A stretch of 64,000 nucleotides of DNA from the IMG/VR virus record IMGVR_UViG_3300006151_000005, positions 1 through 64,000 of that record, one strand, 5' to 3'. Shown here one piece after another: positions 1 to 64,000 of this stretch (positions are counted from its first letter, which is position 1; every line of letters starts with the position of its first letter). The position numbers and the translations under genes were made by a program. The notes beneath the pieces are model-generated. The model saw only the letters and a program-made list of their open reading frames with translations, had not been told where the DNA came from and made no database searches. The DNA comes from a virus (taxonomy: Duplodnaviria > Caudoviricetes).

Positions 1-128
1 CCGTCGGTAGTCCACCTTTTTGACCTTTGGGATGTCAAAGAGGGTATAGTATTCCCAACATACGAAATCGCATTGATGTACGGTATCGGCTTCGCGCTAA
101 ATCTACTGAAAGATAAAATAGAAACAAC

Positions 129-623
129 ATGACCCAAGAAGAAAAAGACAAAGCATATTTGAAGATGGCACAGCAATGGGCGACCAATTCCTATGCCATA
201 CGTCTGAATGTAGGATGTCTGATAGTCAAGAACGACCAGATTATTTCTGACGGTTTCAACGGAACTCCGTCCGGGATGCCTAATGTCTGCGAATATGCCT
301 ATGACGATATAACCGACACATCTATCAAAGTCACAACGATTGATGAACTGCATGACCAAGAGCTTGCCGGATTGCGGTTTATGACGCATCCCTACGTCTT
401 ACACGCGGAAAGCAACGCCCTTGCCAAATGCGCAAAGAATGGCGTACCTGTTGCCGGCGCAACCCTCTATGTCACGGATGAGCCCTGCATGGAATGTGCA
501 AAGCTGATAATCCAATGCGGCATCAAGCGTGTGGTCTATGCAAGAAGCTACCGCTTGCATCAAGGATTGGAACTACTGCGTCAGTGCAACATCGATGTCG
601 AACACATAGCGATGAACTATTGA
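129..623 (+). CDS. dCMP (deoxycytidylate) deaminase
   Basis: HAESNA and PCMECAK zinc-binding motifs; VGCLIVK...GFNGTP N-terminus. Confidence 0.92.
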   Translation: MTQEEKDKAYLKMAQQWATNSYAIRLNVGCLIVKNDQIISDGFNGTPSGMPNVCEYAYDDITDTSIKVTTIDELHDQELAGLRFMTHPYVLHAESNALAKCAKNGVPVAGATLYVTDEPCMECAKLIIQCGIKRVVYARSYRLHQGLELLRQCNIDVEHIAMNY

Positions 624-624
624 T

Positions 625-990
625 ATGCTGATTCAGACCCAACAATGGCATGACAAGACGCGCTACATCATCATCGACGAGTGCGCATCCGTTCACTTGG
701 AACTATTCGACACCACGCAAGATTTTGGCGGCACGGCCTTTATCTGGGCGTTATGGACTAACCCAGATTGTAGGCGCAAGGGTCATGCCGAAAGGATGCT
801 TGACCGTGCGGAACAGATAGCCGCAGAAAACGGCCACGATACCGTATATCTTGAATGGCTTGAGAAAGATACGCCGCGTGAAGTCTTGCAATGGTACTAC
901 CGACGCGGATACCAAGAGCAGGAATTTAGTGGAAAAGGCGATTACGTCTTATTGAAGAAATCGCTGACCGATAAAATTCAGCAGCCATGA
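625..990 (+). CDS. GNAT-family acetyltransferase
   Basis: Acetyl-CoA motif RRKGHA and C-terminal WYYRRGY. Confidence 0.8.
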   Translation: MLIQTQQWHDKTRYIIIDECASVHLELFDTTQDFGGTAFIWALWTNPDCRRKGHAERMLDRAEQIAAENGHDTVYLEWLEKDTPREVLQWYYRRGYQEQEFSGKGDYVLLKKSLTDKIQQP

Positions 991-1253
991 CAGACGAGCA
1001 GGCCGCAAATGTAGTAAAGGCTATCAATAATGCCCTTACGGAAAACAACGCCACGCTGGGCGATACGATATGGATTTTATCAAGTATGGCCGTGCGCTTC
1101 ATAGAAACTACCGCCGACAAGTCAGCCCACAACATCCTCAAGATGGAATTGGCGCAGGCGATAATGAAATCGACAACTATGACACCGCTGGGGCAAATTG
1201 TGGATTTACCGCCCTTGCCTCCAATGGAAATAAATATAAAACATGAAAAATAA
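987..1253 (+). CDS. hypothetical phage protein
   Basis: Start overlaps the upstream stop within a tightly packed + strand operon. Confidence 0.65.
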   Translation: MTDEQAANVVKAINNALTENNATLGDTIWILSSMAVRFIETTADKSAHNILKMELAQAIMKSTTMTPLGQIVDLPPLPPMEINIKHEK

Positions 1254-1464
1254 AAATCCTTTCAGAACAAGATACGCCGTGCAGACGGAGCAATTCTCCG
1301 GTCTTGGCGAAATCGTGACCCGGTGGGTTGTAGTCTATCGGAAGTGGTGGCAGAGGTCATGGTACTATGCCCAGTGGGATTATTCGCACGGCATAAAAAC
1401 ACCTTTGTTTCATAAGACAAAGGAAGATGCCGTCAAGAGTGTCTATCGGACAGCCTTAAACTGA
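1243..1464 (+). CDS. hypothetical phage protein
   Basis: Packed operon; A-rich leader. Confidence 0.6.
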   Translation: MKNKNPFRTRYAVQTEQFSGLGEIVTRWVVVYRKWWQRSWYYAQWDYSHGIKTPLFHKTKEDAVKSVYRTALN

Positions 1465-1470
1465 TATGCC

Positions 1471-1956
1471 ATGAAGACGGAAGCCAAAATAACCATCAAT
1501 GAAATCCGGGCGGCATTAAGCACGGATGTAGCTCTCGGCAAGATGTCGCAGAAAACAGCCGACCATGTAGCCAAACTATTAGGTCTTGATTGGAAAGAGA
1601 AGCAGCATAACGACCGCAAGGATATGGATTGCTTTCTTGATGACCTCCGGGAGCTTTTTGAAGCCTACGATGCCAAATTCCATATTCAAGGCCAATACGA
1701 CGGCAGTATCATTGTTGACAACTGGTCTTATAGTCTTGGATTCGGCAATCCGGTATATTTCGACCAAGATTATATCGCTCTATTGCCAAAGATGTGGAAG
1801 CGTCAGCAGATGGCTGGCAGACTACATTTCCCCAAGACCACAAAGATTGAAGAAATCAGACCAATATTCGATGCTGTAAGGCGTGTTGACCGCAAATCAT
1901 CGCTTTATGTCACCGACAAGAAATTTAACGAAATAATTAAGCCCTATAAGAAGTAA
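1471..1956 (+). CDS. hypothetical phage protein
   Basis: Packed operon. Confidence 0.65.
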   Translation: MKTEAKITINEIRAALSTDVALGKMSQKTADHVAKLLGLDWKEKQHNDRKDMDCFLDDLRELFEAYDAKFHIQGQYDGSIIVDNWSYSLGFGNPVYFDQDYIALLPKMWKRQQMAGRLHFPKTTKIEEIRPIFDAVRRVDRKSSLYVTDKKFNEIIKPYKK

Positions 1957-1958
1957 CT

Positions 1959-2318
1959 ATGACACTGCAAGAAGCAATAGACCACGCGCTTAAAAAGGCG
2001 AATCAGCTCGGAAACTGCGAGTGTGCCAATGAACACCTCCAGCTCGCCGAATGGCTGAAAGAACTGCAAAACATCAAGGCAGAAAAGGAAGCCGCATACT
2101 CGCCGTGGCGCGACCCTAAAAAGGAATTGCCAAAGGACGGCGAAATGGTTTTAATCCGCGAATATTTTCGCTCGGCACGTCATGGGCGATTTGTCAACCA
2201 TGTGCGCGAGTTCATGTATTTTGAGCAATACGGCTTCAAGCTGGAGGAAGACATTAACAAGCATCTGGGGTATCGAATAACACATTGGATGCCTATCCCG
2301 GATATTCCCAACAAATAA
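1959..2318 (+). CDS. DUF551-like phage protein
   Basis: W..PKKELPKDGE...ITHWMPIP signature. Confidence 0.7.
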   Translation: MTLQEAIDHALKKANQLGNCECANEHLQLAEWLKELQNIKAEKEAAYSPWRDPKKELPKDGEMVLIREYFRSARHGRFVNHVREFMYFEQYGFKLEEDINKHLGYRITHWMPIPDIPNK

Positions 2319-2337
2319 TCGATAATAAGCCAACGAT

Positions 2338-3141
2338 ATGAAAGAGAAACAATACATCACTTACGAACAAGCAACCGCCATAGCTCAAACCGGCTTATGG
2401 GATTGCGAAGATGCCGATGCAGTATATTTTGACTGCGAGGAACGTAACAAACACGCCGTACCGTCAACCATAGAAGAAATAGACAAGCTCTTTGAAGGCG
2501 ATAAGGTGGAAATAATTGTCTGCCCTCGCTTCACGCTTGCAGAGGCTATCGACTGGCTGCGCGATTACGCCGGCATCCACGTTCAGATAAACAACGTGAA
2601 ACGCAAACAGTGGTCATACGACCTTGTTGACATCAACAGATTGGAGAATGAAGACGGTACACCATACAACTTCGTACCGGAACGCGAAACCACACCCATC
2701 TTCAATACCTATGAAGAAGCCGTATCGGATGCCATCGACAAGGCGGTGGAAATCTACACGCCCACAGAAGAAGAGCTGAACATGGATGACAGTCAATTCC
2801 CTACGATGACAGAAGAAGAATACAACAAGCTCCGCGATGAAATCGAAAATTCGGACATGTATGACGGTCGCGGAAAATACGACGTGTACGAATGTGAGGG
2901 CTGCGACCATCATCTTATCACGACCTATGCAGTCAAAGGCGTAACCCCGTTTGTCGTCACTTGCCCCAAATGCGGAAAGGGAATGTTGCACGTCCGAACC
3001 CTCAAAGCCGCATCCGCTGGCGAGAATGTCATCAAGTGGATACGCCCTACCTATGAGCAGTATTGCAAGCTGTCATACGGCTATCGTGACCATATCGGCA
3101 ATGGCGGTCTAATCTTGGAAACAGTCATCAAAAACGACTAA
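2338..3141 (+). CDS. hypothetical protein with C-terminal zinc ribbon
   Basis: CEGC...CPKC motif; packed operon. Confidence 0.7.
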   Translation: MKEKQYITYEQATAIAQTGLWDCEDADAVYFDCEERNKHAVPSTIEEIDKLFEGDKVEIIVCPRFTLAEAIDWLRDYAGIHVQINNVKRKQWSYDLVDINRLENEDGTPYNFVPERETTPIFNTYEEAVSDAIDKAVEIYTPTEEELNMDDSQFPTMTEEEYNKLRDEIENSDMYDGRGKYDVYECEGCDHHLITTYAVKGVTPFVVTCPKCGKGMLHVRTLKAASAGENVIKWIRPTYEQYCKLSYGYRDHIGNGGLILETVIKND

Positions 3142-3144
3142 ATC

Positions 3145-3381
3145 ATGGATAAGAAAACAGCAGAAAAGGCAAGCAAGCTCCTTAAAACACTGGAGCGTCT
3201 TGAAGAAATCCGGCAAGCCACGGAAGAAAGTAAATCGCATTGGTGGTCATTTCTTACGCCAGACGTAAAACGGCTCACTGATAACGATGGGTTGATGATG
3301 CCAGAAATCCTGCGCAACGAGTTTAAGGAAGCCGTGGAAAGGGCTATCGAAAAGACTAAAGTCAAACTTGACAAGCTCTGA
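3145..3381 (+). CDS. hypothetical phage protein
   Basis: Packed operon. Confidence 0.65.
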   Translation: MDKKTAEKASKLLKTLERLEEIRQATEESKSHWWSFLTPDVKRLTDNDGLMMPEILRNEFKEAVERAIEKTKVKLDKL

Positions 3382-3384
3382 ACC

Positions 3385-3753
3385 ATGACGAATCTATCCA
3401 TGCGATTGCAGGCTGCGATGGCGCAAGACGAGAAACTATGGAAGCAGATTAGGCTTCTGCAAGCCACAGAAGAATTTGAGGCTGCGCTACGACGCTACGC
3501 TTCATTGATGGATGAAATCAACGGCAGAGAGGATGGCGAAACCTTGAAGCTGATTGTGAAAGTCCTGAAAGAGGATGTGGGGCTTCCTATTCACAACATC
3601 CCGTCGGAATTTCATACAGAGGAGCTACAAAATGCGTTGGCGCAGTTGCAAGAAGCCATTCAGCAAAGGTTTGAAATCCACGAAGACGAGATTGTATTCC
3701 TTCAGAAGCAAGTCGAAACTTTCAAAAAGGCAATCAGAAAACAGAACAAGTAA
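3385..3753 (+). CDS. hypothetical coiled-coil protein
   Basis: Packed operon. Confidence 0.65.
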   Translation: MTNLSMRLQAAMAQDEKLWKQIRLLQATEEFEAALRRYASLMDEINGREDGETLKLIVKVLKEDVGLPIHNIPSEFHTEELQNALAQLQEAIQQRFEIHEDEIVFLQKQVETFKKAIRKQNK

Positions 3754-3853
3754 AACTACCACATATTAAAAACCATAGGCAGACCAATCCCCGGCCATCA
3801 GCATCAGTCGGCATGGAATAGAACAAGGTCTAACCCCAAATTAAGATAAAGAT

Positions 3854-5101
3854 ATGTTGGAACTACGAGAATACCAAGACGAAATATCATCAAAGGCGGC
3901 GCAGTTGCTTGAGCAGTACAAGATGTGCTACCTCGCAATGGAATGTCGCACCGGCAAGACGCTGACCGCACTGGCTACGGCGTTGAAATATGGCGCAAAG
4001 TCAGTCCTTGTAATTTCCAAGGTCAAGGCATTGCCAAGCATCCGCGCAGACTACGATTTAATGCGCCCTACGTTCACGATGGATGCGGTCAACTATGAAT
4101 CCGCACACAAGTATGCCGGGAACAAATATGACCTTGTAATCCTTGATGAAGCCCACAATCTCGGCGCATTTCCCAAGCCAAGCCAACGCACGAAGACTGT
4201 TAAGGCACTCTGCAAGGGCCTGCCCATAATCTACATGTCGGGTACGCCATCGCCGGAATCATTCTCGCAGTTATATCATCAGTTCTGGGTAAGCTCATTC
4301 TCGCCGTTCAAACTGTTCACGAATTTCTATAAGTGGGCAAAGGTCTATGTGGAAACAACGCAGAAGATGGTAGGCGGTCACACTATCAACGATTATAGCA
4401 ACGCCCGCAAGGATAAGATTGATGCGGTTGTAAAGAAACTGTTCATCGACTATTCGCAGGAAGAAGCCGGGTTTGACGCGAAGATAGTGGAGCATACGTT
4501 GGTCGTATCTATGTCGGAATGGACGGCAAGCGCAATCAATAGACTCAAGCGCGACCGCGTTCTCGTTTGGGATGATGTCAATATTCTTGGCGACACCCCC
4601 GTGAAGCTGATGACAAAACTACACCAGCTTTCATCCGGCAGCGTTATCGACGAAAGCGGAACACATATCATTACTGACTATTCAAAGGCGAAATACATCC
4701 GCGACTACTTCGCCGGTAAGAAAATTGCCATCTTCTATGTCTATCAGACCGAAGCAGAATTGCTGAAAAAAGCATTTCCTAATTGGACTGACACTGCGGA
4801 AGTATTTCAGCAGAGCGATGACCTCGGCATGGTCTTTCTGGGACAAGTCCGCAGCGCAAGAGAGGGTGTTCGCCTTGACACCGCCGATGCGCTTATCTTC
4901 TTCAATCTTGAATATTCCTATCTATCGTATGAACAGGGCAAGAACCGACTTTCATCCAAAGAGCGCATTGACCCGGCACAGGTCTATTTCGTATGTTCGG
5001 ACTGCGGAATAGAGCAGGATATTCTTGAGGCCGTTCATGGCAAGTCAGACTACACGTATTCATTTTATAAAGCAAAACAACATGGAATCCTCTCTTTCTA
5101 A
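3854..5101 (+). CDS. SF2 (SNF2/DEAH-like) helicase
   Basis: LREYQ Q-motif, CRTGKT Walker A variant, LDEAH, SGTP motif III. Confidence 0.85.
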   Translation: MLELREYQDEISSKAAQLLEQYKMCYLAMECRTGKTLTALATALKYGAKSVLVISKVKALPSIRADYDLMRPTFTMDAVNYESAHKYAGNKYDLVILDEAHNLGAFPKPSQRTKTVKALCKGLPIIYMSGTPSPESFSQLYHQFWVSSFSPFKLFTNFYKWAKVYVETTQKMVGGHTINDYSNARKDKIDAVVKKLFIDYSQEEAGFDAKIVEHTLVVSMSEWTASAINRLKRDRVLVWDDVNILGDTPVKLMTKLHQLSSGSVIDESGTHIITDYSKAKYIRDYFAGKKIAIFYVYQTEAELLKKAFPNWTDTAEVFQQSDDLGMVFLGQVRSAREGVRLDTADALIFFNLEYSYLSYEQGKNRLSSKERIDPAQVYFVCSDCGIEQDILEAVHGKSDYTYSFYKAKQHGILSF

Positions 5102-5369
5102 CACCAAAGAATACCGCGAACAGATGGGGCGCGTATTCCGATGCTTCTACGAGCATCCAAAGACGATGCTGGACGTGTCGATTGAAACCGGCATACTACG
5201 CGCTAACATCTGCCGCTATGTGTCGCACATGGAGGATGACGGAAGAATCCAAATCCACCACAAGGGCATCGACAAGACAACCAAATGCCGGGCGGCTTAC
5301 TATACGACAAATCCGGAACTGTTCAATCAGCCGCCTGTTCAGCAGATGGCATTGGATTTTGGCATGTAA
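5082..5369 (+). CDS. putative HTH DNA-binding protein
   Basis: TMLDVSIETGILRANICRYV helix-turn-helix-like segment; ATG at 5082 chosen as start. Confidence 0.65.
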   Translation: MESSLSNTKEYREQMGRVFRCFYEHPKTMLDVSIETGILRANICRYVSHMEDDGRIQIHHKGIDKTTKCRAAYYTTNPELFNQPPVQQMALDFGM

Positions 5370-5374
5370 TCATC

Positions 5375-5635
5375 ATGTTTCAGAAGAAGAAAACAGACCC
5401 GCTGGAAAGCGCGATACAGCGCAAAATTATAAAGCGTTATGAAGACGATGGCTATCTTGTAGTCAAGATTGGACTATGCAACAAAGGAGGCTTCCCGGAC
5501 TTGATGTTACTCAAGGATGGAAAGGCTTCATTCGTTGAAGTCAAACGACCCGGACAAAAGCCACGACCACTACAAGAATACAGGCTCAAGGAGCTGCGCG
5601 ATGCCGGCTTCGACGCTTTTGTACTGACGGAATAG
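5375..5635 (+). CDS. VRR-NUC (PD-(D/E)XK) nuclease
   Basis: ESAIQ...GFPDL...FVEVKRPGQKPRPLQ signature. Confidence 0.88.
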   Translation: MFQKKKTDPLESAIQRKIIKRYEDDGYLVVKIGLCNKGGFPDLMLLKDGKASFVEVKRPGQKPRPLQEYRLKELRDAGFDAFVLTE

Positions 5636-5763
5636 ACATACTCTTTTCATAAATTGATGGATGGCTGTCATCGTGAGATGGTGGCCTATCCGTTTACAAA
5701 AGAAATGCGCCACGGTGGAATAGACCACTATGGCGCAATCTTTATCGCTATTGGTAGCGATTA

Positions 5764-6017
5764 TTATCTACAAGATATGAAATCGTCAGGCGCGATAAAT
5801 CCTTTTGCTTCCATGATTCCAATAGCTACTTCGGCATCTATTTCCGAGCAATCATACGCTATACTGATACAACCCTCGGATACATAGCCAATAGTCGGCA
5901 AGAACTCACCAAACCCCTAAAGACAATATGCGAGGCAAACACCTGCAACGCGCTGTCGGCCTTTACCCATTGTCGGATGGCTTTATCATAAGCCTTACGC
6001 ATTTCCTTGTCTTTCAT
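5764..6017 (-). pseudogene. frameshifted small ORF at the end of the XRE-HNH-ASCH operon
   Basis: ATG at 6017 directly follows the ASCH stop. Adding one base near 5911-5917 gives a continuous ~84-aa ORF ending at TAA 5764. Confidence 0.5.
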
Positions 6018-6023
6018 AACCTA

Positions 6024-6776
6024 TTATTCAATTCTGATATAGACGCGATACCAGCTATATTCGCGGTCAAAGGCATCCGTGAACGTAATCGGGTCTTCTG
6101 AGTCGGCTTCACATACCGGCTCAATGGTGTACTGGGCAACATTGGCTTCAAGGGATTTATCGCCGCACACAAACGTTACTGTTTCCGTCTTCTTTGGTTT
6201 AAGTGCCTTCGTACCGAAAAGCGCAAGGTTATCATTGGTCAGATTAAAGAAAACCGAGTCAGCTTCGCCATCCTGCAACTGATTGATGAAATCGCTGCAT
6301 AAGGGGATTGTCATGTGTGTTCCGTCACGTGTGATAGGCGGCACGTCCACACATTCAGGCAGATTGTCTTCCGTAATGTCCGGCAAGTCAAAGATGCCCA
6401 GTTTGCCCTTGACATTAAGAATAGGCTCTTTGAATAGCTTCACATCGCGCATGACCCATTTATATTCCGCGCCGTGGCCCTCTTGCGCCCAGATTGAGAA
6501 ATTCTCTTCTTCGCACCGGTCTATGGTCGCCACGCCTATGATGGCAGACGTTGGCATATCTGCGATTGCCGGGATTATTCCCATATTCTGCGCGTTTTCT
6601 ATTGGGTTCGCCCATACCAGCGGCATGGTGTTTTCGTCGATGTTGTGCTTCCGTGCGCCAACATGAATAAGAACGCGCATAGGTGTTGACTTCAACGCCC
6701 ATTTGCGGTTTTCCACATCCTTGAGTCCACTGCATATCAGCGTACCCCACGGCTGTTGAATTGAAAAGGCTTTCAT
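6024..6776 (-). CDS. ASCH-domain protein
   Basis: SIQQPWGTLICSGLKDVENRKW...LIH ASCH signature. Confidence 0.88.
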   Translation of the reverse strand: MKAFSIQQPWGTLICSGLKDVENRKWALKSTPMRVLIHVGARKHNIDENTMPLVWANPIENAQNMGIIPAIADMPTSAIIGVATIDRCEEENFSIWAQEGHGAEYKWVMRDVKLFKEPILNVKGKLGIFDLPDITEDNLPECVDVPPITRDGTHMTIPLCSDFINQLQDGEADSVFFNLTNDNLALFGTKALKPKKTETVTFVCGDKSLEANVAQYTIEPVCEADSEDPITFTDAFDREYSWYRVYIRIE

Positions 6777-7561
6777 TGTTCCGTATCTATTATTTTTATT
6801 ATTGATTTGAGTTCATCTATTGTCTTCGCTTTGTATTTCGTGCCTTTATACAAAATAACCGCCCGGAGTTGACTCTTAGGTGTACTTAATGGCGATATTT
6901 CTTGCTTGTGTGATAGCATCCAATTCAAACGGCTTATTGTCCTTTCTTTTAACAATGAGCCGTATTCATCAAGAAGAGCAATCAGTGTATCTCGTCTATT
7001 TTTAGACATGCCTATCACCTTCCCATTTTGAAACCCAAGACCATGAAGACAAGAATTTATTGCGCGAGGCAAGATGCAACATGTTTCCGGCGAATAAATC
7101 TTGCGATTATTACCGAATAAGTCTTTATCCACGCAAACATCAAAAGGAGATATGAATAATGAATCCATTAACAATCTCTTTTCCTCATTATACCATCTTT
7201 CAAAATTGTTAAAACAGTGCCATTCCGCACATACCGTAGCATCATTATAACATCGGGGTCTGCCCGGGCTATAACATCTTCCAAGTATTCCGCGCCATTG
7301 CTTAAACGCAGGGGTATCTTTGTTTACTGGATGAGAGATGGTTCCAATAGCATATCCAACTCCGCAGAATTGTTCTATTGCATAGTCTTTTATGTGTGCA
7401 TTTTTGCCGATTGCCTTGCAAGAATATTTTTGAACGTTTCCACTTTCCTTAAAGCGCACAAGACATTCCCCGTTGCCGATAATTTTCACAACCTCGTATG
7501 ATAATCCATAAAAAGATGTGTATTCGTCACCAACGCAAACTGGGTCATTGTGAGCTTTCAT
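6773..7561 (-). CDS. HNH-like (homing-type) endonuclease
   Basis: WRGILGRCY...VCAEWHCFNNFERW...DKDL...YSPETCCILPRAIN pattern; AT-rich relative to neighbours. Confidence 0.7.
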   Translation of the reverse strand: MKAHNDPVCVGDEYTSFYGLSYEVVKIIGNGECLVRFKESGNVQKYSCKAIGKNAHIKDYAIEQFCGVGYAIGTISHPVNKDTPAFKQWRGILGRCYSPGRPRCYNDATVCAEWHCFNNFERWYNEEKRLLMDSLFISPFDVCVDKDLFGNNRKIYSPETCCILPRAINSCLHGLGFQNGKVIGMSKNRRDTLIALLDEYGSLLKERTISRLNWMLSHKQEISPLSTPKSQLRAVILYKGTKYKAKTIDELKSIIKIIDTEQ

Positions 7562-7573
7562 TACTTATTGATT

Positions 7574-7993
7574 TTAATGGTCTAAATCCTTACATTCATG
7601 CAAAAGTGCGCACAGAGAATCCATCAGCTTTTGAATAACCTCATCATCTGCGTATAGCTCCCTCATGTGTTCAAAATCATGGGTATGACACAACTTGTGA
7701 AACTCTTCCTCACGCCAGTCTTTTAGAATTGCCATAATTTCTGCTATCGTAGTTGGGGTGTGGCTTCTTCCGCGATAGTGCAAAAAAGCAACCATTTTAT
7801 TGGCATTGATTTCGTCGGTGAATAATTCCGCAACAGACACATCAAGCGCATCAGCGATTTTCATCAATGATTGCAGGCTGGGGTTTCCTTTGCCGTTTGC
7901 TATGTTAGAGAGCATCGCCTCCGTCACACCGGCGGTGGCTGCGACGTCCTTTGCGGTTAGTCCTCTACTTTTTAGAATATCCTTAATTCTCAT
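7574..7993 (-). CDS. XRE-family HTH regulator
   Basis: RIKDILKSRGLTAKDVA...GKGNPSLQSLMKIADALDVSVAELF. Confidence 0.9.
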   Translation of the reverse strand: MRIKDILKSRGLTAKDVAATAGVTEAMLSNIANGKGNPSLQSLMKIADALDVSVAELFTDEINANKMVAFLHYRGRSHTPTTIAEIMAILKDWREEEFHKLCHTHDFEHMRELYADDEVIQKLMDSLCALLHECKDLDH

Positions 7994-8016
7994 AAAAGAT
8001 AATTTGTTTGGGTACG

Positions 8017-8127
8017 CAAAATTACGATAAAAAATAATACTATCAAAGAAAATTAGCCCATAAAGTAAGATTTAACATACTTTAACTGTTAGCCTATTGC
8101 ACGACATTATTTTATAATGTAATTTTG
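8017..8127. promoter_or_regulatory. divergent Bacteroidota-type promoters
   Basis: Minus strand TAATTTTG (8024-8017) with TTTG (8047-8044); plus strand TAATTTTG at 8120-8127. Confidence 0.65.
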
Positions 8128-8184
8128 CGGTGTGAAATTATCACAAACAATAATTCAACGTAATCAACCCCTAAAGGCAAAGAT

Positions 8185-8517
8185 ATGAAGACTACAAGAA
8201 ACAACCTCAAAGACATCATGCTTCTGGCGTGGTCGTTTGTTCGTCGCAACGGCTTCACTATGGCAGAGGCTATGAAGACCGCATGGCGCAACTACAAGCT
8301 GAAAAACGCTATGTATGGCCGCATCGTGAAATTCTACTTTGTTAAGGTCGATGGGTCGCTGCGCGAGGCTTACGGCACATTAAAAGAGAATCTGCTGCCG
8401 GCAACGCAAGGCACTGGCAGACGTGCCAACGACACAGTGCAAACGTACTTCGACACCGAAAAAGGAGAATGGAGATGCTTTAAGAAAGCAAACCTCGTGC
8501 GCATCGCTAACGCATAA
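8185..8517 (+). CDS. SH3-like beta-barrel (DUF2693/WYL_2-like) protein
   Basis: VKFYFVKVDGSLREAYGTL...YFDTEKGEWRCFKKANL. Confidence 0.8.
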   Translation: MKTTRNNLKDIMLLAWSFVRRNGFTMAEAMKTAWRNYKLKNAMYGRIVKFYFVKVDGSLREAYGTLKENLLPATQGTGRRANDTVQTYFDTEKGEWRCFKKANLVRIANA

Positions 8518-8596
8518 GACATCAAACCGGGGATGCTGTCAGCCACGGCATCCCCAGCCCCAAACATCAAACGTAATCAATAACACCAATAAGACA

Positions 8597-8836
8597 ATGA
8601 AAATAATCGCTAACATCTTCTATGTAGGCCAAATCGTATTCTCAGCCGCCCTCGCTTTATGGGCGTTATACATGGCACTACGCGGCCTCTTTACCGGCGG
8701 GCCACTGTTCGTAACTATCTGCTTCGCCGTAATGACATGCACAACCTATTGCCTCATGTACGTGCCAAGTGTGCGCGAATACAAGGAGCATAAGGCAAGC
8801 CACAACAAAAAGACACAGACAGAGCAAAATGACTGA
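8597..8836 (+). CDS. small membrane protein
   Basis: Two hydrophobic segments; ATG 8597 follows the conserved GTAATCAATAAC leader. Confidence 0.65.
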   Translation: MKIIANIFYVGQIVFSAALALWALYMALRGLFTGGPLFVTICFAVMTCTTYCLMYVPSVREYKEHKASHNKKTQTEQND

Positions 8837-9257
8837 ACCGCAGACCGACATACAGCAAGACGTTGACCGCGTGGAAATCAGCGACACCCTTATTGACTTG
8901 ATTGTCGATAAGATGGTCGATGAAATGAATAAGCGGATAGCCAATATTCAGCCAAGCGATGACCCCTCGGCTGAATACGGCGAATACTGGACAAGCGGAA
9001 GCTATGATAGCGATGACTATTTAGAACTGGACGAGCCGAATGATGAATACGGCATATCATACAAGTTTGAGCTATCGTGGGAATACCGCGAGTGGACTGA
9101 ATATTGGACTGACCCGGTATGCTACCCATCGTTTGACGAAATGCGGAATGAAACCGGCTACGTCTATGACATAGAAATCGACACCCCGGATGGCGATGCA
9201 GTCAAGCAAAGCATCTGCGACGCTATCGCAAAGAAAGTAAACGAAATAATCAAGTAA
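8829..9257 (+). CDS. acidic hypothetical protein
   Basis: Start overlaps the previous ORF end; very D/E-rich. Confidence 0.65.
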   Translation: MTEPQTDIQQDVDRVEISDTLIDLIVDKMVDEMNKRIANIQPSDDPSAEYGEYWTSGSYDSDDYLELDEPNDEYGISYKFELSWEYREWTEYWTDPVCYPSFDEMRNETGYVYDIEIDTPDGDAVKQSICDAIAKKVNEIIK

Positions 9258-9259
9258 AC

Positions 9260-9673
9260 ATGAGCTTATACAACCTTATAAATGGCGTTAATCCCGCCAC
9301 GTTTTTCATCTTGCCAATGCTCGGCAAGCACCCGGATGAATATCCCAGATTCAGGGATTGCTTCGTAGGGGAAGAAGATACCATCGTCGTACTTACCCGC
9401 GTAGGCGGCGCAAACCGCAACACAGGCTATGGCGAAGACAAGATAATGGGACACCCCAATTTCATCAAGACTTACGATGATGATTTTGATAACACCTACG
9501 GCTATTACGTCTATTCAGTGCCTGACCGCTGGCGCGAAGACTACAACAAAATCATCAATGGCAAAACGCTATTCGTATCGGAAGAATACTTTAACGAGAT
9601 GCTGCGCGTATGGCCTAACCTTGAAGACAAACTGCGGAACATGTTTCATCGCCCCAAAACCGAAGAGAAATGA
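9260..9673 (+). CDS. hypothetical phage protein
   Basis: PRFRDC...TRVGGANR...DDDFDNTY; packed operon. Confidence 0.7.
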   Translation: MSLYNLINGVNPATFFILPMLGKHPDEYPRFRDCFVGEEDTIVVLTRVGGANRNTGYGEDKIMGHPNFIKTYDDDFDNTYGYYVYSVPDRWREDYNKIINGKTLFVSEEYFNEMLRVWPNLEDKLRNMFHRPKTEEK

Positions 9674-10137
9674 CGAAGCGTAAATCATCTGCGGAAGCTG
9701 CTGCGGATTATGCCGCAAAGGACTACTATATCGCACAGCGTACCGACCTACTGAAATCCGCGTTTAACGCCGGCGCATCGTGGCTATTCAATAATCAATG
9801 GCACGACGTGTACGAAGAAGCACCGCCCAAATCCGGGCAATATCTCGTCACCTACCTTATGGATAAGGGCGAGAATGAACCGCCGGAAAAGCGATACGTT
9901 CAAGTGTTCGACATCCTTGTGTATTTCAAGGATAATGAAGACGAGGGCTTATTGCCGTGGGGATTAGAAGATGAATTTGAATACCTCGCAAACGCCATAA
10001 CACATTGGGCGTTCATCCCCAAAACGCCACCTATAACAACGCTGGAGGATGGGCTTTATTTAGGCGAAGCAAAGCCTTACAATCCCGAAATGCACCGGCG
10101 TGATTACAATAACCTACCAGAAGAATATCAGAAATGA
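9670..10137 (+). CDS. DUF551-like protein
   Basis: FNAGASW...WHDVYEEAPP...ITHWAFIP. Confidence 0.6.
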   Translation: MTKRKSSAEAAADYAAKDYYIAQRTDLLKSAFNAGASWLFNNQWHDVYEEAPPKSGQYLVTYLMDKGENEPPEKRYVQVFDILVYFKDNEDEGLLPWGLEDEFEYLANAITHWAFIPKTPPITTLEDGLYLGEAKPYNPEMHRRDYNNLPEEYQK

Positions 10138-10481
10138 AACCTATAAAATTTACATGGACGCAGACCCGTGACCCGCATTTGGCATCATTGGTCAAGACAG
10201 ACCCGGAATTTGCGGAACGAGTCAGAAAGTCAATAACCAACCTTGAGAATTGGCTTGAAAAATGTGCCGACAAAGGCAACTGGGATGAAATTGAAATGTC
10301 AATCCCTTGCAATCAGTTTGTCAACAATGACATCTTGATAAATGATGTCGGGAATGAAGACCGCATGTTTCTTTTCGTGGTACTGAATAGCAAACCAATA
10401 GAAGAAATTATGAACAGCGTAGTCACGGAACATTATACGCATCTTGTCTATCTTGACTTGATGGACTCAATCAAAGGATAG
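10134..10481 (+). CDS. hypothetical phage protein
   Basis: ATGA overlap with upstream gene. Confidence 0.6.
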   Translation: MKPIKFTWTQTRDPHLASLVKTDPEFAERVRKSITNLENWLEKCADKGNWDEIEMSIPCNQFVNNDILINDVGNEDRMFLFVVLNSKPIEEIMNSVVTEHYTHLVYLDLMDSIKG

Positions 10482-10733
10482 ATGGCACGACTGGATGAAG
10501 AAAGGCAAAAAGCGTTAGAGCCAGAACGCATACGCCACGCAATCAAGAAAATCACCGCCCTCGGCTATGAAATAACCGCGCAGGATAACACATCTATAAA
10601 GTTTATCCACAACGGCAAGACCGTGACATTTTACCCTTATAGCGGATGGGCGACCGGCGCAAGCATCAAAGATGGTAGAGGCTTGAAACATCTGCTATCA
10701 CCACTGAAATCAAATCATCAACCAAATAAATAA
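10482..10733 (+). CDS. hypothetical phage protein
   Basis: FYPYSGWATG...GRGL; directly abuts upstream gene. Confidence 0.7.
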   Translation: MARLDEERQKALEPERIRHAIKKITALGYEITAQDNTSIKFIHNGKTVTFYPYSGWATGASIKDGRGLKHLLSPLKSNHQPNK

Positions 10734-10740
10734 TTGCACT

Positions 10741-10974
10741 ATGGCAGAAACAACCAACAAGAGTGCGGAAGTCGAAATCATCGGCGCAGCCGCAGAATCG
10801 TCAGAAAGCGAAATCGCACGTCTGACCGCAGAAAACAAAGAGCTGAAAGCTCGCGTAGAAACCCTTACACGCGACCGCGACCAGTATCTCAAGTGGTGGG
10901 GCGAAAGCAACTCGGAAAAGAACCGTCTGCTCAACGTCACAAAGTCACTTGTCGCATACAGCGGCCTCATCTAA
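10741..10974 (+). CDS. coiled-coil hypothetical protein
   Basis: Packed operon. Confidence 0.6.
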   Translation: MAETTNKSAEVEIIGAAAESSESEIARLTAENKELKARVETLTRDRDQYLKWWGESNSEKNRLLNVTKSLVAYSGLI

Positions 10975-11060
10975 TCATCCCACTGTCGCCCGGTTGTATG
11001 TTGAAGCCGTGCAGCCGGGCGACCATTTAAATCCAAAATCAACTTAATCAAAGACCAGAT

Positions 11061-11327
11061 ATGAAAGCAAAAGAAATCATCGACAAGGAAGATAGAATGA
11101 TGGCAAACATCCGCGAGCTTATCCCTAAAATTGTGGGCATACGCCTTGAAGCCCAGAAAGCTGCATCGTGGATAAATAAGTATGACGCGGAACTTGCCAC
11201 CGCATCAGAAGAAATGTCGGAAGCAATCGATGCCCTTTATCGTGCGGAAACCGCAATGGGCAATGCGCATCAGTATCTTCTTGTGTCGCAATCTACCATT
11301 AAGCACGGTCTTGATGCGGAAGCGTAG
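11061..11327 (+). CDS. hypothetical protein
   Basis: A-rich leader, ATG start. Confidence 0.6.
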   Translation: MKAKEIIDKEDRMMANIRELIPKIVGIRLEAQKAASWINKYDAELATASEEMSEAIDALYRAETAMGNAHQYLLVSQSTIKHGLDAEA

Positions 11328-11371
11328 CCGTTTATCATGGCCATGTGGAAAGAATTTACTATCTTTGCACC

Positions 11372-11494
11372 GCCATTCAAAGCTGGGAAGCTGACGGATG
11401 GCACTCAATAGGTCTTCATACTTTTTGTTGACTTATTGGGTTATTGATTACACCGTGACCCCGGAAGCATCCACTACCGGGGTCACACTTTTTT
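11372..11494 (+). ncRNA. putative trans-acting antisense small RNA
   Basis: TATCTTTG -7 box at 11360-11367; 5' hairpin; 11409-11451 complementary to several gene leaders; intrinsic terminator at 11455-11494. Confidence 0.55.
11455..11494 (+). terminator. Rho-independent terminator
   Basis: GTGACCCCGG-N12-CCGGGGTCAC followed by ACTTTTTT. Confidence 0.8.
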
Positions 11495-11764
11495 GCTCAA
11501 GCGGATGCCGGCGACCTACTACACACAGGTCAATAAATCGCCATAGCCACGTCAAGACCATCAAGAGGCTAAATCCATCATCGCAACATCAGAAACGCGC
11601 CAGACGCGCCCAATAAGGCTTAAAGCGTTTACTATTATCGCTATCAAGACCACATAAAAGCAAACCCTTTTATTATTATAATAAGGTGTAATCAATGTAA
11701 AAGCATCTGCAATTACTAATAAATGTTAAATATAAGTGTTTGCTTTAATTTTTAGGTCAAAAAA

Positions 11765-11796
11765 TTTGGTGGATAAAAGTAAAAGCATTAACTTTG
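11765..11796 (+). promoter_or_regulatory. Bacteroidota sigma-A promoter overlapped by an 18-bp operator-like palindrome
   Basis: TTTG-N20-TAACTTTG. Confidence 0.8.
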
Positions 11797-11846
11797 CATC
11801 GTAATCAATAACCACAATAAGTTAAACCCCTTAAACCCCAAACGTT

Positions 11847-12719
11847 ATGAAGACTCTTAACGACGAAATCAACGAAATCAAGGCTGCTAACACCAGCAAG
11901 AACTCAAAGAAAGCCGCCCTTGCCAAACTGGGCATCACACCCTACGAAATCGACATCATACTTGAGGGCGTTGAGTGCGCCACCCGTGGCCGTTTTACAT
12001 TTGGCGTTGAGATAGAGTGCTTCGTCAATAGTGGCGCAATCAGAACAGCCGCAGAACACACCGGCATGGCCTACGAATACGAGGGCTACAACCACCGCGA
12101 CGGTCACGACTACTTCAAGTTTACCACTGACGCATCAGTGCGCGGCATGGCTGACCCCATCGAGTGCGTGTCACCGGTGCTTGCAGGCGTGAACGGCAAG
12201 AACACCCTTAAAAACGCCGTCAAGACGCTTAACACCGCCGGCGCAAACGTCAATCAAACATGCGGTCTGCATGTGCATATCGGTGCATCTAAACTGACCG
12301 CAAAGCAATACTGCAACGTGTTTGTAAACTACGCCTACCTTGAGGCCGTCATAGATACCTTTATGGCCCGCTCGCGTCGCGCTGACAACGCCGGATACGC
12401 TCACACGCTGCAAGACCACATCTTCTATCTTGAAAGTGCCGTGACGGTTGAAGACATACGACGTGCCCTCTGCAACGACCGCTACCACAAAGTCAATGCC
12501 GAAAGCTACCGCCGTCACAAGACCATCGAGTTTAGACAGCACGCCGGCACGACCAACTACGAAAAAATCATCAACTGGGTTAGCTTCTGCGGAAAGCTCG
12601 TCATCTGGTCAAAGAAAAACCGCCTGACCGCCCCGGTTGCAAGCATCGACGATATACCCTTTCTGACCGCCGAAGAGAAGTCATTCTTTAAGGCACGTGC
12701 AAGCCAGTTAAGCCGATAA
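11847..12719 (+). CDS. putative amidoligase (COOH-NH2 ligase, Amidoligase_2-like)
   Basis: TFGVEIE, ECVSPVL, TCGLHVHI, RYHKVN and TIEFRQH motifs. Confidence 0.85.
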   Translation: MKTLNDEINEIKAANTSKNSKKAALAKLGITPYEIDIILEGVECATRGRFTFGVEIECFVNSGAIRTAAEHTGMAYEYEGYNHRDGHDYFKFTTDASVRGMADPIECVSPVLAGVNGKNTLKNAVKTLNTAGANVNQTCGLHVHIGASKLTAKQYCNVFVNYAYLEAVIDTFMARSRRADNAGYAHTLQDHIFYLESAVTVEDIRRALCNDRYHKVNAESYRRHKTIEFRQHAGTTNYEKIINWVSFCGKLVIWSKKNRLTAPVASIDDIPFLTAEEKSFFKARASQLSR

Positions 12720-12810
12720 GACAGCCCAACGGGATAGGGGTTGAAACATACCCCTATCGCCGTTAAAACAAGCCCTACAATCAACCGTAACCATCAAAAA
12801 AGATATAGCC

Positions 12811-13389
12811 ATGTGCGTCATCATAGTAAAGCCGGCAGGCGTTAAAATGCCAAGCAACGAAATCATCAACGCAGCGTATCACACTAACCCCCACGGATGC
12901 GGCCTTATATCGCCGTCGGTATTCTACAAGGGGTTAAGCTATCGCAGCTTCAAAAAGCATCTGCAAAGGGTGCGCGAAGACGAGCCGTGTATCATACACT
13001 TTCGCCTCGCTACCCACGGCTCAATCAAGCGAGCCAACTGTCACCCGTTCAACCGGGGCGATGTATGGTTTGCCCACAACGGAATCCTGAACATACAACC
13101 GATGGGCGATATGACCGACAGCGAAACCGCCCTGCAAAAAGTCATTTACCCGGCAATCGTCAAGTACGGATATGGCTCTGAGGGGATGGATGTCGCCGTG
13201 GCAAAGGTCATAGGCTATTCAAAATTTGCCTTTATGCAAGGCGATGACGTGCGTCTTTATGGCGACTTCATCACCGGCGACGATGGATGCCACTACTCAA
13301 ATTTGCGCTTCATGCCGTTTGTAGGCTGGCAGCGGAAATACCGCAGTAATGCCTACGATATGGGGTCTTTGATTACAACCGGGCGATAA
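12811..13389 (+). CDS. class II (Ntn) glutamine amidotransferase
   Basis: N-terminal Cys (MC), NPHGCG, HFRLATHG, CHPF, AHNG, DSE. Confidence 0.85.
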   Translation: MCVIIVKPAGVKMPSNEIINAAYHTNPHGCGLISPSVFYKGLSYRSFKKHLQRVREDEPCIIHFRLATHGSIKRANCHPFNRGDVWFAHNGILNIQPMGDMTDSETALQKVIYPAIVKYGYGSEGMDVAVAKVIGYSKFAFMQGDDVRLYGDFITGDDGCHYSNLRFMPFVGWQRKYRSNAYDMGSLITTGR

Positions 13390-13494
13390 GCCCAACGCCC
13401 TATCAGGGCGAAAAGTACGACAAAAAAACATAAGTCGTAATTAAGCGAGGTCAGTCTTTCTGCCCTCGCTTTCGTTTTATGAACTTTGTGTATT

Positions 13495-16400
13495 ATGCTG
13501 ACCATCTACACAACCAAAGGAGTAAAACGCTTTGAAACGCCAATTAACAAAGGCTCTAAACGTGTCTTCAAGTTAATGGGCGATGATTACGTCACGCTTA
13601 AATTCAGCGTGGCTACGCCTATCTATTTCACGTTGGGCGATTATGTCGATATACCGGGATTTGGCCGCTTTGAACTCGTCAAACCCTATCAGCCTGCCTA
13701 CAACCGTAACACAAAGGGTTACGACTACGAGCTACGACTGGATGCGCAGCACATGAAATGGCGCAATAAGGTTATGCGCTATCTGCCCCAGATTGGAGGT
13801 GCGGAATGTGCGTGGTCATTGACCGCGACCGCCGACGTGCATCTCGCACAGGTACTCGCAAACATTGAAGCATTGGTAACTGAAACGCTTATGAATGGCG
13901 ATAAGGTTATCAATCAGCAGTATCTTTACAACGGCACGACAAAATGGACTGTAACGATTGACAACAGCGTAGAGGCATCAGCAAAAACCATCAGCTACGA
14001 CAGCACCAACATCATCGACGCATTAACCGCAATCGCGGAAGCGTTTGATTGTGAGTGGTGGCTGGATGGCAATATCATCCATCTTGGCAAATGCGAAGAC
14101 ACCGGCGAATATATTGACCTTGAAATTGGTAAGAACGTAGCCGAGATGTCAAGAAGCGACTCGTCGGAAGACTATGTAACGCGAATCTTGGCTTTTGGCA
14201 GCAACCGCAATATATCGCCCAGATACCGCAAAGACCTTATTTTCGATGTTAAGGCAATCGCCAATGGCGGCAATCGTATCAGCGACACGGCGCGACCCCT
14301 TGAGGTTGAATGGTTCAACGCTTCAATGGTGGAAACATCATCAAGCGACAACACGCTCAAGCGCGTCAAGAATATCAAGATTGAGATTATCGATAGCGAC
14401 GGAAAGACCACGAAAACCATCAACGGCGCAATCTTTAATCCCGATTTTCAAAGCGGAATGGTGGATAAGAACTGGATTCAGCTCCCCGACAGCACGGTTA
14501 TGCAGACCGGTCAGCGATTCCGCATCACGAATATCATTGAAAGCAGGGTCAAATCCAGCTATTTCTCAAGCCGATATTCAGCCTACGACAACATCTCCAA
14601 TGTGGTACGGAACGGCATAGTCACAAGCCGACTGATGCTCCCGGTATCGCATGGCACTCCTTACGTGGATTTCAAGTCCGGATTAAGTATGCAAGAGGGC
14701 GTGGAAGATGTCGTCATCTTTGAAGATATTTATCCGCGAGCCGTCTGCGCCATTACCAAAATCGACACCGTACAACGCAAAGAAACGGTGCAGAATGACG
14801 ATGGCACAACCACGGAAACGACCTTTACCGCCTATCAGATTCAGGATGATTTCTTTACGTCGGCGCACCCTTTTCAGAATGATTACATCGTGCCGAATGA
14901 AACCCTCAAGGTTGTTTTCCAAGACGGAAAACGCTACAAAGAGGGCGATAACATCCCCGCCGGCAAAAAGGTGGGCGACCTTATAAACCCGAATAGCGGA
15001 AAGCTGAACGGATGGACTTTTGAGGTTCAGTTCATTAAGGACAAAGATGGGTCTGCCACTTGGGAAATCGTCAGGGATAACGAGAATTTCGTGCCTAATG
15101 AAATTCTATGCCCGGAAATCGGCGACCAGTTTGTGCTTACCGGCTTTGACATATCGGTGGTTGATGACCTGTATGTAGCGGAAGCTGAAAAGGAACTGCT
15201 TGAAAAGGCGACTAAATACCTTGAGAAGCTGAACACCGACCCATCCACATACGACTGTACCATGATGCCCGACGTAATGAAAGCCGGGCTGACGCTTGGG
15301 CTTGGAAAGCGCATCAACCTCATTAACGAGGCTTACATAGAATCGACAACGGATTCCAGTGGAAGAAAATGGGGTCGCAAGAGCCGTGTCATCGGCTATG
15401 AAATCCCGCTTGATATTCCGTATGACAATCCTATCTATACCATCGGCGAAAAGGCAGCTTATTCCCGCTTCGGTGAGATTGAAGACAAAATCGATGCCTT
15501 GAAATTCTCTATGACCGCAGGCAAGAACATTCTTGGCGGTTATATCACGGGGGGCGATTCTTCTTCATCCTCAAGCGATGGAATATACGTTATCAAGCAG
15601 ACCGACATAACACCGGCAAGCGATACCAACGTATTCTCGGCACTGCGTAGCTGTCTTGAGTTTACGTCAAAGAAAGCAAAGGAAGTCATCAATTACCTTT
15701 GGACTTTCATGCAAGGCATCCGCGTAGGCAACTACGTGATGAATAATGACGGTGCGAAGATAGACCCCAACGGCGATGCGGAATTTGGCGACGTGGTAAT
15801 CCGCAAGGGTTTGGCGGTCGGCGAAAATCTCAATGTTGATGGAACGGCAACCATAGGCGATGAGCTTACGGTCAAGAAAGGCATTACTATTGGCGACAAC
15901 TATCTGCCGGGCGCGTATGGCGGTCGTATCTGGATAGATGACCTCGGAAAAGTCCACATCGAAACTGACTATCTTGAAGCAAGGGAGAAGATTGAAGCCA
16001 AAGAGGTGGAGATTCAGGAAGAAACCCACGTCGGCGGCTGTCAGATTATATCCCCGGCGGCGATGCGCTGCTCAAGGGTCATTCCAATCTACAACGATGC
16101 TAACAGTATTGTAGCATACAAGTGCTTCTTTACTGCGGAAGATGAAACCGGCACTCAAATCTACAATCAGTTTGAGGTTGGCGACTTGGCGAAGTGTGAA
16201 ACATTCAACCTTACCAAACAGCCTAACGGAAAGATGGGCAACCATTATTTCTGGCGCAAGGTCATTGAGGTCGGCTATGTCAACAAAGGCGATGCCGATT
16301 ACGATGATGATTTCGGCATGGAGGGCTATATCACACTTTCCAATCTTGTAAGCGAAAAAGACACCGCAAGCGATGCACCTTTGGCCGGCGACCGCATTAT

Positions 16401-19400
16401 CACTGTCGGTAATGATGACCCGACAAAGGTAAGCCGTTCTAACCTTATCATTCTCGCAAGCTACGGCACGGGAAGCCCCTATATTTACCAATATAAGGGC
16501 ATCAACACCTTTGCACTGACAAAGGACAATCTGAAAGTGGCGATTTCGCCCAACGGCAACCTTTTTACAGGCAAATTTGTGATTGAAAACGGCACGGAAG
16601 AGGTGGATATTATTGACTACATAGACAATAACATCTACCTTGAGGCATATCAGCTCGTTTTATCCAACGAAATGGCCGGTGTTCCGTGCGATGTTGATGG
16701 AAACGTAATAGGCGACCTGCCAAGCTCCAAAATCACAATCTTCAAGGGCAGAACCATTGAAACGGGGTGGACGCTGACGCTTGAGGCCGTAGGATGTAAG
16801 GCCTCCATTGTTAAAGACCATGTATATCTATCAGAGCTTACTGCAAAGAACGCTACGGTAACGATTACGGCCACGAAGACCGATTGCCCCACGCTTACAA
16901 AGGTAATGACCATCTGCAAGCTGAAAGAGGGCGAAACGGGCGTTTCCGGCGACCATGCCGTGCAGTTTGAGATTGAGCCGGATAAGCCTATGGTGCTTGT
17001 CGATATGGATGGTAATTGCGACCCCGCAACGCTGGGATGTAAAGTTTACATGGTCATCGGCAATCAAAAGCGTGTGGAAGTGCCTCTTGCCAACAACGCA
17101 GCCATAACCCCATACAAGGCTGGCGACAAACTGTTATTCTTCAACGGTAAGTTATTTGTCAGCCGACCCGTCGAAGTTGATGTTCCTACCGACCTCGTTT
17201 TGCGCTACGTCATCGTCAATCAAGACTATCAGACCAACGAAACGACCGGCAAGGTTACGCCCGTCATAACATCGGAAACCGAGCATATCTACACTGGCAC
17301 ACCCATTACTATGACAAAGAGGATGAAGCATATCATCTTCAAACTTTATCGTGGAACTACGCTCCTTGATATGCAGACGGTCATCGCTACAACTGATGCG
17401 TCGGCAATGAAAGTCGTGTATGATACCCGGTTTGAGGTCAATGAAAAGGAAATTCTCGCCCATGCAAGCCGTATATCTGCAAACGAGCAAGCGATAGCCG
17501 ACTTGAAAATTACCGCTGACGGCATTTCCGCAAGCATAGGCAAGCAGTCCGGCATTATTCAGGACATCATCAATGGCGCAGGGCGAAATCTTCTTTTGAA
17601 GACCAATCAAGGCCCTACTAACTGGCAGTACATTTCCGATAGTCAGCAGTTAGTTACTATTGATGCAAATCCGGTCAACAATCCAACGCCTTATCAACCT
17701 ATAAACAAGCGATTCCACGTCCTTACATCGCCCCGCACCGATTCGACGTATGAGGTGTTCCTGTATGCGTTAAGGCCGGAGTTGATAAAGGCGGGCGAAA
17801 AGTACACTTTATCCTTTAAGATTATCAATAAATCCGCGCAGTTCTGCCACCTTGAATTTTTTGCCCAGATTGCAAATACCGATAGTCAGGGTGCTTTAAC
17901 CGACGCTCCGCATTTTTCAAATATTGTGGCGCGAGGAGAGCAGACGCTTTCCGTAGTTCTTACGGCGAGTGGCACGGGTACAACTACCGGGACGCAGAAG
18001 ATTTACATCGGAATTATCGCCGCAGACCTTAATCAATGGACGGAGCTTGAAATATGGGATTTGAAGCTGGAAAAGGGCGAAACAGCGACAGCGTATAGTG
18101 CTGCCCCGGAAGATTCCGCTGATTACCTTTATACCACACTCAATGCGACCATCAACCTTACCGCCGAGGCTTTGCGGTCAGAAATGACAAGCAAAATCGG
18201 AGAATCGGAAGACCGCATCACAAGCCAGCACACATCCTTGATTCAGCAGAAAGCGAATGAAATTCTCGCACAGGTTGAAGCGTGGGATGATGAGCTTGGC
18301 GCAAGTATATCAGAAATCCGTCAGACCGCCACAAGCATCAGCTTGAAAGTGGATGAACTCGTCGGCTATGAAAACCTTGTGACAGGCAATAGTACCGGCA
18401 TAGGATGGACTGTTCAAGATTACAGTACGGGGGAATATAAAGCCGCAGAGCCTGACGAAGATGGCTATTTCGTGGGATGCGGCACAACTTCTTCACGAAG
18501 CCTACGCACACCTTTGTTTAACTTGCAGCCCAACACAAAGTATATTCTTTCCTTTGACCATACTCGGATGAGTATCAACACATACGGACTCGCCGTATCA
18601 GTTCTCGTGGGCGACACCGCACGAACCATCGCCACAAAAACATACATGCCGTATTTGGGGGTAGAGGGAGTCACAGTCGTTAGGGAATACATCAAGTTTA
18701 CAACAGGCGCAAATCTTGAAGAGAACGCTTTTGTAGAATTTAAGCATCTCGGAAACAAACCCAATGTCGCAATGTCCACGACTTTGCACATCAGTAAGGT
18801 TATATTAGAGGTTGGCGAAGTGGCACATCCCTTTGTTGAGGATAGCACGGGTCTTTTGGCAACCGGAATCGACATAACAAATAGAAAAATCATTTTCACG
18901 TCTGACAATATTTTATTTCAGACAAACAGCGGCGAGCGTTCAATGCTGATTGATGAAAACGGAAAAATTCTCGCAAAATTCATCAATGTCGATGAGCTAC
19001 ATGTCGCGCATGTAATCGCCGGCGACGAAAACGGCGAGCATGTGGAAATAGACCCCTCACAAAAAGCCATTTATATCTATGATGCCAATCGCGAGCTTTG
19101 CACCACGATAAACGGACAAGCACATCCCGGTGGAACTTCGGAAATATACAAAGAAGTAGAGGGTGGCTCTATCAACCTAAACCCATCGTCGGGATATAAG
19201 ATACTTAACGGAAGCATCAGATTTTCGGCCGACACGTCTGGCGTGGAGAAGAAAACTACACAAAAAATCTATTCCCCTGTATGGCAAGCGGAAGCCGCCC
19301 CAATCGTAGAGTTTAGTCAAGGGCGAATCTATTGCAAGGCTTATGCGCCGGGATTTTACAAAAAGAGAACAACCGGTACCGCCAACAACTATGACAAGCC

Positions 19401-20310
19401 CATATCAATGGAAGACAGTATACCATACACTGCCTCTACTTATGTATCCGTGTACCTACAAGTGGCGGATGATAGTAATTTCACCCAGAATGTAAAATCA
19501 TTCCTTATCCACTCCACTGGTGCAGGCGCAAATTCCGGCGCAAAAGCCCCTACTGATATTTATGACAATCAATATTGGTATGCAGCGGATTTACATGACA
19601 ATATTCAGGGGTATAGCGCGGGCTATTCATTGATGGATAATCGCAGGGCAAAAGCCACACAAAAAGGTTATTGCCGAATTGTGATGGAAATCACCATACG
19701 CGCAAAGGGTCAGGGAAGCTATGGCGAAGTTAAATGGGGGTCGGTTCATACCGGCAGCAAAGACCTTGCCGCAGCATGGAGTGGCGAGTTTTACGTCAGC
19801 AATTTTTTTGCTAATGGCTTCTGCTTGGGTATTTCCAAAAAACAATATGTAACCGCCTATAAAGATGCAAACGACAATATGCACTTTGAGGTGGAAGAAG
19901 CAGATTACGGACTAAAGGTATCGAATGACGGTATACAAGTCAAGCATCACGGCGGTAGTTTTATGCCAATGCCTTTAATGGTGTATCGTGCAAGCGTCTC
20001 ATACAACTCCACATCAAACACTTATGGCGTAAACGGCTCAAAATCGTTTGATAACAATCATCCCACCTTTGCTAAAATAGGTGATAATGCCGGTCTGGTG
20101 AGAATAACATTCCCTACATCATGGCAAAGACTTAGTTTGTCAGAATATAATACTATTGTGCATCTTGAGGGATGGTCACGAGCATCTAAAAAGCTTTGGC
20201 GCATGAAGGGAAGTATTCGTAGTATTTCAAGCACTGAGATGCAGGTGGAAATATCGGATAACTCTACGGCAAATGACGGTGACTTTACTATTGAAATATA
20301 CATCATCTAA
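13495..20310 (+). CDS. giant tail/baseplate-spike protein with carbohydrate-binding-like modules
   Basis: About 2270 aa; N-terminal phage tail region (LMGDDYVTLKF, VTRILAFGSNRN, FEDIYPR); two GRNLL...KLEKG..AT.Y..APED-type modules. Confidence 0.8.
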   Translation: MLTIYTTKGVKRFETPINKGSKRVFKLMGDDYVTLKFSVATPIYFTLGDYVDIPGFGRFELVKPYQPAYNRNTKGYDYELRLDAQHMKWRNKVMRYLPQIGGAECAWSLTATADVHLAQVLANIEALVTETLMNGDKVINQQYLYNGTTKWTVTIDNSVEASAKTISYDSTNIIDALTAIAEAFDCEWWLDGNIIHLGKCEDTGEYIDLEIGKNVAEMSRSDSSEDYVTRILAFGSNRNISPRYRKDLIFDVKAIANGGNRISDTARPLEVEWFNASMVETSSSDNTLKRVKNIKIEIIDSDGKTTKTINGAIFNPDFQSGMVDKNWIQLPDSTVMQTGQRFRITNIIESRVKSSYFSSRYSAYDNISNVVRNGIVTSRLMLPVSHGTPYVDFKSGLSMQEGVEDVVIFEDIYPRAVCAITKIDTVQRKETVQNDDGTTTETTFTAYQIQDDFFTSAHPFQNDYIVPNETLKVVFQDGKRYKEGDNIPAGKKVGDLINPNSGKLNGWTFEVQFIKDKDGSATWEIVRDNENFVPNEILCPEIGDQFVLTGFDISVVDDLYVAEAEKELLEKATKYLEKLNTDPSTYDCTMMPDVMKAGLTLGLGKRINLINEAYIESTTDSSGRKWGRKSRVIGYEIPLDIPYDNPIYTIGEKAAYSRFGEIEDKIDALKFSMTAGKNILGGYITGGDSSSSSSDGIYVIKQTDITPASDTNVFSALRSCLEFTSKKAKEVINYLWTFMQGIRVGNYVMNNDGAKIDPNGDAEFGDVVIRKGLAVGENLNVDGTATIGDELTVKKGITIGDNYLPGAYGGRIWIDDLGKVHIETDYLEAREKIEAKEVEIQEETHVGGCQIISPAAMRCSRVIPIYNDANSIVAYKCFFTAEDETGTQIYNQFEVGDLAKCETFNLTKQPNGKMGNHYFWRKVIEVGYVNKGDADYDDDFGMEGYITLSNLVSEKDTASDAPLAGDRIITVGNDDPTKVSRSNLIILASYGTGSPYIYQYKGINTFALTKDNLKVAISPNGNLFTGKFVIENGTEEVDIIDYIDNNIYLEAYQLVLSNEMAGVPCDVDGNVIGDLPSSKITIFKGRTIETGWTLTLEAVGCKASIVKDHVYLSELTAKNATVTITATKTDCPTLTKVMTICKLKEGETGVSGDHAVQFEIEPDKPMVLVDMDGNCDPATLGCKVYMVIGNQKRVEVPLANNAAITPYKAGDKLLFFNGKLFVSRPVEVDVPTDLVLRYVIVNQDYQTNETTGKVTPVITSETEHIYTGTPITMTKRMKHIIFKLYRGTTLLDMQTVIATTDASAMKVVYDTRFEVNEKEILAHASRISANEQAIADLKITADGISASIGKQSGIIQDIINGAGRNLLLKTNQGPTNWQYISDSQQLVTIDANPVNNPTPYQPINKRFHVLTSPRTDSTYEVFLYALRPELIKAGEKYTLSFKIINKSAQFCHLEFFAQIANTDSQGALTDAPHFSNIVARGEQTLSVVLTASGTGTTTGTQKIYIGIIAADLNQWTELEIWDLKLEKGETATAYSAAPEDSADYLYTTLNATINLTAEALRSEMTSKIGESEDRITSQHTSLIQQKANEILAQVEAWDDELGASISEIRQTATSISLKVDELVGYENLVTGNSTGIGWTVQDYSTGEYKAAEPDEDGYFVGCGTTSSRSLRTPLFNLQPNTKYILSFDHTRMSINTYGLAVSVLVGDTARTIATKTYMPYLGVEGVTVVREYIKFTTGANLEENAFVEFKHLGNKPNVAMSTTLHISKVILEVGEVAHPFVEDSTGLLATGIDITNRKIIFTSDNILFQTNSGERSMLIDENGKILAKFINVDELHVAHVIAGDENGEHVEIDPSQKAIYIYDANRELCTTINGQAHPGGTSEIYKEVEGGSINLNPSSGYKILNGSIRFSADTSGVEKKTTQKIYSPVWQAEAAPIVEFSQGRIYCKAYAPGFYKKRTTGTANNYDKPISMEDSIPYTASTYVSVYLQVADDSNFTQNVKSFLIHSTGAGANSGAKAPTDIYDNQYWYAADLHDNIQGYSAGYSLMDNRRAKATQKGYCRIVMEITIRAKGQGSYGEVKWGSVHTGSKDLAAAWSGEFYVSNFFANGFCLGISKKQYVTAYKDANDNMHFEVEEADYGLKVSNDGIQVKHHGGSFMPMPLMVYRASVSYNSTSNTYGVNGSKSFDNNHPTFAKIGDNAGLVRITFPTSWQRLSLSEYNTIVHLEGWSRASKKLWRMKGSIRSISSTEMQVEISDNSTANDGDFTIEIYII

Positions 20311-20321
20311 AACGATTCAAT

Positions 20322-20783
20322 ATGCCAGAACAAAATACCACTCCCACATATCAGCTTACGGCCACGGAAAAAGCCGAGATAGTAACCCAGCTATCGCAAA
20401 GCATTGTTAACAACAACACGCCTATCAACATCAGTGATACGGCGAAAAGCGACATTGTATCCGAGATTTCCAATCAGTTCTCAACCGGTGTATTGTCAAT
20501 GGCTATCAGCGATGAAGATAAAGCCGACATTATCGCCGAAGTATTAGCGGAACTGTATGCGAAATCGCAGGACACATCCACGCTTACAAAGGTCACAGAC
20601 CTTACAGGCGTGACATCAATCCCGGCAGTCAAGAACGACACCGACATCGTGGCTGTTCCTTTGAATTTACTTACAACGAATAAGCCTATTGAAGTCGCCG
20701 GTCAAGATGCTATTGACGTACTGGTAGCACAGGGTAAAATCGTTGACACGCAGATTTATTTCACACCCGTAGAAGATGAATAA
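20322..20783 (+). CDS. putative tail-associated protein
   Basis: Lies in the tail operon; internal repeat (LT/IS.T.K..IV/I). Confidence 0.6.
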   Translation: MPEQNTTPTYQLTATEKAEIVTQLSQSIVNNNTPINISDTAKSDIVSEISNQFSTGVLSMAISDEDKADIIAEVLAELYAKSQDTSTLTKVTDLTGVTSIPAVKNDTDIVAVPLNLLTTNKPIEVAGQDAIDVLVAQGKIVDTQIYFTPVEDE

Positions 20784-20785
20784 GT

Positions 20786-20959
20786 ATGTTGTGGATAGGA
20801 AATAAAGAGGTAGGTCAGCTATGGATTGGCAAGAAGCAGGTACAAGCCCTCTATGTGGGGGCGAAACTTGTATGGGAAGCCGTAAGCAGTTGCTTCGGCA
20901 GTGGATTCTGGCGCGAGAAATTGCCGTGGAAAGGTAAGGACGCATGGAAAAATTTCTAA
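20786..20959 (+). CDS. small tail-module protein (57 aa, below the ORF-track cutoff)
   Basis: MLWIGNKEVGQLWIGKKQVQALYVGAKLVWEAVSSCFGSGFWREKLPWKGKDAWKNF; starts 2 nt after the previous stop. Confidence 0.7.
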   Translation: MLWIGNKEVGQLWIGKKQVQALYVGAKLVWEAVSSCFGSGFWREKLPWKGKDAWKNF

Positions 20960-20980
20960 CCCCTAATATCGATATAAAGA

Positions 20981-21232
20981 GTTAAGAAGATTCTAAACTG
21001 GTTAAAGGAAAGCAACCGCTACAAGCATTTCGCAGGGGGCATCGCAATAGGCATGGTCAGCAATACGCCTTATTGCGCTGCCCTTTGCGGCTTTGGCGTT
21101 GCCTCCGCGCTGGAACTTAAAGATAAGCTCTGGGGCGGCAAATGGGATTGGATAGACTGGTCGCTCACCATCGCCGGTGTTGCGGTAGGTTATTCCATCC
21201 GAGTAGGTATCACTATGTTAATCAAATCCTAA
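20981..21232 (+). CDS. membrane protein lacking a canonical start codon
   Basis: Open frame VKKILNWLKESNRYKHF...LELKDKLWGGKWDWIDW...; fills the gap exactly; in-frame stop at 20975-20977; first ATG is internal (21053). Confidence 0.55.
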   Translation, partial: VKKILNWLKESNRYKHFAGGIAIGMVSNTPYCAALCGFGVASALELKDKLWGGKWDWIDWSLTIAGVAVGYSIRVGITMLIKS

Positions 21233-21236
21233 CGCT

Positions 21237-24200
21237 ATGGCAAAAGGTAAAGACGAGAAAATCCCTAATGGCAAAACACCGTGGGAGGGTTATGCCGGAA
21301 GCCGCGTTGAGGAATACATCAAGGAGGCACTTGCCGGCAAAGTGGGATATTTCCACAGACCCCAAGACAAAGGCAGTGATAACAACTATCATCTCTATGG
21401 CTTCGCCAGCGAGAGCGATTTCAACGAATGGAACAGCGACCCCGACAATAACGCGCATCTGCTGCTGACCGATGTCGCACTCCCCGCAAGCGGTGGCGGT
21501 TCAACCACGGCAAGCTATATTGTCAATCTGTATTCCGATTCACCGCAGACCATTGTCACGACCGATAACACGGTCAAAATCAACATCCGATTTACTTCGG
21601 AGGAGTTCAATCCTATCACGCAGACCACGCAGTCAACGACTGAGGGCGGTACGCTTACCGTCCAGACTCGTCTTAACTCGCAATCTGCATGGGTTACACG
21701 CGGAACGATAGAGAACATTCCATCTATCCCGGCAACGTCCACAAATGAATGGTGGCCTATCGACATCACAAACATGCTGAACACAGGCTCGCAGCAAGTC
21801 CGACTGATTGTAAAAGGCGATACGACCGGGCAGAACACCCGCTATCTGCAATTTACGGTCACGAAGACAACGCTCGGTCTGACTTTTGCGACGCAGTGGG
21901 AACGCCCTATTACTGACGGCATAATGCGCCTTTCTTACTATGTAAGCGGCGCAGTAAGCAAGACCCTGCACATCAAGATTGACGGTCAGCGCGAGATAGA
22001 GCGCAACATAGGCACGTCGGTTTACACGGAAACGCCTATTCAGGTAGATGTTACCGATGCAGTCACGGATACGGTCAAGGTGCTGACACACGGCATCCAT
22101 GAAATTGAGGCGTGGATTTCGGTTAATGATTCCACAATCCAAAGCGAGCATATTACTTCGCAGGTCATGGTTGTGGCAGATACGACCGACACGACACCGC
22201 GACTTATTCTGAACGACATCAAGTCTAAGCTGACAAACTGGACTGCGGAACAGATTTTAACCTATGCGGTCTATAATCCCAGCGGCGAAGCCACGCCCCT
22301 CAAGTTCATCCTTGAAAACTACACGGGCGATAAGCAGTACATGACGCTTGATGTCGGAAACGTGCCGAGTCAGGTCAAGCAGACCCTTAACAACGTTATC
22401 GAAATCGACTCCGAAGACACGACCATCAACGCCTACATGCGCTTCATGTCCGGCAATACCGCCATTCATCCTGTGCTTGGTTTTGAGGTTGATAACACGG
22501 AAAACTTCTCGCCTACAAGCAATCCCGACTTTATCCTTAATCCGCGTTCACGCACCAACGATGAAACGAATCCGCAAACCATTATCAATGCGGCCAACGG
22601 TCAGGTAATCGCGTCAACGTGGAAAGGCTTTGGACTGAAAGCCGACGGATGGCTTGAAGACAGCAACAACCAGCGTTGTCTTCGCGTCCTTGCCGGGCGC
22701 ACCATCGATATAGAACTTGAAACCCTCAAGGACTTTATCGGAACTAATAACCATTCATCGCTGACGGTGGAGCTTGATATAGCGACACGAAACGCCATCA
22801 AGACCGATGTACCGGTGCTTCGCATGTGTTCCTACCGCGACGATAACGGGCCGCAGGGCTTTGAGCTTCGACCGTGGCAGGCAGTCTTTATGACCCGCGA
22901 CAAGCGCGAGCGTGAAGACCAAGACGTAATGATAGGGGAAGGCCGACGCACACATATCGCCCTTAATATCATCTACGGCATCAACGGCACAAGCCAGAAC
23001 TACGTCCGCATCTTTGTCAACGGCAAAATCAACCGCGAATTTGAGTGGAGTCCGGAAGATGAATTTGTGCAGTACGTCAACGGCGTAAGAACGTCACAGG
23101 GCATACGCATTGGCTCGGAATACTGCGACATCGACATCTACGGCATACGCCTTTACAATCGCTCTTTGTCGGCAACCGACATCAGACAGGACTACATGGC
23201 ATCACTGCCGACCGTGGCCGAAAAGATTAAGTTCCGTGAAGACAACGACATTCTGGGCGACTCCAACCTTATCAGCTATGCCAAGACACGCGAAAAATAC
23301 AACACCATCGTAATCACGGGTCAAGTGCCGTCTTTCTCTACCGGCAATATCAAGACCAAATGCGATTGGGAAATCCATGTTGTCGGCGACCCCGAACATT
23401 CGGGTACGCTGAATAACGTGACAACCAGCGGTCAAGGTACATCATCGCGCTCGTATTGGAAGTGGAATCTGCAAGCCAAGCCCAACGACGATACCGATTG
23501 GATTGACGAACTCGGCAACCATCACGGTGCAGGTTATCAGCTTGATGATACAGTTCCGTTTGCCACTAAACTTGTAGCTAAGTTGAACTGGGCATCGTCG
23601 CAGCAGTCGCACAAGCTCGGCTCTTGCAACCTGTATACCGACCTTTGGCGGAGATGCACCGGCGGTAGTTCCATCACTAACACCGCAGGTTTTGAGAATT
23701 GCCGCGTGTCAGTCAAGCAAAAGCCGTTCTTCCTTTTTGTGCGCCCCACGGCAGACGCGGAGCCGGTATTCTACGGTCTTTACACGTTTGGCCCCGGAAA
23801 GGGCGACAAGCCGACATTCGGCTACGATAAGAAGAAATTCCCCAACTACCTGATGATTGAGGGTTGCGATAACGGCGAACCCTTGACCAACCATCGCATA
23901 CCGTGGAATGAAGACATTACCATCGGCGGCGATGAAGATGAACTTATTCAGTACAACGGCAGGAAGCAGTGGGAAATCGACATGGGCAACGCTGATTCGC
24001 TGTCTTACTTCAAAGACGCTTTCAACTTTGTCTATCTCTGCACACCGCACATCGAACCCTTTTCGGGAACACTCGCGCAGTTACAGGCCACTACCGAAGC
24101 CGACGTTAACCGGCAGACCCTTTATTGGGTCACACAAGCATCGGGCAGCTCGTCGGCAAAATACGACCTTTACCGCTACGATGAACTGACCTCGCAATGG

Positions 24201-27119
24201 GTGGATGCCGGCGTAGCCAAGATTTCCGCAGGAAAGTATGCCAAGCTGAACCTTGCCACACAGCTCGGCATTACGCCTACCGGCAACGTCTGGGCTGACA
24301 TCAACCAGCAATTCATTAATGCGCGTATCTTGAAATTCTCGCGTGAGGCATCGCAGTATTTCAAGATGAATGATGCGTTTTTCCATCAGATGTTCTGCAA
24401 GCTGATAGGCGCAAGCGATAATCGCGCCAAGAACACCTATCTATATCTTGCCACACATGACGGAAGCCTTAAAATCCACTTCGCGCAGGATGACCTCGAT
24501 ACAATCTTCTTGACTGATAACGTAGGACGCAAGAACAAGCCCTACTATGTTGAGGAGCATGACCGCGATGCCGACGGCGGCACATATTGGAACGGCGAGG
24601 CAAACGCCATGTATGACCTCTTTGAGCTGGCTTTCCCGACGGAATTACGCGCCATGATGAAATCTATTCTGGGCGAGATGGCAAACCTTGCCACAGACAA
24701 GACGCTGATGGGTTGCATGGAGGATTACTATTTCCATGTTCAGCGATATTTCCCGGCTGTCGCTTACAACGAAACGGCACGACTCCTTTACGAAGAGGCA
24801 TCCGCAAAGTGGGTCACTGGCGATTACATCGCTTCCACGCATCCCATCACGCAGTCGCTCGGCGACCAGCTTGAGGGTGAGATGCAGTGGGTCAAATTGC
24901 GCCTTATCTACCTGTCATCGTTTGCGTCTTATGGTGCTTTCACGATGAACGGTGAGGGGTCTTTGACTTTCCGTTCTGCTACCACAACAACGGGCGCAGC
25001 ACCTAACTATTCATTTGCGCTGACTCCGCACATGTGGATTTATCCTGCTGTGTCAGCGGGTTCATCTACAATGTTCGGTCGTGGAAAGGCACACCCCCAG
25101 CGTGTTAAAGCCGGCGAAACCTACATCCTTGACGGCGTGGCTGCTGACAATGATACCAACATTCAGGTTCACGGCATCCATTACTACACGTCGGTGGGCG
25201 AATTTGGCGATAAGTCACTTACCGGCACATTTACCGTATCCGGCGAGCGGCTCGTTGAGTTCCACGCTTCCAAACAGCCGATAGAGTTCAGACCTACGGC
25301 GGTTGAAGTAACCGCACCGAATCTGCGCGTCTTCGACATTAAGGGTGCTTCCACTGTGACGGGTAGCATCAATTTCACGTTGCAGACGCGACTTGAAGAA
25401 GTGGATATGCGCGGCACATCCATATCGTCGTTCCTTATCCCTGAACCCACCGGCATCACATCGCTGATGCTCCCGGCGACCCTTACGCGCTTGCAGTTGA
25501 CGGATTATAGCAAGTTGGAAAGTGATAACTTTGAGCTTGAGGGTGTTGCAAGCATCCAAAGTTTTGAATTTGCCAACTGCCCCAATCTGAGCAGTCAGAC
25601 CATCGTGTCAACCATCTGCGCCACGCCCAACAACAATCTTTCCGAGTGCAAGGTAAGCAATATCTACTGGCGTAGGTTTGCCCTTGAATATCTGATGAAG
25701 CTGGCAAGCATCAATGCAGACCTTTCAGGCAAGATTGAACTTGATGATTCCGCTACGCCTACGTTTGATGAAAAGATAGCTCTTCTGGATGCTTTCGGCA
25801 ACATCGACAGCGAAACCAACAAGCTCAATATCGCCTACAAGAAAGTCTATCTGACTTCAATGGAAATTACGGGCGATACCTATTTCAGTCAACCCGGCAC
25901 ATATCAGTTGCAGATTACACCGAATAGCCCACGTGCAAATGACTTCACGAAGATAGAATGGTCTATCTCCAAAAATTCATGCAACGCGACTATCAACGCC
26001 GTAACCGGCGAACTGACATTGCCTAAAGTTGGCACGGAAGCTGAAAAGCCCGAAGCCACGGTAACATGCAAGGCTACGCTTTCAGATGGTTCTACATTGA
26101 CGGCGACCACAACCCTCGGCTTCTATTTCAGAAAGTGTCGTGTTGGCGATTTGGTGTTCCATGATGGCACATACTCCGACAAGCCCAATAAAAACAAAGT
26201 AGCTATCGGCGTATGCTTCTACATCGACCCCAAAGACGAAACGCGCCGTCTGATGGTATCAACGCAGGAGCTTTCCACTGGTATTCAGTGGGGATTGTAT
26301 TTCAATAACGGTTCTGGCTCATGGGCAGAGGGAGGAAGCGATGACTTGAATTACAACATGCGCGATATTACCCTCGCGGACTCTCCCGGCTACAACGTCT
26401 ATGACACACCGGTTGCAAATATAGGTTCGCACGGTATGCAGACAAGCTATGTGACCGATGCCAACTACCGCGATGAGTACACCGATGACGGGTTCAAGGA
26501 ATTTGCCGACACGGTAGGCGCGGGCGATATAGGCTTCATGCGATTGCCGCGTGACTATACTTTCCGTGGTCACACATACGAAACCGGCACATATCTGCCG
26601 CGTGGCTTTTATAAGACCTTGCAGATAATTCAGCACCGTAATACTGTTCTGCAAGATTCCGATGTTGCACTACCATTACCGCAGGCTTCTGCCGACGAAA
26701 CGGAACTTGAATGTCTTAACCGGTTGATGTCGGATATTGTGTTAACGCACAATAACGCTTCAAAGTGGCGACAATTCTACTACCCGGCGGCTTCAATGTG
26801 TCACGCATTTCAGCCGACAGTCAAAGCAGGAATGACGCTTAACGACAAGTTCAAGTCCGGGATGTGGTTCTTGGGTGCTATCGGCGACTACTACCGTTGC
26901 TACTGGTACCATAAGGAGCGCAATGTAGAGAACAGCCAGTTCGCAATCTTTCAAAAGTGGGTGGAATTAGGATTGTTCAACGCATGGCGAGCTACATGGT
27001 ATTGGTCATCCACCGAGGCCAGTCAGGACATCGCTCGGAGCGTTTACTTCGTTGATGGCCTCACCTACAGCCACGCCAAGTACTACAGCGGCTCGGTGAG
27101 GGCGGTCGCCGCATTTTAA
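21237..27119 (+). CDS. DGR target: large receptor-binding/adhesin protein with a C-terminal C-type-lectin-fold variable region
   Basis: 1960 aa ending WYWSSTE...VRAVAAF; VR matches the repeat in the RT 5' region; LamG-like, CotH-like, LRR-like and Ig-like segments. Confidence 0.88.
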   Translation: MAKGKDEKIPNGKTPWEGYAGSRVEEYIKEALAGKVGYFHRPQDKGSDNNYHLYGFASESDFNEWNSDPDNNAHLLLTDVALPASGGGSTTASYIVNLYSDSPQTIVTTDNTVKINIRFTSEEFNPITQTTQSTTEGGTLTVQTRLNSQSAWVTRGTIENIPSIPATSTNEWWPIDITNMLNTGSQQVRLIVKGDTTGQNTRYLQFTVTKTTLGLTFATQWERPITDGIMRLSYYVSGAVSKTLHIKIDGQREIERNIGTSVYTETPIQVDVTDAVTDTVKVLTHGIHEIEAWISVNDSTIQSEHITSQVMVVADTTDTTPRLILNDIKSKLTNWTAEQILTYAVYNPSGEATPLKFILENYTGDKQYMTLDVGNVPSQVKQTLNNVIEIDSEDTTINAYMRFMSGNTAIHPVLGFEVDNTENFSPTSNPDFILNPRSRTNDETNPQTIINAANGQVIASTWKGFGLKADGWLEDSNNQRCLRVLAGRTIDIELETLKDFIGTNNHSSLTVELDIATRNAIKTDVPVLRMCSYRDDNGPQGFELRPWQAVFMTRDKREREDQDVMIGEGRRTHIALNIIYGINGTSQNYVRIFVNGKINREFEWSPEDEFVQYVNGVRTSQGIRIGSEYCDIDIYGIRLYNRSLSATDIRQDYMASLPTVAEKIKFREDNDILGDSNLISYAKTREKYNTIVITGQVPSFSTGNIKTKCDWEIHVVGDPEHSGTLNNVTTSGQGTSSRSYWKWNLQAKPNDDTDWIDELGNHHGAGYQLDDTVPFATKLVAKLNWASSQQSHKLGSCNLYTDLWRRCTGGSSITNTAGFENCRVSVKQKPFFLFVRPTADAEPVFYGLYTFGPGKGDKPTFGYDKKKFPNYLMIEGCDNGEPLTNHRIPWNEDITIGGDEDELIQYNGRKQWEIDMGNADSLSYFKDAFNFVYLCTPHIEPFSGTLAQLQATTEADVNRQTLYWVTQASGSSSAKYDLYRYDELTSQWVDAGVAKISAGKYAKLNLATQLGITPTGNVWADINQQFINARILKFSREASQYFKMNDAFFHQMFCKLIGASDNRAKNTYLYLATHDGSLKIHFAQDDLDTIFLTDNVGRKNKPYYVEEHDRDADGGTYWNGEANAMYDLFELAFPTELRAMMKSILGEMANLATDKTLMGCMEDYYFHVQRYFPAVAYNETARLLYEEASAKWVTGDYIASTHPITQSLGDQLEGEMQWVKLRLIYLSSFASYGAFTMNGEGSLTFRSATTTTGAAPNYSFALTPHMWIYPAVSAGSSTMFGRGKAHPQRVKAGETYILDGVAADNDTNIQVHGIHYYTSVGEFGDKSLTGTFTVSGERLVEFHASKQPIEFRPTAVEVTAPNLRVFDIKGASTVTGSINFTLQTRLEEVDMRGTSISSFLIPEPTGITSLMLPATLTRLQLTDYSKLESDNFELEGVASIQSFEFANCPNLSSQTIVSTICATPNNNLSECKVSNIYWRRFALEYLMKLASINADLSGKIELDDSATPTFDEKIALLDAFGNIDSETNKLNIAYKKVYLTSMEITGDTYFSQPGTYQLQITPNSPRANDFTKIEWSISKNSCNATINAVTGELTLPKVGTEAEKPEATVTCKATLSDGSTLTATTTLGFYFRKCRVGDLVFHDGTYSDKPNKNKVAIGVCFYIDPKDETRRLMVSTQELSTGIQWGLYFNNGSGSWAEGGSDDLNYNMRDITLADSPGYNVYDTPVANIGSHGMQTSYVTDANYRDEYTDDGFKEFADTVGAGDIGFMRLPRDYTFRGHTYETGTYLPRGFYKTLQIIQHRNTVLQDSDVALPLPQASADETELECLNRLMSDIVLTHNNASKWRQFYYPAASMCHAFQPTVKAGMTLNDKFKSGMWFLGAIGDYYRCYWYHKERNVENSQFAIFQKWVELGLFNAWRATWYWSSTEASQDIARSVYFVDGLTYSHAKYYSGSVRAVAAF
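27004..27115 (+). repeat. DGR variable repeat (VR) with IMH end
   Basis: 112-bp imperfect direct repeat of 27779-27893; all mismatches fall at codon positions 1-2. Confidence 0.92.
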
Positions 27120-27127
27120 TCCGGTAC

Positions 27128-27153
27128 GCAAGGGGTCGTTCCCGACCCCTTGC
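27128..27153. promoter_or_regulatory. DGR target-recognition hairpin/cruciform
   Basis: Perfect 11-bp inverted repeat GCAAGGGGTCG-TTCC-CGACCCCTTGC, 8 nt after the target stop codon. Confidence 0.85.
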
Positions 27154-27247
27154 ACTCATCGGAAACCATGTTCACCGCGAGATTATCAACAATAATAAAT
27201 AACAAATTCACTATCAATACGATAAGCAAAGCATAATTATCATTAGC

Positions 27248-27643
27248 ATGTCAAAACCCGCACAATTACCAATCTACCGCGCAGTCGAGCGTTTGATGAT
27301 TTGGGCTATCCCGGTCGTTGAACGCTTGCCTAAATCGCTTCCCTATCAAACCCTCGGAGGCTTACTCATCCGTGACATTAGAGAATGTATGGATGCCGTG
27401 ATTCTGACCACGCAAGCCTCCGATTACACACGCATCGAAGCCCTCAATATCTTGGTTGCACGCATGACTTCCGTCAAAACGACAATGCGGGTGCTTAAAG
27501 CATCGAAGAAGATAACGGCTCAACAAGAGGTGCAATTTCTGGATTTGATAAATCCCATAGCCATGCAAGCGGGTGCATGGATGTGCAAGATTAAAAAGGA
27601 AGCATCTCCAAATTCAGACAATGATTCTGCCGACCTTAAATAA
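27248..27643 (+). CDS. avd: DGR accessory variability determinant (Avd-like four-helix bundle)
   Basis: LPIYR...LPKSLPYQTLG...GAW; 131 aa between target and RT. Confidence 0.8.
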   Translation: MSKPAQLPIYRAVERLMIWAIPVVERLPKSLPYQTLGGLLIRDIRECMDAVILTTQASDYTRIEALNILVARMTSVKTTMRVLKASKKITAQQEVQFLDLINPIAMQAGAWMCKIKKEASPNSDNDSADLK

Positions 27644-27684
27644 GCCGACATCATCATATCAAGGAAACATTCAAGACTACGGTT

Positions 27685-29241
27685 ATGGATGTTATGAATT
27701 TTCTTTTATCCAATGGATACAGCACTGGAGTGTCTTCCATAGACGCTTTAGTTAAACACAAATTAGCCTGTGCATTACGGTCATCCACCGAGAACAGTCA
27801 GTACTACGCTTGGATCGTTTACTTCTATGATGGCTACACCGGCAGCTACTACGGCAAGTACTACAGCGTCTCGGTGAGGGCGGTCGCCGCATTAGATGAA
27901 GAAATTAAGATAGGTTGGATAGACGCTTTTGATGATTGTTGTGCGAAGAAGAAATCTTCGCCACAATGCAATGCTTATCGTATTGATTATGAGTTTGACT
28001 TATGGATGTTAATTGCCTCGGTATATCAACGGAACTATGCGCCGTCGATAAGCACCTGCTTCATGGTCACGCATCCGAAACTACGCGAAATCTTTGCAGC
28101 CCATTTCCGTGATAGGATAGTCCAGCACTGGATTATCATCCGTCTTGAGCCGCTGTTTGAGAAACGCTTTATAGCACAGGGTAATGTCAGCTTTAACTGC
28201 CGTAAGAACTTCGGAACGCTTAAAGCCGTCAATGCGCTTGAACGCGACATCGTGGAGATTAGCCATAACTACACGGTCGAAACACATATTGGAAGATTTG
28301 ACCTTAAATCTTTCTTTATGAGTATTGACCTGACAATACTTTGGAAACTGCTAAAGACTTTCATTATTAAGGAGTACAAAGGTGATGATATAGACACCTT
28401 ATTATATCTGACCGAGATTGTTGTTTTCCACAGACCGCAAGAGAACTGCTATCGAAATGGTGATATTGCCCTTTGGGATGACCTGCCGCCGCACAAGTCG
28501 CTTTTCAATCTTATGGAGCTAATTGGTATGGCTATCGGAAATCTTACCAGTCAGCAATTCGCCAACTTCTACATGTCGTTCTTTGACGAGTTTATGATAT
28601 GGCTTTGCGCCCGGTATGGATGCAAGTATGAAAGATTTGTCGATGACTTTGCTGTAGTTGGAAACAAGGATATAATATTGAATGTAATAAGACCTTTGGC
28701 CGATAAATTTCTTGCAAAGAAATTGCACGTGACGCTACACCACGATAAGTTTTACATCCAGCCGGTCAGACATGGAGTAAAGTATGTTGGAACGGTTATC
28801 ATGCCCGGTCGCAAATACATCAGCAACCGTACAGTAGGTGGAATGATAGACAAATTAAGAATGACTTCGCACGTCTGCGCGTCTATTTTACGAGGAAACC
28901 GTAATAGTCGCAACTTGGCGCTATTAAGGCATTGTATTGCCGCACTTAATTCCTACCTTGGCTTCATGGTTCATGTAAACGGTCATAACCTGCGCCGTAG
29001 AATCTTAAATAGCGCATCGCAAGACTTTTGGAAAGTCTGCTATGTTCAGGGAGATTATACCGTGATAAAGGTCATGAGGCGTTTCAGATTGACAAACTTT
29101 CTAAAAGAACAGGAAGATGCAGAAAACGACATTGCAATACGGCAACTCAAAGCCATCACCCGTAGAGGTTCAAAAAGACTGCGGAATGAAAATCCGCATC
29201 ATAAACTTCGACGTGACAAAGGCAGACGTAGAAAACTATGA
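27685..29241 (+). CDS. DGR reverse transcriptase (TR read in frame at the N-terminus)
   Basis: PKLREIFAAHFRDRIVQH, FDLKSFFMSID, GMAIGNLTSQ, RFVDDF, GVKYVG. Confidence 0.93.
   Translation: MDVMNFLLSNGYSTGVSSIDALVKHKLACALRSSTENSQYYAWIVYFYDGYTGSYYGKYYSVSVRAVAALDEEIKIGWIDAFDDCCAKKKSSPQCNAYRIDYEFDLWMLIASVYQRNYAPSISTCFMVTHPKLREIFAAHFRDRIVQHWIIIRLEPLFEKRFIAQGNVSFNCRKNFGTLKAVNALERDIVEISHNYTVETHIGRFDLKSFFMSIDLTILWKLLKTFIIKEYKGDDIDTLLYLTEIVVFHRPQENCYRNGDIALWDDLPPHKSLFNLMELIGMAIGNLTSQQFANFYMSFFDEFMIWLCARYGCKYERFVDDFAVVGNKDIILNVIRPLADKFLAKKLHVTLHHDKFYIQPVRHGVKYVGTVIMPGRKYISNRTVGGMIDKLRMTSHVCASILRGNRNSRNLALLRHCIAALNSYLGFMVHVNGHNLRRRILNSASQDFWKVCYVQGDYTVIKVMRRFRLTNFLKEQEDAENDIAIRQLKAITRRGSKRLRNENPHHKLRRDKGRRRKL
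27779..27893 (+). repeat. DGR template-repeat position (atypical, adenine-depleted)
   Basis: 115-bp copy of the VR located between avd and the RT core. Confidence 0.85.
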
Positions 29242-29503
29242 GTACTGTTGGAAGCGCGTCACCTTGCCGGTTTCGATATGGAATTACTCCGCTATCGTGG
29301 CGGCTATCATCAATGCGGCATATCCGGCAGACGATATGCAGGCAATCAACAACAACTACCTCCGCACGTTGGACGGCACTGACCTTGACCCGGACAAAAA
29401 GGCCGAATATCTTGCGGAACACTTTGAGATGAACGCCTACCGCGACCATGCAAAGACCGTAGCGAATGAACTTCTTGCCTATGCGCAGGAACATAACCTT
29501 TGA
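29117..29503 (+). CDS. hypothetical tail-module protein
   Basis: YSAIVAAIINAAYPADDMQAINNNYL; overlaps the RT 3' end by 125 bp. Confidence 0.7.
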   Translation: MQKTTLQYGNSKPSPVEVQKDCGMKIRIINFDVTKADVENYEYCWKRVTLPVSIWNYSAIVAAIINAAYPADDMQAINNNYLRTLDGTDLDPDKKAEYLAEHFEMNAYRDHAKTVANELLAYAQEHNL

Positions 29504-29529
29504 AGAAACCCCTAAACAACAATACAACT

Positions 29530-29814
29530 ATGAGCAATTCAACTTCCAAATGGCCCGGTTATTTATACCGCGTCTTCATCGGCTTTGTTATAGCCGCAGT
29601 CATCAGCCCGCTTGTGGCACATATCCCGCCTCACATCGGATGGCTGTCGTTCCTTGTCGGCATCATCGCCGCAATCGTTATCGGCATCCGTCAGTCAGTG
29701 AAAGAGGCGAAAGAATCCAAACGTTCACGCATTATGCTGTTCGGCATCGTCTTCAACATCGTAGGCGGTGCGCTCGGCGGCATAATAGGCGTACTGGCCG
29801 CACATTTCATCTAA
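29530..29814 (+). CDS. membrane protein (3 predicted TM segments), lysis-module associated
   Basis: Hydrophobic segments; upstream of the holin. Confidence 0.6.
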   Translation: MSNSTSKWPGYLYRVFIGFVIAAVISPLVAHIPPHIGWLSFLVGIIAAIVIGIRQSVKEAKESKRSRIMLFGIVFNIVGGALGGIIGVLAAHFI

Positions 29815-29924
29815 ACGTATCGACGGCTTACAGTGGTGCTTTCCATTACTGCAACCCGCCCTTGTAGTAACCAATCAATCACATTTAACATCAACCAGCA
29901 GTTTTACACGACTTCTTTGAAGCT

Positions 29925-30392
29925 ATGGCGAGCGGCATCAGCGTCACGCACGTCTATCAGCACTTCGGAATCTCCCTCGCTCTTTGGATACTTGTAATCA
30001 TCGCAGTCCTTATCGACCTATGGGATGGCGTTTACACCGCCCGGCGACTTGGGCAGCGCGTACACAGTCACAAGCTCCGCGTCACGATAAGGAAGATAGG
30101 CGAGTATTGGCGATTCATCCTTATGGGATTTGTCGCCGACACCATCGGCATCCTGTTCCCATTCTGGGTGTGGCCTTATCTGTCAATCCTTATCTGCCTC
30201 GGCGTTATCTGCATTGAGGGCAAAAGCGTTTTGGAACACGCGAAGAAACGCAAGAGCCATGTGGCAGACATCCCCGGCATGGTAAAGGATATAATCGAGT
30301 GTGCGTCGGAACATGATGCTCTTGACTTACTTGACCGCATCAAGGGTACACTGGACGAAGAAAACGCTAAATATGTAGAAAAAGACCATTAA
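29925..30392 (+). CDS. putative holin
   Basis: TM segments; IDLWDGVYTARRLG..HSHKLRVTIRKIGEY...IEGKSVLE. Confidence 0.75.
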   Translation: MASGISVTHVYQHFGISLALWILVIIAVLIDLWDGVYTARRLGQRVHSHKLRVTIRKIGEYWRFILMGFVADTIGILFPFWVWPYLSILICLGVICIEGKSVLEHAKKRKSHVADIPGMVKDIIECASEHDALDLLDRIKGTLDEENAKYVEKDH

Positions 30393-30393
30393 C

Positions 30394-30906
30394 ATGAAAC
30401 ATCTCTTATCATTCCTTGCATTAGTCGCGGTCATCCTTTGTGGATGCACCCGGACAATCTATCAGCCCGTGGAAACTGTGCGTACCGATAGCATTAGCAC
30501 GACCGCAGAGTTCAACGAGGCGCAGTTCCAATACTTGCTGAACGTCTTGAAGCATCAGGTCAACACCCGTGATAGCGTCGTTATCCGTGATAGCGTCGTT
30601 ATGGTTGTCAACGAAGCCGGCGGCGTAGTAAGCAAAGAAGTATTCCGCGACCGCGACCGAAATCACTCAAGGGATGAAGCCATCACCCAGATGCAGGCGA
30701 AATACGACAGCATCTTCAAGGCGCAGCGCGAAGAGTTCAATGCCGTGCTTGACCAAATCCAGCAGATACCCATGCTGGTGGAAAAGCCCTTATCGAAATG
30801 GGAGCAGCTCAAGCAGGAAGTCGGAGGCATCGCCATCGGGATTCTTGTCGCCATTCTGTCAATCGCCGTAATCTGGCTTATACGGAAGATAAAACACCAG
30901 CAGTAG
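30394..30906 (+). CDS. lipoprotein, unimolecular-spanin-like
   Basis: N-terminal lipobox (ILCGC) and C-terminal TM helix; follows the holin. Confidence 0.65.
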   Translation: MKHLLSFLALVAVILCGCTRTIYQPVETVRTDSISTTAEFNEAQFQYLLNVLKHQVNTRDSVVIRDSVVMVVNEAGGVVSKEVFRDRDRNHSRDEAITQMQAKYDSIFKAQREEFNAVLDQIQQIPMLVEKPLSKWEQLKQEVGGIAIGILVAILSIAVIWLIRKIKHQQ

Positions 30907-31024
30907 CCTTGGATTGATTCTTTTCTCATTTGGTTTATTAGGATTGCAGGTGCGTTGTGAAACGTGCCTGTTTTCCTTTCCATAAACACAAAAAGAAACG
31001 CCTAAAATTGAGCGTTTCCTTTGA

Positions 31025-31230
31025 TTTTGCCCCACTTTTTGCCCCACCCATTTGTAAGTAGGTGATTTTCAGTAGGGATGGTGGAGCTGGAGGCTCTACC
31101 GATAAAATTTTCACTCGCTTGCATACACTGTAACTACCATTCTTTTCAGTGACTTACACTCTTGTTTCCGAAATTGGTTTTTCATACGCTTTCATTTATC
31201 TTCATTTTCCTGCCCCTCCTTTTGCCCCAC
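31025..31230. other. attP region: tmRNA-3'-like core flanked by arm-type repeats
   Basis: Core 31079-31093 reads CCTCCAGCTCCACCA on the minus strand; TTTTGCCCCAC at 31025, 31037 and 31220 (degenerate copy at 31208). Confidence 0.7.
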
Positions 31231-32556
31231 GTTTTCATCGGCCTTATCGAAAGCCCCCATCGCCTTTTTCGCGGTATCATCTATGATGTCAAGATAAGGC
31301 TTCATGGCGCGATAATCACTATGCCCAGTCCATTTCATCACAATGCTCGGTGGAATACCTAACATGATGGCGTTGCAGACAAATGTACGTCTTGCCGCGT
31401 GGGTGGATAGCAGCTCCCATTTGGGATGTGTTTCGTCGATGCGATTCATGCCCTTGTAGATGGTAATCGTCACCGGCGCGTTAATCTTACATTTCTTTCC
31501 TATTATTTTAAGGTAGTCGTTCATCTTCTGATTGGAGATGACTGGCAATACCTTTCCATCCGGGAAATTCACATGGGCGTATTTATCCAATATCGCCTTT
31601 GAATATTTGTTAAGCTCAATCGTCAGTGTATCGCTTGTCTTGATGGTGGTAAACGTGAAAGACGTACCGTTGAAGTTTGACCGGCGAAGATTACGCACGT
31701 CGGAATATCTTAATGATGTGAAGCAACAGAAGCAGAATACATCCCGGACTTGCGACAGGTAATTCAGATTGCCAAAATCATGGTTATAGACGGTCATCAA
31801 TTCATCCCATGTAAGGAATATGACAACCTTACGGGCGATTCTGAGGCGCACCTTTTGAAGTAGGAACTTATTCATCCCCACATAGCCCTTTTCTTGCGCC
31901 CAGCGCACAAACGCCTTGATGAAGCCTATATCTTTCTTTATCGTAGGATTGGAAAGCCCTGTGCGTTTTTCTTTATCCGGGATTGAAGAAAGATGGGCGA
32001 TAAAATCCGTCATACCTGTTTCTTCCAACTGCTCAAATGTAAGCGTCGGCGACATATCATAAAGGTGGCGTTTAATCGTCTTATTCTTCTTTAGCGCACT
32101 TTCACTCCATCGACCGCTTCTCACATTGTCTTGGATGTATTCTTCAAATATGGGAAAGATTGACTCATCCTTTACTTCGACCGGCTTTTCTTCTTCCGGC
32201 GGTGTGGTAAGACGTGTGTATTCTTCCATGAATTGCTCCTTTGTCGGCACACTGTCCTTTTCTTCAAAGGAAAGGAAAATGCCATTGACAAGGATTTCAA
32301 GGTCATCTATATCACGGTTGATAGTTGATGCCGGTGTCTTATTCTTTCCGTGAACAGATTTTGCGCGACACCTTTGTAGGGATGATTCCCAATAATCGGG
32401 ATTAACGTTATGACTTACACTCAAGCGCACACGTTGCCCCTGCCAAGTGACCACACACCGCAAACGACCCTCTGGCTGCTTCGCCTTTTTATCGGTCTTC
32501 GCGGTTGTCTTCTTGACTTCCACTGTAAACGATATGTTACGCTTGATTGCTATCAT
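31192..32556 (-). CDS. int: tyrosine integrase
   Basis: TSLRYSD (R), HAARRT (HxxR), WTGH and MKPY catalytic residues; N-terminal arm-binding region. Confidence 0.95.
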   Translation of the reverse strand: MIAIKRNISFTVEVKKTTAKTDKKAKQPEGRLRCVVTWQGQRVRLSVSHNVNPDYWESSLQRCRAKSVHGKNKTPASTINRDIDDLEILVNGIFLSFEEKDSVPTKEQFMEEYTRLTTPPEEEKPVEVKDESIFPIFEEYIQDNVRSGRWSESALKKNKTIKRHLYDMSPTLTFEQLEETGMTDFIAHLSSIPDKEKRTGLSNPTIKKDIGFIKAFVRWAQEKGYVGMNKFLLQKVRLRIARKVVIFLTWDELMTVYNHDFGNLNYLSQVRDVFCFCCFTSLRYSDVRNLRRSNFNGTSFTFTTIKTSDTLTIELNKYSKAILDKYAHVNFPDGKVLPVISNQKMNDYLKIIGKKCKINAPVTITIYKGMNRIDETHPKWELLSTHAARRTFVCNAIMLGIPPSIVMKWTGHSDYRAMKPYLDIIDDTAKKAMGAFDKADENVGQKEGQENEDK

Positions 32557-32559
32557 GCC

Positions 32560-33207
32560 TTACACCTTATTTATATCATTAGCTTGCGTATAGATGTAAC
32601 CTATCACGCTGAAAATACGGCGCACCGAATCAACAGGAATTTCAAACGGCTCGTATATCAACTTGCCATCCGGATATGTCGCCACATTAGAAGAATACAG
32701 GGCGATATGCGCGTTATCTACGCCCTTTTGAACACGCTTCACAATGCAGAACTCGTTTGTTTCCACAAGGTAGTTATTGCCGGGTATCAAAAGCTGTGTA
32801 TCGACTACGCGCTTCAATACAAGGATGCACCCGATTGGATACTCGGTCATGCTGTCACTGGTGTTACGCATCGCCACCTCTGCCTTTGGGAAACAAGACC
32901 CCACATTGATAGCTTCGCCGCATTTACCATCTTTAGCTGCTGAAAGCTCCTCGGCAGATTCATACATCGCAATCACGCCGGCGGCTTCTTCTCGTGTCAT
33001 CGGGCCGCTTTCAAACATAAGCCATTCTTGGCGAATATCGGGAAACGCCTCAATAATACGGTTCGCCAGCTTCATGCTTATGCCGTGGCGACCATTACGG
33101 ATGTCGGTAAACGTCTGTGCAGACGCAATACCAATCTTTGCGGCCAACTCTTTCCACGTGAGGCCGGTCATTTTCTGGACTTCGACAAGTTTTTCTCCGT
33201 CAGTCAT
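32560..33207 (-). CDS. CI-like repressor (HTH plus S24-like C-terminal domain)
   Basis: N-terminal XRE HTH; SDSM and IVKR S24-like motifs; divergent from the Cro-like gene. Confidence 0.8.
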   Translation of the reverse strand: MTDGEKLVEVQKMTGLTWKELAAKIGIASAQTFTDIRNGRHGISMKLANRIIEAFPDIRQEWLMFESGPMTREEAAGVIAMYESAEELSAAKDGKCGEAINVGSCFPKAEVAMRNTSDSMTEYPIGCILVLKRVVDTQLLIPGNNYLVETNEFCIVKRVQKGVDNAHIALYSSNVATYPDGKLIYEPFEIPVDSVRRIFSVIGYIYTQANDINKV

Positions 33208-33222
33208 AAGAGTTAATAATTG

Positions 33223-33355
33223 TTAAATACTGATTGTTGCTATTGCGCAATCAGTTTTTTGTTGTACTTTTGCGGTGTCAATACTGATTAAGCACTTAAT
33301 AAACCGCGTTTAAGTGGCTGCTTAAATACTTAATCCTATTACGACAACAAAGTTA
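33223..33355. promoter_or_regulatory. lysis-lysogeny switch region
   Basis: Plus strand TACTTTTG at 33265-33272; minus strand TAACTTTG at 33355-33348; repeated ACTGATT/AATCAGT half-sites. Confidence 0.65.
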
Positions 33356-33379
33356 ATACTTATTTTGATTAAAAACCAA

Positions 33380-33586
33380 ATGGAAATTAAGAAAATTAAA
33401 CGAGGCGACCGTCTGCAACTTGCGCTAACTAACCTGAATGTTGGCGAAAGCGTGAAAGTGCCATATCGCTTTTTCTCTGAAAACTCCATCCGGGCTACGG
33501 CTTCGCAACTTAAAGCTGACAAGGCCGTGGAGTTCGATATAAACACGCGCTCAAATGTCGCGGCAGTCTTGACGAGAACACAATGA
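33380..33586 (+). CDS. Cro-position small DNA-binding protein
   Basis: First gene divergent from the repressor; small and basic. Confidence 0.55.
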   Translation: MEIKKIKRGDRLQLALTNLNVGESVKVPYRFFSENSIRATASQLKADKAVEFDINTRSNVAAVLTRTQ

Positions 33587-33909
33587 GCGGCGAGGTAGGA
33601 ACATTTGCCATCGGTCTTGATACGCCCATTCATCTGCTGACCCCACGCCAGCTTTTTGAAATGATGACCGAGTGGCAGGCGAAAACTCCAAAAGCGGAAG
33701 AAAAGCCACAACAGCCGAAACGATGGTATGCCAATAGCATAGGCGAGCTTGCAGAAATTCTGGGAACATCGGAAACAACAGTCTATCGGATGAAAGCCGC
33801 CGGTCTTCTTGACGATTGCATAAGCCAGTATGGGCGATGGATGATGATAGACGTGGAAAAGGTACTTGAAAAATTTAAGCTGTCAAATCGACGGCGCAAA
33901 AAGAAATAG
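33583..33909 (+). CDS. excisionase-like HTH protein (DUF3853-like)
   Basis: SIGELAEILGTSETTVYRMKAAGLLDDCISQYGR. Confidence 0.75.
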   Translation: MSGEVGTFAIGLDTPIHLLTPRQLFEMMTEWQAKTPKAEEKPQQPKRWYANSIGELAEILGTSETTVYRMKAAGLLDDCISQYGRWMMIDVEKVLEKFKLSNRRRKKK

Positions 33910-33994
33910 GGCGAGCCAAGAGAGGCAGTCCTTTGGCGAAAGCCATAAACAACAACATCCAACGCCCGGCGATGCCAAATAAGCCGGGCAATTT

Positions 33995-34169
33995 GAAGAC
34001 GTAGCGAAAATGGTAGGCGCGTCACTTGTTCAGCGAAACACAGATAAGGAGTAATTAGCCTTACGTGCCGACGGTTGCAAACGCCGTGTAAGCCCGTAGC
34101 CGGGAGATGCCGAGTGAACGAGGAAGTGTGGTAGGCGACACATTGCGGGTTCGACTCCCGCTGTCTTCA
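33995..34169 (+). ncRNA. tRNA-like RNA with a large insertion in the anticodon/variable region
   Basis: Acceptor GAAGACG/TGTCTTC plus discriminator A; TAGCG..TGGTAG..CGC D arm; GCGGG-TTCGACT-CCCGC T arm. Confidence 0.65.
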
Positions 34170-34217
34170 CTAATGCAAGGCCGGAAGCAGTAAGACGGCA
34201 TAAAAACAAAATCCAAT

Positions 34218-35174
34218 ATGAGTAATTTGGAACAATACGTTTCGCCACCCACAGAGGTACCGGCAGCTGAATTGATTTCAGTCATGGACTCTTCTGAACG
34301 TGCGAATGTTGACATTCAGATTGTCACAGCAAAGCGTTATCCGCGCAATCTGAAAAGGAGTATCGAAAACGCCATCGTCATGGCAACCCTTGACGTGGAA
34401 ACAGCAGACAAAATGGGTTACGCATTGAATCGTGGCGGGAAACCCATCACCGGCCCATCGGTACACCTTGCGAAGCTGATAGTCGCCCAGTATGGCAACA
34501 TGCGTATAGATGCGCGTGTAATCGCCATCAACGAGCGCGAGGTTGTGTCACGCGGCATGGCTTGGGACTTGGAAAGCAACAACGCCTATGCCGTAGAGGT
34601 TAGACGCTCTATCATCGGCAAAAACGGACGATTCAGCGACGATATGATAACCGTTACAGGGAACGCTGCAAACGCGATTGCATTGCGCAATGCAGTTTTT
34701 GCCGTCATACCGGGCGCGATAGTTGACAAGGTGTATCGCGCGGCCCAGCAAACAATCACCGGCGACCTTTCGGATGAAAACAAACTCATTCAAAGCCGCG
34801 AAAAGGCTATCAAGTATTTCAAGGAGCAGTACGGAATAACGGAAGAAGAAGTTATCAAGCTCTGCGGCAAGTACACGAAAGCCCAGATATGCGCCTCCGA
34901 AATCGCGTTATTGCGCGGCATGATGCAAGCTCTTCGTGACGGCGATACGACCGTAGAAGACCTTATGTCGCCCATTCGTAATAGCAAGGAAGCCAAATCA
35001 AGCAAACTCACTGAAATGGCATCACGCGCAGCCGCAAAGGGTGCGAAGAAGACCACGGCTAAACCCGTAGAGGAATCGGAAGATGCCGCCAAAGAAACAG
35101 TAGATACTGAAACGGGCGAAGTTAAGACCACCGACAGCGGCGAGCCTATGCAAGCCCCTAATCCCCAAATCTAA
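34218..35174 (+). CDS. putative recombination (ssDNA-annealing-position) protein
   Basis: Directly upstream of the YqaJ exonuclease and SSB; disordered charged tail; family not recognised. Confidence 0.5.
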   Translation: MSNLEQYVSPPTEVPAAELISVMDSSERANVDIQIVTAKRYPRNLKRSIENAIVMATLDVETADKMGYALNRGGKPITGPSVHLAKLIVAQYGNMRIDARVIAINEREVVSRGMAWDLESNNAYAVEVRRSIIGKNGRFSDDMITVTGNAANAIALRNAVFAVIPGAIVDKVYRAAQQTITGDLSDENKLIQSREKAIKYFKEQYGITEEEVIKLCGKYTKAQICASEIALLRGMMQALRDGDTTVEDLMSPIRNSKEAKSSKLTEMASRAAAKGAKKTTAKPVEESEDAAKETVDTETGEVKTTDSGEPMQAPNPQI

Positions 35175-35180
35175 TAAGCC

Positions 35181-35879
35181 ATGTCAAATCTCAGCTTTAC
35201 ACAGGAACAGCGCACTCTAGAATGGTATCGCGCTCGCCTCGGCTACATCACCGGCAGTCAGGTAGGCTCGCTGATGAAAAGTGGCCGTACAAAGGACAAA
35301 GTGTTTTCAGACACCGCCCTTACATACCTTTATCAACTTGCGGGGGAACGCTCGCTGAACCCCGAAATTGTCAAGGATGATAATATGTTCACATTCTACC
35401 TTGAGCAAACCACATCGCAGTCAAAGGCTATGCGCTTCGGCACGGAGCAGGAAGAAAATGCACGTGTCATGTACGTCACGATGACTGGGCGCGAGGTTAA
35501 GGAGGTAGGCCTCTGCCACCATCCCAAAATCAAATATCTCGCTTCATCGCCGGACGGAATAACCGCCGACGGCGACGTGATGGGATGCGTAGAAATCAAA
35601 TGCCCCACACTGTCAACATACAGCAAGTATGTTGCGGAAATCCACGACAACGACTCGCTCAAGAAAGTCAATCCGGACTACTTCTATCAGTGCCAGAATC
35701 ACATGGCCTGCACCGAGGCTAAATTCTGCGACTTCATCGTGTATTGCCCCTTTGTGGAAAATCCTATCCACATCGTGCGCATCAAGCGCGACAAAGATGC
35801 CATCGCACTTATCGAGGAGCGCGTGGAACTCGCAGAGCAAATCATCGAAGAAAACTATTCACAACTCAAAAGAGCATAA
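35181..35879 (+). CDS. YqaJ/lambda-exonuclease family protein
   Basis: QRTLEWYRARLG.ITGS, ASSPDG, VEIKCP, YFYQCQ. Confidence 0.92.
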   Translation: MSNLSFTQEQRTLEWYRARLGYITGSQVGSLMKSGRTKDKVFSDTALTYLYQLAGERSLNPEIVKDDNMFTFYLEQTTSQSKAMRFGTEQEENARVMYVTMTGREVKEVGLCHHPKIKYLASSPDGITADGDVMGCVEIKCPTLSTYSKYVAEIHDNDSLKKVNPDYFYQCQNHMACTEAKFCDFIVYCPFVENPIHIVRIKRDKDAIALIEERVELAEQIIEENYSQLKRA

Positions 35880-35882
35880 ACA

Positions 35883-36227
35883 ATGGCAGACAACAATTCA
35901 CTTTTGTCTGGCAGCATCTGTCTGTCTGACATCCCCAAATCGCAGATGAGAAAAGTCATGTGCAAGGACGGCAAGGAACGAATCTACCTGAACGTAGCCG
36001 TCATTACAAAAAAGCAACCGCAGACGTTTACAAGCGAAAACGGCGTTGCTCACACGTACACGCACTTCATCACTTGCGCACCCAAAAAAGAAGAGCGCAT
36101 CGACGGCGTTAACTACATCCTCGGCGACCTTGAAACGCGCACGTTCACGCCCCAATCTCCCACACCGGAAGACGTAGCCAATGCGCCCAGCATCGCACCC
36201 GGCGAAAACCCTGACCTCCCATTCTAA
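35883..36227 (+). CDS. putative single-stranded DNA-binding protein
   Basis: C-terminal PDLPF tail; position after the exonuclease. Confidence 0.6.
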   Translation: MADNNSLLSGSICLSDIPKSQMRKVMCKDGKERIYLNVAVITKKQPQTFTSENGVAHTYTHFITCAPKKEERIDGVNYILGDLETRTFTPQSPTPEDVANAPSIAPGENPDLPF

Positions 36228-36284
36228 TCACTACCGGCTGCGCCGTGTCAACCGCGATACGGCGTGGCCGACAATCATTATCAG

Positions 36285-37781
36285 ATGAACGCTTCACTTT
36301 TAACAGATGGCTACAAGTTAGACCATCGCAGACAATATCCGAAAGGTACGGAATTTGTCTATGCGAATTGGACTCCGCGTAGCAATGGATACATGCCAGA
36401 TGCAAAAGATGGCGCGGTGGTCTTCGGTATCCAGTATTTCATCAAGAAATATCTTATAGACCGCTTCAATAACGACTTCTTCAATCTGCCGGAAGATGTT
36501 GCCGTGGCGCAGTTCAAACGTCGCGTCGATACCTTTCTCGGCAAGAACGAGGTCGGCTCGGAACACATCCGCGAACTACACCGCCTCGGTTATCTGCCCA
36601 TCAGACTCAAGGCACTGCCGGAGGGGTCAATCTGCCCGATACGTGTGCCGATGATTACGGTCATCAACACCAATCCCAAATTCTTCTGGCTTACAAACTT
36701 CTTGGAAACCATCATGTCGTGCGAATTATGGCTACCCATGACCTCGGCGACAACATCCCGGTTGTATCGTAAGGAGCTTGAACGCCATGCAGAAAAGACG
36801 GGCTTCACACCAGACATCAATCTCGGTTTTCTTTGTCACGACTTCTCCATGCGCGGTATGGCTGGCTTGGAAGCAGCCATCACAAGCGGTATGGGGCACT
36901 TGACATCGTTTGTCGGCAGTGAAACGCTCCCGGCGATTGAAGCCGTAGAGAAATACTACAACGCCAACGCGGAAAAGGAAATCATCGCAATGACCGTACC
37001 GGCATCAGAGCATAGCGTCATGTGCGCCGGCGGCAAGGAAGATGAGTTTGAAACATTCAAACGCTTCATCACTGAAATCTACCCCAATGGCTTTTGCAGT
37101 ATCGTAAGCGACACATGGGATTTATGGAAAGTCATCACTGACTATCTGCCCCGCCTTAAAGATACCATCATGGCGCGTGACGGTCGCCTCGTTATTCGCC
37201 CTGATAGCGGAAACCCGGTTAACATCATCTGCGGTCTGCCGCAATCAACCATAGACGATATGAGCTTTGAGGAGCTTGACGAAAACAAGGCGGCTGTAAC
37301 CGGCGTGTATGAACTTCTGTGGAACATATTCGGCGGTACTATCAACGAAAAGGGTTATAAAGTCCTTGACCCACATATCGGCGTAATCTACGGCGACAGC
37401 ATCACACGTGAGCGTCAGAAAGAGATATATCGACGGTTGGAAGCCAAAGGCTTTGCCGCCACAAATCTTGTACTGGGCGTTGGCTCGTTCACGTTTCAGT
37501 ACGTTACCCGCGACTGCCTCGGCTTCGCCATGAAAGCAACATGGTGTCAGGTCAACGGCGAACCCCGCGAAATCTTCAAATCGCCCAAAACCGATAGCGG
37601 AATGAAGAAGTCGCTGAAAGGTCTTATCCGCGTCGATAAAGACCAGAACGGCATCTACTACGCTACGGACTGCGTAACCCCGGAACAGGAAGCCGGCGGT
37701 TGTCTTGAGGTTGTCTTTGAAGACGGCAAGCTGATAAAGGAAACATCGTTTAACGAAATCCGCGAAAGGCTATGCAGATAA
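36285..37781 (+). CDS. nicotinamide phosphoribosyltransferase-family protein (Namat-like, NARP1)
   Basis: TDGYK..H..QYP, HDFSMRG, PASEHSVM, VSDTWD, IRPDSG, IYGDSIT, KKSLKG. Confidence 0.92.
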   Translation: MNASLLTDGYKLDHRRQYPKGTEFVYANWTPRSNGYMPDAKDGAVVFGIQYFIKKYLIDRFNNDFFNLPEDVAVAQFKRRVDTFLGKNEVGSEHIRELHRLGYLPIRLKALPEGSICPIRVPMITVINTNPKFFWLTNFLETIMSCELWLPMTSATTSRLYRKELERHAEKTGFTPDINLGFLCHDFSMRGMAGLEAAITSGMGHLTSFVGSETLPAIEAVEKYYNANAEKEIIAMTVPASEHSVMCAGGKEDEFETFKRFITEIYPNGFCSIVSDTWDLWKVITDYLPRLKDTIMARDGRLVIRPDSGNPVNIICGLPQSTIDDMSFEELDENKAAVTGVYELLWNIFGGTINEKGYKVLDPHIGVIYGDSITRERQKEIYRRLEAKGFAATNLVLGVGSFTFQYVTRDCLGFAMKATWCQVNGEPREIFKSPKTDSGMKKSLKGLIRVDKDQNGIYYATDCVTPEQEAGGCLEVVFEDGKLIKETSFNEIRERLCR

Positions 37782-38599
37782 TCGACCTCACCAAACAGAC
37801 CGGCTGCAAAATAGCCACATTTCCCGACGGCGAAAAGCATGTAACCGTTGATGAGCTTGACTGCAAAGAGCCGGTATCAATAGTATGCCGTATCACGTGC
37901 GCGGATGACCTTTTCTGTCTTATGCAGTTAGGCGACATTCTCAATCGTCAGGAGGTGGAAATCAACACCTTGTTTATCGGCTATCTGATGTCGATGCGCT
38001 GTGACCGCCTATTTGACTTCAATAGACCGTTCTCGCTAAAGATTGTGGCCGATGCAATCAACGCAATAGGGGCGCAGAAGGTGCAAATTATTGAACCGCA
38101 CTCCTACCGCGCGATGTCGCTTATAAACAAATCCGTGGGCGCACTTGCAACGATGGAATACTTTATGAACGGCATCCTCAAATCCAATGAACTGCAACTT
38201 GACGTAGTGGCGGTATTGCCGGACGAGGGCGCACAAGCCCGCTACCACATACCCCATGCAATCCCATCAATATGCTGTGAAAAGCGACGCGACCCGAAAA
38301 CCGGGAAACTGCTATCGTTTGAGGTCTGCACCAAAGAAACCGACATCTGCAAAGACAAGGATTTAGTGCTTATGGACGACCTTTGCGATGGCGGTGGAAC
38401 ATTCTTAGGTCTTGCGCCCAAACTGCGCGAGCTTGCACCTAAAAGTATATCCCTGCTTGTTACCCACGCCATCCAGCTTGACGGCATCAAGAAAGTTGCA
38501 CAGGCTTATGACCACGTGTTCATAACGAACTCCTACAAGGAATGGGGCGCAGAACCCGAACTGCCCGATAACGTAACTGTCTTTAAGGTCTTTCGATAA
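37772..38599 (+). CDS. ribose-phosphate pyrophosphokinase-like protein (Adps-like, NARP1)
   Basis: FPDGE, R.DR, PHS, PDEGA, KRRD, DDLCDGGGTF. Confidence 0.88.
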   Translation: MQIIDLTKQTGCKIATFPDGEKHVTVDELDCKEPVSIVCRITCADDLFCLMQLGDILNRQEVEINTLFIGYLMSMRCDRLFDFNRPFSLKIVADAINAIGAQKVQIIEPHSYRAMSLINKSVGALATMEYFMNGILKSNELQLDVVAVLPDEGAQARYHIPHAIPSICCEKRRDPKTGKLLSFEVCTKETDICKDKDLVLMDDLCDGGGTFLGLAPKLRELAPKSISLLVTHAIQLDGIKKVAQAYDHVFITNSYKEWGAEPELPDNVTVFKVFR

Positions 38600-38874
38600 T
38601 GAACATCTTCAAAAGATGGAAGCGTGACACCTCAAAATCTACTGACCAGAAGCCCGTCGCCCAATTCAATCTCAAGGTCTATGCCGACAAGCTGGAACTT
38701 GATTTTAAGGGCGACGAGGTAAAGGTCGGAGGTGCGCTTGTAACGCTTATGTTGCGGCATCCGCATACCCATGCAATTATTAACAACGCTGTCGTAGCGA
38801 CTAATAGGAAACTTGCCCGGCTCGAAGCACAGGCCGCGTATTCCGACCTTGTTACGACATTTAACCCCAACTAA
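38599..38874 (+). CDS. hypothetical protein
   Basis: TAATG translational coupling. Confidence 0.6.
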   Translation: MNIFKRWKRDTSKSTDQKPVAQFNLKVYADKLELDFKGDEVKVGGALVTLMLRHPHTHAIINNAVVATNRKLARLEAQAAYSDLVTTFNPN

Positions 38875-38876
38875 CA

Positions 38877-39293
38877 ATGTTATTTGAAGCAAAAATAAGG
38901 GTTGAGAAGACTCTTGATACAGGCGAACAGAAAGAAGTTAAGGAACACTATATCTTGGATGCCGAGCTATTCGCAGAGGCAGAAAAGAAGATGTTTGAAC
39001 TGTATCCCAATCAGGCAATCGACGTGTTCAGCATTAGACGCAGCGACATAAGGGAAATCATCAACAACAAGGAAGATGGCAAACCTTTCTACAAAGCGAC
39101 CGTGATTGATGTGTTCACTGATGACAAAACAGGCAAGGAGAAGGAAACTAAATATTTCATGCTTGTATGCGCCAAAGACACAGTGGAAGCTACGTTGCTG
39201 GCCACCGAGTATCTAAAGCAGGGCTACAATCTGCGTCTTGACGAAGTCAAGCGCATAAAAATCATCGACTATCTACCGTATCAGCCGGCATAA
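38877..39293 (+). CDS. DUF4494-like protein
   Basis: FEAKIRVEK...KEVKEHYILDAELFAEAE...FYKATV. Confidence 0.7.
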   Translation: MLFEAKIRVEKTLDTGEQKEVKEHYILDAELFAEAEKKMFELYPNQAIDVFSIRRSDIREIINNKEDGKPFYKATVIDVFTDDKTGKEKETKYFMLVCAKDTVEATLLATEYLKQGYNLRLDEVKRIKIIDYLPYQPA

Positions 39294-39305
39294 TCTATCA
39301 CCGCC

Positions 39306-40145
39306 ATGTGTAATCCCAATCCGAATGAAATAGGTTGGATACGCCTTTATCGCAAGATGACGGAATGGCGGTGGTATGGTCTGCCGAACATGATGGCTGT
39401 CTTTATTCATCTACTCCTTACCGCCAATCACAAGGACGGTTACAGCTTCGGTGTAGAGATAAAACGGGGTCAGGTAATGACCTCGGAAGATGGGATTATG
39501 CGTAGCATAAAAATCAAGCGCGGAGCATTACGTGTGTGCCTGAAAAAGTTGGAAGAAACAGGAGAAATAATCCGCAGTACGACCAACAAATATTCAATAA
39601 TAACTATCTGCAATTATGATAGTTACCAAAGCGCAACGGAAAGCAATAGCCAACAAAACGCCATCGAACAGCCAGCAGATGAACATCAGCCCGACATCAA
39701 GCCGACATCAGACGAACATCAGCCAGCCACAAACAAGAATAATAAGAATAAAAAGAATGATAAGAATGAAGAGAATGAAAGAAAGGAAGAAAGTATAACT
39801 CTTCAAAAAGCCAAAGAAGATTTTGAAATCTTTCGCAAGGCGTATCCCGGCAAGAAGCGCGGTCTTGACACTGAATTTGCCAACTTCAAGAAGAAGCACC
39901 GCGATTGGCAAGAGGTACTGCCATTGCTTTTACCGGCGGCGCAGGGTTATGCCGAACAGACACGCGGAAAACCCAAAGAGTACATCAAGCACCTCCAGAC
40001 ATGGATAAACAACCGATGCTGGGAAATCGAATACAGTAACGACAATTCAGAACAATCAAATGGAAGAAATCAAACTTATAGACAAAATGGTATATCTTCA
40101 GCCGGATATGGCCTCCAAATGCCAGACGGAACTGAATACCATTAA
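39306..40145 (+). CDS. phage replication initiator protein
   Basis: GWIRLYRK N-terminus, SIITICNYDSYQ, internal repeats, FRKAYP...TWINNRCW. Confidence 0.75.
   Translation: MCNPNPNEIGWIRLYRKMTEWRWYGLPNMMAVFIHLLLTANHKDGYSFGVEIKRGQVMTSEDGIMRSIKIKRGALRVCLKKLEETGEIIRSTTNKYSIITICNYDSYQSATESNSQQNAIEQPADEHQPDIKPTSDEHQPATNKNNKNKKNDKNEENERKEESITLQKAKEDFEIFRKAYPGKKRGLDTEFANFKKKHRDWQEVLPLLLPAAQGYAEQTRGKPKEYIKHLQTWINNRCWEIEYSNDNSEQSNGRNQTYRQNGISSAGYGLQMPDGTEYH
39681..39790. repeat. putative replication origin (iteron-like repeats plus A-rich tract) inside the initiator gene
   Basis: GAACATCAGCC x2 and CCGACATCA x2, followed by 9-bp-period AAGAAT repeats. Confidence 0.5.
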
Positions 40146-40752
40146 GGCGGTCTTCTTTGACATCCTCAAGGGTTACTGCCCCGATTTTGTCGTTGACAAG
40201 GACAACCGGGCGATTGTTACTGACGTGTTCAACTGGTGCATACGCAATACAGAGGGCAACCTGAAACCGTGCAAAGGTCTATGGATTTACGGTAATATCG
40301 GAACGGGCAAAAGCACACTGATGAAAGCCATCATCAAGTTTGTCAGCAAACACTGGCTACGTGATAGCGGCGAACACATCAAACCCCGGTGGATAAACGT
40401 GCCTACTTTCTGCGGTCAATATGCTGCCGACGGCTTCTCGGTCTTTGACAGCATCCCTATGGGTCTTGACGAACTCGGAACTGAAATAGCCCCCACAAAC
40501 CATGTAGGCAACAAGCTGAACGTCGTGGCGCACTTGATAAACACCATCTACGACAACAATAGCGACATCCCCTACATCGTGACTACCAACCACACGCTGA
40601 AAGAAACCTTTGACCTTTATGGCGCAAGGACTATCGACCGTATAGGTCAGCTTTTCAACCTTGTGGAAATAAAAGGCGCGACACGGCGCGATACATCTGC
40701 AATCTGGCAATCCATTAAAGCCGAAGAAGAAAGGAGTAACGGTTCAAAATGA
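40060..40752 (+). CDS. DnaC/IstB-like ATPase (helicase loader)
   Basis: GNIGTGKS, LDELG, VTTN, YGARTIDR. Confidence 0.82.
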   Translation: MEEIKLIDKMVYLQPDMASKCQTELNTIKAVFFDILKGYCPDFVVDKDNRAIVTDVFNWCIRNTEGNLKPCKGLWIYGNIGTGKSTLMKAIIKFVSKHWLRDSGEHIKPRWINVPTFCGQYAADGFSVFDSIPMGLDELGTEIAPTNHVGNKLNVVAHLINTIYDNNSDIPYIVTTNHTLKETFDLYGARTIDRIGQLFNLVEIKGATRRDTSAIWQSIKAEEERSNGSK

Positions 40753-42668
40753 GAGCTTACAGCGACTTTGGAATAGACATCCCGGCTGGGCGCAATAGCG
40801 GCAAGATGAAAGTTATCTGCCCCAAATGCCATGACCGACGGAAAGACAAGCGCGATAAAAGTCTTTCAGTCGATTTAGGCAAGGGCGTATGGCATTGCCA
40901 TTACTGCGGTTGGAGCGGAACTATCCATGTCGGCGAAAGGTCACATGATGCCCCCAAAAAGGAATATCGCAGACCTACGCCACGACCCATCACAACGCTG
41001 TCGCGCAAACTCGTTGAATGGTTCAATAGTCGCGGTATATCGGAATGGGTGCTTGAACGCATGAAGATTAACGAGGGTGAGCAGTTCATGCCGCAGGTCG
41101 GAAAGAAGATGAACACCGTGCAGTTCAACTACTATCTAAACGGCGAGCTTATCAACGTGAAGTATCGCACCGGCGATAAGAAATTCATGCTTGAAAGCGG
41201 CGCGGAACTGATTCCCTACAATCTTGACAGCATCGTCGGCCAAAGCGAGTGTATCATAACCGAGGGCGAAATGGACTGTCTTTCGTTCATTGAAATCGGA
41301 AAGAACAACTGCGTCAGTGTACCCAACGGCGCGAATAGCAACCTGTCATATCTTGATGACTTTATAGAGGGCTTCTTTGGTGACAAGGAAACAATCTACA
41401 TTGCCGTCGATACTGACACAAAGGGCTTATTGCTGCGCGATGAACTGATACGTCGTTTTGGTGGTGAAAGATGCCGCATTGTCACTTATGGCGATGACTG
41501 TAAGGATGCCAACGAGCATCTCCAGAAGTACGGCAAGGAAAGTCTTGAAAACTGCCTTAAAACCGCCAAAGAGGTCAAGGTTGAGGGCGTGTTCATGCTT
41601 GACGATTACGAAGAAGAGCTTGATGCCATCTATCAGAACGGTCTTCAAAAAGGCTTCATGGTAGGACATCCCAATCTTGATGCGTTGATGAGTCTTGAAA
41701 CCAAACGCCTTATGATTGTGACCGGCATACCAGGCAGCGGTAAATCGGAATTTATCGATGAGATGTGTGTTCGTCTGAATATCCTTTACGATTTCAAGGT
41801 CGGATTCTTCTCGCCCGAAAACGTGCCGATTCAGCTTCATGCCGTAAAGCTGATAGAAAAGCTATGTGGAAAGAAATTTCAAGCCATAGACAACCGGGGT
41901 GAAAACATCACTCCACAGCAATATGCTCACGCCAAAGAATACTATCGTGAAAACTTCTTTCACGTATTACCGGAAGACGGTGCAACGATAGATAATATTC
42001 TGGCAAAGGCTAAATACCTTGTACGTCGTAGGGGAATACGAATTTTTGTACTTGACCCATTTAACCGAATCGAGCATGAACAGTCAGGCGGCGAAACGGA
42101 AACCCAATACATCTCGCGTCTTCTGAATAGAATGACGGCTTTTGCCCAGCAGAACGACCTCCTTTTCATCCTTATGGCGCATCCCACCAAGATTAAAAAG
42201 GATAACGGAAATGGCGGTGTGCCTACCATGTACGACATCAGCGGCTCTGCGACATTCTTTGACAAAGCGGATTTCGGTCTTGTGGTACATCGTGAACGCG
42301 ACGAAAGCAAGAATTACACCCTTGTGCGCGTGGAAAAGGTCAAGTTCAGACACCTCGGTGCGCCGGGCGACGCTACATTCAAGTTCAACGTCATCAATGG
42401 CCGATATATCCCGTGGAAGCAAAGCGAAAGCGTAGCCGTGGATTTCAGGGCAGACATGGAGGATATGATTGTAGCCAAAGAACGGAACACTATAACGCAG
42501 CCATCCCTGCCGTCGGGACTGCCGTGGGAAGATGATGCGGATTCAATCCCATCACAGCCGCAAACGCCAGCCGGGATGAACTTCGCGCAAACGCCCATAC
42601 AGATGCAGACGGATGACCCAAACATGCCGTTTACGCCGATTGACCCCAACGAGCCATTACCTTTCTAA
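40749..42668 (+). CDS. bifunctional primase-helicase (T7 gp4/Twinkle-like)
   Basis: CPKC..CHYC zinc finger, TOPRIM (EGEMD, DTD, KDANE), TGIPGSGKS, LDPF, AHP. Confidence 0.92.
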   Translation: MRAYSDFGIDIPAGRNSGKMKVICPKCHDRRKDKRDKSLSVDLGKGVWHCHYCGWSGTIHVGERSHDAPKKEYRRPTPRPITTLSRKLVEWFNSRGISEWVLERMKINEGEQFMPQVGKKMNTVQFNYYLNGELINVKYRTGDKKFMLESGAELIPYNLDSIVGQSECIITEGEMDCLSFIEIGKNNCVSVPNGANSNLSYLDDFIEGFFGDKETIYIAVDTDTKGLLLRDELIRRFGGERCRIVTYGDDCKDANEHLQKYGKESLENCLKTAKEVKVEGVFMLDDYEEELDAIYQNGLQKGFMVGHPNLDALMSLETKRLMIVTGIPGSGKSEFIDEMCVRLNILYDFKVGFFSPENVPIQLHAVKLIEKLCGKKFQAIDNRGENITPQQYAHAKEYYRENFFHVLPEDGATIDNILAKAKYLVRRRGIRIFVLDPFNRIEHEQSGGETETQYISRLLNRMTAFAQQNDLLFILMAHPTKIKKDNGNGGVPTMYDISGSATFFDKADFGLVVHRERDESKNYTLVRVEKVKFRHLGAPGDATFKFNVINGRYIPWKQSESVAVDFRADMEDMIVAKERNTITQPSLPSGLPWEDDADSIPSQPQTPAGMNFAQTPIQMQTDDPNMPFTPIDPNEPLPF

Positions 42669-42689
42669 ACCAAGTAAATCATTATCACA

Positions 42690-43526
42690 ATGCAAAATAT
42701 AGAGCTTTATAACGACCATTTTCAGAATTGGAAGAGGTATCTGAGTTGCAAGGCGCAGCTTATTATCGCCGATGTGCCTTACAATCTCGGAATAAATGCC
42801 TACGCATCCAATCCCAAGTGGTATGTTGACGGCGACAATACCAATGGCGAAAGCGAACTCGCCGGCACACAATTCTTTGATACCGATGCCAATTTCAAGC
42901 CTGCGGAATTTATGCACTTTTGCTCAAACTTGCTTATTAAAGAACCTAAAGAGGCGGGCAAAGCACCGTGTATGATTATCTTCTGCGCCTTTGAACAGAT
43001 GATGTATTTCATTGAACTCGGAAAGCGATACGGATTCAATCACTATATCCCGTTGGTCTTTCGTAAGAACTGGTCGGCACAGGTACTCAAGTCAAACATG
43101 AAGATTGTTGGAAACTGCGAATACGGGCTGCTTCTGTACCGCGAAAAACTCCCTAAATTCAATAATGGCGGTCGTATGGTCTTTAACTGCATGGATTATC
43201 CCCGTGACACCAAGACACCTAAAATCCATCCCACGCAAAAATCCGTGCCACTGCTGGAACAACTTATCCGCATTTTCACTGACCCCGGCGACGTAGTTAT
43301 TGACCCTTGCGCCGGAAGTGGCACAACCTTGCTTGCTGCAAGAAATTGCGGTCGCCGTGCCTATGGATTTGAGATTAAGAAAGATTTTTATGCCGATGCC
43401 GTGAATCTGCTTAAAACCTATCAGTCCACGCCGTCGATGTTTGACATCGCGGAATTGATAGAGCGCGAGTCGCGCCGGGATAAAGTCAAGGCAAGTAATA
43501 AACCAGAAAGCCTATTTGCGGAATGA
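42690..43526 (+). CDS. N6-adenine/N4-cytosine DNA methyltransferase (beta class)
   Basis: ADVPY, HPTQK, DPCAGSGTT. Confidence 0.9.
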   Translation: MQNIELYNDHFQNWKRYLSCKAQLIIADVPYNLGINAYASNPKWYVDGDNTNGESELAGTQFFDTDANFKPAEFMHFCSNLLIKEPKEAGKAPCMIIFCAFEQMMYFIELGKRYGFNHYIPLVFRKNWSAQVLKSNMKIVGNCEYGLLLYREKLPKFNNGGRMVFNCMDYPRDTKTPKIHPTQKSVPLLEQLIRIFTDPGDVVIDPCAGSGTTLLAARNCGRRAYGFEIKKDFYADAVNLLKTYQSTPSMFDIAELIERESRRDKVKASNKPESLFAE

Positions 43527-44218
43527 CACCACGTAGCGAAATCATCCTCGGCGATAGCTTTGAGGTACTGAAATCAATGGCAGACAAAAGCGTTGACATC
43601 GCTTTATGCGATTGCCCTTACGGAATAGACATCTGCTCAAGTGGCAGACTGATGAAAGAAAAGGGTCGCGCATACAAGCCGTGGGATAAAGATGCTCCAA
43701 AAGCGGAATTTTTCACGGAGTTGCTTCGCGTAAGCAAGAACGCCATCATCTTCGGCGCAAACCATTTCATAGACCGCATACCCATCAATTCAAAGTGTTG
43801 GATTGTGTGGGATAAGGAACAGCCAGAAACATTGTCATTCGCCATGTGTGAGCTTGCCCTCACTACATTTGACAGGTCGGCAAAGATATTCAGATATAGC
43901 GCGGCGCGTCAGAGTGTAAAGGAAACACGGATACACCCCACACAAAAGCCAGTCGCCTTGTACGCATGGATATTTCAGAACTTCGCCAATCCCGGCAACT
44001 TGATTCTCGATACCCACCTCGGAAGCGGTAGTAGTCGCATTGCTGCCTATCGCATGGGCTTCGACTTCATAGGCTGCGAGATTGACCCGGAATATTACAC
44101 AGCGCAAGAGGTGCGCTTTCGCCAAGAATGTATGGGCGAACAACGTCGTGGCAATGTCGTGCTGACACAATACGAATTATTCAATAATGACCAATATGGA
44201 AAAGATAACAGTCTTTGA
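43523..44218 (+). CDS. N6-adenine/N4-cytosine DNA methyltransferase (beta class)
   Basis: DCPYG, HPTQKP, DTHLGSGS. Confidence 0.9.
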   Translation: MTPRSEIILGDSFEVLKSMADKSVDIALCDCPYGIDICSSGRLMKEKGRAYKPWDKDAPKAEFFTELLRVSKNAIIFGANHFIDRIPINSKCWIVWDKEQPETLSFAMCELALTTFDRSAKIFRYSAARQSVKETRIHPTQKPVALYAWIFQNFANPGNLILDTHLGSGSSRIAAYRMGFDFIGCEIDPEYYTAQEVRFRQECMGEQRRGNVVLTQYELFNNDQYGKDNSL

Positions 44219-45026
44219 AGCCTTTGCCGGTTACGGCAGTCAGTCGATGGCTCTTGAACGCCTCAAGCAAGACATCGGGCTTGACTACACGGTTGTCGGA
44301 ATATCCGAAATCGATGCCACCGCAATCAAGGCTTACTATGCAGCCCGCGATGCCGAGTTGCTGTCACGTTGCCGCACAGTCGGCGATGTGGAAACCGCCA
44401 TTAGGGGGGGGTACGAGCCTCCACAGGAACTTATCGACCGATACCCGAATTATGGCGACATCTGCAAAATCAACTGGGCGAATGTGCCGGATTTCAATCT
44501 GTTCACATACAGCTTTCCTTGTACCGACATCAGCAATGCCGGCTTACAGAAAGGACTCGCCGAGGGGTCTGGCACAAGGTCATCGCTTCTTTGGGAGTGC
44601 GCAAGGGCAATCGAAACCAAATACCCCAAATACCTCTTGATGGAAAACGTCAAGGCTCTTGTAAGCGACAAATTCATGCCGGATTTCAAGCGATGGGCGA
44701 TGTATCTGGAAAGCCTCGGTTACACGAACTATTACCAAGTGCTGAACTCAAAAGATTATGGCGTACCGCAGAACCGCGAGCGTGTCTTTATGGTCAGCAT
44801 CCACGGCGAGGCTATCTACTATTTCCCCAAACCCTTCAAGTTAGACCGCCGCCTCAAGCACGTATTGGAAACGAATGTAGATGAAAGCTACTATCTGTCT
44901 GATGCTAAGATTCAGGCAATCATAGACCATTGCGAGCGTAAGCAAGCTGAGGGTTGTGGCTTCAAGCCGAACTTCCAAAACGGGGGGGTATTGCGGAACC
45001 ATCACCGGGAACTACGGACAACGTGA
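44187..45026 (+). CDS. C5-cytosine DNA methyltransferase, N-terminal part (motifs I-VIII)
   Basis: FAGYG, SFPC, MENV, PQNRERVF; G8 tract at 44404-44411 and G7 tract at 44982-44988. Confidence 0.9.
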   Translation: MTNMEKITVFEAFAGYGSQSMALERLKQDIGLDYTVVGISEIDATAIKAYYAARDAELLSRCRTVGDVETAIRGGYEPPQELIDRYPNYGDICKINWANVPDFNLFTYSFPCTDISNAGLQKGLAEGSGTRSSLLWECARAIETKYPKYLLMENVKALVSDKFMPDFKRWAMYLESLGYTNYYQVLNSKDYGVPQNRERVFMVSIHGEAIYYFPKPFKLDRRLKHVLETNVDESYYLSDAKIQAIIDHCERKQAEGCGFKPNFQNGGVLRNHHRELRTT

Positions 45027-45337
45027 AACCGATACCTACATCCAAGAATGACGAAGACGGCATCATTGTGGTTGGTAAAATCAACAACTCGCAAGACGGC
45101 AAAATCGTGGACGCAGACGGCATCGCGCCGACACATACGTCAGGACACGGAAACTGCCCCAAAGTGCTTGTTGAAAATACCCCCCGGACAATCTGCATAA
45201 ATTCAAAGGATGAGAATGGCAAGCAGCCAAGTATCGCGGATAGAGTTTATGACAGTAACGGAATAGCCACAGCACTGACAACCGGATGGCATCCCTACAT
45301 CATGGAATCGCAAAACAACAATTCAGAAAATGAATAA
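44982..45337 (+). CDS. C5 MTase variable (TRD-repeat) segment, out of frame at the G7 tract
   Basis: GIAPTHT and GIATALTT repeats; becomes in frame with the upstream ORF if the tract is G8. Confidence 0.6.
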
Positions 45338-46505
45338 AGATAAAACCGCCCCAGAGCTTAAAATCATAGGCAATGTAATGCCGTCGGGTCACAATGTAGG
45401 TAACATCTACGACCCGGACGGAATATCGCCCACGATTATGCTCAATCACGGTTATCCGGCACTTATTCTTGAAGAAACAACCGACAACGACATGAATCAG
45501 CTTATACAGGTGGCGCAGATATACGACAAGGAAAAGAATCCTACCAACGGCAGGGTTTATGACCCCAGCGGCATCTCGCCTACGCTTACAACGCCAACAG
45601 GCGGCAACTCAATGCCCCTTATCCTCGCTATGGAACAGATACCTTTCAATACAGCCGACGAGGGATTAGCCTACACAATCACGACACGCTACGGCGCAAT
45701 GTGCGCAAGCAATCTGATTGATGGCAATTTCCCTATGACCGGCATCCTTACAATCGAAAACCCAACAGAAGAAATGAAACGCCAGATAGAAGACGGAATC
45801 CTAAACTTCGACAAAGGGCTGCCAAAAGAAGCCAACCCCAAGTCATGCGCCATGCGTGGTCGCGGCAAGGGTGCGGATTACCATCAGGAACTTGAGATTG
45901 GCGACGATGTAGCCAACGCCCTTACAACCGTCCAGAAAGACTCTATGATACTTGAGGGCGAAGACCCGTCAATCATCAGTCTTATGCCGTGGAATAGACC
46001 CGGCGGCGACGTGGGCGATGTGTCGCCGGCCATCACAACAAGCGCATGGGAGCAGAACAATTTTGTAAAGCTGCCCGACGGAGATACCCCTATGGTTATG
46101 GCTGACCCACGGAAGAATTACGGCAGATTGCAGCCATCGGCTGAATCCTCGCCCACGCTTCTCAGCACTGACTATAAATCGCCCCATCTTGTCGTGGAAC
46201 GTGGCGACGGCGAACTTGATATGTCTGACCCAGAAACGCGCATCATCAAGCGAGCCGTAGACCATGTGGCGCAGGAGTACGGAACGCAGACGCGCTTTCG
46301 CATACGCAAGCCGACCCCACGCGAGTGCTACCGCCTTATGGACGTGCCGGAAGAATATATCGACCACCTGTTAGCGTCTGGCATATCCAAATCCCAACAC
46401 TACAAACTGGCGGGAAATTCTATCGTGGTATCATGTCTTTATCACATCTTCAAGAATTTATTTACCAATGAAATCCCAGTTAATCAACAGCTATCCCTTT
46501 TCTGA
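45330..46505 (+). CDS. C5 MTase C-terminal part: multiple TRD-like repeats plus motifs IX-X
   Basis: Repeated SPT(L/I) units; IRKPTPRECYRLM and YKLAGNSIVV. Confidence 0.85.
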   Translation: MNKDKTAPELKIIGNVMPSGHNVGNIYDPDGISPTIMLNHGYPALILEETTDNDMNQLIQVAQIYDKEKNPTNGRVYDPSGISPTLTTPTGGNSMPLILAMEQIPFNTADEGLAYTITTRYGAMCASNLIDGNFPMTGILTIENPTEEMKRQIEDGILNFDKGLPKEANPKSCAMRGRGKGADYHQELEIGDDVANALTTVQKDSMILEGEDPSIISLMPWNRPGGDVGDVSPAITTSAWEQNNFVKLPDGDTPMVMADPRKNYGRLQPSAESSPTLLSTDYKSPHLVVERGDGELDMSDPETRIIKRAVDHVAQEYGTQTRFRIRKPTPRECYRLMDVPEEYIDHLLASGISKSQHYKLAGNSIVVSCLYHIFKNLFTNEIPVNQQLSLF

Positions 46506-46506
46506 T

Positions 46507-47244
46507 ATGCTTGACGGCATAAAGCTCCCAGAATCGGTCATCGCCGAAATGGAAAAGCGAGGGATAAGTGCAAACCCCATACCCATAAAGCCGATGATTG
46601 ACACCGGCATCCACTTCAAGAAGCGCGAACCAATGCGTGAACGCGACCTGTCAACAGAAGAATTTCTCAACCTGTTCGACAAGGCCGAATCACTCAAGAT
46701 GGCGTATGTACCACACTTCATTACGCAGTGCGTAATCTACTATCTTGACTTATTTGTGGAATATGCCCGCGACTGTCGGCTTTCAGACTTCAAGAAGCAC
46801 ACCCGGTTGCTCAAGGCAATCAAAGAGGAGTATCTTGCAGCCCTACGCCATGAAATGCCGCCGCACGTCTTTGAGAAATTCCTTACACAGCGCGATGAAT
46901 ACCTTGTGTCATGCGGCGCAAATCTGAGTCTTATGTATTTCACATTCGGAAATCAGATTTTGAAGAAATATGGCCGGATAGACCACGAAGCCCTATACTG
47001 TTACGCCAACATAATCCTTGCTTTCATCAACTACGTGGAAGACTTTGACCGCAACGTCAACAAGCGTATCGCAGAAAAGCTGGGGATGCCCTGCCGTAAT
47101 CACGGAGATGCGCGTCTGACCGCCATTAAAGGCGTATGCAACGACATCATCAAACCCTACCCGCTGGAAAAGAACAATGACACCGAGCTATGCGTCGGCG
47201 TAATGGCAAACAAAGCGGTCATAATGATAAACAACATGCTATAA
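46507..47244 (+). CDS. hypothetical phage protein
   Basis: ATG 1 nt after the MTase stop. Confidence 0.7.
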   Translation: MLDGIKLPESVIAEMEKRGISANPIPIKPMIDTGIHFKKREPMRERDLSTEEFLNLFDKAESLKMAYVPHFITQCVIYYLDLFVEYARDCRLSDFKKHTRLLKAIKEEYLAALRHEMPPHVFEKFLTQRDEYLVSCGANLSLMYFTFGNQILKKYGRIDHEALYCYANIILAFINYVEDFDRNVNKRIAEKLGMPCRNHGDARLTAIKGVCNDIIKPYPLEKNNDTELCVGVMANKAVIMINNML

Positions 47245-47260
47245 CAACCCTCATATCGCA

Positions 47261-48019
47261 ATGGAACAAGTAATCACTGACATCATCGACAAAAAGGCGG
47301 CGAAGCAGTTTAATAAGCTGACACCGACCAAGCGCAAGGCATACCGCGCAATGCTTTATGCAGGTGCGCAGATAACCATGAACGGCTATTCAGTAAGGGA
47401 TATAGCCGCCGAAATCGGATATTCAGAAAGCGGAACATCAAAGTTGGCGCAGAAGTGGATAGAGCTGATGCGTCAGGGCGATGTTACCGTCAATCTGATT
47501 ATAGCAGCCATTCAGAAATTGCCTAAAAACAAACGTTTTCAGCACGGAAAGGAAATCGCGCCCCATGTCAAGCTAACACCCACTGTCGTAGCGGAAGAGC
47601 CAAAGGATGAAACTCCACGGCCCACACCGGCGCAGACCCCGGCACCAACGGAAAATAAGCGAAAGGGCAAGTATGTACTCGGCTTTTTCATTACACCGGA
47701 AGACGAAATGCGCGAAAGAGCCGCCATTCGTTCATCCATCCTGTTCTTTCAGACCTACGGCAAGGGCGCAAAACCGCGTATGCACGGCGAGTATTACACG
47801 CCCGGAACGCATCAGGCAAAAGACAGTGAAGATAGCAAGAAGTGGCTACCCCTTGATACAGCAGCCCTTTACTGCGGATGCAAAGCGGAAATCATCAGCA
47901 AAGCAGGTCAAAACGGCGTGATTGAACGACGTGTCTATAAGCGCAATGCCAACCGTAACTATTATGAGTATAACATCGCTGATTTAGACAAGTTTATACG
48001 CGACAATCATCTCCTCTAA
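47261..48019 (+). CDS. hypothetical protein with HTH-like segments
   Basis: YSVRDIAAEIGYSES; WLPLDTAALYCG. Confidence 0.6.
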   Translation: MEQVITDIIDKKAAKQFNKLTPTKRKAYRAMLYAGAQITMNGYSVRDIAAEIGYSESGTSKLAQKWIELMRQGDVTVNLIIAAIQKLPKNKRFQHGKEIAPHVKLTPTVVAEEPKDETPRPTPAQTPAPTENKRKGKYVLGFFITPEDEMRERAAIRSSILFFQTYGKGAKPRMHGEYYTPGTHQAKDSEDSKKWLPLDTAALYCGCKAEIISKAGQNGVIERRVYKRNANRNYYEYNIADLDKFIRDNHLL

Positions 48020-48097
48020 CAAAGGTAATCAACTCGCAATGTGGAAGATAGCTAAGAGCTAATAAGAGTTAAAAATCAAATTTGCCCGGCGATTTAA

Positions 48098-48129
48098 TTT
48101 GGATAATTAAAGTAAATGCTTTAACTTTG
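48098..48129 (+). promoter_or_regulatory. Bacteroidota promoter with overlapping palindrome
   Basis: TTTG-N20-TAACTTTG; TTAAAGTAAATGCTTTAA at 48107-48124. Confidence 0.8.
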
Positions 48130-48175
48130 CGACGTGGTTGTAAAAGTAAACACTTAAACAAATAAATATATCAAC

Positions 48176-48454
48176 ATGGATTTATCCTCAAATCAAGAGC
48201 CGACAACGCAGGCCACAAAGGTCTGCACAAGATGCGGCAAAGAATTGCCGGTTGACCAGTTCAGCCGTCGCAGTAGCTCGGCTGACGGGTTGCAGATGTG
48301 GTGCAAGTCGTGCCAGCGTGAATCACAACGTATCTCGCGCAGTAATCGCCAATTACCCCCCCCCCTCAATCAAGGGCGACCATGCACGAAAGCAAAATCG
48401 AAGCCTTTCAGCGTGAATACTACGAGGCTACGCTTGACCGCCTTGACGGAATAG
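48176..48454 (+). CDS. zinc-finger protein containing a C10 tract
   Basis: KVCTRCG...DGLQMWCKSC; C10 at 48356-48365. Confidence 0.65.
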   Translation: MDLSSNQEPTTQATKVCTRCGKELPVDQFSRRSSSADGLQMWCKSCQRESQRISRSNRQLPPPLNQGRPCTKAKSKPFSVNTTRLRLTALTE

Positions 48455-48948
48455 AATTGCTTGAGCAATACTATATCGTTGAAGAAAAGGGCAAATTGCC
48501 TTTCAAAGTCGGCGACATTGTAGCCGTGGCACAAAGGTATTGCTCCATCCTTGACGAACTTGAAGACCCCCAAAATTTCTGTTGCATGGGGCATTGGGAG
48601 TCTGCAAAAGGAAAACGTGCGCATTACGCCGGCTTTCTGCATCATCCCGGCTTTATGAACAAGATGTTTGTCGATGCCGAAGAAATGCCACACCAAATCA
48701 AAATCAAAAGGGTATGGTTTGAACACCTGCAAGACATATCTAACGAGGATTGTCTGAAAGAGGGCATCGATAAATGGACTGCGCAAGGGAAACGTTACTA
48801 TGGTTTCTTTGATAACGATAAAGGCGTATTCTCGCATCATCCCACTCCACGCGATGCTTATGCCCATCTTATAGAGCGCATATCCGGCAAAGGAACTTGG
48901 GCGAGCAATCCCCTTGTTATAGCCTATGAATTTGAAAAGGTAAAGTAA
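48382..48948 (+). CDS. ASCH/PUA-like phage protein
   Basis: EHLQDISNEDCLKEG...WASNPLVIAYEFE. Confidence 0.65.
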   Translation: MHESKIEAFQREYYEATLDRLDGIELLEQYYIVEEKGKLPFKVGDIVAVAQRYCSILDELEDPQNFCCMGHWESAKGKRAHYAGFLHHPGFMNKMFVDAEEMPHQIKIKRVWFEHLQDISNEDCLKEGIDKWTAQGKRYYGFFDNDKGVFSHHPTPRDAYAHLIERISGKGTWASNPLVIAYEFEKVK

Positions 48949-49151
48949 TGGGAAGATACACGGCAAATTGCAGATGTGGCGGTGTGGTAGTCATCAGAAC
49001 CAACAACGCTTTTCGCGTACCGGAACTGCTTACAAAGCATGGATGGCGTTTAATCGACCCATACAAAAGCTCCTACGATATTAAAACCAACTGGCGATGC
49101 CCTATGTGCGCGGCAGCTTACGAAAGTCTAAAGAAAGGAAAACTGATATGA
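48948..49151 (+). CDS. small zinc-ribbon protein
   Basis: CRCG...CPMC; coupled start/stop. Confidence 0.55.
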   Translation: MGRYTANCRCGGVVVIRTNNAFRVPELLTKHGWRLIDPYKSSYDIKTNWRCPMCAAAYESLKKGKLI

Positions 49152-49726
49152 AAGAACGTGTATTTTGCGACCTTGAGGGTCTGGCAGGCGTAAGACGGCG
49201 TAAAGTCGGTGCATACGCTATTACGGAAGCCGATGCGTTGCAGATAAAGTCTATACTTGAAAGTAAACACGCTTGCACATCCGCAGGCAGTTATGGCGCA
49301 ATCAATATCTGGAAGACTGATGCCGGCGAAATTCGCGGCGAAGCCATGCAGAACCTTTGCTCCCTTGAAGTGTGCATCTTCGCCACCTACGCAAAAGCCG
49401 CAGAATGGGCGCAGAAATGGCTTGACAGGATAAACGGCAGAGATATAGTGGAAACGTCTTTTGACGAACCTAACTACGCTTTTAAGCGCGACGTGGAACG
49501 TATTATGATGGCTTCGCGTAAGAATATGCTTGATGCTTTCTGTACGGCGGTCTGCAACAACTGGCAGAACCATGACGGCAACGGCAACCCATGCCCTCGG
49601 AACTGCTGCCCTAAATTCAACAAATTCGTAGAGCTGATAAAGACCACGCCTATACGTGGACTGGAAACAACCGAAGCCAAAGAAGCTGTAAACAAATACA
49701 TCAACGACAATGAACCCAGAAAGTGA
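49148..49726 (+). CDS. hypothetical protein
   Basis: ATGA coupling. Confidence 0.6.
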   Translation: MKERVFCDLEGLAGVRRRKVGAYAITEADALQIKSILESKHACTSAGSYGAINIWKTDAGEIRGEAMQNLCSLEVCIFATYAKAAEWAQKWLDRINGRDIVETSFDEPNYAFKRDVERIMMASRKNMLDAFCTAVCNNWQNHDGNGNPCPRNCCPKFNKFVELIKTTPIRGLETTEAKEAVNKYINDNEPRK

Positions 49727-49958
49727 AGAAATCCGTAAAACGGCCATCAATAACCTTTTGAACGCCGACTCTTTTGTCTGCGTCACGATAAAGAACGGAA
49801 GCCTGAATATGGCAAATCTGACCAATCCGGAACGCCTCGGAATAATGCTGCTTGAAATCATGCGCAGCAATCCGGCTTTCGCCAATAGCGTCAATCTTGC
49901 TGCCCTCGCCTATGCGCAGGAACAACTACACCATAACACAAACCTAAATCAGCAATAA
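49710..49958 (+). CDS. hypothetical protein
   Basis: Packed operon. Confidence 0.55.
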   Translation: MNPESEEIRKTAINNLLNADSFVCVTIKNGSLNMANLTNPERLGIMLLEIMRSNPAFANSVNLAALAYAQEQLHHNTNLNQQ

Positions 49959-49980
49959 TCAGTATTTAATAAGGCTTTTG

Positions 49981-50012
49981 TTTGGTGGAATAAAAGTAAT
50001 TACTTAACTTTG
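49981..50012 (+). promoter_or_regulatory. Bacteroidota promoter
   Basis: TTTG-N20-TAACTTTG. Confidence 0.8.
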
Positions 50013-50045
50013 CACCTATAAAGACAAACCAAAAACTTATAACAG

Positions 50046-50789
50046 TTGAAAAAGAAAATCTACATCTCCCTCCCGATAAGCGGGCGTGACCTTGAGGCAG
50101 TGAAACAACGTGCTAACTACATCAAGGAATCGGTTATTGCGGATGATTATGAGGGCGTAACGCCCTTTGACATCTGCCCGGATAGCACGTTGCCGTATTC
50201 TGAACTTATGGGGCGCGACATTGCCGGCTTAATGGAGTGTGATGGTGTCTTGTTTGATTTCGACTGGAACGAGTCAAAGGGTTGTCGCATTGAGATGGCG
50301 GTGGCTCGCAACTGCAATATCCCCGTCTATAAACTCGCCGATGAAAGGGTTGTGGAAGATGCCGACACACGGCTTTTCACAATCACACTGAATAAGCGTC
50401 AGCTTGAATTGTTATCCGAGGCATCCGACTGCCATTCACGGAATACTTGCGGCCAGTTGGATGTAGGTCTTGAAGAAGTCATTGAAAAGGCTATCACAAG
50501 AACATACAGCACCGCCGATTTTGACAAACGCCATGAAATAAGCGAAAAGGTCAAGACACTCCTGCGCGAAGTCAAATCCCTTGCGTGGAATTTAGGCCCC
50601 GGAAGCAATAAAGGCGTGAAATACGATGATGGAGCTGACATCCTTTTCGACATCCATCAGGTAATCCGTCATCACTTATGGAAGATTAAACCCGAACCGA
50701 AATATCATTATACCAATGATGCGGCAGAGGCTATAATCTTCGGAAGTCAACCGGCAATAACCATCAAGACCCTCGCAAGAAATGAATGA
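50046..50789 (+). CDS. DUF4406 (nucleoside deoxyribosyltransferase-like) domain fusion
   Basis: KIYISLPISG...DIAGLMECDG...WNESKGCRIE; TTG start. Confidence 0.75.
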   Translation: MKKKIYISLPISGRDLEAVKQRANYIKESVIADDYEGVTPFDICPDSTLPYSELMGRDIAGLMECDGVLFDFDWNESKGCRIEMAVARNCNIPVYKLADERVVEDADTRLFTITLNKRQLELLSEASDCHSRNTCGQLDVGLEEVIEKAITRTYSTADFDKRHEISEKVKTLLREVKSLAWNLGPGSNKGVKYDDGADILFDIHQVIRHHLWKIKPEPKYHYTNDAAEAIIFGSQPAITIKTLARNE

Positions 50790-51063
50790 CAATGTTATCG
50801 TAATCGCCGATGTCAGCTCGTCATATTTCTCGGTGGCGCGTTACAGCGGTGGCATAAAGTATAACGGAACGGTTTACATCTATTGCCGTGAACGTGATAT
50901 TCTGGTAAGAGAAGACTGGGAGAAGTTCTACCGCAAATTACCGTGGGAAACTTTCATCACGGCAGTCAAGACCGGCAAGAAACCCGAACTACCGAAAAAG
51001 CCTGCAAGGGTTAAGGCTCAGAGAAAAGAACAACCCGATAATCAACCATCATTATTTGACTAA
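50782..51063 (+). CDS. hypothetical protein
   Basis: Packed operon. Confidence 0.6.
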   Translation: MNDNVIVIADVSSSYFSVARYSGGIKYNGTVYIYCRERDILVREDWEKFYRKLPWETFITAVKTGKKPELPKKPARVKAQRKEQPDNQPSLFD

Positions 51064-51266
51064 TGGACTTACTGAATCTTATACTCAAGCGGAAGAAATA
51101 CCGCATGATAACGCTGCACACGATTAACGACGAGCCGATATTCGTTGTAGAGGTGCGCGGTCTGCTATTCTGGCACGTGGTAAAGTCGTTTGAAAGCGAC
51201 GATGCCGTTTATGCGCGGAACTGCGCCGAGGAGCTTCTGGATACGCTTAACGAGGAAATCCTTTAG
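51063..51266 (+). CDS. hypothetical protein
   Basis: TAATG coupling. Confidence 0.6.
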   Translation: MDLLNLILKRKKYRMITLHTINDEPIFVVEVRGLLFWHVVKSFESDDAVYARNCAEELLDTLNEEIL

Positions 51267-51269
51267 CCG

Positions 51270-51701
51270 ATGCCACCGAAGAAAAAGAATCAGACCGTCA
51301 TCCATGAATTTGCGTGTGAAATTTTCCCACGGAAATTGTGGATAGTCAAGAAGCCGCCACATGGGTATCTGGAGAAGCATTTTCAGACCGCCGACGGCGA
51401 AAAGCTCCACGAATATGATGTTGAAGATGCAAAGGCTGTCACTTACAAGGAAATTTACAACATCGACACCGACAAGCTCGGCATCCTGATTGTCTTGCTT
51501 GAAAGCAACATCACCGTTTCGGACTGCGCCCATGAAGCTACGCACTTTGCAATGGAAATGTATGCGGCTATTGGCGAAGAAGTCAGCACCGAGCATCAGG
51601 AAGTCATGGCGTACCTTGTAGGCTACGCCACCGACTGCATCTATCAAGTAGTTACCAACAAATTCAGACCAATGTTCGATGGAAGCCGAGAAATATCCTA
51701 A
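51270..51701 (+). CDS. HExxH-motif (zincin-like) phage protein
   Basis: CAHEATH...QEVMAYLVGY. Confidence 0.6.
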   Translation: MPPKKKNQTVIHEFACEIFPRKLWIVKKPPHGYLEKHFQTADGEKLHEYDVEDAKAVTYKEIYNIDTDKLGILIVLLESNITVSDCAHEATHFAMEMYAAIGEEVSTEHQEVMAYLVGYATDCIYQVVTNKFRPMFDGSREIS

Positions 51702-52155
51702 TACGCAGTTGCCGACACTCGCCATACATTATCAGTTGGGCGACTGGGTACGCGAATATTCATCTATAACCGGAAAGGAATCGCCGGCGATGTATGTCGT
51801 GGCCATGTTCAAGGATGTGCTATATCTTGAAATAGACCCCGAACAGGGCGACCCCTTTGAGGTTGATTATGAAGATGTGCGGCCTATCCCACTGACCAAA
51901 GAATTTCTCGTTGAAAGGGATATTTACGGAAAGCGCATTGTCAACGATGAACACGGCATAGAGGAAACAATACCCGGTGTTGCATCCAAATGGGATTTGA
52001 ACGACTGGGTTGACATTCACAAGTATAAAGACAAGTTCATTGCCAAATACCACGGAAGAGGCGATGAGTATCTTCACGTGGTCTATCTACGCTACGTTCA
52101 CAACCTCCAGCACTTCTACCGGATGTTTGAAATCGATAAGCCTATAATCGTATGA
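51679..52155 (+). CDS. hypothetical (YopX-like) protein
   Basis: LGDWV...RPIPLTKEFL...YVHNLQH. Confidence 0.6.
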   Translation: MEAEKYPNTQLPTLAIHYQLGDWVREYSSITGKESPAMYVVAMFKDVLYLEIDPEQGDPFEVDYEDVRPIPLTKEFLVERDIYGKRIVNDEHGIEETIPGVASKWDLNDWVDIHKYKDKFIAKYHGRGDEYLHVVYLRYVHNLQHFYRMFEIDKPIIV

Positions 52156-52406
52156 GATGCCCGGTATGCAATGGTGTTGGAATGGTTGACAATCCGCGAT
52201 TCTACAACAGGCCATGCTGGGACGCATGGGAAAGCGGAATACCTACAAGAATACGATGCCGACACTGCGGTGGCTATGGCTTTATTATAGGCGAAATCAG
52301 CGACATCACCCCGGCACTGCAAACGGCAGTAGATGAACATCGCGGGCTGACCGCAAAGGAAACAAAGCAAATACTAACGACACTTCTTAAAGAAAATGAA
52401 TCTTAA
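52152..52406 (+). CDS. DnaJ-type zinc-finger small protein
   Basis: CPVCNGVG...CRHCGGYG. Confidence 0.65.
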   Translation: MRCPVCNGVGMVDNPRFYNRPCWDAWESGIPTRIRCRHCGGYGFIIGEISDITPALQTAVDEHRGLTAKETKQILTTLLKENES

Positions 52407-52722
52407 CGAATATCAGGAAGCCGCCCTTAAAACGGCGATTTATCCCAACGACGGCAAGGTTAACTATCTTGCGCTTGCCATCTGTGGCGAAGCCGGAGAA
52501 TTAGCCGATAAGGTCAAGAAAATCTTGCGCGACAAGGACGGCGAATACAAGGAAGCCGACAAACACGCCCTCGCGCTGGAGCTTGGCGATATTATGTGGT
52601 ATGCCGCGAACCTGTCAAGTGTTCTCGGTTATAGTCTTTCTGAAATTGCGGAACTTAATATAGCAAAAATCGCCGGCAGAGTGGAACGTGGTACGATTCA
52701 CGGAGTCGGCGACAATAGATAA
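52396..52722 (+). CDS. MazG-like NTP pyrophosphohydrolase
   Basis: GEAGELADKVKK...ELGDIMWY...NIAK. Confidence 0.9.
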   Translation: MNLNEYQEAALKTAIYPNDGKVNYLALAICGEAGELADKVKKILRDKDGEYKEADKHALALELGDIMWYAANLSSVLGYSLSEIAELNIAKIAGRVERGTIHGVGDNR

Positions 52723-52727
52723 TCATC

Positions 52728-53231
52728 ATGGCTGCTGACACGACCTTATCAATAACGCAGATAGAGCTTGGACTCGCGCAATATTTCAATTTTCGGAACA
52801 ATGTAATCGTGCCTAACGTATCATGGGGCTTACTTAACCATGAAGCCGACCTGTTGATACTGAACAAAAGCGGTTATCTTACCGAAATTGAAATCAAACG
52901 AAGTTGGGCAGACTTTCTCGCAGACTTTCGGAAACGGCATACGCACGAAGACACAAAGGTATCGTGGCATTACTACGCAGTGCCGGAGTCAATCGTTGAT
53001 AAATGCCGTGAAAAACTTGCAGAAGTTGACCCCGGACACAGATGGGGTCTTATCAGCTATGCCGCGTCATGGGATGGCGAGTGCTGGCCTAAAATAGAAT
53101 CGCAACCGTCAAACATACACTATCATTGCAGTGAACGGAAATTGTATTTAGAGGAGCAATTTCAGCTTGCAAGACTTGGTGCAATGCGCACGTGGTCACT
53201 TAAAGAAAAAATCATCAAAAATGGAAAATAA
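52728..53231 (+). CDS. PD-(D/E)XK (MmcB-like) nuclease
   Basis: HEADLLIL...EIEIKRS.ADFLADF. Confidence 0.7.
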   Translation: MAADTTLSITQIELGLAQYFNFRNNVIVPNVSWGLLNHEADLLILNKSGYLTEIEIKRSWADFLADFRKRHTHEDTKVSWHYYAVPESIVDKCREKLAEVDPGHRWGLISYAASWDGECWPKIESQPSNIHYHCSERKLYLEEQFQLARLGAMRTWSLKEKIIKNGK

Positions 53232-53865
53232 ACCCAATATCATTGTCAAGAAGCATACCGGCGTGGAGCTTGTTCAGCTTGCCGCCAGTTTTACATCCGG
53301 GCATGAAAGCAAGATAACGCTTAAACGTGCCTATAAGACGGAACACTCCATAATCCGCACCCAGATATTCACTGTGGAATGTTATGGTATCCCCTTGTTC
53401 GTAAGCACCCATTTCATCCGCCATCACGTAGGCTCGCAGCCCTATCAGCTTACATGTCGCATCGACCGACCCGGCGGCGGTAATCCACATCTCAAGGAGC
53501 GCATCGCCGAAGTCAACGCCTTGCTTGCCGACGGAAAGATTGCGGAGGCTTGCGGTATTCTGGACTGGCTCGCTGATAATTCAGACCGCTACACAAAGGT
53601 CAATCTTCTGCTTTTCGCCAATGCACAAGGCTTGATAGACATGGCGAAATTACGCCTATGCACACAGGCATCGCCGGAAACACGTGAACTATTTCAGGCT
53701 ATCAAGGCGAAGATTGCGGATGTTGACCCGGATTTAGCACCTTTCCTTGTCAGGAAGTGCGTTTACCGTGGCGGTATCTGCTGTGAACAGAAATGCTGCG
53801 GCTACAACAAGACAGAACTATTCAAAAAGGAACTGGAGCATTACAAGCTGCAATTCGTAAACTGA
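53221..53865 (+). CDS. thyX: FAD-dependent thymidylate synthase-like protein
   Basis: EHSIIR, VSTHFIRH, RLC..AS.ETR, CVYRG. Confidence 0.7.
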   Translation: MENKPNIIVKKHTGVELVQLAASFTSGHESKITLKRAYKTEHSIIRTQIFTVECYGIPLFVSTHFIRHHVGSQPYQLTCRIDRPGGGNPHLKERIAEVNALLADGKIAEACGILDWLADNSDRYTKVNLLLFANAQGLIDMAKLRLCTQASPETRELFQAIKAKIADVDPDLAPFLVRKCVYRGGICCEQKCCGYNKTELFKKELEHYKLQFVN

Positions 53866-53872
53866 TGCCGTT

Positions 53873-54316
53873 ATGGAAGAAGAGGGTTTACAATACATCG
53901 AATTTCAAGATGAACTTTGTCGGCTACGCTACACAATCGCCAAATACAAGGAACACGACAAGAAGCGTAATCGGTACATGGCGCATCTTGAACGCCTGAA
54001 CGATAGATATAGGCAAAAGGTTGAAAGCCTTGAAGCACTTACGGAACGTCAGCACGAAGAAATCGACGAGCTGATGGATGCCTATGATGGCGCAAAACCT
54101 CTTATCGCCGACCGGTCACATCGCGCCTATGTTTACGAACTGGTAAAACGCGCCAACGAAGCAAGAAAATTGAAGCGGAAATGCGACAACATCGAAGAAG
54201 AAAACAAAACGCTTCACGACAAGAATAAGCGGCAGAAAGAACATATCCAGTCGCTGAAAGAAAAGATTGAAGCGTTGGAAAACGTAATCAAATCACTACA
54301 CAATGGGAAACGATAA
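53873..54316 (+). CDS. coiled-coil hypothetical protein
   Basis: Packed operon. Confidence 0.6.
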   Translation: MEEEGLQYIEFQDELCRLRYTIAKYKEHDKKRNRYMAHLERLNDRYRQKVESLEALTERQHEEIDELMDAYDGAKPLIADRSHRAYVYELVKRANEARKLKRKCDNIEEENKTLHDKNKRQKEHIQSLKEKIEALENVIKSLHNGKR

Positions 54317-54659
54317 ACTTATAGATTTCAGTCAGGATGTCGAATTTGCAGACTGCATCGTCAATGAAGACGTCAGCCGGTATAAGGCAATCGTGGAAAA
54401 CATGACGCAGAAATTCATCGCCAAGAACCACGACTACGGCAATTCATTCTCTGAGTCGGTACAGGAATTTGGTGCGACCTCCGGCCCGGTTATCGGCTTC
54501 GCGCCCATCATGCACAAATTCAACCGCCTCAAGAACCTTATCAAAGGCGAGCAGGCTCTCGTTGCGGACGAAACAGCGGAAGATACGTTGCTGGATATGG
54601 CCAACTACTGTATCATGTTTAAGATGGAACTTGATAAACTCAAAACGTCATGCAGTTAA
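54303..54659 (+). CDS. nucleotide-modification-associated domain 1 (DUF1599-like) protein
   Basis: KNHDYGNSF...KFNRL...DTLLDMANY. Confidence 0.8.
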   Translation: MGNDKLIDFSQDVEFADCIVNEDVSRYKAIVENMTQKFIAKNHDYGNSFSESVQEFGATSGPVIGFAPIMHKFNRLKNLIKGEQALVADETAEDTLLDMANYCIMFKMELDKLKTSCS

Positions 54660-54844
54660 AAGGATTCAAGGTGTGGCTATGTGCCATAGTCTTCGCCATT
54701 ATTCAGATGATAGCAGACGTTATCAAAGCCATCTATCAGGAAAATTATGTTATTATGATTCTTGAGGGCGCAACGCTTGTATGGATGTGTTGGCTTGGCA
54801 AGTGGGCATATCGTCAAAACAAAAGGAAGAAAGCCAATGGATGA
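54650..54844 (+). CDS. small membrane protein
   Basis: Two hydrophobic segments. Confidence 0.55.
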   Translation: MQLKGFKVWLCAIVFAIIQMIADVIKAIYQENYVIMILEGATLVWMCWLGKWAYRQNKRKKANG

Positions 54845-55262
54845 ACTCAGATACATAAAGCCAATTCAGCTATTCGCGGAAGCCGAAGAAAAGCGACTAC
54901 GCGACATTATGGTTGACATCCGGGAGTATGACTCACCACAAATGGTACGCGCCCGCTTCGATATGCGGAAAAGCGAATTGAAGTTAACACCCAGAATACC
55001 TCGGTTGGCATCCGACGGCGCGGAAGAAGAATACATGAAGATTCTCAAGGAGGGCGGGCTATCCGGCTGCGAATTTGCGATTAACAACGGCATTGAGTCC
55101 ATTATGACAACCTTTGTTAAGGAACTTATCAGGCAAGGATTAGTTGTTTGCGAAATCAAGGATGCAATGTATGACCCCAAAAGAATCTGCATAGAATTGT
55201 CGGCGGTTGTAGGTGTGCCGAAGAAAGCGCGTAAGCGATTTGACATAGATGTGACGGAATAA
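54837..55262 (+). CDS. hypothetical protein
   Basis: ATG overlaps the upstream ORF end. Confidence 0.6.
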   Translation: MDELRYIKPIQLFAEAEEKRLRDIMVDIREYDSPQMVRARFDMRKSELKLTPRIPRLASDGAEEEYMKILKEGGLSGCEFAINNGIESIMTTFVKELIRQGLVVCEIKDAMYDPKRICIELSAVVGVPKKARKRFDIDVTE

Positions 55263-55263
55263 G

Positions 55264-55299
55264 TTAAGGGCGAATGGTTTTGATACCGACCGCCCTTAA
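55264..55299. terminator. hairpin between convergent transcription units
   Basis: TTAAGGGCG...CGCCCTTAA inverted repeat. Confidence 0.55.
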
Positions 55300-55317
55300 T
55301 TCTGCGTCTATGTGGGA

Positions 55318-55752
55318 TTATAGGGTGCGCTTGCTTGGGTCTGGCTCTTCAAACTTGAGCATCATGTGGCAGAAAGTGCGTTGTGGATTTATGGAATAAA
55401 CCGACCCTTTGCCACGATAAATCAGATGGTACACGTCATCACTTTCTTGTGGGACTTGTAGCGTAATCTTGCCTTTATACATCAAGGCAAGAAAGGCGTT
55501 TTTCTTTGTGCGGAAATCAGCCGGGGTCTTGCCGGTGATAGTAAAGTCAAGTATGACATCACGCGATGCGTATTTAGGCGCATCTTCCACGACAACGCGC
55601 TTGCCGTGTTCCAGTCTTGACTCGTTTTCGATGTTTTCTTTCAGCGACAGTGGCTCGGTTAATGCGTCCAGAAAGCCCTCGCCCATGCGCACACCGTAGT
55701 CTTGATATACGGTGCTGCTTCCGTTTATTCTTAATTCGGGTAGTGTTGCCAT
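55318..55752 (-). CDS. distal tail (Dit)-like protein
   Basis: Immediately downstream of the tape measure gene; LKENIENESRLEHG...KFEEPDP. Confidence 0.7.
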   Translation of the reverse strand: MATLPELRINGSSTVYQDYGVRMGEGFLDALTEPLSLKENIENESRLEHGKRVVVEDAPKYASRDVILDFTITGKTPADFRTKKNAFLALMYKGKITLQVPQESDDVYHLIYRGKGSVYSINPQRTFCHMMLKFEEPDPSKRTL

Positions 55753-55753
55753 A

Positions 55754-58700
55754 TTAGATATTTTTCGTGTTCTTTTTGATTTCCGCTATATCAGCCTGCA
55801 TGGTCTGTATCGGCTTCACAATCGCGCCAGTATTCTCGCTGATGGTTTGCAATTCGATGTAAATCTTTGCAAGCTGACGCTCGATGTTGTCCTGATGAAC
55901 ATTGAAGCGGCTATATTCCATCGCTATCTGGAGCAATTCGTCAGTCATGTCGGCAAGCGATAATGTGTGCTGATTCTCGTTTGCACGGATAGATTCAACG
56001 GCTATCTGCAACGCCGTAAGTCTGCCCTCAATCGCATTGCCGGTGTCCTGTGACATTCCTTCAAGTGTTCGGCTTGATGACTGCTGCTCGGATGAGCCAT
56101 CCCAGCCCATAGCCTTTTTAAGATTGTTGCGGTCATTGACGGCATCGCCTACAATGTTATCCCAGTCGCGCTTCAAGCGTTCCTGCTCTGCGGCGGTAAG
56201 ACCATCTTGGTCATCCATAGCGGCGACAAAGTCTTCATACCACTGCTTGAGCTTTTCGTTGTACTTGGAGTTCATTAGGCTGTTAATAACGGCCTGTTGC
56301 ATCATCTTTTCAAAGTTGTTGGCGAAGTCCTCGCTATCGGATTCCATGTCAAGAAGCATCGACTTAAACTCGTCCTTGACGCTATCAAACGACACGTCAG
56401 TCAGCGACTCACGGAATGCGTTCTCAAGCTCTTCAAGTTCTTTGTAGTATTCGATGTATTCATCCATGAACTGCGCGGCATCCTTGTGGCCGTCATCGGC
56501 AAGACCTTTAATTTTGGCGTAAAGGTCAGGTGCGCTCTGTGCAACCTTTGCCATCTGCTCGGAAGTAAGATTCCAAAAGTCACCGGCACTGCGCACCGAC
56601 TTGCCTACGATAGCAGAAATACGCGACCAATCATCGCCGCTCATGCCCTTATTTATCTTATGGTTTGAAGACTTGTATCCTCCAACACCCAAGAAGCCAT
56701 TAGAATACGCCGCGCCGGAACGTGACATCATTTCCTGAGTATTCTTCATCGCCTTTTCTATATCGCCTTTCTGCTGCTGATATAGTGCGCCCATATCGGC
56801 AGTGGCGGCATCCCGCATTTCATCGGCAAGATTATACACGGCCTTGCGAAGTGCCTCGTTAGTAGCGGTCAAACGTTCAATGTCTTCCTCAAGATGCTTG
56901 TCGCTTTCGCCGTTACCCCACCAATCAAACCAACCGCCAAGTGTGAAGATTGATTTGAAGATGCCGAGGATGCCTTTGTAAAGGCTTTCGCCAATCTGAC
57001 GGAAAAGACCCTCCTTGAAGTTGAGTATGTTGCCGATAATGCCTGAAATAGCATTAAGGATTGAATCAAGAATCGCTGTAATAAGTGGCCCTAATCCATC
57101 TTTAAGAATATCAAGTATTTTAAGAATAGAAGCTATAAGTCCAGCTATAAGTCCAGCCTTTCCAAGACCTTTAGCCATGCTACCAACTGCTTGCGAGGCT
57201 TCGCCCACTGCATCCCCTGCTTCACTAACTACACCTGTGATTTCACTTGATAATTTATCGGCAGCGCCGGATGCCGAATCGCTAAAATCTTCAAAGGAAA
57301 GTTCAAGTTTTGTCATTGCATCCTTAATTAACTGCGGTGAGTCTTCAAGTGCGGATGCAAATGCTTCTGCGCCCTCTGCTGCGGCATCTTTAAGGTCGGT
57401 AATCGCTTTGGATGCTTCCTCAAAAGCCGATAAACCTTTCAGACCATCGATAGCACCCTTTAAGGAGTCAAATGCGTCCCAAAGGTCTGCCAACTGCGAA
57501 AAGCCGGAATTGCTCAAGAATGTATAAATTTTGCTGACCGGCTTGATGACGTTCTTTGCAGTTTGCGACAACATCATGCCGGAGCTTTTTACTGTATTCT
57601 GCGCCTGCTGTAATGCGAGGTTGGAATTTGCCACGGTTGCACCATAGTTGTTGACCGCGATAGTCGCATTTTCATAAGCCTCTTGCGCAACCCTCAACTG
57701 TTCCGGTGATGTTTCTGGATTATTGCGCACTCTTTCAAGATTCCTCTGGGCTTCCGATTGGACTTGTGTAAGGCGACTTAATTCGGCAGTAACTCGTGTA
57801 TCGTTTTCGGTAGCGATGCGTAATTCATCAAGGGCTTTCTGATAAGCCATCAATGATGAAGACAAATCTTGCCACGATTGATTAGAGCCAAGCTGCTGAC
57901 GCATACTTTCCATGGCCTCTATAACGGTTTGCTGATTCTCTGCACCGGATTGACGGAACGACTCGGTTTTTACATATTTCTGCAACTGCTCATAAAGCGG
58001 TTCAAGCTGACCGCGCATAATAACGCCAACGTTATCAAAGACAGTGTACCAGTCAATCTGATTCATTACCGCATTTGATTCAAACTGCTCTTCCTCGGCA
58101 CGTTGCTGCCGTTGCAAGGCAAGACGCTCGCCCTCGCTTTGGGCGTTTCTTATTTTTTCTGCATATTCTTCTGCGATAGCAAGTTTTTTCTGCTGAAAAG
58201 ACCCAAATTCTTTCAGATAGTCACGCATAGCAGCAAAGTCTTCCTTAAACCTTGCTTCAAGGTCAGTTGATCCATTGACATCAATCAACTGGCTCTGTGT
58301 GTCAAAGCCTATGTTGTCTTTAGCCTGTGTAAGCCAATCCTCGCGCATCTTCTTCAACTGTTCGTCGGAGAATTGTGCATAATACTGATATTCCTTGCGA
58401 CCTTTGCCACCCTTGAGCCATTCCTGCAAGGCGTTCTTTTCAAGTGTCTGCGCCTCCCTTTCGGCTTCTTTCAAAAGAGCCTGACGCTTCTTTTCGGCAG
58501 TAAATTTGATAGTGGCTATTTCCTTTTCGGAATTATCCTCCAACTGTGCGATTTCAAGCTCACGCTGATTGTTTCTTTCTTCCTGTAAAAGTTCAGCGGT
58601 TCGACGCTCCTCTTCCAACTGCATCTTACGAAGCTCGTATGCCCTTTGCTTAGGGTCATCCTTACTGCCGCCTTTCTTATTTCCTTTCTTGGATTTATCG

Positions 58701-61700
58701 CGCTTATCAAGTGCTTTAAGCTGCTGCTCGTAGTATTTATACAATGCGCTTGACTGGTCAACCTTTTGCATCTGCGAGTTGATAGACTTGCGGATTTCAG
58801 AAAATTCCTCGGTTGTTTTGGCGTTCTGAATCTGGCTTTCAAGGGCGGTCTTGATAGACTGCATAGCCTGACTCTGATTGCCTTTATTTCGGTTGTATTC
58901 GCCCACCATTAAGTCGTTTTTTAACTGACGATACAATCGCTTATCAACATCAGACATTGCACCCTCGCCCAACTGCGTACCATAACGGTCAATAAACTGC
59001 TGCAATAGTGCCGACTGCTCGGAATTAAGATGGTAGTTCTTGCCGCCCATCTTGAAATTGCTTCGTAGACGGGCGTTCCGTACAATCGCGTTATAGGCAT
59101 CCAAATCGGCTTTTGCCATCTTTGTGCCGGGAGTGATTTTGCCGTTCTTTCCATACTTGGCAAGAAGATTCTGCAAGGTCTGACGTTCTGCGCCGGTCGT
59201 ATTCAAGACCTGACCGCCCACATCACGGAGCGTAATCTTGATTTTGTCAAGTGTATTTAGTGCAATATCAAGATATTTGGTGTCAATGTAAGGCGTGGCT
59301 ACGGCGTTGTCAACGTCTTTCATCTTGTCTTCCGCTTGCGCTGCCTTAACCGACGTTTCATCCAGCGCAGTGTTGTCGGTTGTCGGCGTAGCTGACGATT
59401 CATCGACATCGCCAATCTTGCCTTCCGTTTGTTCGGCGGCTTCAAAAAGTTCATGTATGTTGATAGGGTCTGCCAAAGGTTTGACCGGTTTTGCATTGAT
59501 TTCATCAACCTCTTTCGATACCTTTGTCAGCTCCTCGGTCAATTTCTTGGAATCAAAGGTGGAATAATCAATTTCCGGCTGTGCCGCAGCCGCACGTTCA
59601 GCGGCATCCGCAGCGGCATTTGCTTGGGCTTGCGTCTTCTCGGTCAGTTTATCAAGCGTATTGGTTTTGTTAATAAGCTCGGAAACAAGTTTGGATGTAT
59701 CCTTGATGTCAAGAACATACTGCTCGGCAAATCCCATCTGTTTCGCCAGTGCCTTTGCATCCATGTTTGCGGTTTGGGCAATTTCCGTCTGCAAGCGGGC
59801 AATTTCTTGACGTGCCTTTACAGCGGCTGCGTTTTCAATCTTTTGACCATTCTCGGTATAGGTTACATTAGCGGCATATTCCTTTTCAGCATCCTCAAGG
59901 AGTTTGACCATTTCAGTAAGTTCAGCCTTTTTGTTTTCCACCGTACTTGCTATGGTGTCGGCCATAATCTTGGATACTTCGGCAGCTTCCCCGGATGAAT
60001 CGTTTTCAATGATTTCTTTCATTTCATCCTTGAAAGATGTAGTGGCGGCATCCTTTTCTTCCTGAATAGTTGCAAGACGATTGGCGGTCTGTCGTGCTTC
60101 GCCCTCTGCCAGAATCAGTTGGTTAAGCTGCGCACGGGCTTCATTTAACTGCTCAATCTTATCCTTTTCCTTGTCGATGTGGATACCGTATTCTTCCGCC
60201 ATCTTGATAAGCTCCTCTACGGCATCCTTGTGTACCCGGCTATCCTTGTTCACGGAGTTCATTACGGCGTATAGCGTATCGATGTTGTTTTTCAGCTTCA
60301 ACGTGGATTCGCCAAATCTTTCAGACATAGCGGATGATTCCTCAGCTTCGTCCTTAAACGACATAAATAGACCGATGACGGTTGTCAGGGCGGTAATTAT
60401 CATGCCGAAGGGATTGGTCATAAAAGCGACCTTGAGGCTATTCCATGCGTTCTTGCAGGCGTTGGTGGCCGCAGTCAGCGCATACTTTCCGATGGTCAAT
60501 GCTTTATCCTTTGCCGTGGCAAGTGCGGTCACGATTGTGCCGCGACTGGTTGCGGCGGTATTTACGTTTGTGGCCGCAGTATTGGCGGTGGTTGCGGTTG
60601 TTTCTCCAATGACGGCGGCTGTGGCGGTCTGTTTCTGCACGGCTTGCTGTGCGGTAATCGCGCCATTCAGTTCCTTTTCTGCTGTGTTTATACCCTCGGC
60701 TGCTGACTGCTGGGCGGTTATAGCGGAAGCCTGCTCCTCTACTGCCGCCATGTATTCTTCGGCGGCGGCTTTCTTATCGTCGGCATCGCCGGCGGCTTCT
60801 GCCATCTCCATCAGTTCTTTTGCAGACTCAACGCGCCTTTCCGCAGCTTCTACAAGTTGGTCGCTTGCGGCTTTCTGCATGTTCGCGCTTTCAAGTGCCG
60901 CCTGCTTTGTATCAACGAGTGCCTGTGCATAGTCGCGCTCATTCTGCAAGCGTTCAGCGGTATCATTCGTGATTATTCCGTTGGCATTGGAGTCGTTGAT
61001 GTCGGCATCAAGGCCACGCCCGGCTTCTTCGCGCTGGGTCTGCATGTCCTTGAGGTGCGTTTCATAGGTCTTCTGCGCCTCTTCTGCGATACGGCGTTCA
61101 TTCTCGGCGATGCGCTGCTGTTCCTGCTGCCATAAACGCCCCTGCTGGATTGAGTCGGCATACGTCTGGTCGATAGACCCTTCCTCAAGAGCCTTGCGTA
61201 TGTCATCGTCGTAACCCTCCATCATCTTGGCGTTCTGCATTTCCTGTATCTTGGCAAGTTCGGCATTGAAGCCATCCACGATGCCCTTTGAAGCGTCGAT
61301 AACGGATTGCTTGGCTGCGAAATTGGAAAGCATCACGGAGGTCTTGTAAACACCGAAAGCCGCCGCAGCGGTGGCGAGTACCGGAATGATTCTGCCGATA
61401 TTGTCAACAATAGTGGAAGCCGCGTCAATAACGCCCACAAGCGCACCCTCCATATTCTGACCCATGTCATTAAACATCAAGTCCATCGAGTCATTCAGCT
61501 TGGCGATTGCACCCGGTATGGTCTTCGATGCCGTTTCCGACATCTTGTAGTATTTGCCTCCCTCGCTTGTTGCGTCAAGAAAAGCCTGCTGAACCATCTC
61601 GGCTGAAATCTTGCCCTGCGACATTTCTCCCTTGAGCGCACCGATAGATTTGCCGGTCTTTTCGGATATGACCTGCAATGGCTGGAAGCCTGCGTTTACC

Positions 61701-62350
61701 ATCTGCATCAAGTCCTGACCCATCAGCTTGCCCGCTGCCGACATCTGCGAAAACGCAAGCGAAAGCGACTGAAAGCGGCGGGTATCGCCCATAGCAATAT
61801 CGCCGATAGCCTGCAAGTATCGCGGAACTTTGTCAGCGTCGATGCCGAAGCCGAGCATCATCTGTGCAGTGGAAACAGTAGGTGCAAATTCAAGCGGCGA
61901 TATTTTGGCAAACTCCTGTAATTCGGCGTTCAGCTTCTCGCCCTTACGCTTGCCAATCATCGTTTCGATAGATGCGTTCATCTGCTGGAACTGACCGCGT
62001 ATGCTTGTGATTTTGGTAAGGAACTCACCCAGACCATACACGCCGGCAAGACCGCCCACGGCCATCATCGGTCGCGTCAGTAAGTCCTGTATGCGGTTGA
62101 CCTCGGTAAATATTCCACTGAGGTTTTTCTTGATGCCAAATTCCATTTCCGCACCACTGCGCATTGCGGCCTGTGCAAGCTGACGATAACGCGCCGTGCT
62201 TTCGGCGAGTTTCTTGTTCAGTGCATCAATCGACGCGCCGGCCTGCCCCGGCCTAAAATTCTGAATTTGGGTCTTGGTCTTTGCGATTTCCTGTTGTAAA
62301 CGTATCAGTTCGGAGTAATCCGCATCTACGTCAAATGCTAAATATGGCAT
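55754..62350 (-). CDS. tail tape measure protein
   Basis: About 2200 aa, Ala-rich and helical; tape-measure domain (IGDIAMGD..LAFSQM..GQDLMQMVNAG). Confidence 0.92.
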   Translation of the reverse strand: MPYLAFDVDADYSELIRLQQEIAKTKTQIQNFRPGQAGASIDALNKKLAESTARYRQLAQAAMRSGAEMEFGIKKNLSGIFTEVNRIQDLLTRPMMAVGGLAGVYGLGEFLTKITSIRGQFQQMNASIETMIGKRKGEKLNAELQEFAKISPLEFAPTVSTAQMMLGFGIDADKVPRYLQAIGDIAMGDTRRFQSLSLAFSQMSAAGKLMGQDLMQMVNAGFQPLQVISEKTGKSIGALKGEMSQGKISAEMVQQAFLDATSEGGKYYKMSETASKTIPGAIAKLNDSMDLMFNDMGQNMEGALVGVIDAASTIVDNIGRIIPVLATAAAAFGVYKTSVMLSNFAAKQSVIDASKGIVDGFNAELAKIQEMQNAKMMEGYDDDIRKALEEGSIDQTYADSIQQGRLWQQEQQRIAENERRIAEEAQKTYETHLKDMQTQREEAGRGLDADINDSNANGIITNDTAERLQNERDYAQALVDTKQAALESANMQKAASDQLVEAAERRVESAKELMEMAEAAGDADDKKAAAEEYMAAVEEQASAITAQQSAAEGINTAEKELNGAITAQQAVQKQTATAAVIGETTATTANTAATNVNTAATSRGTIVTALATAKDKALTIGKYALTAATNACKNAWNSLKVAFMTNPFGMIITALTTVIGLFMSFKDEAEESSAMSERFGESTLKLKNNIDTLYAVMNSVNKDSRVHKDAVEELIKMAEEYGIHIDKEKDKIEQLNEARAQLNQLILAEGEARQTANRLATIQEEKDAATTSFKDEMKEIIENDSSGEAAEVSKIMADTIASTVENKKAELTEMVKLLEDAEKEYAANVTYTENGQKIENAAAVKARQEIARLQTEIAQTANMDAKALAKQMGFAEQYVLDIKDTSKLVSELINKTNTLDKLTEKTQAQANAAADAAERAAAAQPEIDYSTFDSKKLTEELTKVSKEVDEINAKPVKPLADPINIHELFEAAEQTEGKIGDVDESSATPTTDNTALDETSVKAAQAEDKMKDVDNAVATPYIDTKYLDIALNTLDKIKITLRDVGGQVLNTTGAERQTLQNLLAKYGKNGKITPGTKMAKADLDAYNAIVRNARLRSNFKMGGKNYHLNSEQSALLQQFIDRYGTQLGEGAMSDVDKRLYRQLKNDLMVGEYNRNKGNQSQAMQSIKTALESQIQNAKTTEEFSEIRKSINSQMQKVDQSSALYKYYEQQLKALDKRDKSKKGNKKGGSKDDPKQRAYELRKMQLEEERRTAELLQEERNNQRELEIAQLEDNSEKEIATIKFTAEKKRQALLKEAEREAQTLEKNALQEWLKGGKGRKEYQYYAQFSDEQLKKMREDWLTQAKDNIGFDTQSQLIDVNGSTDLEARFKEDFAAMRDYLKEFGSFQQKKLAIAEEYAEKIRNAQSEGERLALQRQQRAEEEQFESNAVMNQIDWYTVFDNVGVIMRGQLEPLYEQLQKYVKTESFRQSGAENQQTVIEAMESMRQQLGSNQSWQDLSSSLMAYQKALDELRIATENDTRVTAELSRLTQVQSEAQRNLERVRNNPETSPEQLRVAQEAYENATIAVNNYGATVANSNLALQQAQNTVKSSGMMLSQTAKNVIKPVSKIYTFLSNSGFSQLADLWDAFDSLKGAIDGLKGLSAFEEASKAITDLKDAAAEGAEAFASALEDSPQLIKDAMTKLELSFEDFSDSASGAADKLSSEITGVVSEAGDAVGEASQAVGSMAKGLGKAGLIAGLIASILKILDILKDGLGPLITAILDSILNAISGIIGNILNFKEGLFRQIGESLYKGILGIFKSIFTLGGWFDWWGNGESDKHLEEDIERLTATNEALRKAVYNLADEMRDAATADMGALYQQQKGDIEKAMKNTQEMMSRSGAAYSNGFLGVGGYKSSNHKINKGMSGDDWSRISAIVGKSVRSAGDFWNLTSEQMAKVAQSAPDLYAKIKGLADDGHKDAAQFMDEYIEYYKELEELENAFRESLTDVSFDSVKDEFKSMLLDMESDSEDFANNFEKMMQQAVINSLMNSKYNEKLKQWYEDFVAAMDDQDGLTAAEQERLKRDWDNIVGDAVNDRNNLKKAMGWDGSSEQQSSSRTLEGMSQDTGNAIEGRLTALQIAVESIRANENQHTLSLADMTDELLQIAMEYSRFNVHQDNIERQLAKIYIELQTISENTGAIVKPIQTMQADIAEIKKNTKNI

Positions 62351-62525
62351 GGCTGTTGAGTTGTTATTTTCAATCAGCCAATTTACCATGAAAGAGGGTG
62401 TTACACATTATTTTCCGCGCACGTATAACGTACTATCAGAAAAAAGTCGTAACTTTGTGCTTTGAAAGGCTAAAGGGTGTGCGCAGAAAGGGAATGATAA
62501 ACCAAATATCACCCCTACTGCCAAG

Positions 62526-62978
62526 ATGAACGAAAGTGCAAAAATCAACATTGGAAAGGTAGCAGCGTTGAAGAAGCTGCGAGAAAAAGTGAGCGAGCTT
62601 TCCGATGTAATGAAAGAATTGGGCGAGCCGATTCTTGATGACCTTGCTCTACTACCAGCAATCTACGAAGCATACAAACGTGTGTTCCAACGTCGCGGAT
62701 GCCCGGATGAAGCCACAAGCGTCCGCAACCGCAAGAAATTTCTCATGGTCGTGTTGTATCTCTATTCGCCGAAAGCACTCGCCGGCGACAGGATGCGCAT
62801 GGGATTACGAAAAAAAGTGTCGGAATTGTTCGGCTTGACTACAAGCACCCCAATATCCGACAACTGCGCGGGTCTTATCGTGCAATATCACGCTTATGCG
62901 GATTTCAGACGCGACGTTGACCTTATTTTCCAAGAGGTTCTGAATACTCTTGAAGATAAACTCATTGTTACTGACTAA
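62526..62978 (+). CDS. hypothetical phage protein
   Basis: RKKFLMVVLYLYSPKALAG; TAACTTTG upstream at about 62450. Confidence 0.7.
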   Translation: MNESAKINIGKVAALKKLREKVSELSDVMKELGEPILDDLALLPAIYEAYKRVFQRRGCPDEATSVRNRKKFLMVVLYLYSPKALAGDRMRMGLRKKVSELFGLTTSTPISDNCAGLIVQYHAYADFRRDVDLIFQEVLNTLEDKLIVTD

Positions 62979-63271
62979 ATAGCGGAATACGCCGGCATCT
63001 TGATAGCATCTGCCGGATAGCCTACCATCGCTAACGCCTCGGAAAGATAAGCATCCATATTGGCGATAGCGGTGCGCCCCGACATACCCAGTCGCCAGAA
63101 GTACGACTGATATTCTTCCATGCTTTGATTAAGGTCAAGATGATACTTGTCAAAAAGTCCCTTAATGACGGCGCAATCCTCGTATCGTTCAGTGGATAAG
63201 GCGTATTGGAAAATGACGGTCAAAATCTGATTGCCGTAATCCATCAGTGCCTTTTCAAACTTATTCTCCAT
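62975..63271 (-). CDS. hypothetical protein (UVR-like helix motif)
   Basis: ATG 63271 overlaps the XRE end; ERYEDCAVIK. Confidence 0.6.
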   Translation of the reverse strand: MENKFEKALMDYGNQILTVIFQYALSTERYEDCAVIKGLFDKYHLDLNQSMEEYQSYFWRLGMSGRTAIANMDAYLSEALAMVGYPADAIKMPAYSAI

Positions 63272-63560
63272 CGACGGGAACAACTTTAAGCTGCGCTCCG
63301 CATTTGGGGCAAAGGAACTCGTCCGCAGGTCTTTCTTTATTCGGCGCGGTGGCACGGATAGCGTCAAGCTCTTCATCTGACAAGAGCAGACTCCATGCCG
63401 GAACACCGAGGGCTTCGGCAATCTTCACAAAGGTTTCAACTTTGGGCATCGTGCCACGGATAAGCTGATTAAGACCTACGGTGGTCATGCCCAGTCTTTC
63501 CGCAAGGTCTTTCTGCGTCACACCGGCTTCAATGATGCGCTCTCTGATTCTGTTCTCCAT
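63261..63560 (-). CDS. XRE-family HTH regulator with C-terminal zinc ribbon
   Basis: RIRERIIEAGVTQKDLAERLG...PKVETFVKIAEALGV...CPKCG. Confidence 0.9.
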   Translation of the reverse strand: MENRIRERIIEAGVTQKDLAERLGMTTVGLNQLIRGTMPKVETFVKIAEALGVPAWSLLLSDEELDAIRATAPNKERPADEFLCPKCGAQLKVVPVDGE

Positions 63561-63673
63561 TTCCTATTTTTCGGGTTAAAGTAAACTGTTTGCAAAGTTA
63601 ACAAAAGAGGAATACAATTAAAGTATTCACTATGTTAAATAGTGTTAAGACAAAGCAAAAACTTATATTGTTA

Positions 63674-63705
63674 TTTGGTGGATTAAATTATTTACTTTAA
63701 CTTTG
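63674..63705 (+). promoter_or_regulatory. Bacteroidota promoter, divergent from the XRE promoter at 63593-63600
   Basis: TTTG-N20-TAACTTTG. Confidence 0.8.
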
Positions 63706-63740
63706 CATCGTAATCAATAACACCAATAAAAGTAAAAGGC

Positions 63741-64000
63741 ATGAAACTGATAACAAAAGCACTTGAAAAGACCTTTGCAAAATATCCCATGTATTCGCAG
63801 GATGGCAAAGGCAACGATGCGGTAGTAATCGCAAAATTCTTTCTGCCGGGTAGCGGCTTCACATGGTACGTCACAGAAGCAGAAAAGCAGGCCAACGGCG
63901 ACTACATGTTCTTTGGCTATGTAGAGGGCTTGGATAGCGAGCTTGGCTACTTCACACTATCGCAGCTTCAAAACGTGCGCGGTCGTTTTGGCTTGCGCGT
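63741..64000 (+). CDS. DUF2958-like protein (partial, runs off the window)
   Basis: MKLITKALEK...AKFFLPGSGFTWYVTE...FGYVEGLDSELGYFTLSQL. Confidence 0.8.
   Translation, partial: MKLITKALEKTFAKYPMYSQDGKGNDAVVIAKFFLPGSGFTWYVTEAEKQANGDYMFFGYVEGLDSELGYFTLSQLQNVRGRFGLR

What the first reader, a model, noticed from the sequence alone, without database searches (positions are those of the whole stretch)
11360..11494. Candidate multi-target antisense sRNA against the shared leader and start codon
Seen: a -7 box (TATCTTTG; the -33 box is weak), a 5' hairpin (GCCATT...GATGGC), a 43-nt unpaired segment and a strong U-tailed terminator, with no complete ORF inside. The reverse complement of the segment is GTAATCAATAACCCAATAAGTCAACAAAAAGTATGAAGACCTA. 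It has 13 nt perfect plus CAATAAGT plus TATGAAGAC complementarity to the amidoligase leader, 12 nt plus CCAATAA to the 8573 and 63710 leaders, and 8 plus 9 nt to the 8160 leader. Read on the minus strand it encodes only MKTY-stop. Inference: one trans-encoded sRNA silences a dispersed early-gene regulon, conceptually like the P1 C4 antisense RNA. I do not know of a description for Bacteroidales phages.
Basis: partly seen in the sequence, partly recalled or inferred. Interest (0 to 1): 0.82.

Follow-up and report, generated by a model that had tools for sequence, protein, structure and literature searches.

The report
Phage small RNA silencing shared leaders
A mouse-gut Muribaculaceae prophage carries a conserved 123-base RNA gene whose exposed stretch is complementary to the first 12 bases of up to seven scattered phage messages and changes in step with them across related phages, so one RNA probably switches off a whole set of early genes, a control I found described for no Bacteroidota phage.

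Summary
The complementarity is real and conserved. Window 11372-11494 (+) is a predicted 123-nt RNA with a Bacteroidota -7 box and three hairpins: P1, P2 and a U-tailed terminator. One correction: the 43-nt segment is not unpaired. Most of it folds into P2, leaving a ~12-nt toehold exposed. The toehold is complementary to the predicted +1..+12 of phage leaders; a second site covers the AUG. The 105-kb genome has seven such leaders, three outside the window; they rank in the top 8 of 323 ORF starts by predicted binding. 21 homologues sit upstream of the amidoligase gene in related phages. Their stems covary (25 of 32 pairs change on both sides). The toehold occurs in 7 variants, each mirrored in that phage's own leader, and the only differences are G-U wobbles. 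The minus-strand ORF is not conserved, and there is no Rfam match. Best reading (0.8): a trans-acting antisense RNA that represses a dispersed early regulon. It works like P1 C4 but is not in that family.

The parts
11360..11367 (+). Bacteroidota sigma-A -7 box (TAnnTTTG type) of the sRNA promoter
   Evidence: the box or a close variant lies the same distance upstream in all 21 homologues, with the first base of P1 five bases after TTTG; consensus from PMC7366714
11372..11494 (+). predicted sRNA, 123 nt (103-123 nt in homologues)
   Evidence: start inferred from promoter spacing, not mapped
11372..11402 (+). P1, 5' hairpin with a conserved inner stem-loop (CUGNGAAG)
   Evidence: 6 of 7 outer pairs change on both sides
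11403..11441 (+). P2 hairpin: its 3' arm is antisense to leader positions ~11-22 and is masked by the 5' arm; the top carries the anti-AUG site
   Evidence: (10 of 11 pairs change on both sides)
11412..11420 (+). second pairing site, antisense to the start codon and first codons of the targets
   Evidence: 129 of 135 positions (-1..+8 from the AUG) can pair in 15 cognate pairs
11439..11451 (+). seed, antisense to +1..+13 of the amidoligase leader; 11442-11454 is the exposed toehold
11455..11494 (+). intrinsic terminator with U6; it would also end read-through from the upstream operon
   Evidence: U-rich tail on the plus strand in all 16 homologues examined
11789..11855 (+). target 1: promoter -7 box, leader from 11801 and start (11847) of the amidoligase-GATase operon; strongest predicted target
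   Evidence: (rank 1 of 323)
8573..8599 (+). target: internal leader after a hairpin, before the 79-aa ORF at 8597
   Evidence: rank 5
8160..8193 (+). weaker target: leader of the WYL_2 gene (8185), the first gene divergent from the HTH repressor
   Evidence: rank 6
63698..63743 (+). target: promoter and leader (63710) of the DUF2958 gene (63741). Three more promoter-leaders lie beyond the window at genome 73213, 75383 and 76601
   Evidence: rank 8; the other three rank 3, 2 and 4
11061..11327 (+). 88-aa helical-hairpin protein found directly upstream of the sRNA in the homologous loci examined; link to the RNA not shown

Best explanation
A trans-acting antisense small RNA of a temperate Muribaculaceae phage clade. 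It is made from its own sigma-A promoter, and possibly also as the 3' end of the upstream early operon. It folds into P1, P2, toehold and terminator. The ~12-nt toehold pairs with the first bases of target transcripts, which share a leader starting at the predicted +1. Pairing then unzips P2 by strand displacement and frees a second site that covers the AUG. Bacteroidota mRNAs lack Shine-Dalgarno sequences and depend on A-rich leaders (PMC7366714), so covering leader and AUG should block 30S loading, with decay or termination downstream. One RNA would thus shut off 5-7 scattered operons of small genes with strong promoters: they fire on DNA entry before the RNA accumulates, and stay off in the lysogen or against an incoming relative. 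Shown by sequence: conservation, structure covariation, sRNA-leader covariation, target ranking. Inferred: transcription, start sites, repression, translational step, timing.
For: (1) 21 syntenic homologues keep promoter box, three hairpins and U tail while the sequence varies; 94.8% of cells paired and 25 of 32 pairs with two-sided changes, against 34-43% paired in slid controls (alignment fitted to the model and holding one spurious row). (2) Over leader +1..+12, 10 distinct toehold/leader combinations give 116 Watson-Crick pairs, 4 G-U wobbles and 0 mismatches; permutation p 2e-5. The 7 toehold variants need at least 6 changes, and sister taxa on the amidoligase tree differ in concert (L033/L076, L071/L073, L168 against the L006 clade). 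(3) Cognate binding averages -19.6 against -12.7 kcal/mol non-cognate in a 16x16 matrix. (4) Leaders 30-50 kb away also track the variant: in G006 all three promoter-leaders carry the A-run form like its RNA. (5) Motif leaders top the genome-wide ranking in four phages. (6) Complementarity breaks at -1 of the predicted start (1 of 16 identical). (7) L068 has neither promoter-leader nor sRNA; L015, L022, L023 and L034-36 also lack both.
Against: Start sites are inferred from promoter spacing. Kin are not independent and 9 of 25 inner tree branches are unresolved, so the p-values overstate the case. The cognate leader is the best partner in only 9 of 16 rows. The mosaic phage of L004/L179 keeps other-type leaders with weaker predicted binding (-15.0, -9.9). 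The wobble bias rests on 4 cases. Position -2, upstream of the predicted +1, is identical in 10 of 16 pairs (4.7 expected), which pure mRNA pairing from +1 does not explain. Distant human-gut phages (G409-412) carry the same leader start with no antisense RNA found, so the invariant core is partly a promoter feature.
Confidence: 0.8

Rival explanations
1. Same RNA and pairing, but it acts on transcription. It captures the nascent 5' end, or the non-template strand near +1, and causes abortive or premature termination, as proposed for RteR and known for P4 CI RNA. This is a variant of the best explanation at the mechanistic step.
For: The seed begins at the predicted +1; position -2 covaries (10 of 16); RteR is thought to cause premature termination in Bacteroides (PMC3809561).
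Against: The second conserved site covers the AUG 20-46 nt downstream, and two targets (8160, 8573) are internal, not at a promoter.
Confidence: 0.2
2. A DNA site: the shared 12-mer is an operator, or a tract kept alike by gene conversion, and the reversed copy is a decoy operator.
For: The motif sits at +1 of strong promoters, is prophage-specific in host genomes (all 6 matches in G001 within one 56-kb stretch) and exists without an sRNA in G409-412; the -2 identity.
Against: It is not palindromic. All targets are sense and only the structured unit is antisense. Differences are G-U compatible only (4 against 0). It explains neither the anti-AUG site nor the covarying P1, P2 and terminator stems. 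A separate near-palindromic candidate operator lies upstream of the -7 boxes.
Confidence: 0.07
3. Decayed 5' end of an inverted gene, or a minus-strand small-protein gene, next to an ordinary operon terminator.
For: The minus strand reads like a leader plus ATG and MKT. The element probably originated by inverted duplication of such a leader.
Against: Minus-strand ORF length varies from 3 to 100 aa, with a stop by codon 5 in 5 of 16. No conserved minus-strand promoter. The match to target codons ends where P2's 5' arm begins. The U tail and promoter are on the plus strand in all homologues examined. A dead relic would not track leader changes.
Confidence: 0.05
4. Guide RNA for a phage protein (TnpB/TldR- or Cas-like repressor, or the adjacent 88-aa protein acting as a Rop-like helper).
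For: The conserved P1 inner loop suggests a protein site; the 88-aa gene is tightly linked and found only in 43 clusters.
Against: No PF07282 match in the genome, which is 87% complete; no conserved PAM-like flank; the 88-aa protein is a generic helical hairpin with no significant fold match.
Confidence: 0.08

Closest known systems
Phage P1/P7 C4 antisense RNA (Rfam c4 antisense RNA RF01695; PMC8198154, PMC2864571)
   Same: Phage RNA acting in trans through short complementary sites, as a second repression layer beside a protein repressor; P1 and P7 variants differ in specificity (own knowledge).
   Different: C4 controls one operon (c4-icd-ant) from which it is itself processed (processing from own knowledge), in Proteobacteria. 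This RNA has its own promoter and terminator, 5-7 dispersed targets, a seed at the transcript 5' end, no antirepressor target identified and no Rfam match.
RteR of Bacteroides CTnDOT (PMC3809561)
   Same: Bacteroidota mobile-element sRNA with its own constitutive promoter that represses element genes in trans.
   Different: RteR is 90 nt, acts on one tra operon, probably by premature termination, on a conjugative transposon; no shared-leader regulon.
P22 sar, lambda OOP and aQ, BTP1 STnc6030 (PMC12197685, PMC7067206)
   Same: Phage antisense RNAs that control lysis-lysogeny genes or superinfection exclusion.
   Different: They are encoded antisense to, or act on, a single locus; this RNA is trans-encoded with several targets.
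Establishment regulon of plasmid p576, Reg576/EGeRS2 (PMC6294495, PMC8708921)
   Same: Several scattered strong promoters with a shared sequence, expressed briefly after entry until a repressor accumulates.
   Different: The repressor there is a protein binding DNA operators; here the candidate repressor is an RNA binding the shared leader.

Membership tests
c4 antisense RNA family (P1/P7 C4) | Match to the Rfam covariance model | tested here: not met
   no gathering-level hit in the window; only weak unrelated hits, E >= 0.54
c4 antisense RNA family (P1/P7 C4) | Targets the icd/ant antirepressor operon in which it is encoded | tested here: not met
   predicted targets are amidoligase, DUF2958, WYL_2 and unknown small ORFs at dispersed sites; no antirepressor family hit among those scanned
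Any Rfam family (including Bacteroidales-1 and Bacteroides-1) | Score above gathering threshold | tested here: not met
Trans-encoded base-pairing sRNA (general class) | Independent non-coding unit: promoter motif, terminator, no conserved ORF | tested here: met
Trans-encoded base-pairing sRNA (general class) | Conserved secondary structure with an accessible seed | tested here: met
Trans-encoded base-pairing sRNA (general class) | Seed complementary to distant mRNAs, kept by compensatory change | tested here: met
Trans-encoded base-pairing sRNA (general class) | Transcript detected | not testable with these tools
Trans-encoded base-pairing sRNA (general class) | Target output changes with the RNA and is rescued by compensatory mutations | not testable with these tools
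   needs a reporter assay
Cis-encoded antisense RNA or type I antitoxin | Overlaps its target gene on the opposite strand | tested here: not met
   no conserved minus-strand ORF or promoter
TnpB/TldR-type RNA-guided repressor | TnpB/Cas12f-like partner gene in the element | tested here: not met
   no PF07282 match in G000, 87% complete; IscB and Cas9 families not searched

The most novel reading that the evidence does not exclude
The RNA is a master repressor made of RNA. It takes the place of a protein repressor as the timer and immunity determinant for a dispersed establishment regulon, reads a leader code at +1..+12 of nascent transcripts (possibly already during initiation, given the -2 covariation), and its 7 or more toehold variants define superinfection-immunity groups among mouse-gut phages. 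It would also be a chaperone-independent, reprogrammable silencer for Bacteroidota.
Probability: 0.3. Interest if true: 0.86.

Novelty: new variant of a known kind. Interest (0 to 1): 0.74.

Why it matters
Known phage antisense RNAs control one locus. Here one RNA appears to have co-evolved with a leader shared by 5-7 scattered operons, which would be regulon-level control by RNA in a phage. A 2025 review of phage sRNAs has no Bacteroid- mention (PMC12197685), and a 2026 review of gut-commensal sRNAs has no phage mention (PMC13750123). Bacteroidota lack Hfq, ProQ and Shine-Dalgarno sequences (PMC7366714), so a natural toehold RNA with matched variants makes it directly testable how base-pairing represses genes in this phylum, and offers orthogonal silencing parts for gut Bacteroidales. 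It also marks which uncharacterised small ORFs the phage must keep off, which are candidates for host-takeover or anti-defence genes.

Tried and rejected
Rfam at gathering and E-value thresholds: nothing meaningful. Annotated phage collection: no DNA match, and amidoligase protein hits of 51% identity or less, so no named close phage. The covariance model over 151 genomes of the host family found only the known G001 copy. Pattern hit L045 is a chance match in a coding region. The reverse motif in distant phages G409-412 lies inside a divergent gene's coding sequence and is not an sRNA. 12-mer matches outside the prophage in G002 and G004 have no promoter box in front. WYL_2 (Sm-like fold) as an obligatory Hfq substitute was rejected because it is absent from the L067 and L076 loci, which keep the RNA. 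The upstream 88-aa protein as a Rop-like helper: helical hairpin, no significant fold match, so undecided. Target functions: Pfam, PHROGs and NCBIfam gave only amidoligase, GATase, DUF2958 and WYL_2. The AUG-site script misplaced the start in L076, so that pair was left out of that count. Ten literature searches found no description of this RNA; most subscription journals are not covered.

Full report
Setting. The window is the first 64 kb of a 105.5-kb virus record. It encodes an integrase, a reverse transcriptase and an HTH repressor at 7574-7993 divergent from a WYL_2 gene. Close relatives lie in Muribaculaceae genomes (Lepagella muris NM04_E33, Isolate-036, Muribaculum sp.), and one IMG/VR relative is classed as a provirus. 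It is therefore a temperate phage of mouse-gut Bacteroidales. No named phage is close.

Observation. All stated matches are present. The shared 12-mer occurs four times in the window and never in 100 shuffles. The whole genome holds seven sense copies before ORFs: 8160 (partial), 8573, 11801, 63710, 73213, 75383 and 76601 (one-base variant). It holds one antisense copy inside a structured unit, which is this element. Five of the seven begin at the fifth base after the TTTG of a Bacteroidota -7 box; the same spacing puts the element's own start at G11372, the first base of its 5' hairpin. In host genomes the 12-mer is concentrated in the prophage: 6 of 6 matches in G001 and G005, 6 of 7 in G002. 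One correction: the 43-nt segment is mostly paired in a second hairpin, P2, and only 11442-11454 is open.

Conservation. A covariance model built from ten copies found the element once per locus, on the plus strand, between an 88-aa gene and the amidoligase promoter. 21 copies were tabulated, 16 of them non-redundant. All keep a -7 box at the same distance, P1, P2, an invariant 9-nt toehold core, a terminator and a U-rich tail, at 103-123 nt. On the model-fitted alignment 94.8% of cells pair and 25 of 32 pairs change on both sides, while slid controls pair 34-43% (the alignment leans toward the model and includes one spurious row). The independent RNAalifold fold gave 11 of 31 pairs with two-sided change. 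The minus-strand ORF runs from 3 to 100 aa without conservation. Loci whose amidoligase lacks the promoter-leader (L068, L015, L022, L023, L034-36) also lack the element.

Covariation with targets. Over leader positions +1 to +12, ten distinct toehold/leader combinations give 116 Watson-Crick pairs, 4 G-U wobbles and no mismatch. Shuffling partners gives a mean of 48.8 of 60 at the variable positions against 60 observed (p 2e-5). Seven toehold variants imply at least six changes, each mirrored in the cognate leader. Sister taxa on the amidoligase tree differ in concert (L033/L076, L071/L073, L168 against the L006 clade), although the base of the tree is unresolved. In G006 the distant DUF2958 and MKRYK leaders carry the same A-run form as its RNA, so the effect is not only local linkage. 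Cognate pairs bind at -19.6 against -12.7 kcal/mol for non-cognate pairs, and the cognate leader is best in 9 of 16 rows. A second site pairs with the AUG region at 129 of 135 positions in 15 pairs, and the match stops where P2's 5' arm takes over. Complementarity breaks at -1 (1 of 16 identical), but -2 is identical in 10 of 16, which is unexplained. In a genome-wide co-folding screen the seven leaders rank 1-6 and 8 of 323 ORF starts, and motif leaders also lead in G006, G001 and G004. This ranking would follow for any reversed leader copy, so it identifies targets but does not prove function. Limits: a mosaic relative retains non-matching leaders with weaker binding, and distant human-gut phages have the leader start without a detectable RNA, which suggests the RNA evolved against a pre-existing initiation motif.

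Mechanism. Predicted duplexes leave P1 and the terminator intact and run from the toehold through P2's 3' arm, then over the AUG; target leaders are nearly unstructured. This is a toehold and strand-displacement design. Bacteroidota lack Shine-Dalgarno sequences, Hfq and ProQ and depend on A-rich leaders (PMC7366714), so occluding leader and AUG should block translation without a chaperone (inference). The targets head operons of small unknown ORFs behind AT-rich promoters, plus amidoligase-GATase and DUF2958; I infer that they are entry or early genes. Because the RNA's terminator would also end the upstream operon, read-through could add negative feedback. Lysogenic silencing or immunity and a lytic timer are both compatible and cannot be separated here. 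Action at the transcription level, as for RteR (PMC3809561), remains possible.

Comparison. There is no Rfam match. The logic resembles P1 C4 (PMC8198154), but C4 controls a single icd-ant operon and the membership tests fail. The regulon design resembles the Reg576 establishment regulon (PMC6294495), with RNA in place of protein. Reviews of phage sRNAs and of gut-commensal sRNAs give no Bacteroidota phage example.

Verdict. New variant of a known kind; interest 0.74.

Noticed in passing
window 48107, 63683; genome 67230, 75356, 76573; same in G006, G001, G004: A near-palindromic 18-bp element (TTAAA-N8-TWTAA) abuts the -7 box at 4-5 phage promoters per genome, at sRNA targets and non-targets alike, and is almost confined to promoters. 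It is not found at the sRNA promoter. Candidate repressor operator, which would be a second, protein-level control layer.
   Followed up: partly
window 11452-11453 against leader positions -1 and -2, in 16 homologues: Position -2 upstream of the predicted +1 is identical between RNA and promoter in 10 of 16 pairs (4.7 expected), while -1 mismatches. Unexplained: shifted start sites, a relic of duplication, or DNA pairing.
   Followed up: partly
window 11061-11327: 88-aa two-helix hairpin protein, restricted to 43 clusters and found directly upstream of the sRNA in the loci examined; no family or fold match.
   Followed up: partly
window 13365-13376; L006:7516-7527, L007:7522-7533, L031, L032: A reversed copy of the leader 12-mer lies in the 3' end of the GATase gene in several relatives (perfect in L006, L007, L031, L032; two changes in the window), so the amidoligase-GATase mRNA could pair with its own 5' end. 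May be a coding coincidence.
   Followed up: no
window 8536-8560; L006:2976-3010: Internal targets (8573 and the MTKA leaders) follow a GC-rich hairpin without a U tail, a possible processing or stabilising site that would expose the motif as a new 5' end.
   Followed up: no
L038:2811-2884 (genome 64811-64884): tRNA gene with an AAC anticodon found by ARAGORN, matching an earlier report of a GUU-reading initiator tRNA in this genome; a second odd tRNA-like gene lies at L038:7484-7554.
   Followed up: partly
   Followed up: no
L089-L092 (G409-G412): Human-gut phages of about 49-60 kb have the same promoter-leader start before their amidoligase, but no antisense RNA was found.
   Followed up: yes
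L031: A contig labelled 'uncultured Staphylococcus' carries this Bacteroidales phage locus and is probably misbinned.
   Followed up: no

Follow-up and report, generated by a model that had tools for sequence, protein, structure and literature searches.

Probable replacement of a phage DGR template by an adenine-mutagenised copy of itself

DGR biology assumes that information flows one way only, out of a template that does not vary and into a target that does. In the phage locus described here, the template repeat (TR) and its target copies (VRs) disagree at T and G as well as at A, and the TR contains a single AAC codon. This raised the question of which copy had departed from the rule, and by what route.

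The DGR locus and its repeat copies

The window, meaning the whole 64,000-nt stretch of DNA that was analysed, covers the initial 64 kb of an IMG/VR phage record of 105.5 kb (IMGVR_UViG_3300006151_000005), the completeness of which is estimated at 87%. The features of the DGR and two neighbouring genes are listed in Table 1, together with a third repeat copy, VR2, that lies in the same record beyond the window.

Table 1. Features of the DGR, of an exonuclease gene and of the gene beside it (positions in the window unless stated).
Feature	Position	Strand	Basis or remarks
DGR target gene 1, 1960 aa, probable tail fibre/adhesin, VR1 at C-terminus	21237-27119	+	ORF list
VR1	27004-27115	+	14-nt constant head, 75-nt variable core (27018-27092), 23-nt GC-rich IMH-like tail
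Hairpin after VR1	27128-27153	+	11-bp stem, 4-nt loop, 13 nt past repeat end
probable avd, 131 aa	27248-27643	+	weak profile matches; size and position fit
RT ORF, 518 aa, in-frame read-through of TR; RT domain from about residue 80	27685-29241	+	Pfam, phrog
Altered template repeat (altered TR)	27779-27893	+	between avd and RT domain; TR-type flanks on both sides
Variable core of the altered TR	27793-27870	+	78 nt; one codon more than the family TR
318-aa protein adjoining the exonuclease, candidate single-strand annealing protein	34218-35174	+	position; weak Atlas leads
YqaJ-type recombination exonuclease	35181-35879	+	Pfam YqaJ, E = 9e-24; phrog RecE-like exonuclease
VR2 (third copy)	104419-104530 of the record, beyond the window		end of a 234-aa ORF; repeat search of the full record

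The RT was recognized by Pfam RVT_1 (E = 1.9e-9, 38 bits; cut-off 29.6) and by phrog_1423, reverse transcriptase (E = 8e-53). Like the RTs of the relatives, it carries the motifs IGNLTSQ (residue 284), which we take to be typical of DGR RTs, and FVDD (residue 318). The avd protein matched NCBIfam DivGenRetAVD (E = 2.5e-7) and Pfam bAvd (E = 1e-4) with 31 and 23 bits, under the curated cut-offs of 80 and 40, respectively. The index of the assembly collection listed the exact avd protein for 771 blocks. Target gene 1 falls in a 90% protein cluster of 275, and the 15 members listed all had distinct VR tails (15/15).

As expected of a DGR, the 23-nt GC-rich end is identical in TR and VR, after which the sequences diverge, and an inverted repeat follows VR1 and VR2 only, not TR. 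The hairpin after VR2 is equivalent to that after VR1. In DNA folding, the VR1 hairpin gave -19.6 kcal/mol (z = -4.5) and the VR2 hairpin z = -4.7; downstream of TR no hairpin was found (z = -0.3). The stems of the VR2 hairpin in two related contigs (L043 and L044) varied on both strands relative to L002:1625-1650, with the pairing kept (e.g. GTGGGCAGTCG and GCGGTCAGTCG). This variation supports a conserved structural role of the hairpin. In layout and signals the locus is an ordinary, complete BPP-1-type phage DGR, and its departure from the type lies in the state of the TR.

The TR lies in frame within the RT ORF, which opens with an ATG at 27685; downstream of the TR, the first in-frame ATG is well inside the conserved N-terminal region of the RT. 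This arrangement is family-wide, the 517-aa ORFs of four relatives (L012, L014, L015 and L017) running through the Asn-rich template. If translated, the altered TR would therefore turn the N-terminal extension of the RT from Asn-rich to Tyr-rich. A 90% protein cluster of 541 members (P0001/P0155) combines RT ORFs with the 234-aa target protein, possibly because of the peptide common to TR and VR, and such a mixed cluster can mislead cluster-based annotation. In the window, the TR stands between two direct copies of an 11-bp repeat, ATAGACGCTTT (27740-27750 and 27920-27930), as it does in L017. This repeat was dropped as a meaningful signal, since it is degenerate or absent in other relatives.

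An earlier note on this DNA, made from the sequence alone, had counted 16 substitutions and a 3-nt indel between TR and VR1. A codon-aware alignment confirmed the counts: of the substitutions, 5 lie at TR adenines, 8 at thymines and 3 at guanines, all at codon positions 1 and 2, with the third positions constant. As the sequence stands, TR adenines account for 5/16 of the differences, and the copies do not obey an adenine-only rule. The single AAC and abundant TAC that the note had remarked on were likewise seen, the core at the TR position containing AAC once, TAC eight times and TAT once.

When the three copies were aligned, each variable column was compatible with an A in a lost template. 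The altered TR had 3-4 derived states in common with VR1 or VR2, and the mean over all pairs was 3.1. This sharing at background level ruled out that the altered TR was copied from the present VR1 or VR2.

Relatives with an intact template

Relatives were collected through the RT protein and the TR-specific flank (six IMG/VR, three metagenome and one MAG contigs), and an exact-protein look-up of avd added nine ENA contigs. At the same locus, all of these ~19 contigs (IMG/VR, JGI, ENA and one MAG) carried an intact AAC-rich template, designated TR0, in which every adenine was identical. Variation of TR0 among lineages was confined to synonymous third positions (GTT/GTC, GCT/GCA, also AGT/AGC/TCG). 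The RT-ORF proteins P0005, P0011, P0015, P0016 and P0017 agreed with this conserved TR0. The note had proposed that TR and VR1 both derive from an AAC-rich template lost from the window, and had advised a comparison of the TRs in close relatives. The comparison bore this out, with TR0 found at exactly the TR locus.

Outside the repeats, the nearest strain with TR0 (L017) differed from the window at 4 positions over ~2.7 kb. Between the two TRs there were 14 substitutions, every one an A in L017 and a T or G here (27802-27869), and here a 3-nt (one-codon) insertion in the (AAC)4 run. Hence the change is recent, and it affects the template alone. The 112-nt repeat has 39 adenines, and the 14-15 changes relative to the family template were confined to these (p = 1.6e-8 to 6e-8) and absent from third codon positions. 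The altered TR, VR1, VR2 and the L017 TR have in common the lineage marker AGC, at which most relatives have AGT.

The same template also accounted for the VRs. Scored against TR0, VR1 and VR2 together gave ~33 changes at A and 1 elsewhere, in agreement with adenine-specific mutagenesis. VR1 contributed ~19 of the changes at A and the sole non-A change, TGG>CGG at 27036 (Trp to Arg). A homing event would have reset this position, which is Trp in all other VRs seen (~40 alleles).

Could the RT itself have changed? An enzyme of relaxed specificity had been one of the options in the note, and a survey gives it some ground, having found that 23% of DGRs have non-A-to-N differences, with as many as 11 in a single target, and suggested atypical incorporation by the RT as a possible cause (PMC5758913). 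In the relatives, the RTs of which are 89-99% identical to that of the window, TR/VR differences nevertheless numbered 183 at A and 1 at non-A. Outside the TR, the RT differed from those of close relatives by 2-3 residues. The sole lineage-linked RT change, E412A, was ruled out as the cause, since L016 has E412A together with an intact TR0. Acquisition by recombination of a foreign, natively Tyr-rich template is opposed by the flanks and third positions of the altered TR, all of which equal those of L017, whereas more distant TRs vary at synonymous sites. Ordinary point mutation is excluded as background by the density of changes, 14 in 75 nt against that outside the repeats. We give very little credence to these three explanations taken together.

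One-codon insertions in the same AAC run were present in the VRs of L008/L009, L017, L029 and L044/L045. Such insertions are frequent in VRs of the family, occasionally of two codons (including the proteins P0003 and P0014), and none of the family VRs seen was shorter than the template at this run. The RT seems to slip forward often there. At the level of sequence, the A-only changes and the slippage in the AAC run showed that the altered TR bears the signature of the element's own RT. TR0 is accompanied by 12 distinct VR alleles and, to judge from these sequences, the DGR of the TR0 family is clearly active.

The earlier note had also raised a remote or trans-acting template, and had suggested a search of the remaining genome or metagenome for an AAC-rich third copy. 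The third copy turned out to be VR2, itself derived from TR0. In the record of the window and in those of four relatives, the repeat occurred precisely three times, as a TR and two VRs in homologous places, and no second avd or RT was seen. If the TR-position copy and the VRs were all targets of some other intact template, remote or in a co-resident related prophage, the TR position would be a target that lacks the target hairpin. The missing part of the record might hold a second template, and related phages bearing TR0 are common in the same sample type, but the copy numbers and the lack of a hairpin make this explanation very improbable.

A few further sequences were examined for changes in the template. 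One 502-aa RT ORF from Logan (P0002), which belongs to another lineage, had a single AAC>ACC (Asn to Thr) within the template AAC run, which may be a minimal template erosion or a point mutation. A search with truncated RT-ORF N-termini returned four proteins, of which three had an intact AAC-rich template, one of these being from a more distant relative. The fourth (P0019; 69 aa, 769-bp ENA contig) joins the RT-ORF N-terminus and the TR 5' flank to a VR-like core that ends as VRs do (AAF, stop), which makes it a chimeric or recombinant product of a TR/VR junction. The phage GenBank records searched gave no match, and no further carriers were found among 401 sampled genomes from the family of the MAG with the related prophage.

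Recurrence and origin of the altered template

The exact 518-aa ORF with the altered TR was found on six contigs, from several JGI assemblies and from Logan SRR23863895. The Logan strain (L022) has 94 clustered differences from the window in the target gene (24746-26412) and an identical TR. The divergence of this 1.7-kb block, 5.6%, suggests that recombination has made the fibre gene a mosaic upstream of the VR. From 26413 to 31093 (4.7 kb) there were only three differences, none of them in the TR.

VR1 was equal in the two strains except at its first variable codon (27018-27019, GCC vs AGC). Two of the three differences thus lie in this codon, which aligns with the single remaining AAC of the altered TR. 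They could be due to a DGR that is still partly active, or to positive selection on a frozen binding tip. VR2 was identical across five JGI samples of the lineage.

These occurrences bear on a further option of the note, an assembly chimera in which the assembler would have placed a VR variant of the population within the TR flanks. Apparently chimeric junction contigs do exist around the repeats (L026, L016 and P0019). However, several JGI assemblies contain the identical altered TR, and so does a Logan contig, which stems from a separate run and represents a different strain. The exact matches between the altered TR and the VRs reach at most ~24 nt, and the altered TR equals neither VR of its genome. 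Logan assemblies use k = 31, which would make threading across such matches unlikely. We therefore regard a chimera as barely conceivable.

One contig of the lineage (L026; JGI contig 3300006141) had an altered TR with T27862G (TAC vs GAC; region of L026:1804), where TR0 has an A. This was the only difference in 2 kb. Adenine mutagenesis cannot convert either allele to the other, which implies a point mutation or an intermediate template. A single event is insufficient to give both the T and the G allele, unless one of them is a plain point mutation.

In L026 and in L016/L005 (IMGVR_UViG_3300006154_000046), a small VR2-type target gene, located after a YopX gene, is fused to avd-TR-RT at the shared repeat end. 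Either the assembly was wrongly joined across ~35 shared bases, or the contigs represent a real VR2/VR1 recombinant without ~25 kb. When more copies of the altered TR were sought through the TR-specific downstream flank in viral, metagenome and genome collections, from which near-identical records may be missing, only intact templates were returned.

These comparisons of sequence make it very probable that an adenine-mutagenised copy of the family template took the place of the TR, through integration of cDNA into the TR itself. The ancestral template was TR0, AAC-rich and with the AGC marker, and VR1 and VR2 were templated by it before the TR changed. The RT would have made a cDNA from TR RNA with A-to-T/G changes and a slip of one codon in (AAC)4. 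The mutagenised cDNA would then have integrated by homology at the TR locus in place of a VR. Such a cDNA would match the TR flanks perfectly, and phage recombination functions may have assisted. The VRs, having been written from TR0 before the event, for that reason disagree with the altered TR at T and G. Since the TR has no VR-type hairpin, integration there cannot be canonical homing.

Among the options of the note, the writing of cDNA or converted sequence onto the TR itself fitted best. Its picture of a self-exhausting DGR, in the sense of ongoing repeated rounds, is conjectural.

We infer direct integration of the cDNA, rather than donation by a VR, because the two VRs of the genome derive from TR0 and are unlike the altered TR. 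The alternative is gene conversion at the DNA level, in which a selected, diversified VR would have been copied into the TR by homologous recombination. Tyr occupies 8 of the 14 former AAY codons in the altered TR and 24% of them in VRs, and the altered TR exceeds any VR in this respect (p = 0.012). None of the 8 non-AAY adenines was changed (0/8). With this pattern, which resembles that of selected VRs, the altered TR could have been a VR under selection at an earlier stage. Contigs with novel joins between repeat and flank also exist (L026, L016 and P0019), and RT-independent recombination between TR and VR has been described in a DGRec preprint (10.1101/2025.03.24.644984).

On the other hand, the only two VR loci are those already found to resemble the altered TR at background level. 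A donor VR would need either to have been rewritten later from a TR0 that has since vanished, or to have originated in a co-replicating genome. The homology between TR and VR is, moreover, just 14-23 nt per side. Gene conversion was judged unlikely, and direct integration of cDNA is preferred.

The genes that might have assisted integration were also considered. The 318-aa protein next to the exonuclease belongs to a family of 4736 matches at E <= 1e-5, mainly from Bacteroidales phages and prophages. Sequence and profile searches gave no Pfam, NCBIfam or PDB match, and a Foldseek fold search with its model (pLDDT 54) gave none either. Atlas returned weak leads to Rad52, RecT and Sak (0.75-0.77). 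The protein is possibly a candidate annealing protein. The relatives should have the same recombination genes, yet they retain TR0, which counts against the proposed integration.

A more general reading is that natural DGR cDNA can integrate by plain homology without IMH or hairpin signals, perhaps promoted by the phage's own recombination genes. The template would then be a low-frequency recipient in the wild, kept intact only by purifying selection. Joined to this is the suggestion that the Tyr-centred altered TR still functions as a restricted template, giving Tyr, Phe, Ser or Cys at most positions. We hold both ideas, taken jointly, to be rather doubtful.

Consequences and comparison with known systems

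The altered TR retains 20 of 34 core adenines and 1 of 13 AAC codons, and the lone AAT codon has become TAT. The theoretical repertoire would fall from ~10^20 protein variants with TR0 to ~10^12. Neither a degenerate pattern run against viral contigs nor the 15 target-cluster members listed yielded a VR templated by the altered TR. On this ground the lineage may now rely on ordinary mutation to change its receptor-binding tips. The time since the event may also simply be short.

The lineage, standing beside a near-identical sister strain with TR0, suggests that the one-way rule of DGRs leaks in nature and that the leak can cripple the system. Such an event leaves a recognisable scar: compared with relatives the template has changed at A only, a codon has slipped into its AAC run, and the VRs do not fit their own template. 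Detection pipelines that require adenine bias would miss or misjudge loci of this kind.

The DGR of Bordetella phage BPP-1 (mtd-VR, avd, TR, brt; PMC3240598, PMC5703328) has the same order of target, avd, TR and RT. The two systems also have in common a VR at the C-terminus of the target, a GC-rich TR/VR end followed by divergence, and a GC-rich hairpin after the VRs and not after the TR. The adenine-specific changes of canonical mutagenic retrohoming in BPP-1 are matched in the relatives of the window. The TR of BPP-1, however, 'remains unchanged throughout the process' (PMC3240598), whereas the TR of the window bears the signature of mutagenesis. Here, in addition, the TR is in frame in the RT ORF, and a second target lies ~25-28 kb off.

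By its TR/VR1 differences, the locus would fall in the 'non-canonical mutagenesis' class of Wu et al. (PMC5758913), with 11 non-A-to-N differences, equal to their maximum, and a 3-nt indel by AAC repeats. They described codon slippage in AAC runs for DGRs generally, and saw the source of the non-A-to-N differences in infidelity of the RT, in errors of integration or in mutations that arose independently. The relatives of the window show a changed template instead of a changed RT rule. Some of the non-A-to-N cases in surveys may thus be damaged templates, not sloppy RTs.

Loss of adenines from the template has been treated as an evolutionary option in a theory preprint (10.64898/2026.02.18.706561). 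Self-mutagenesis of a natural template was not found in open-access text, the cases found being engineered ones. In E. coli, with a DGR and recombineering by an annealing protein, the template 'overwrites itself', 'continuously erasing adenine from TR' (10.1101/2025.03.24.644984; 10.64898/2026.07.21.739853). As proposed for the window, the template in these systems is overwritten by adenine-mutagenised cDNA, adenines are lost, and the diversifying capacity goes down. Both DGRec (10.1101/2025.03.24.644984) and its continuous-evolution version (10.64898/2026.07.21.739853) need added CspRecT and a block of mismatch repair, and their authors contrast them with natural DGRs. These systems are artificial, with the annealing protein added, whereas the window represents a natural lineage of phage, and the altered template has become fixed in it. 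The template erosion that limits engineered DGR mutagenesis would thus have a natural counterpart, and the pair of strains offers a means to test template protection.
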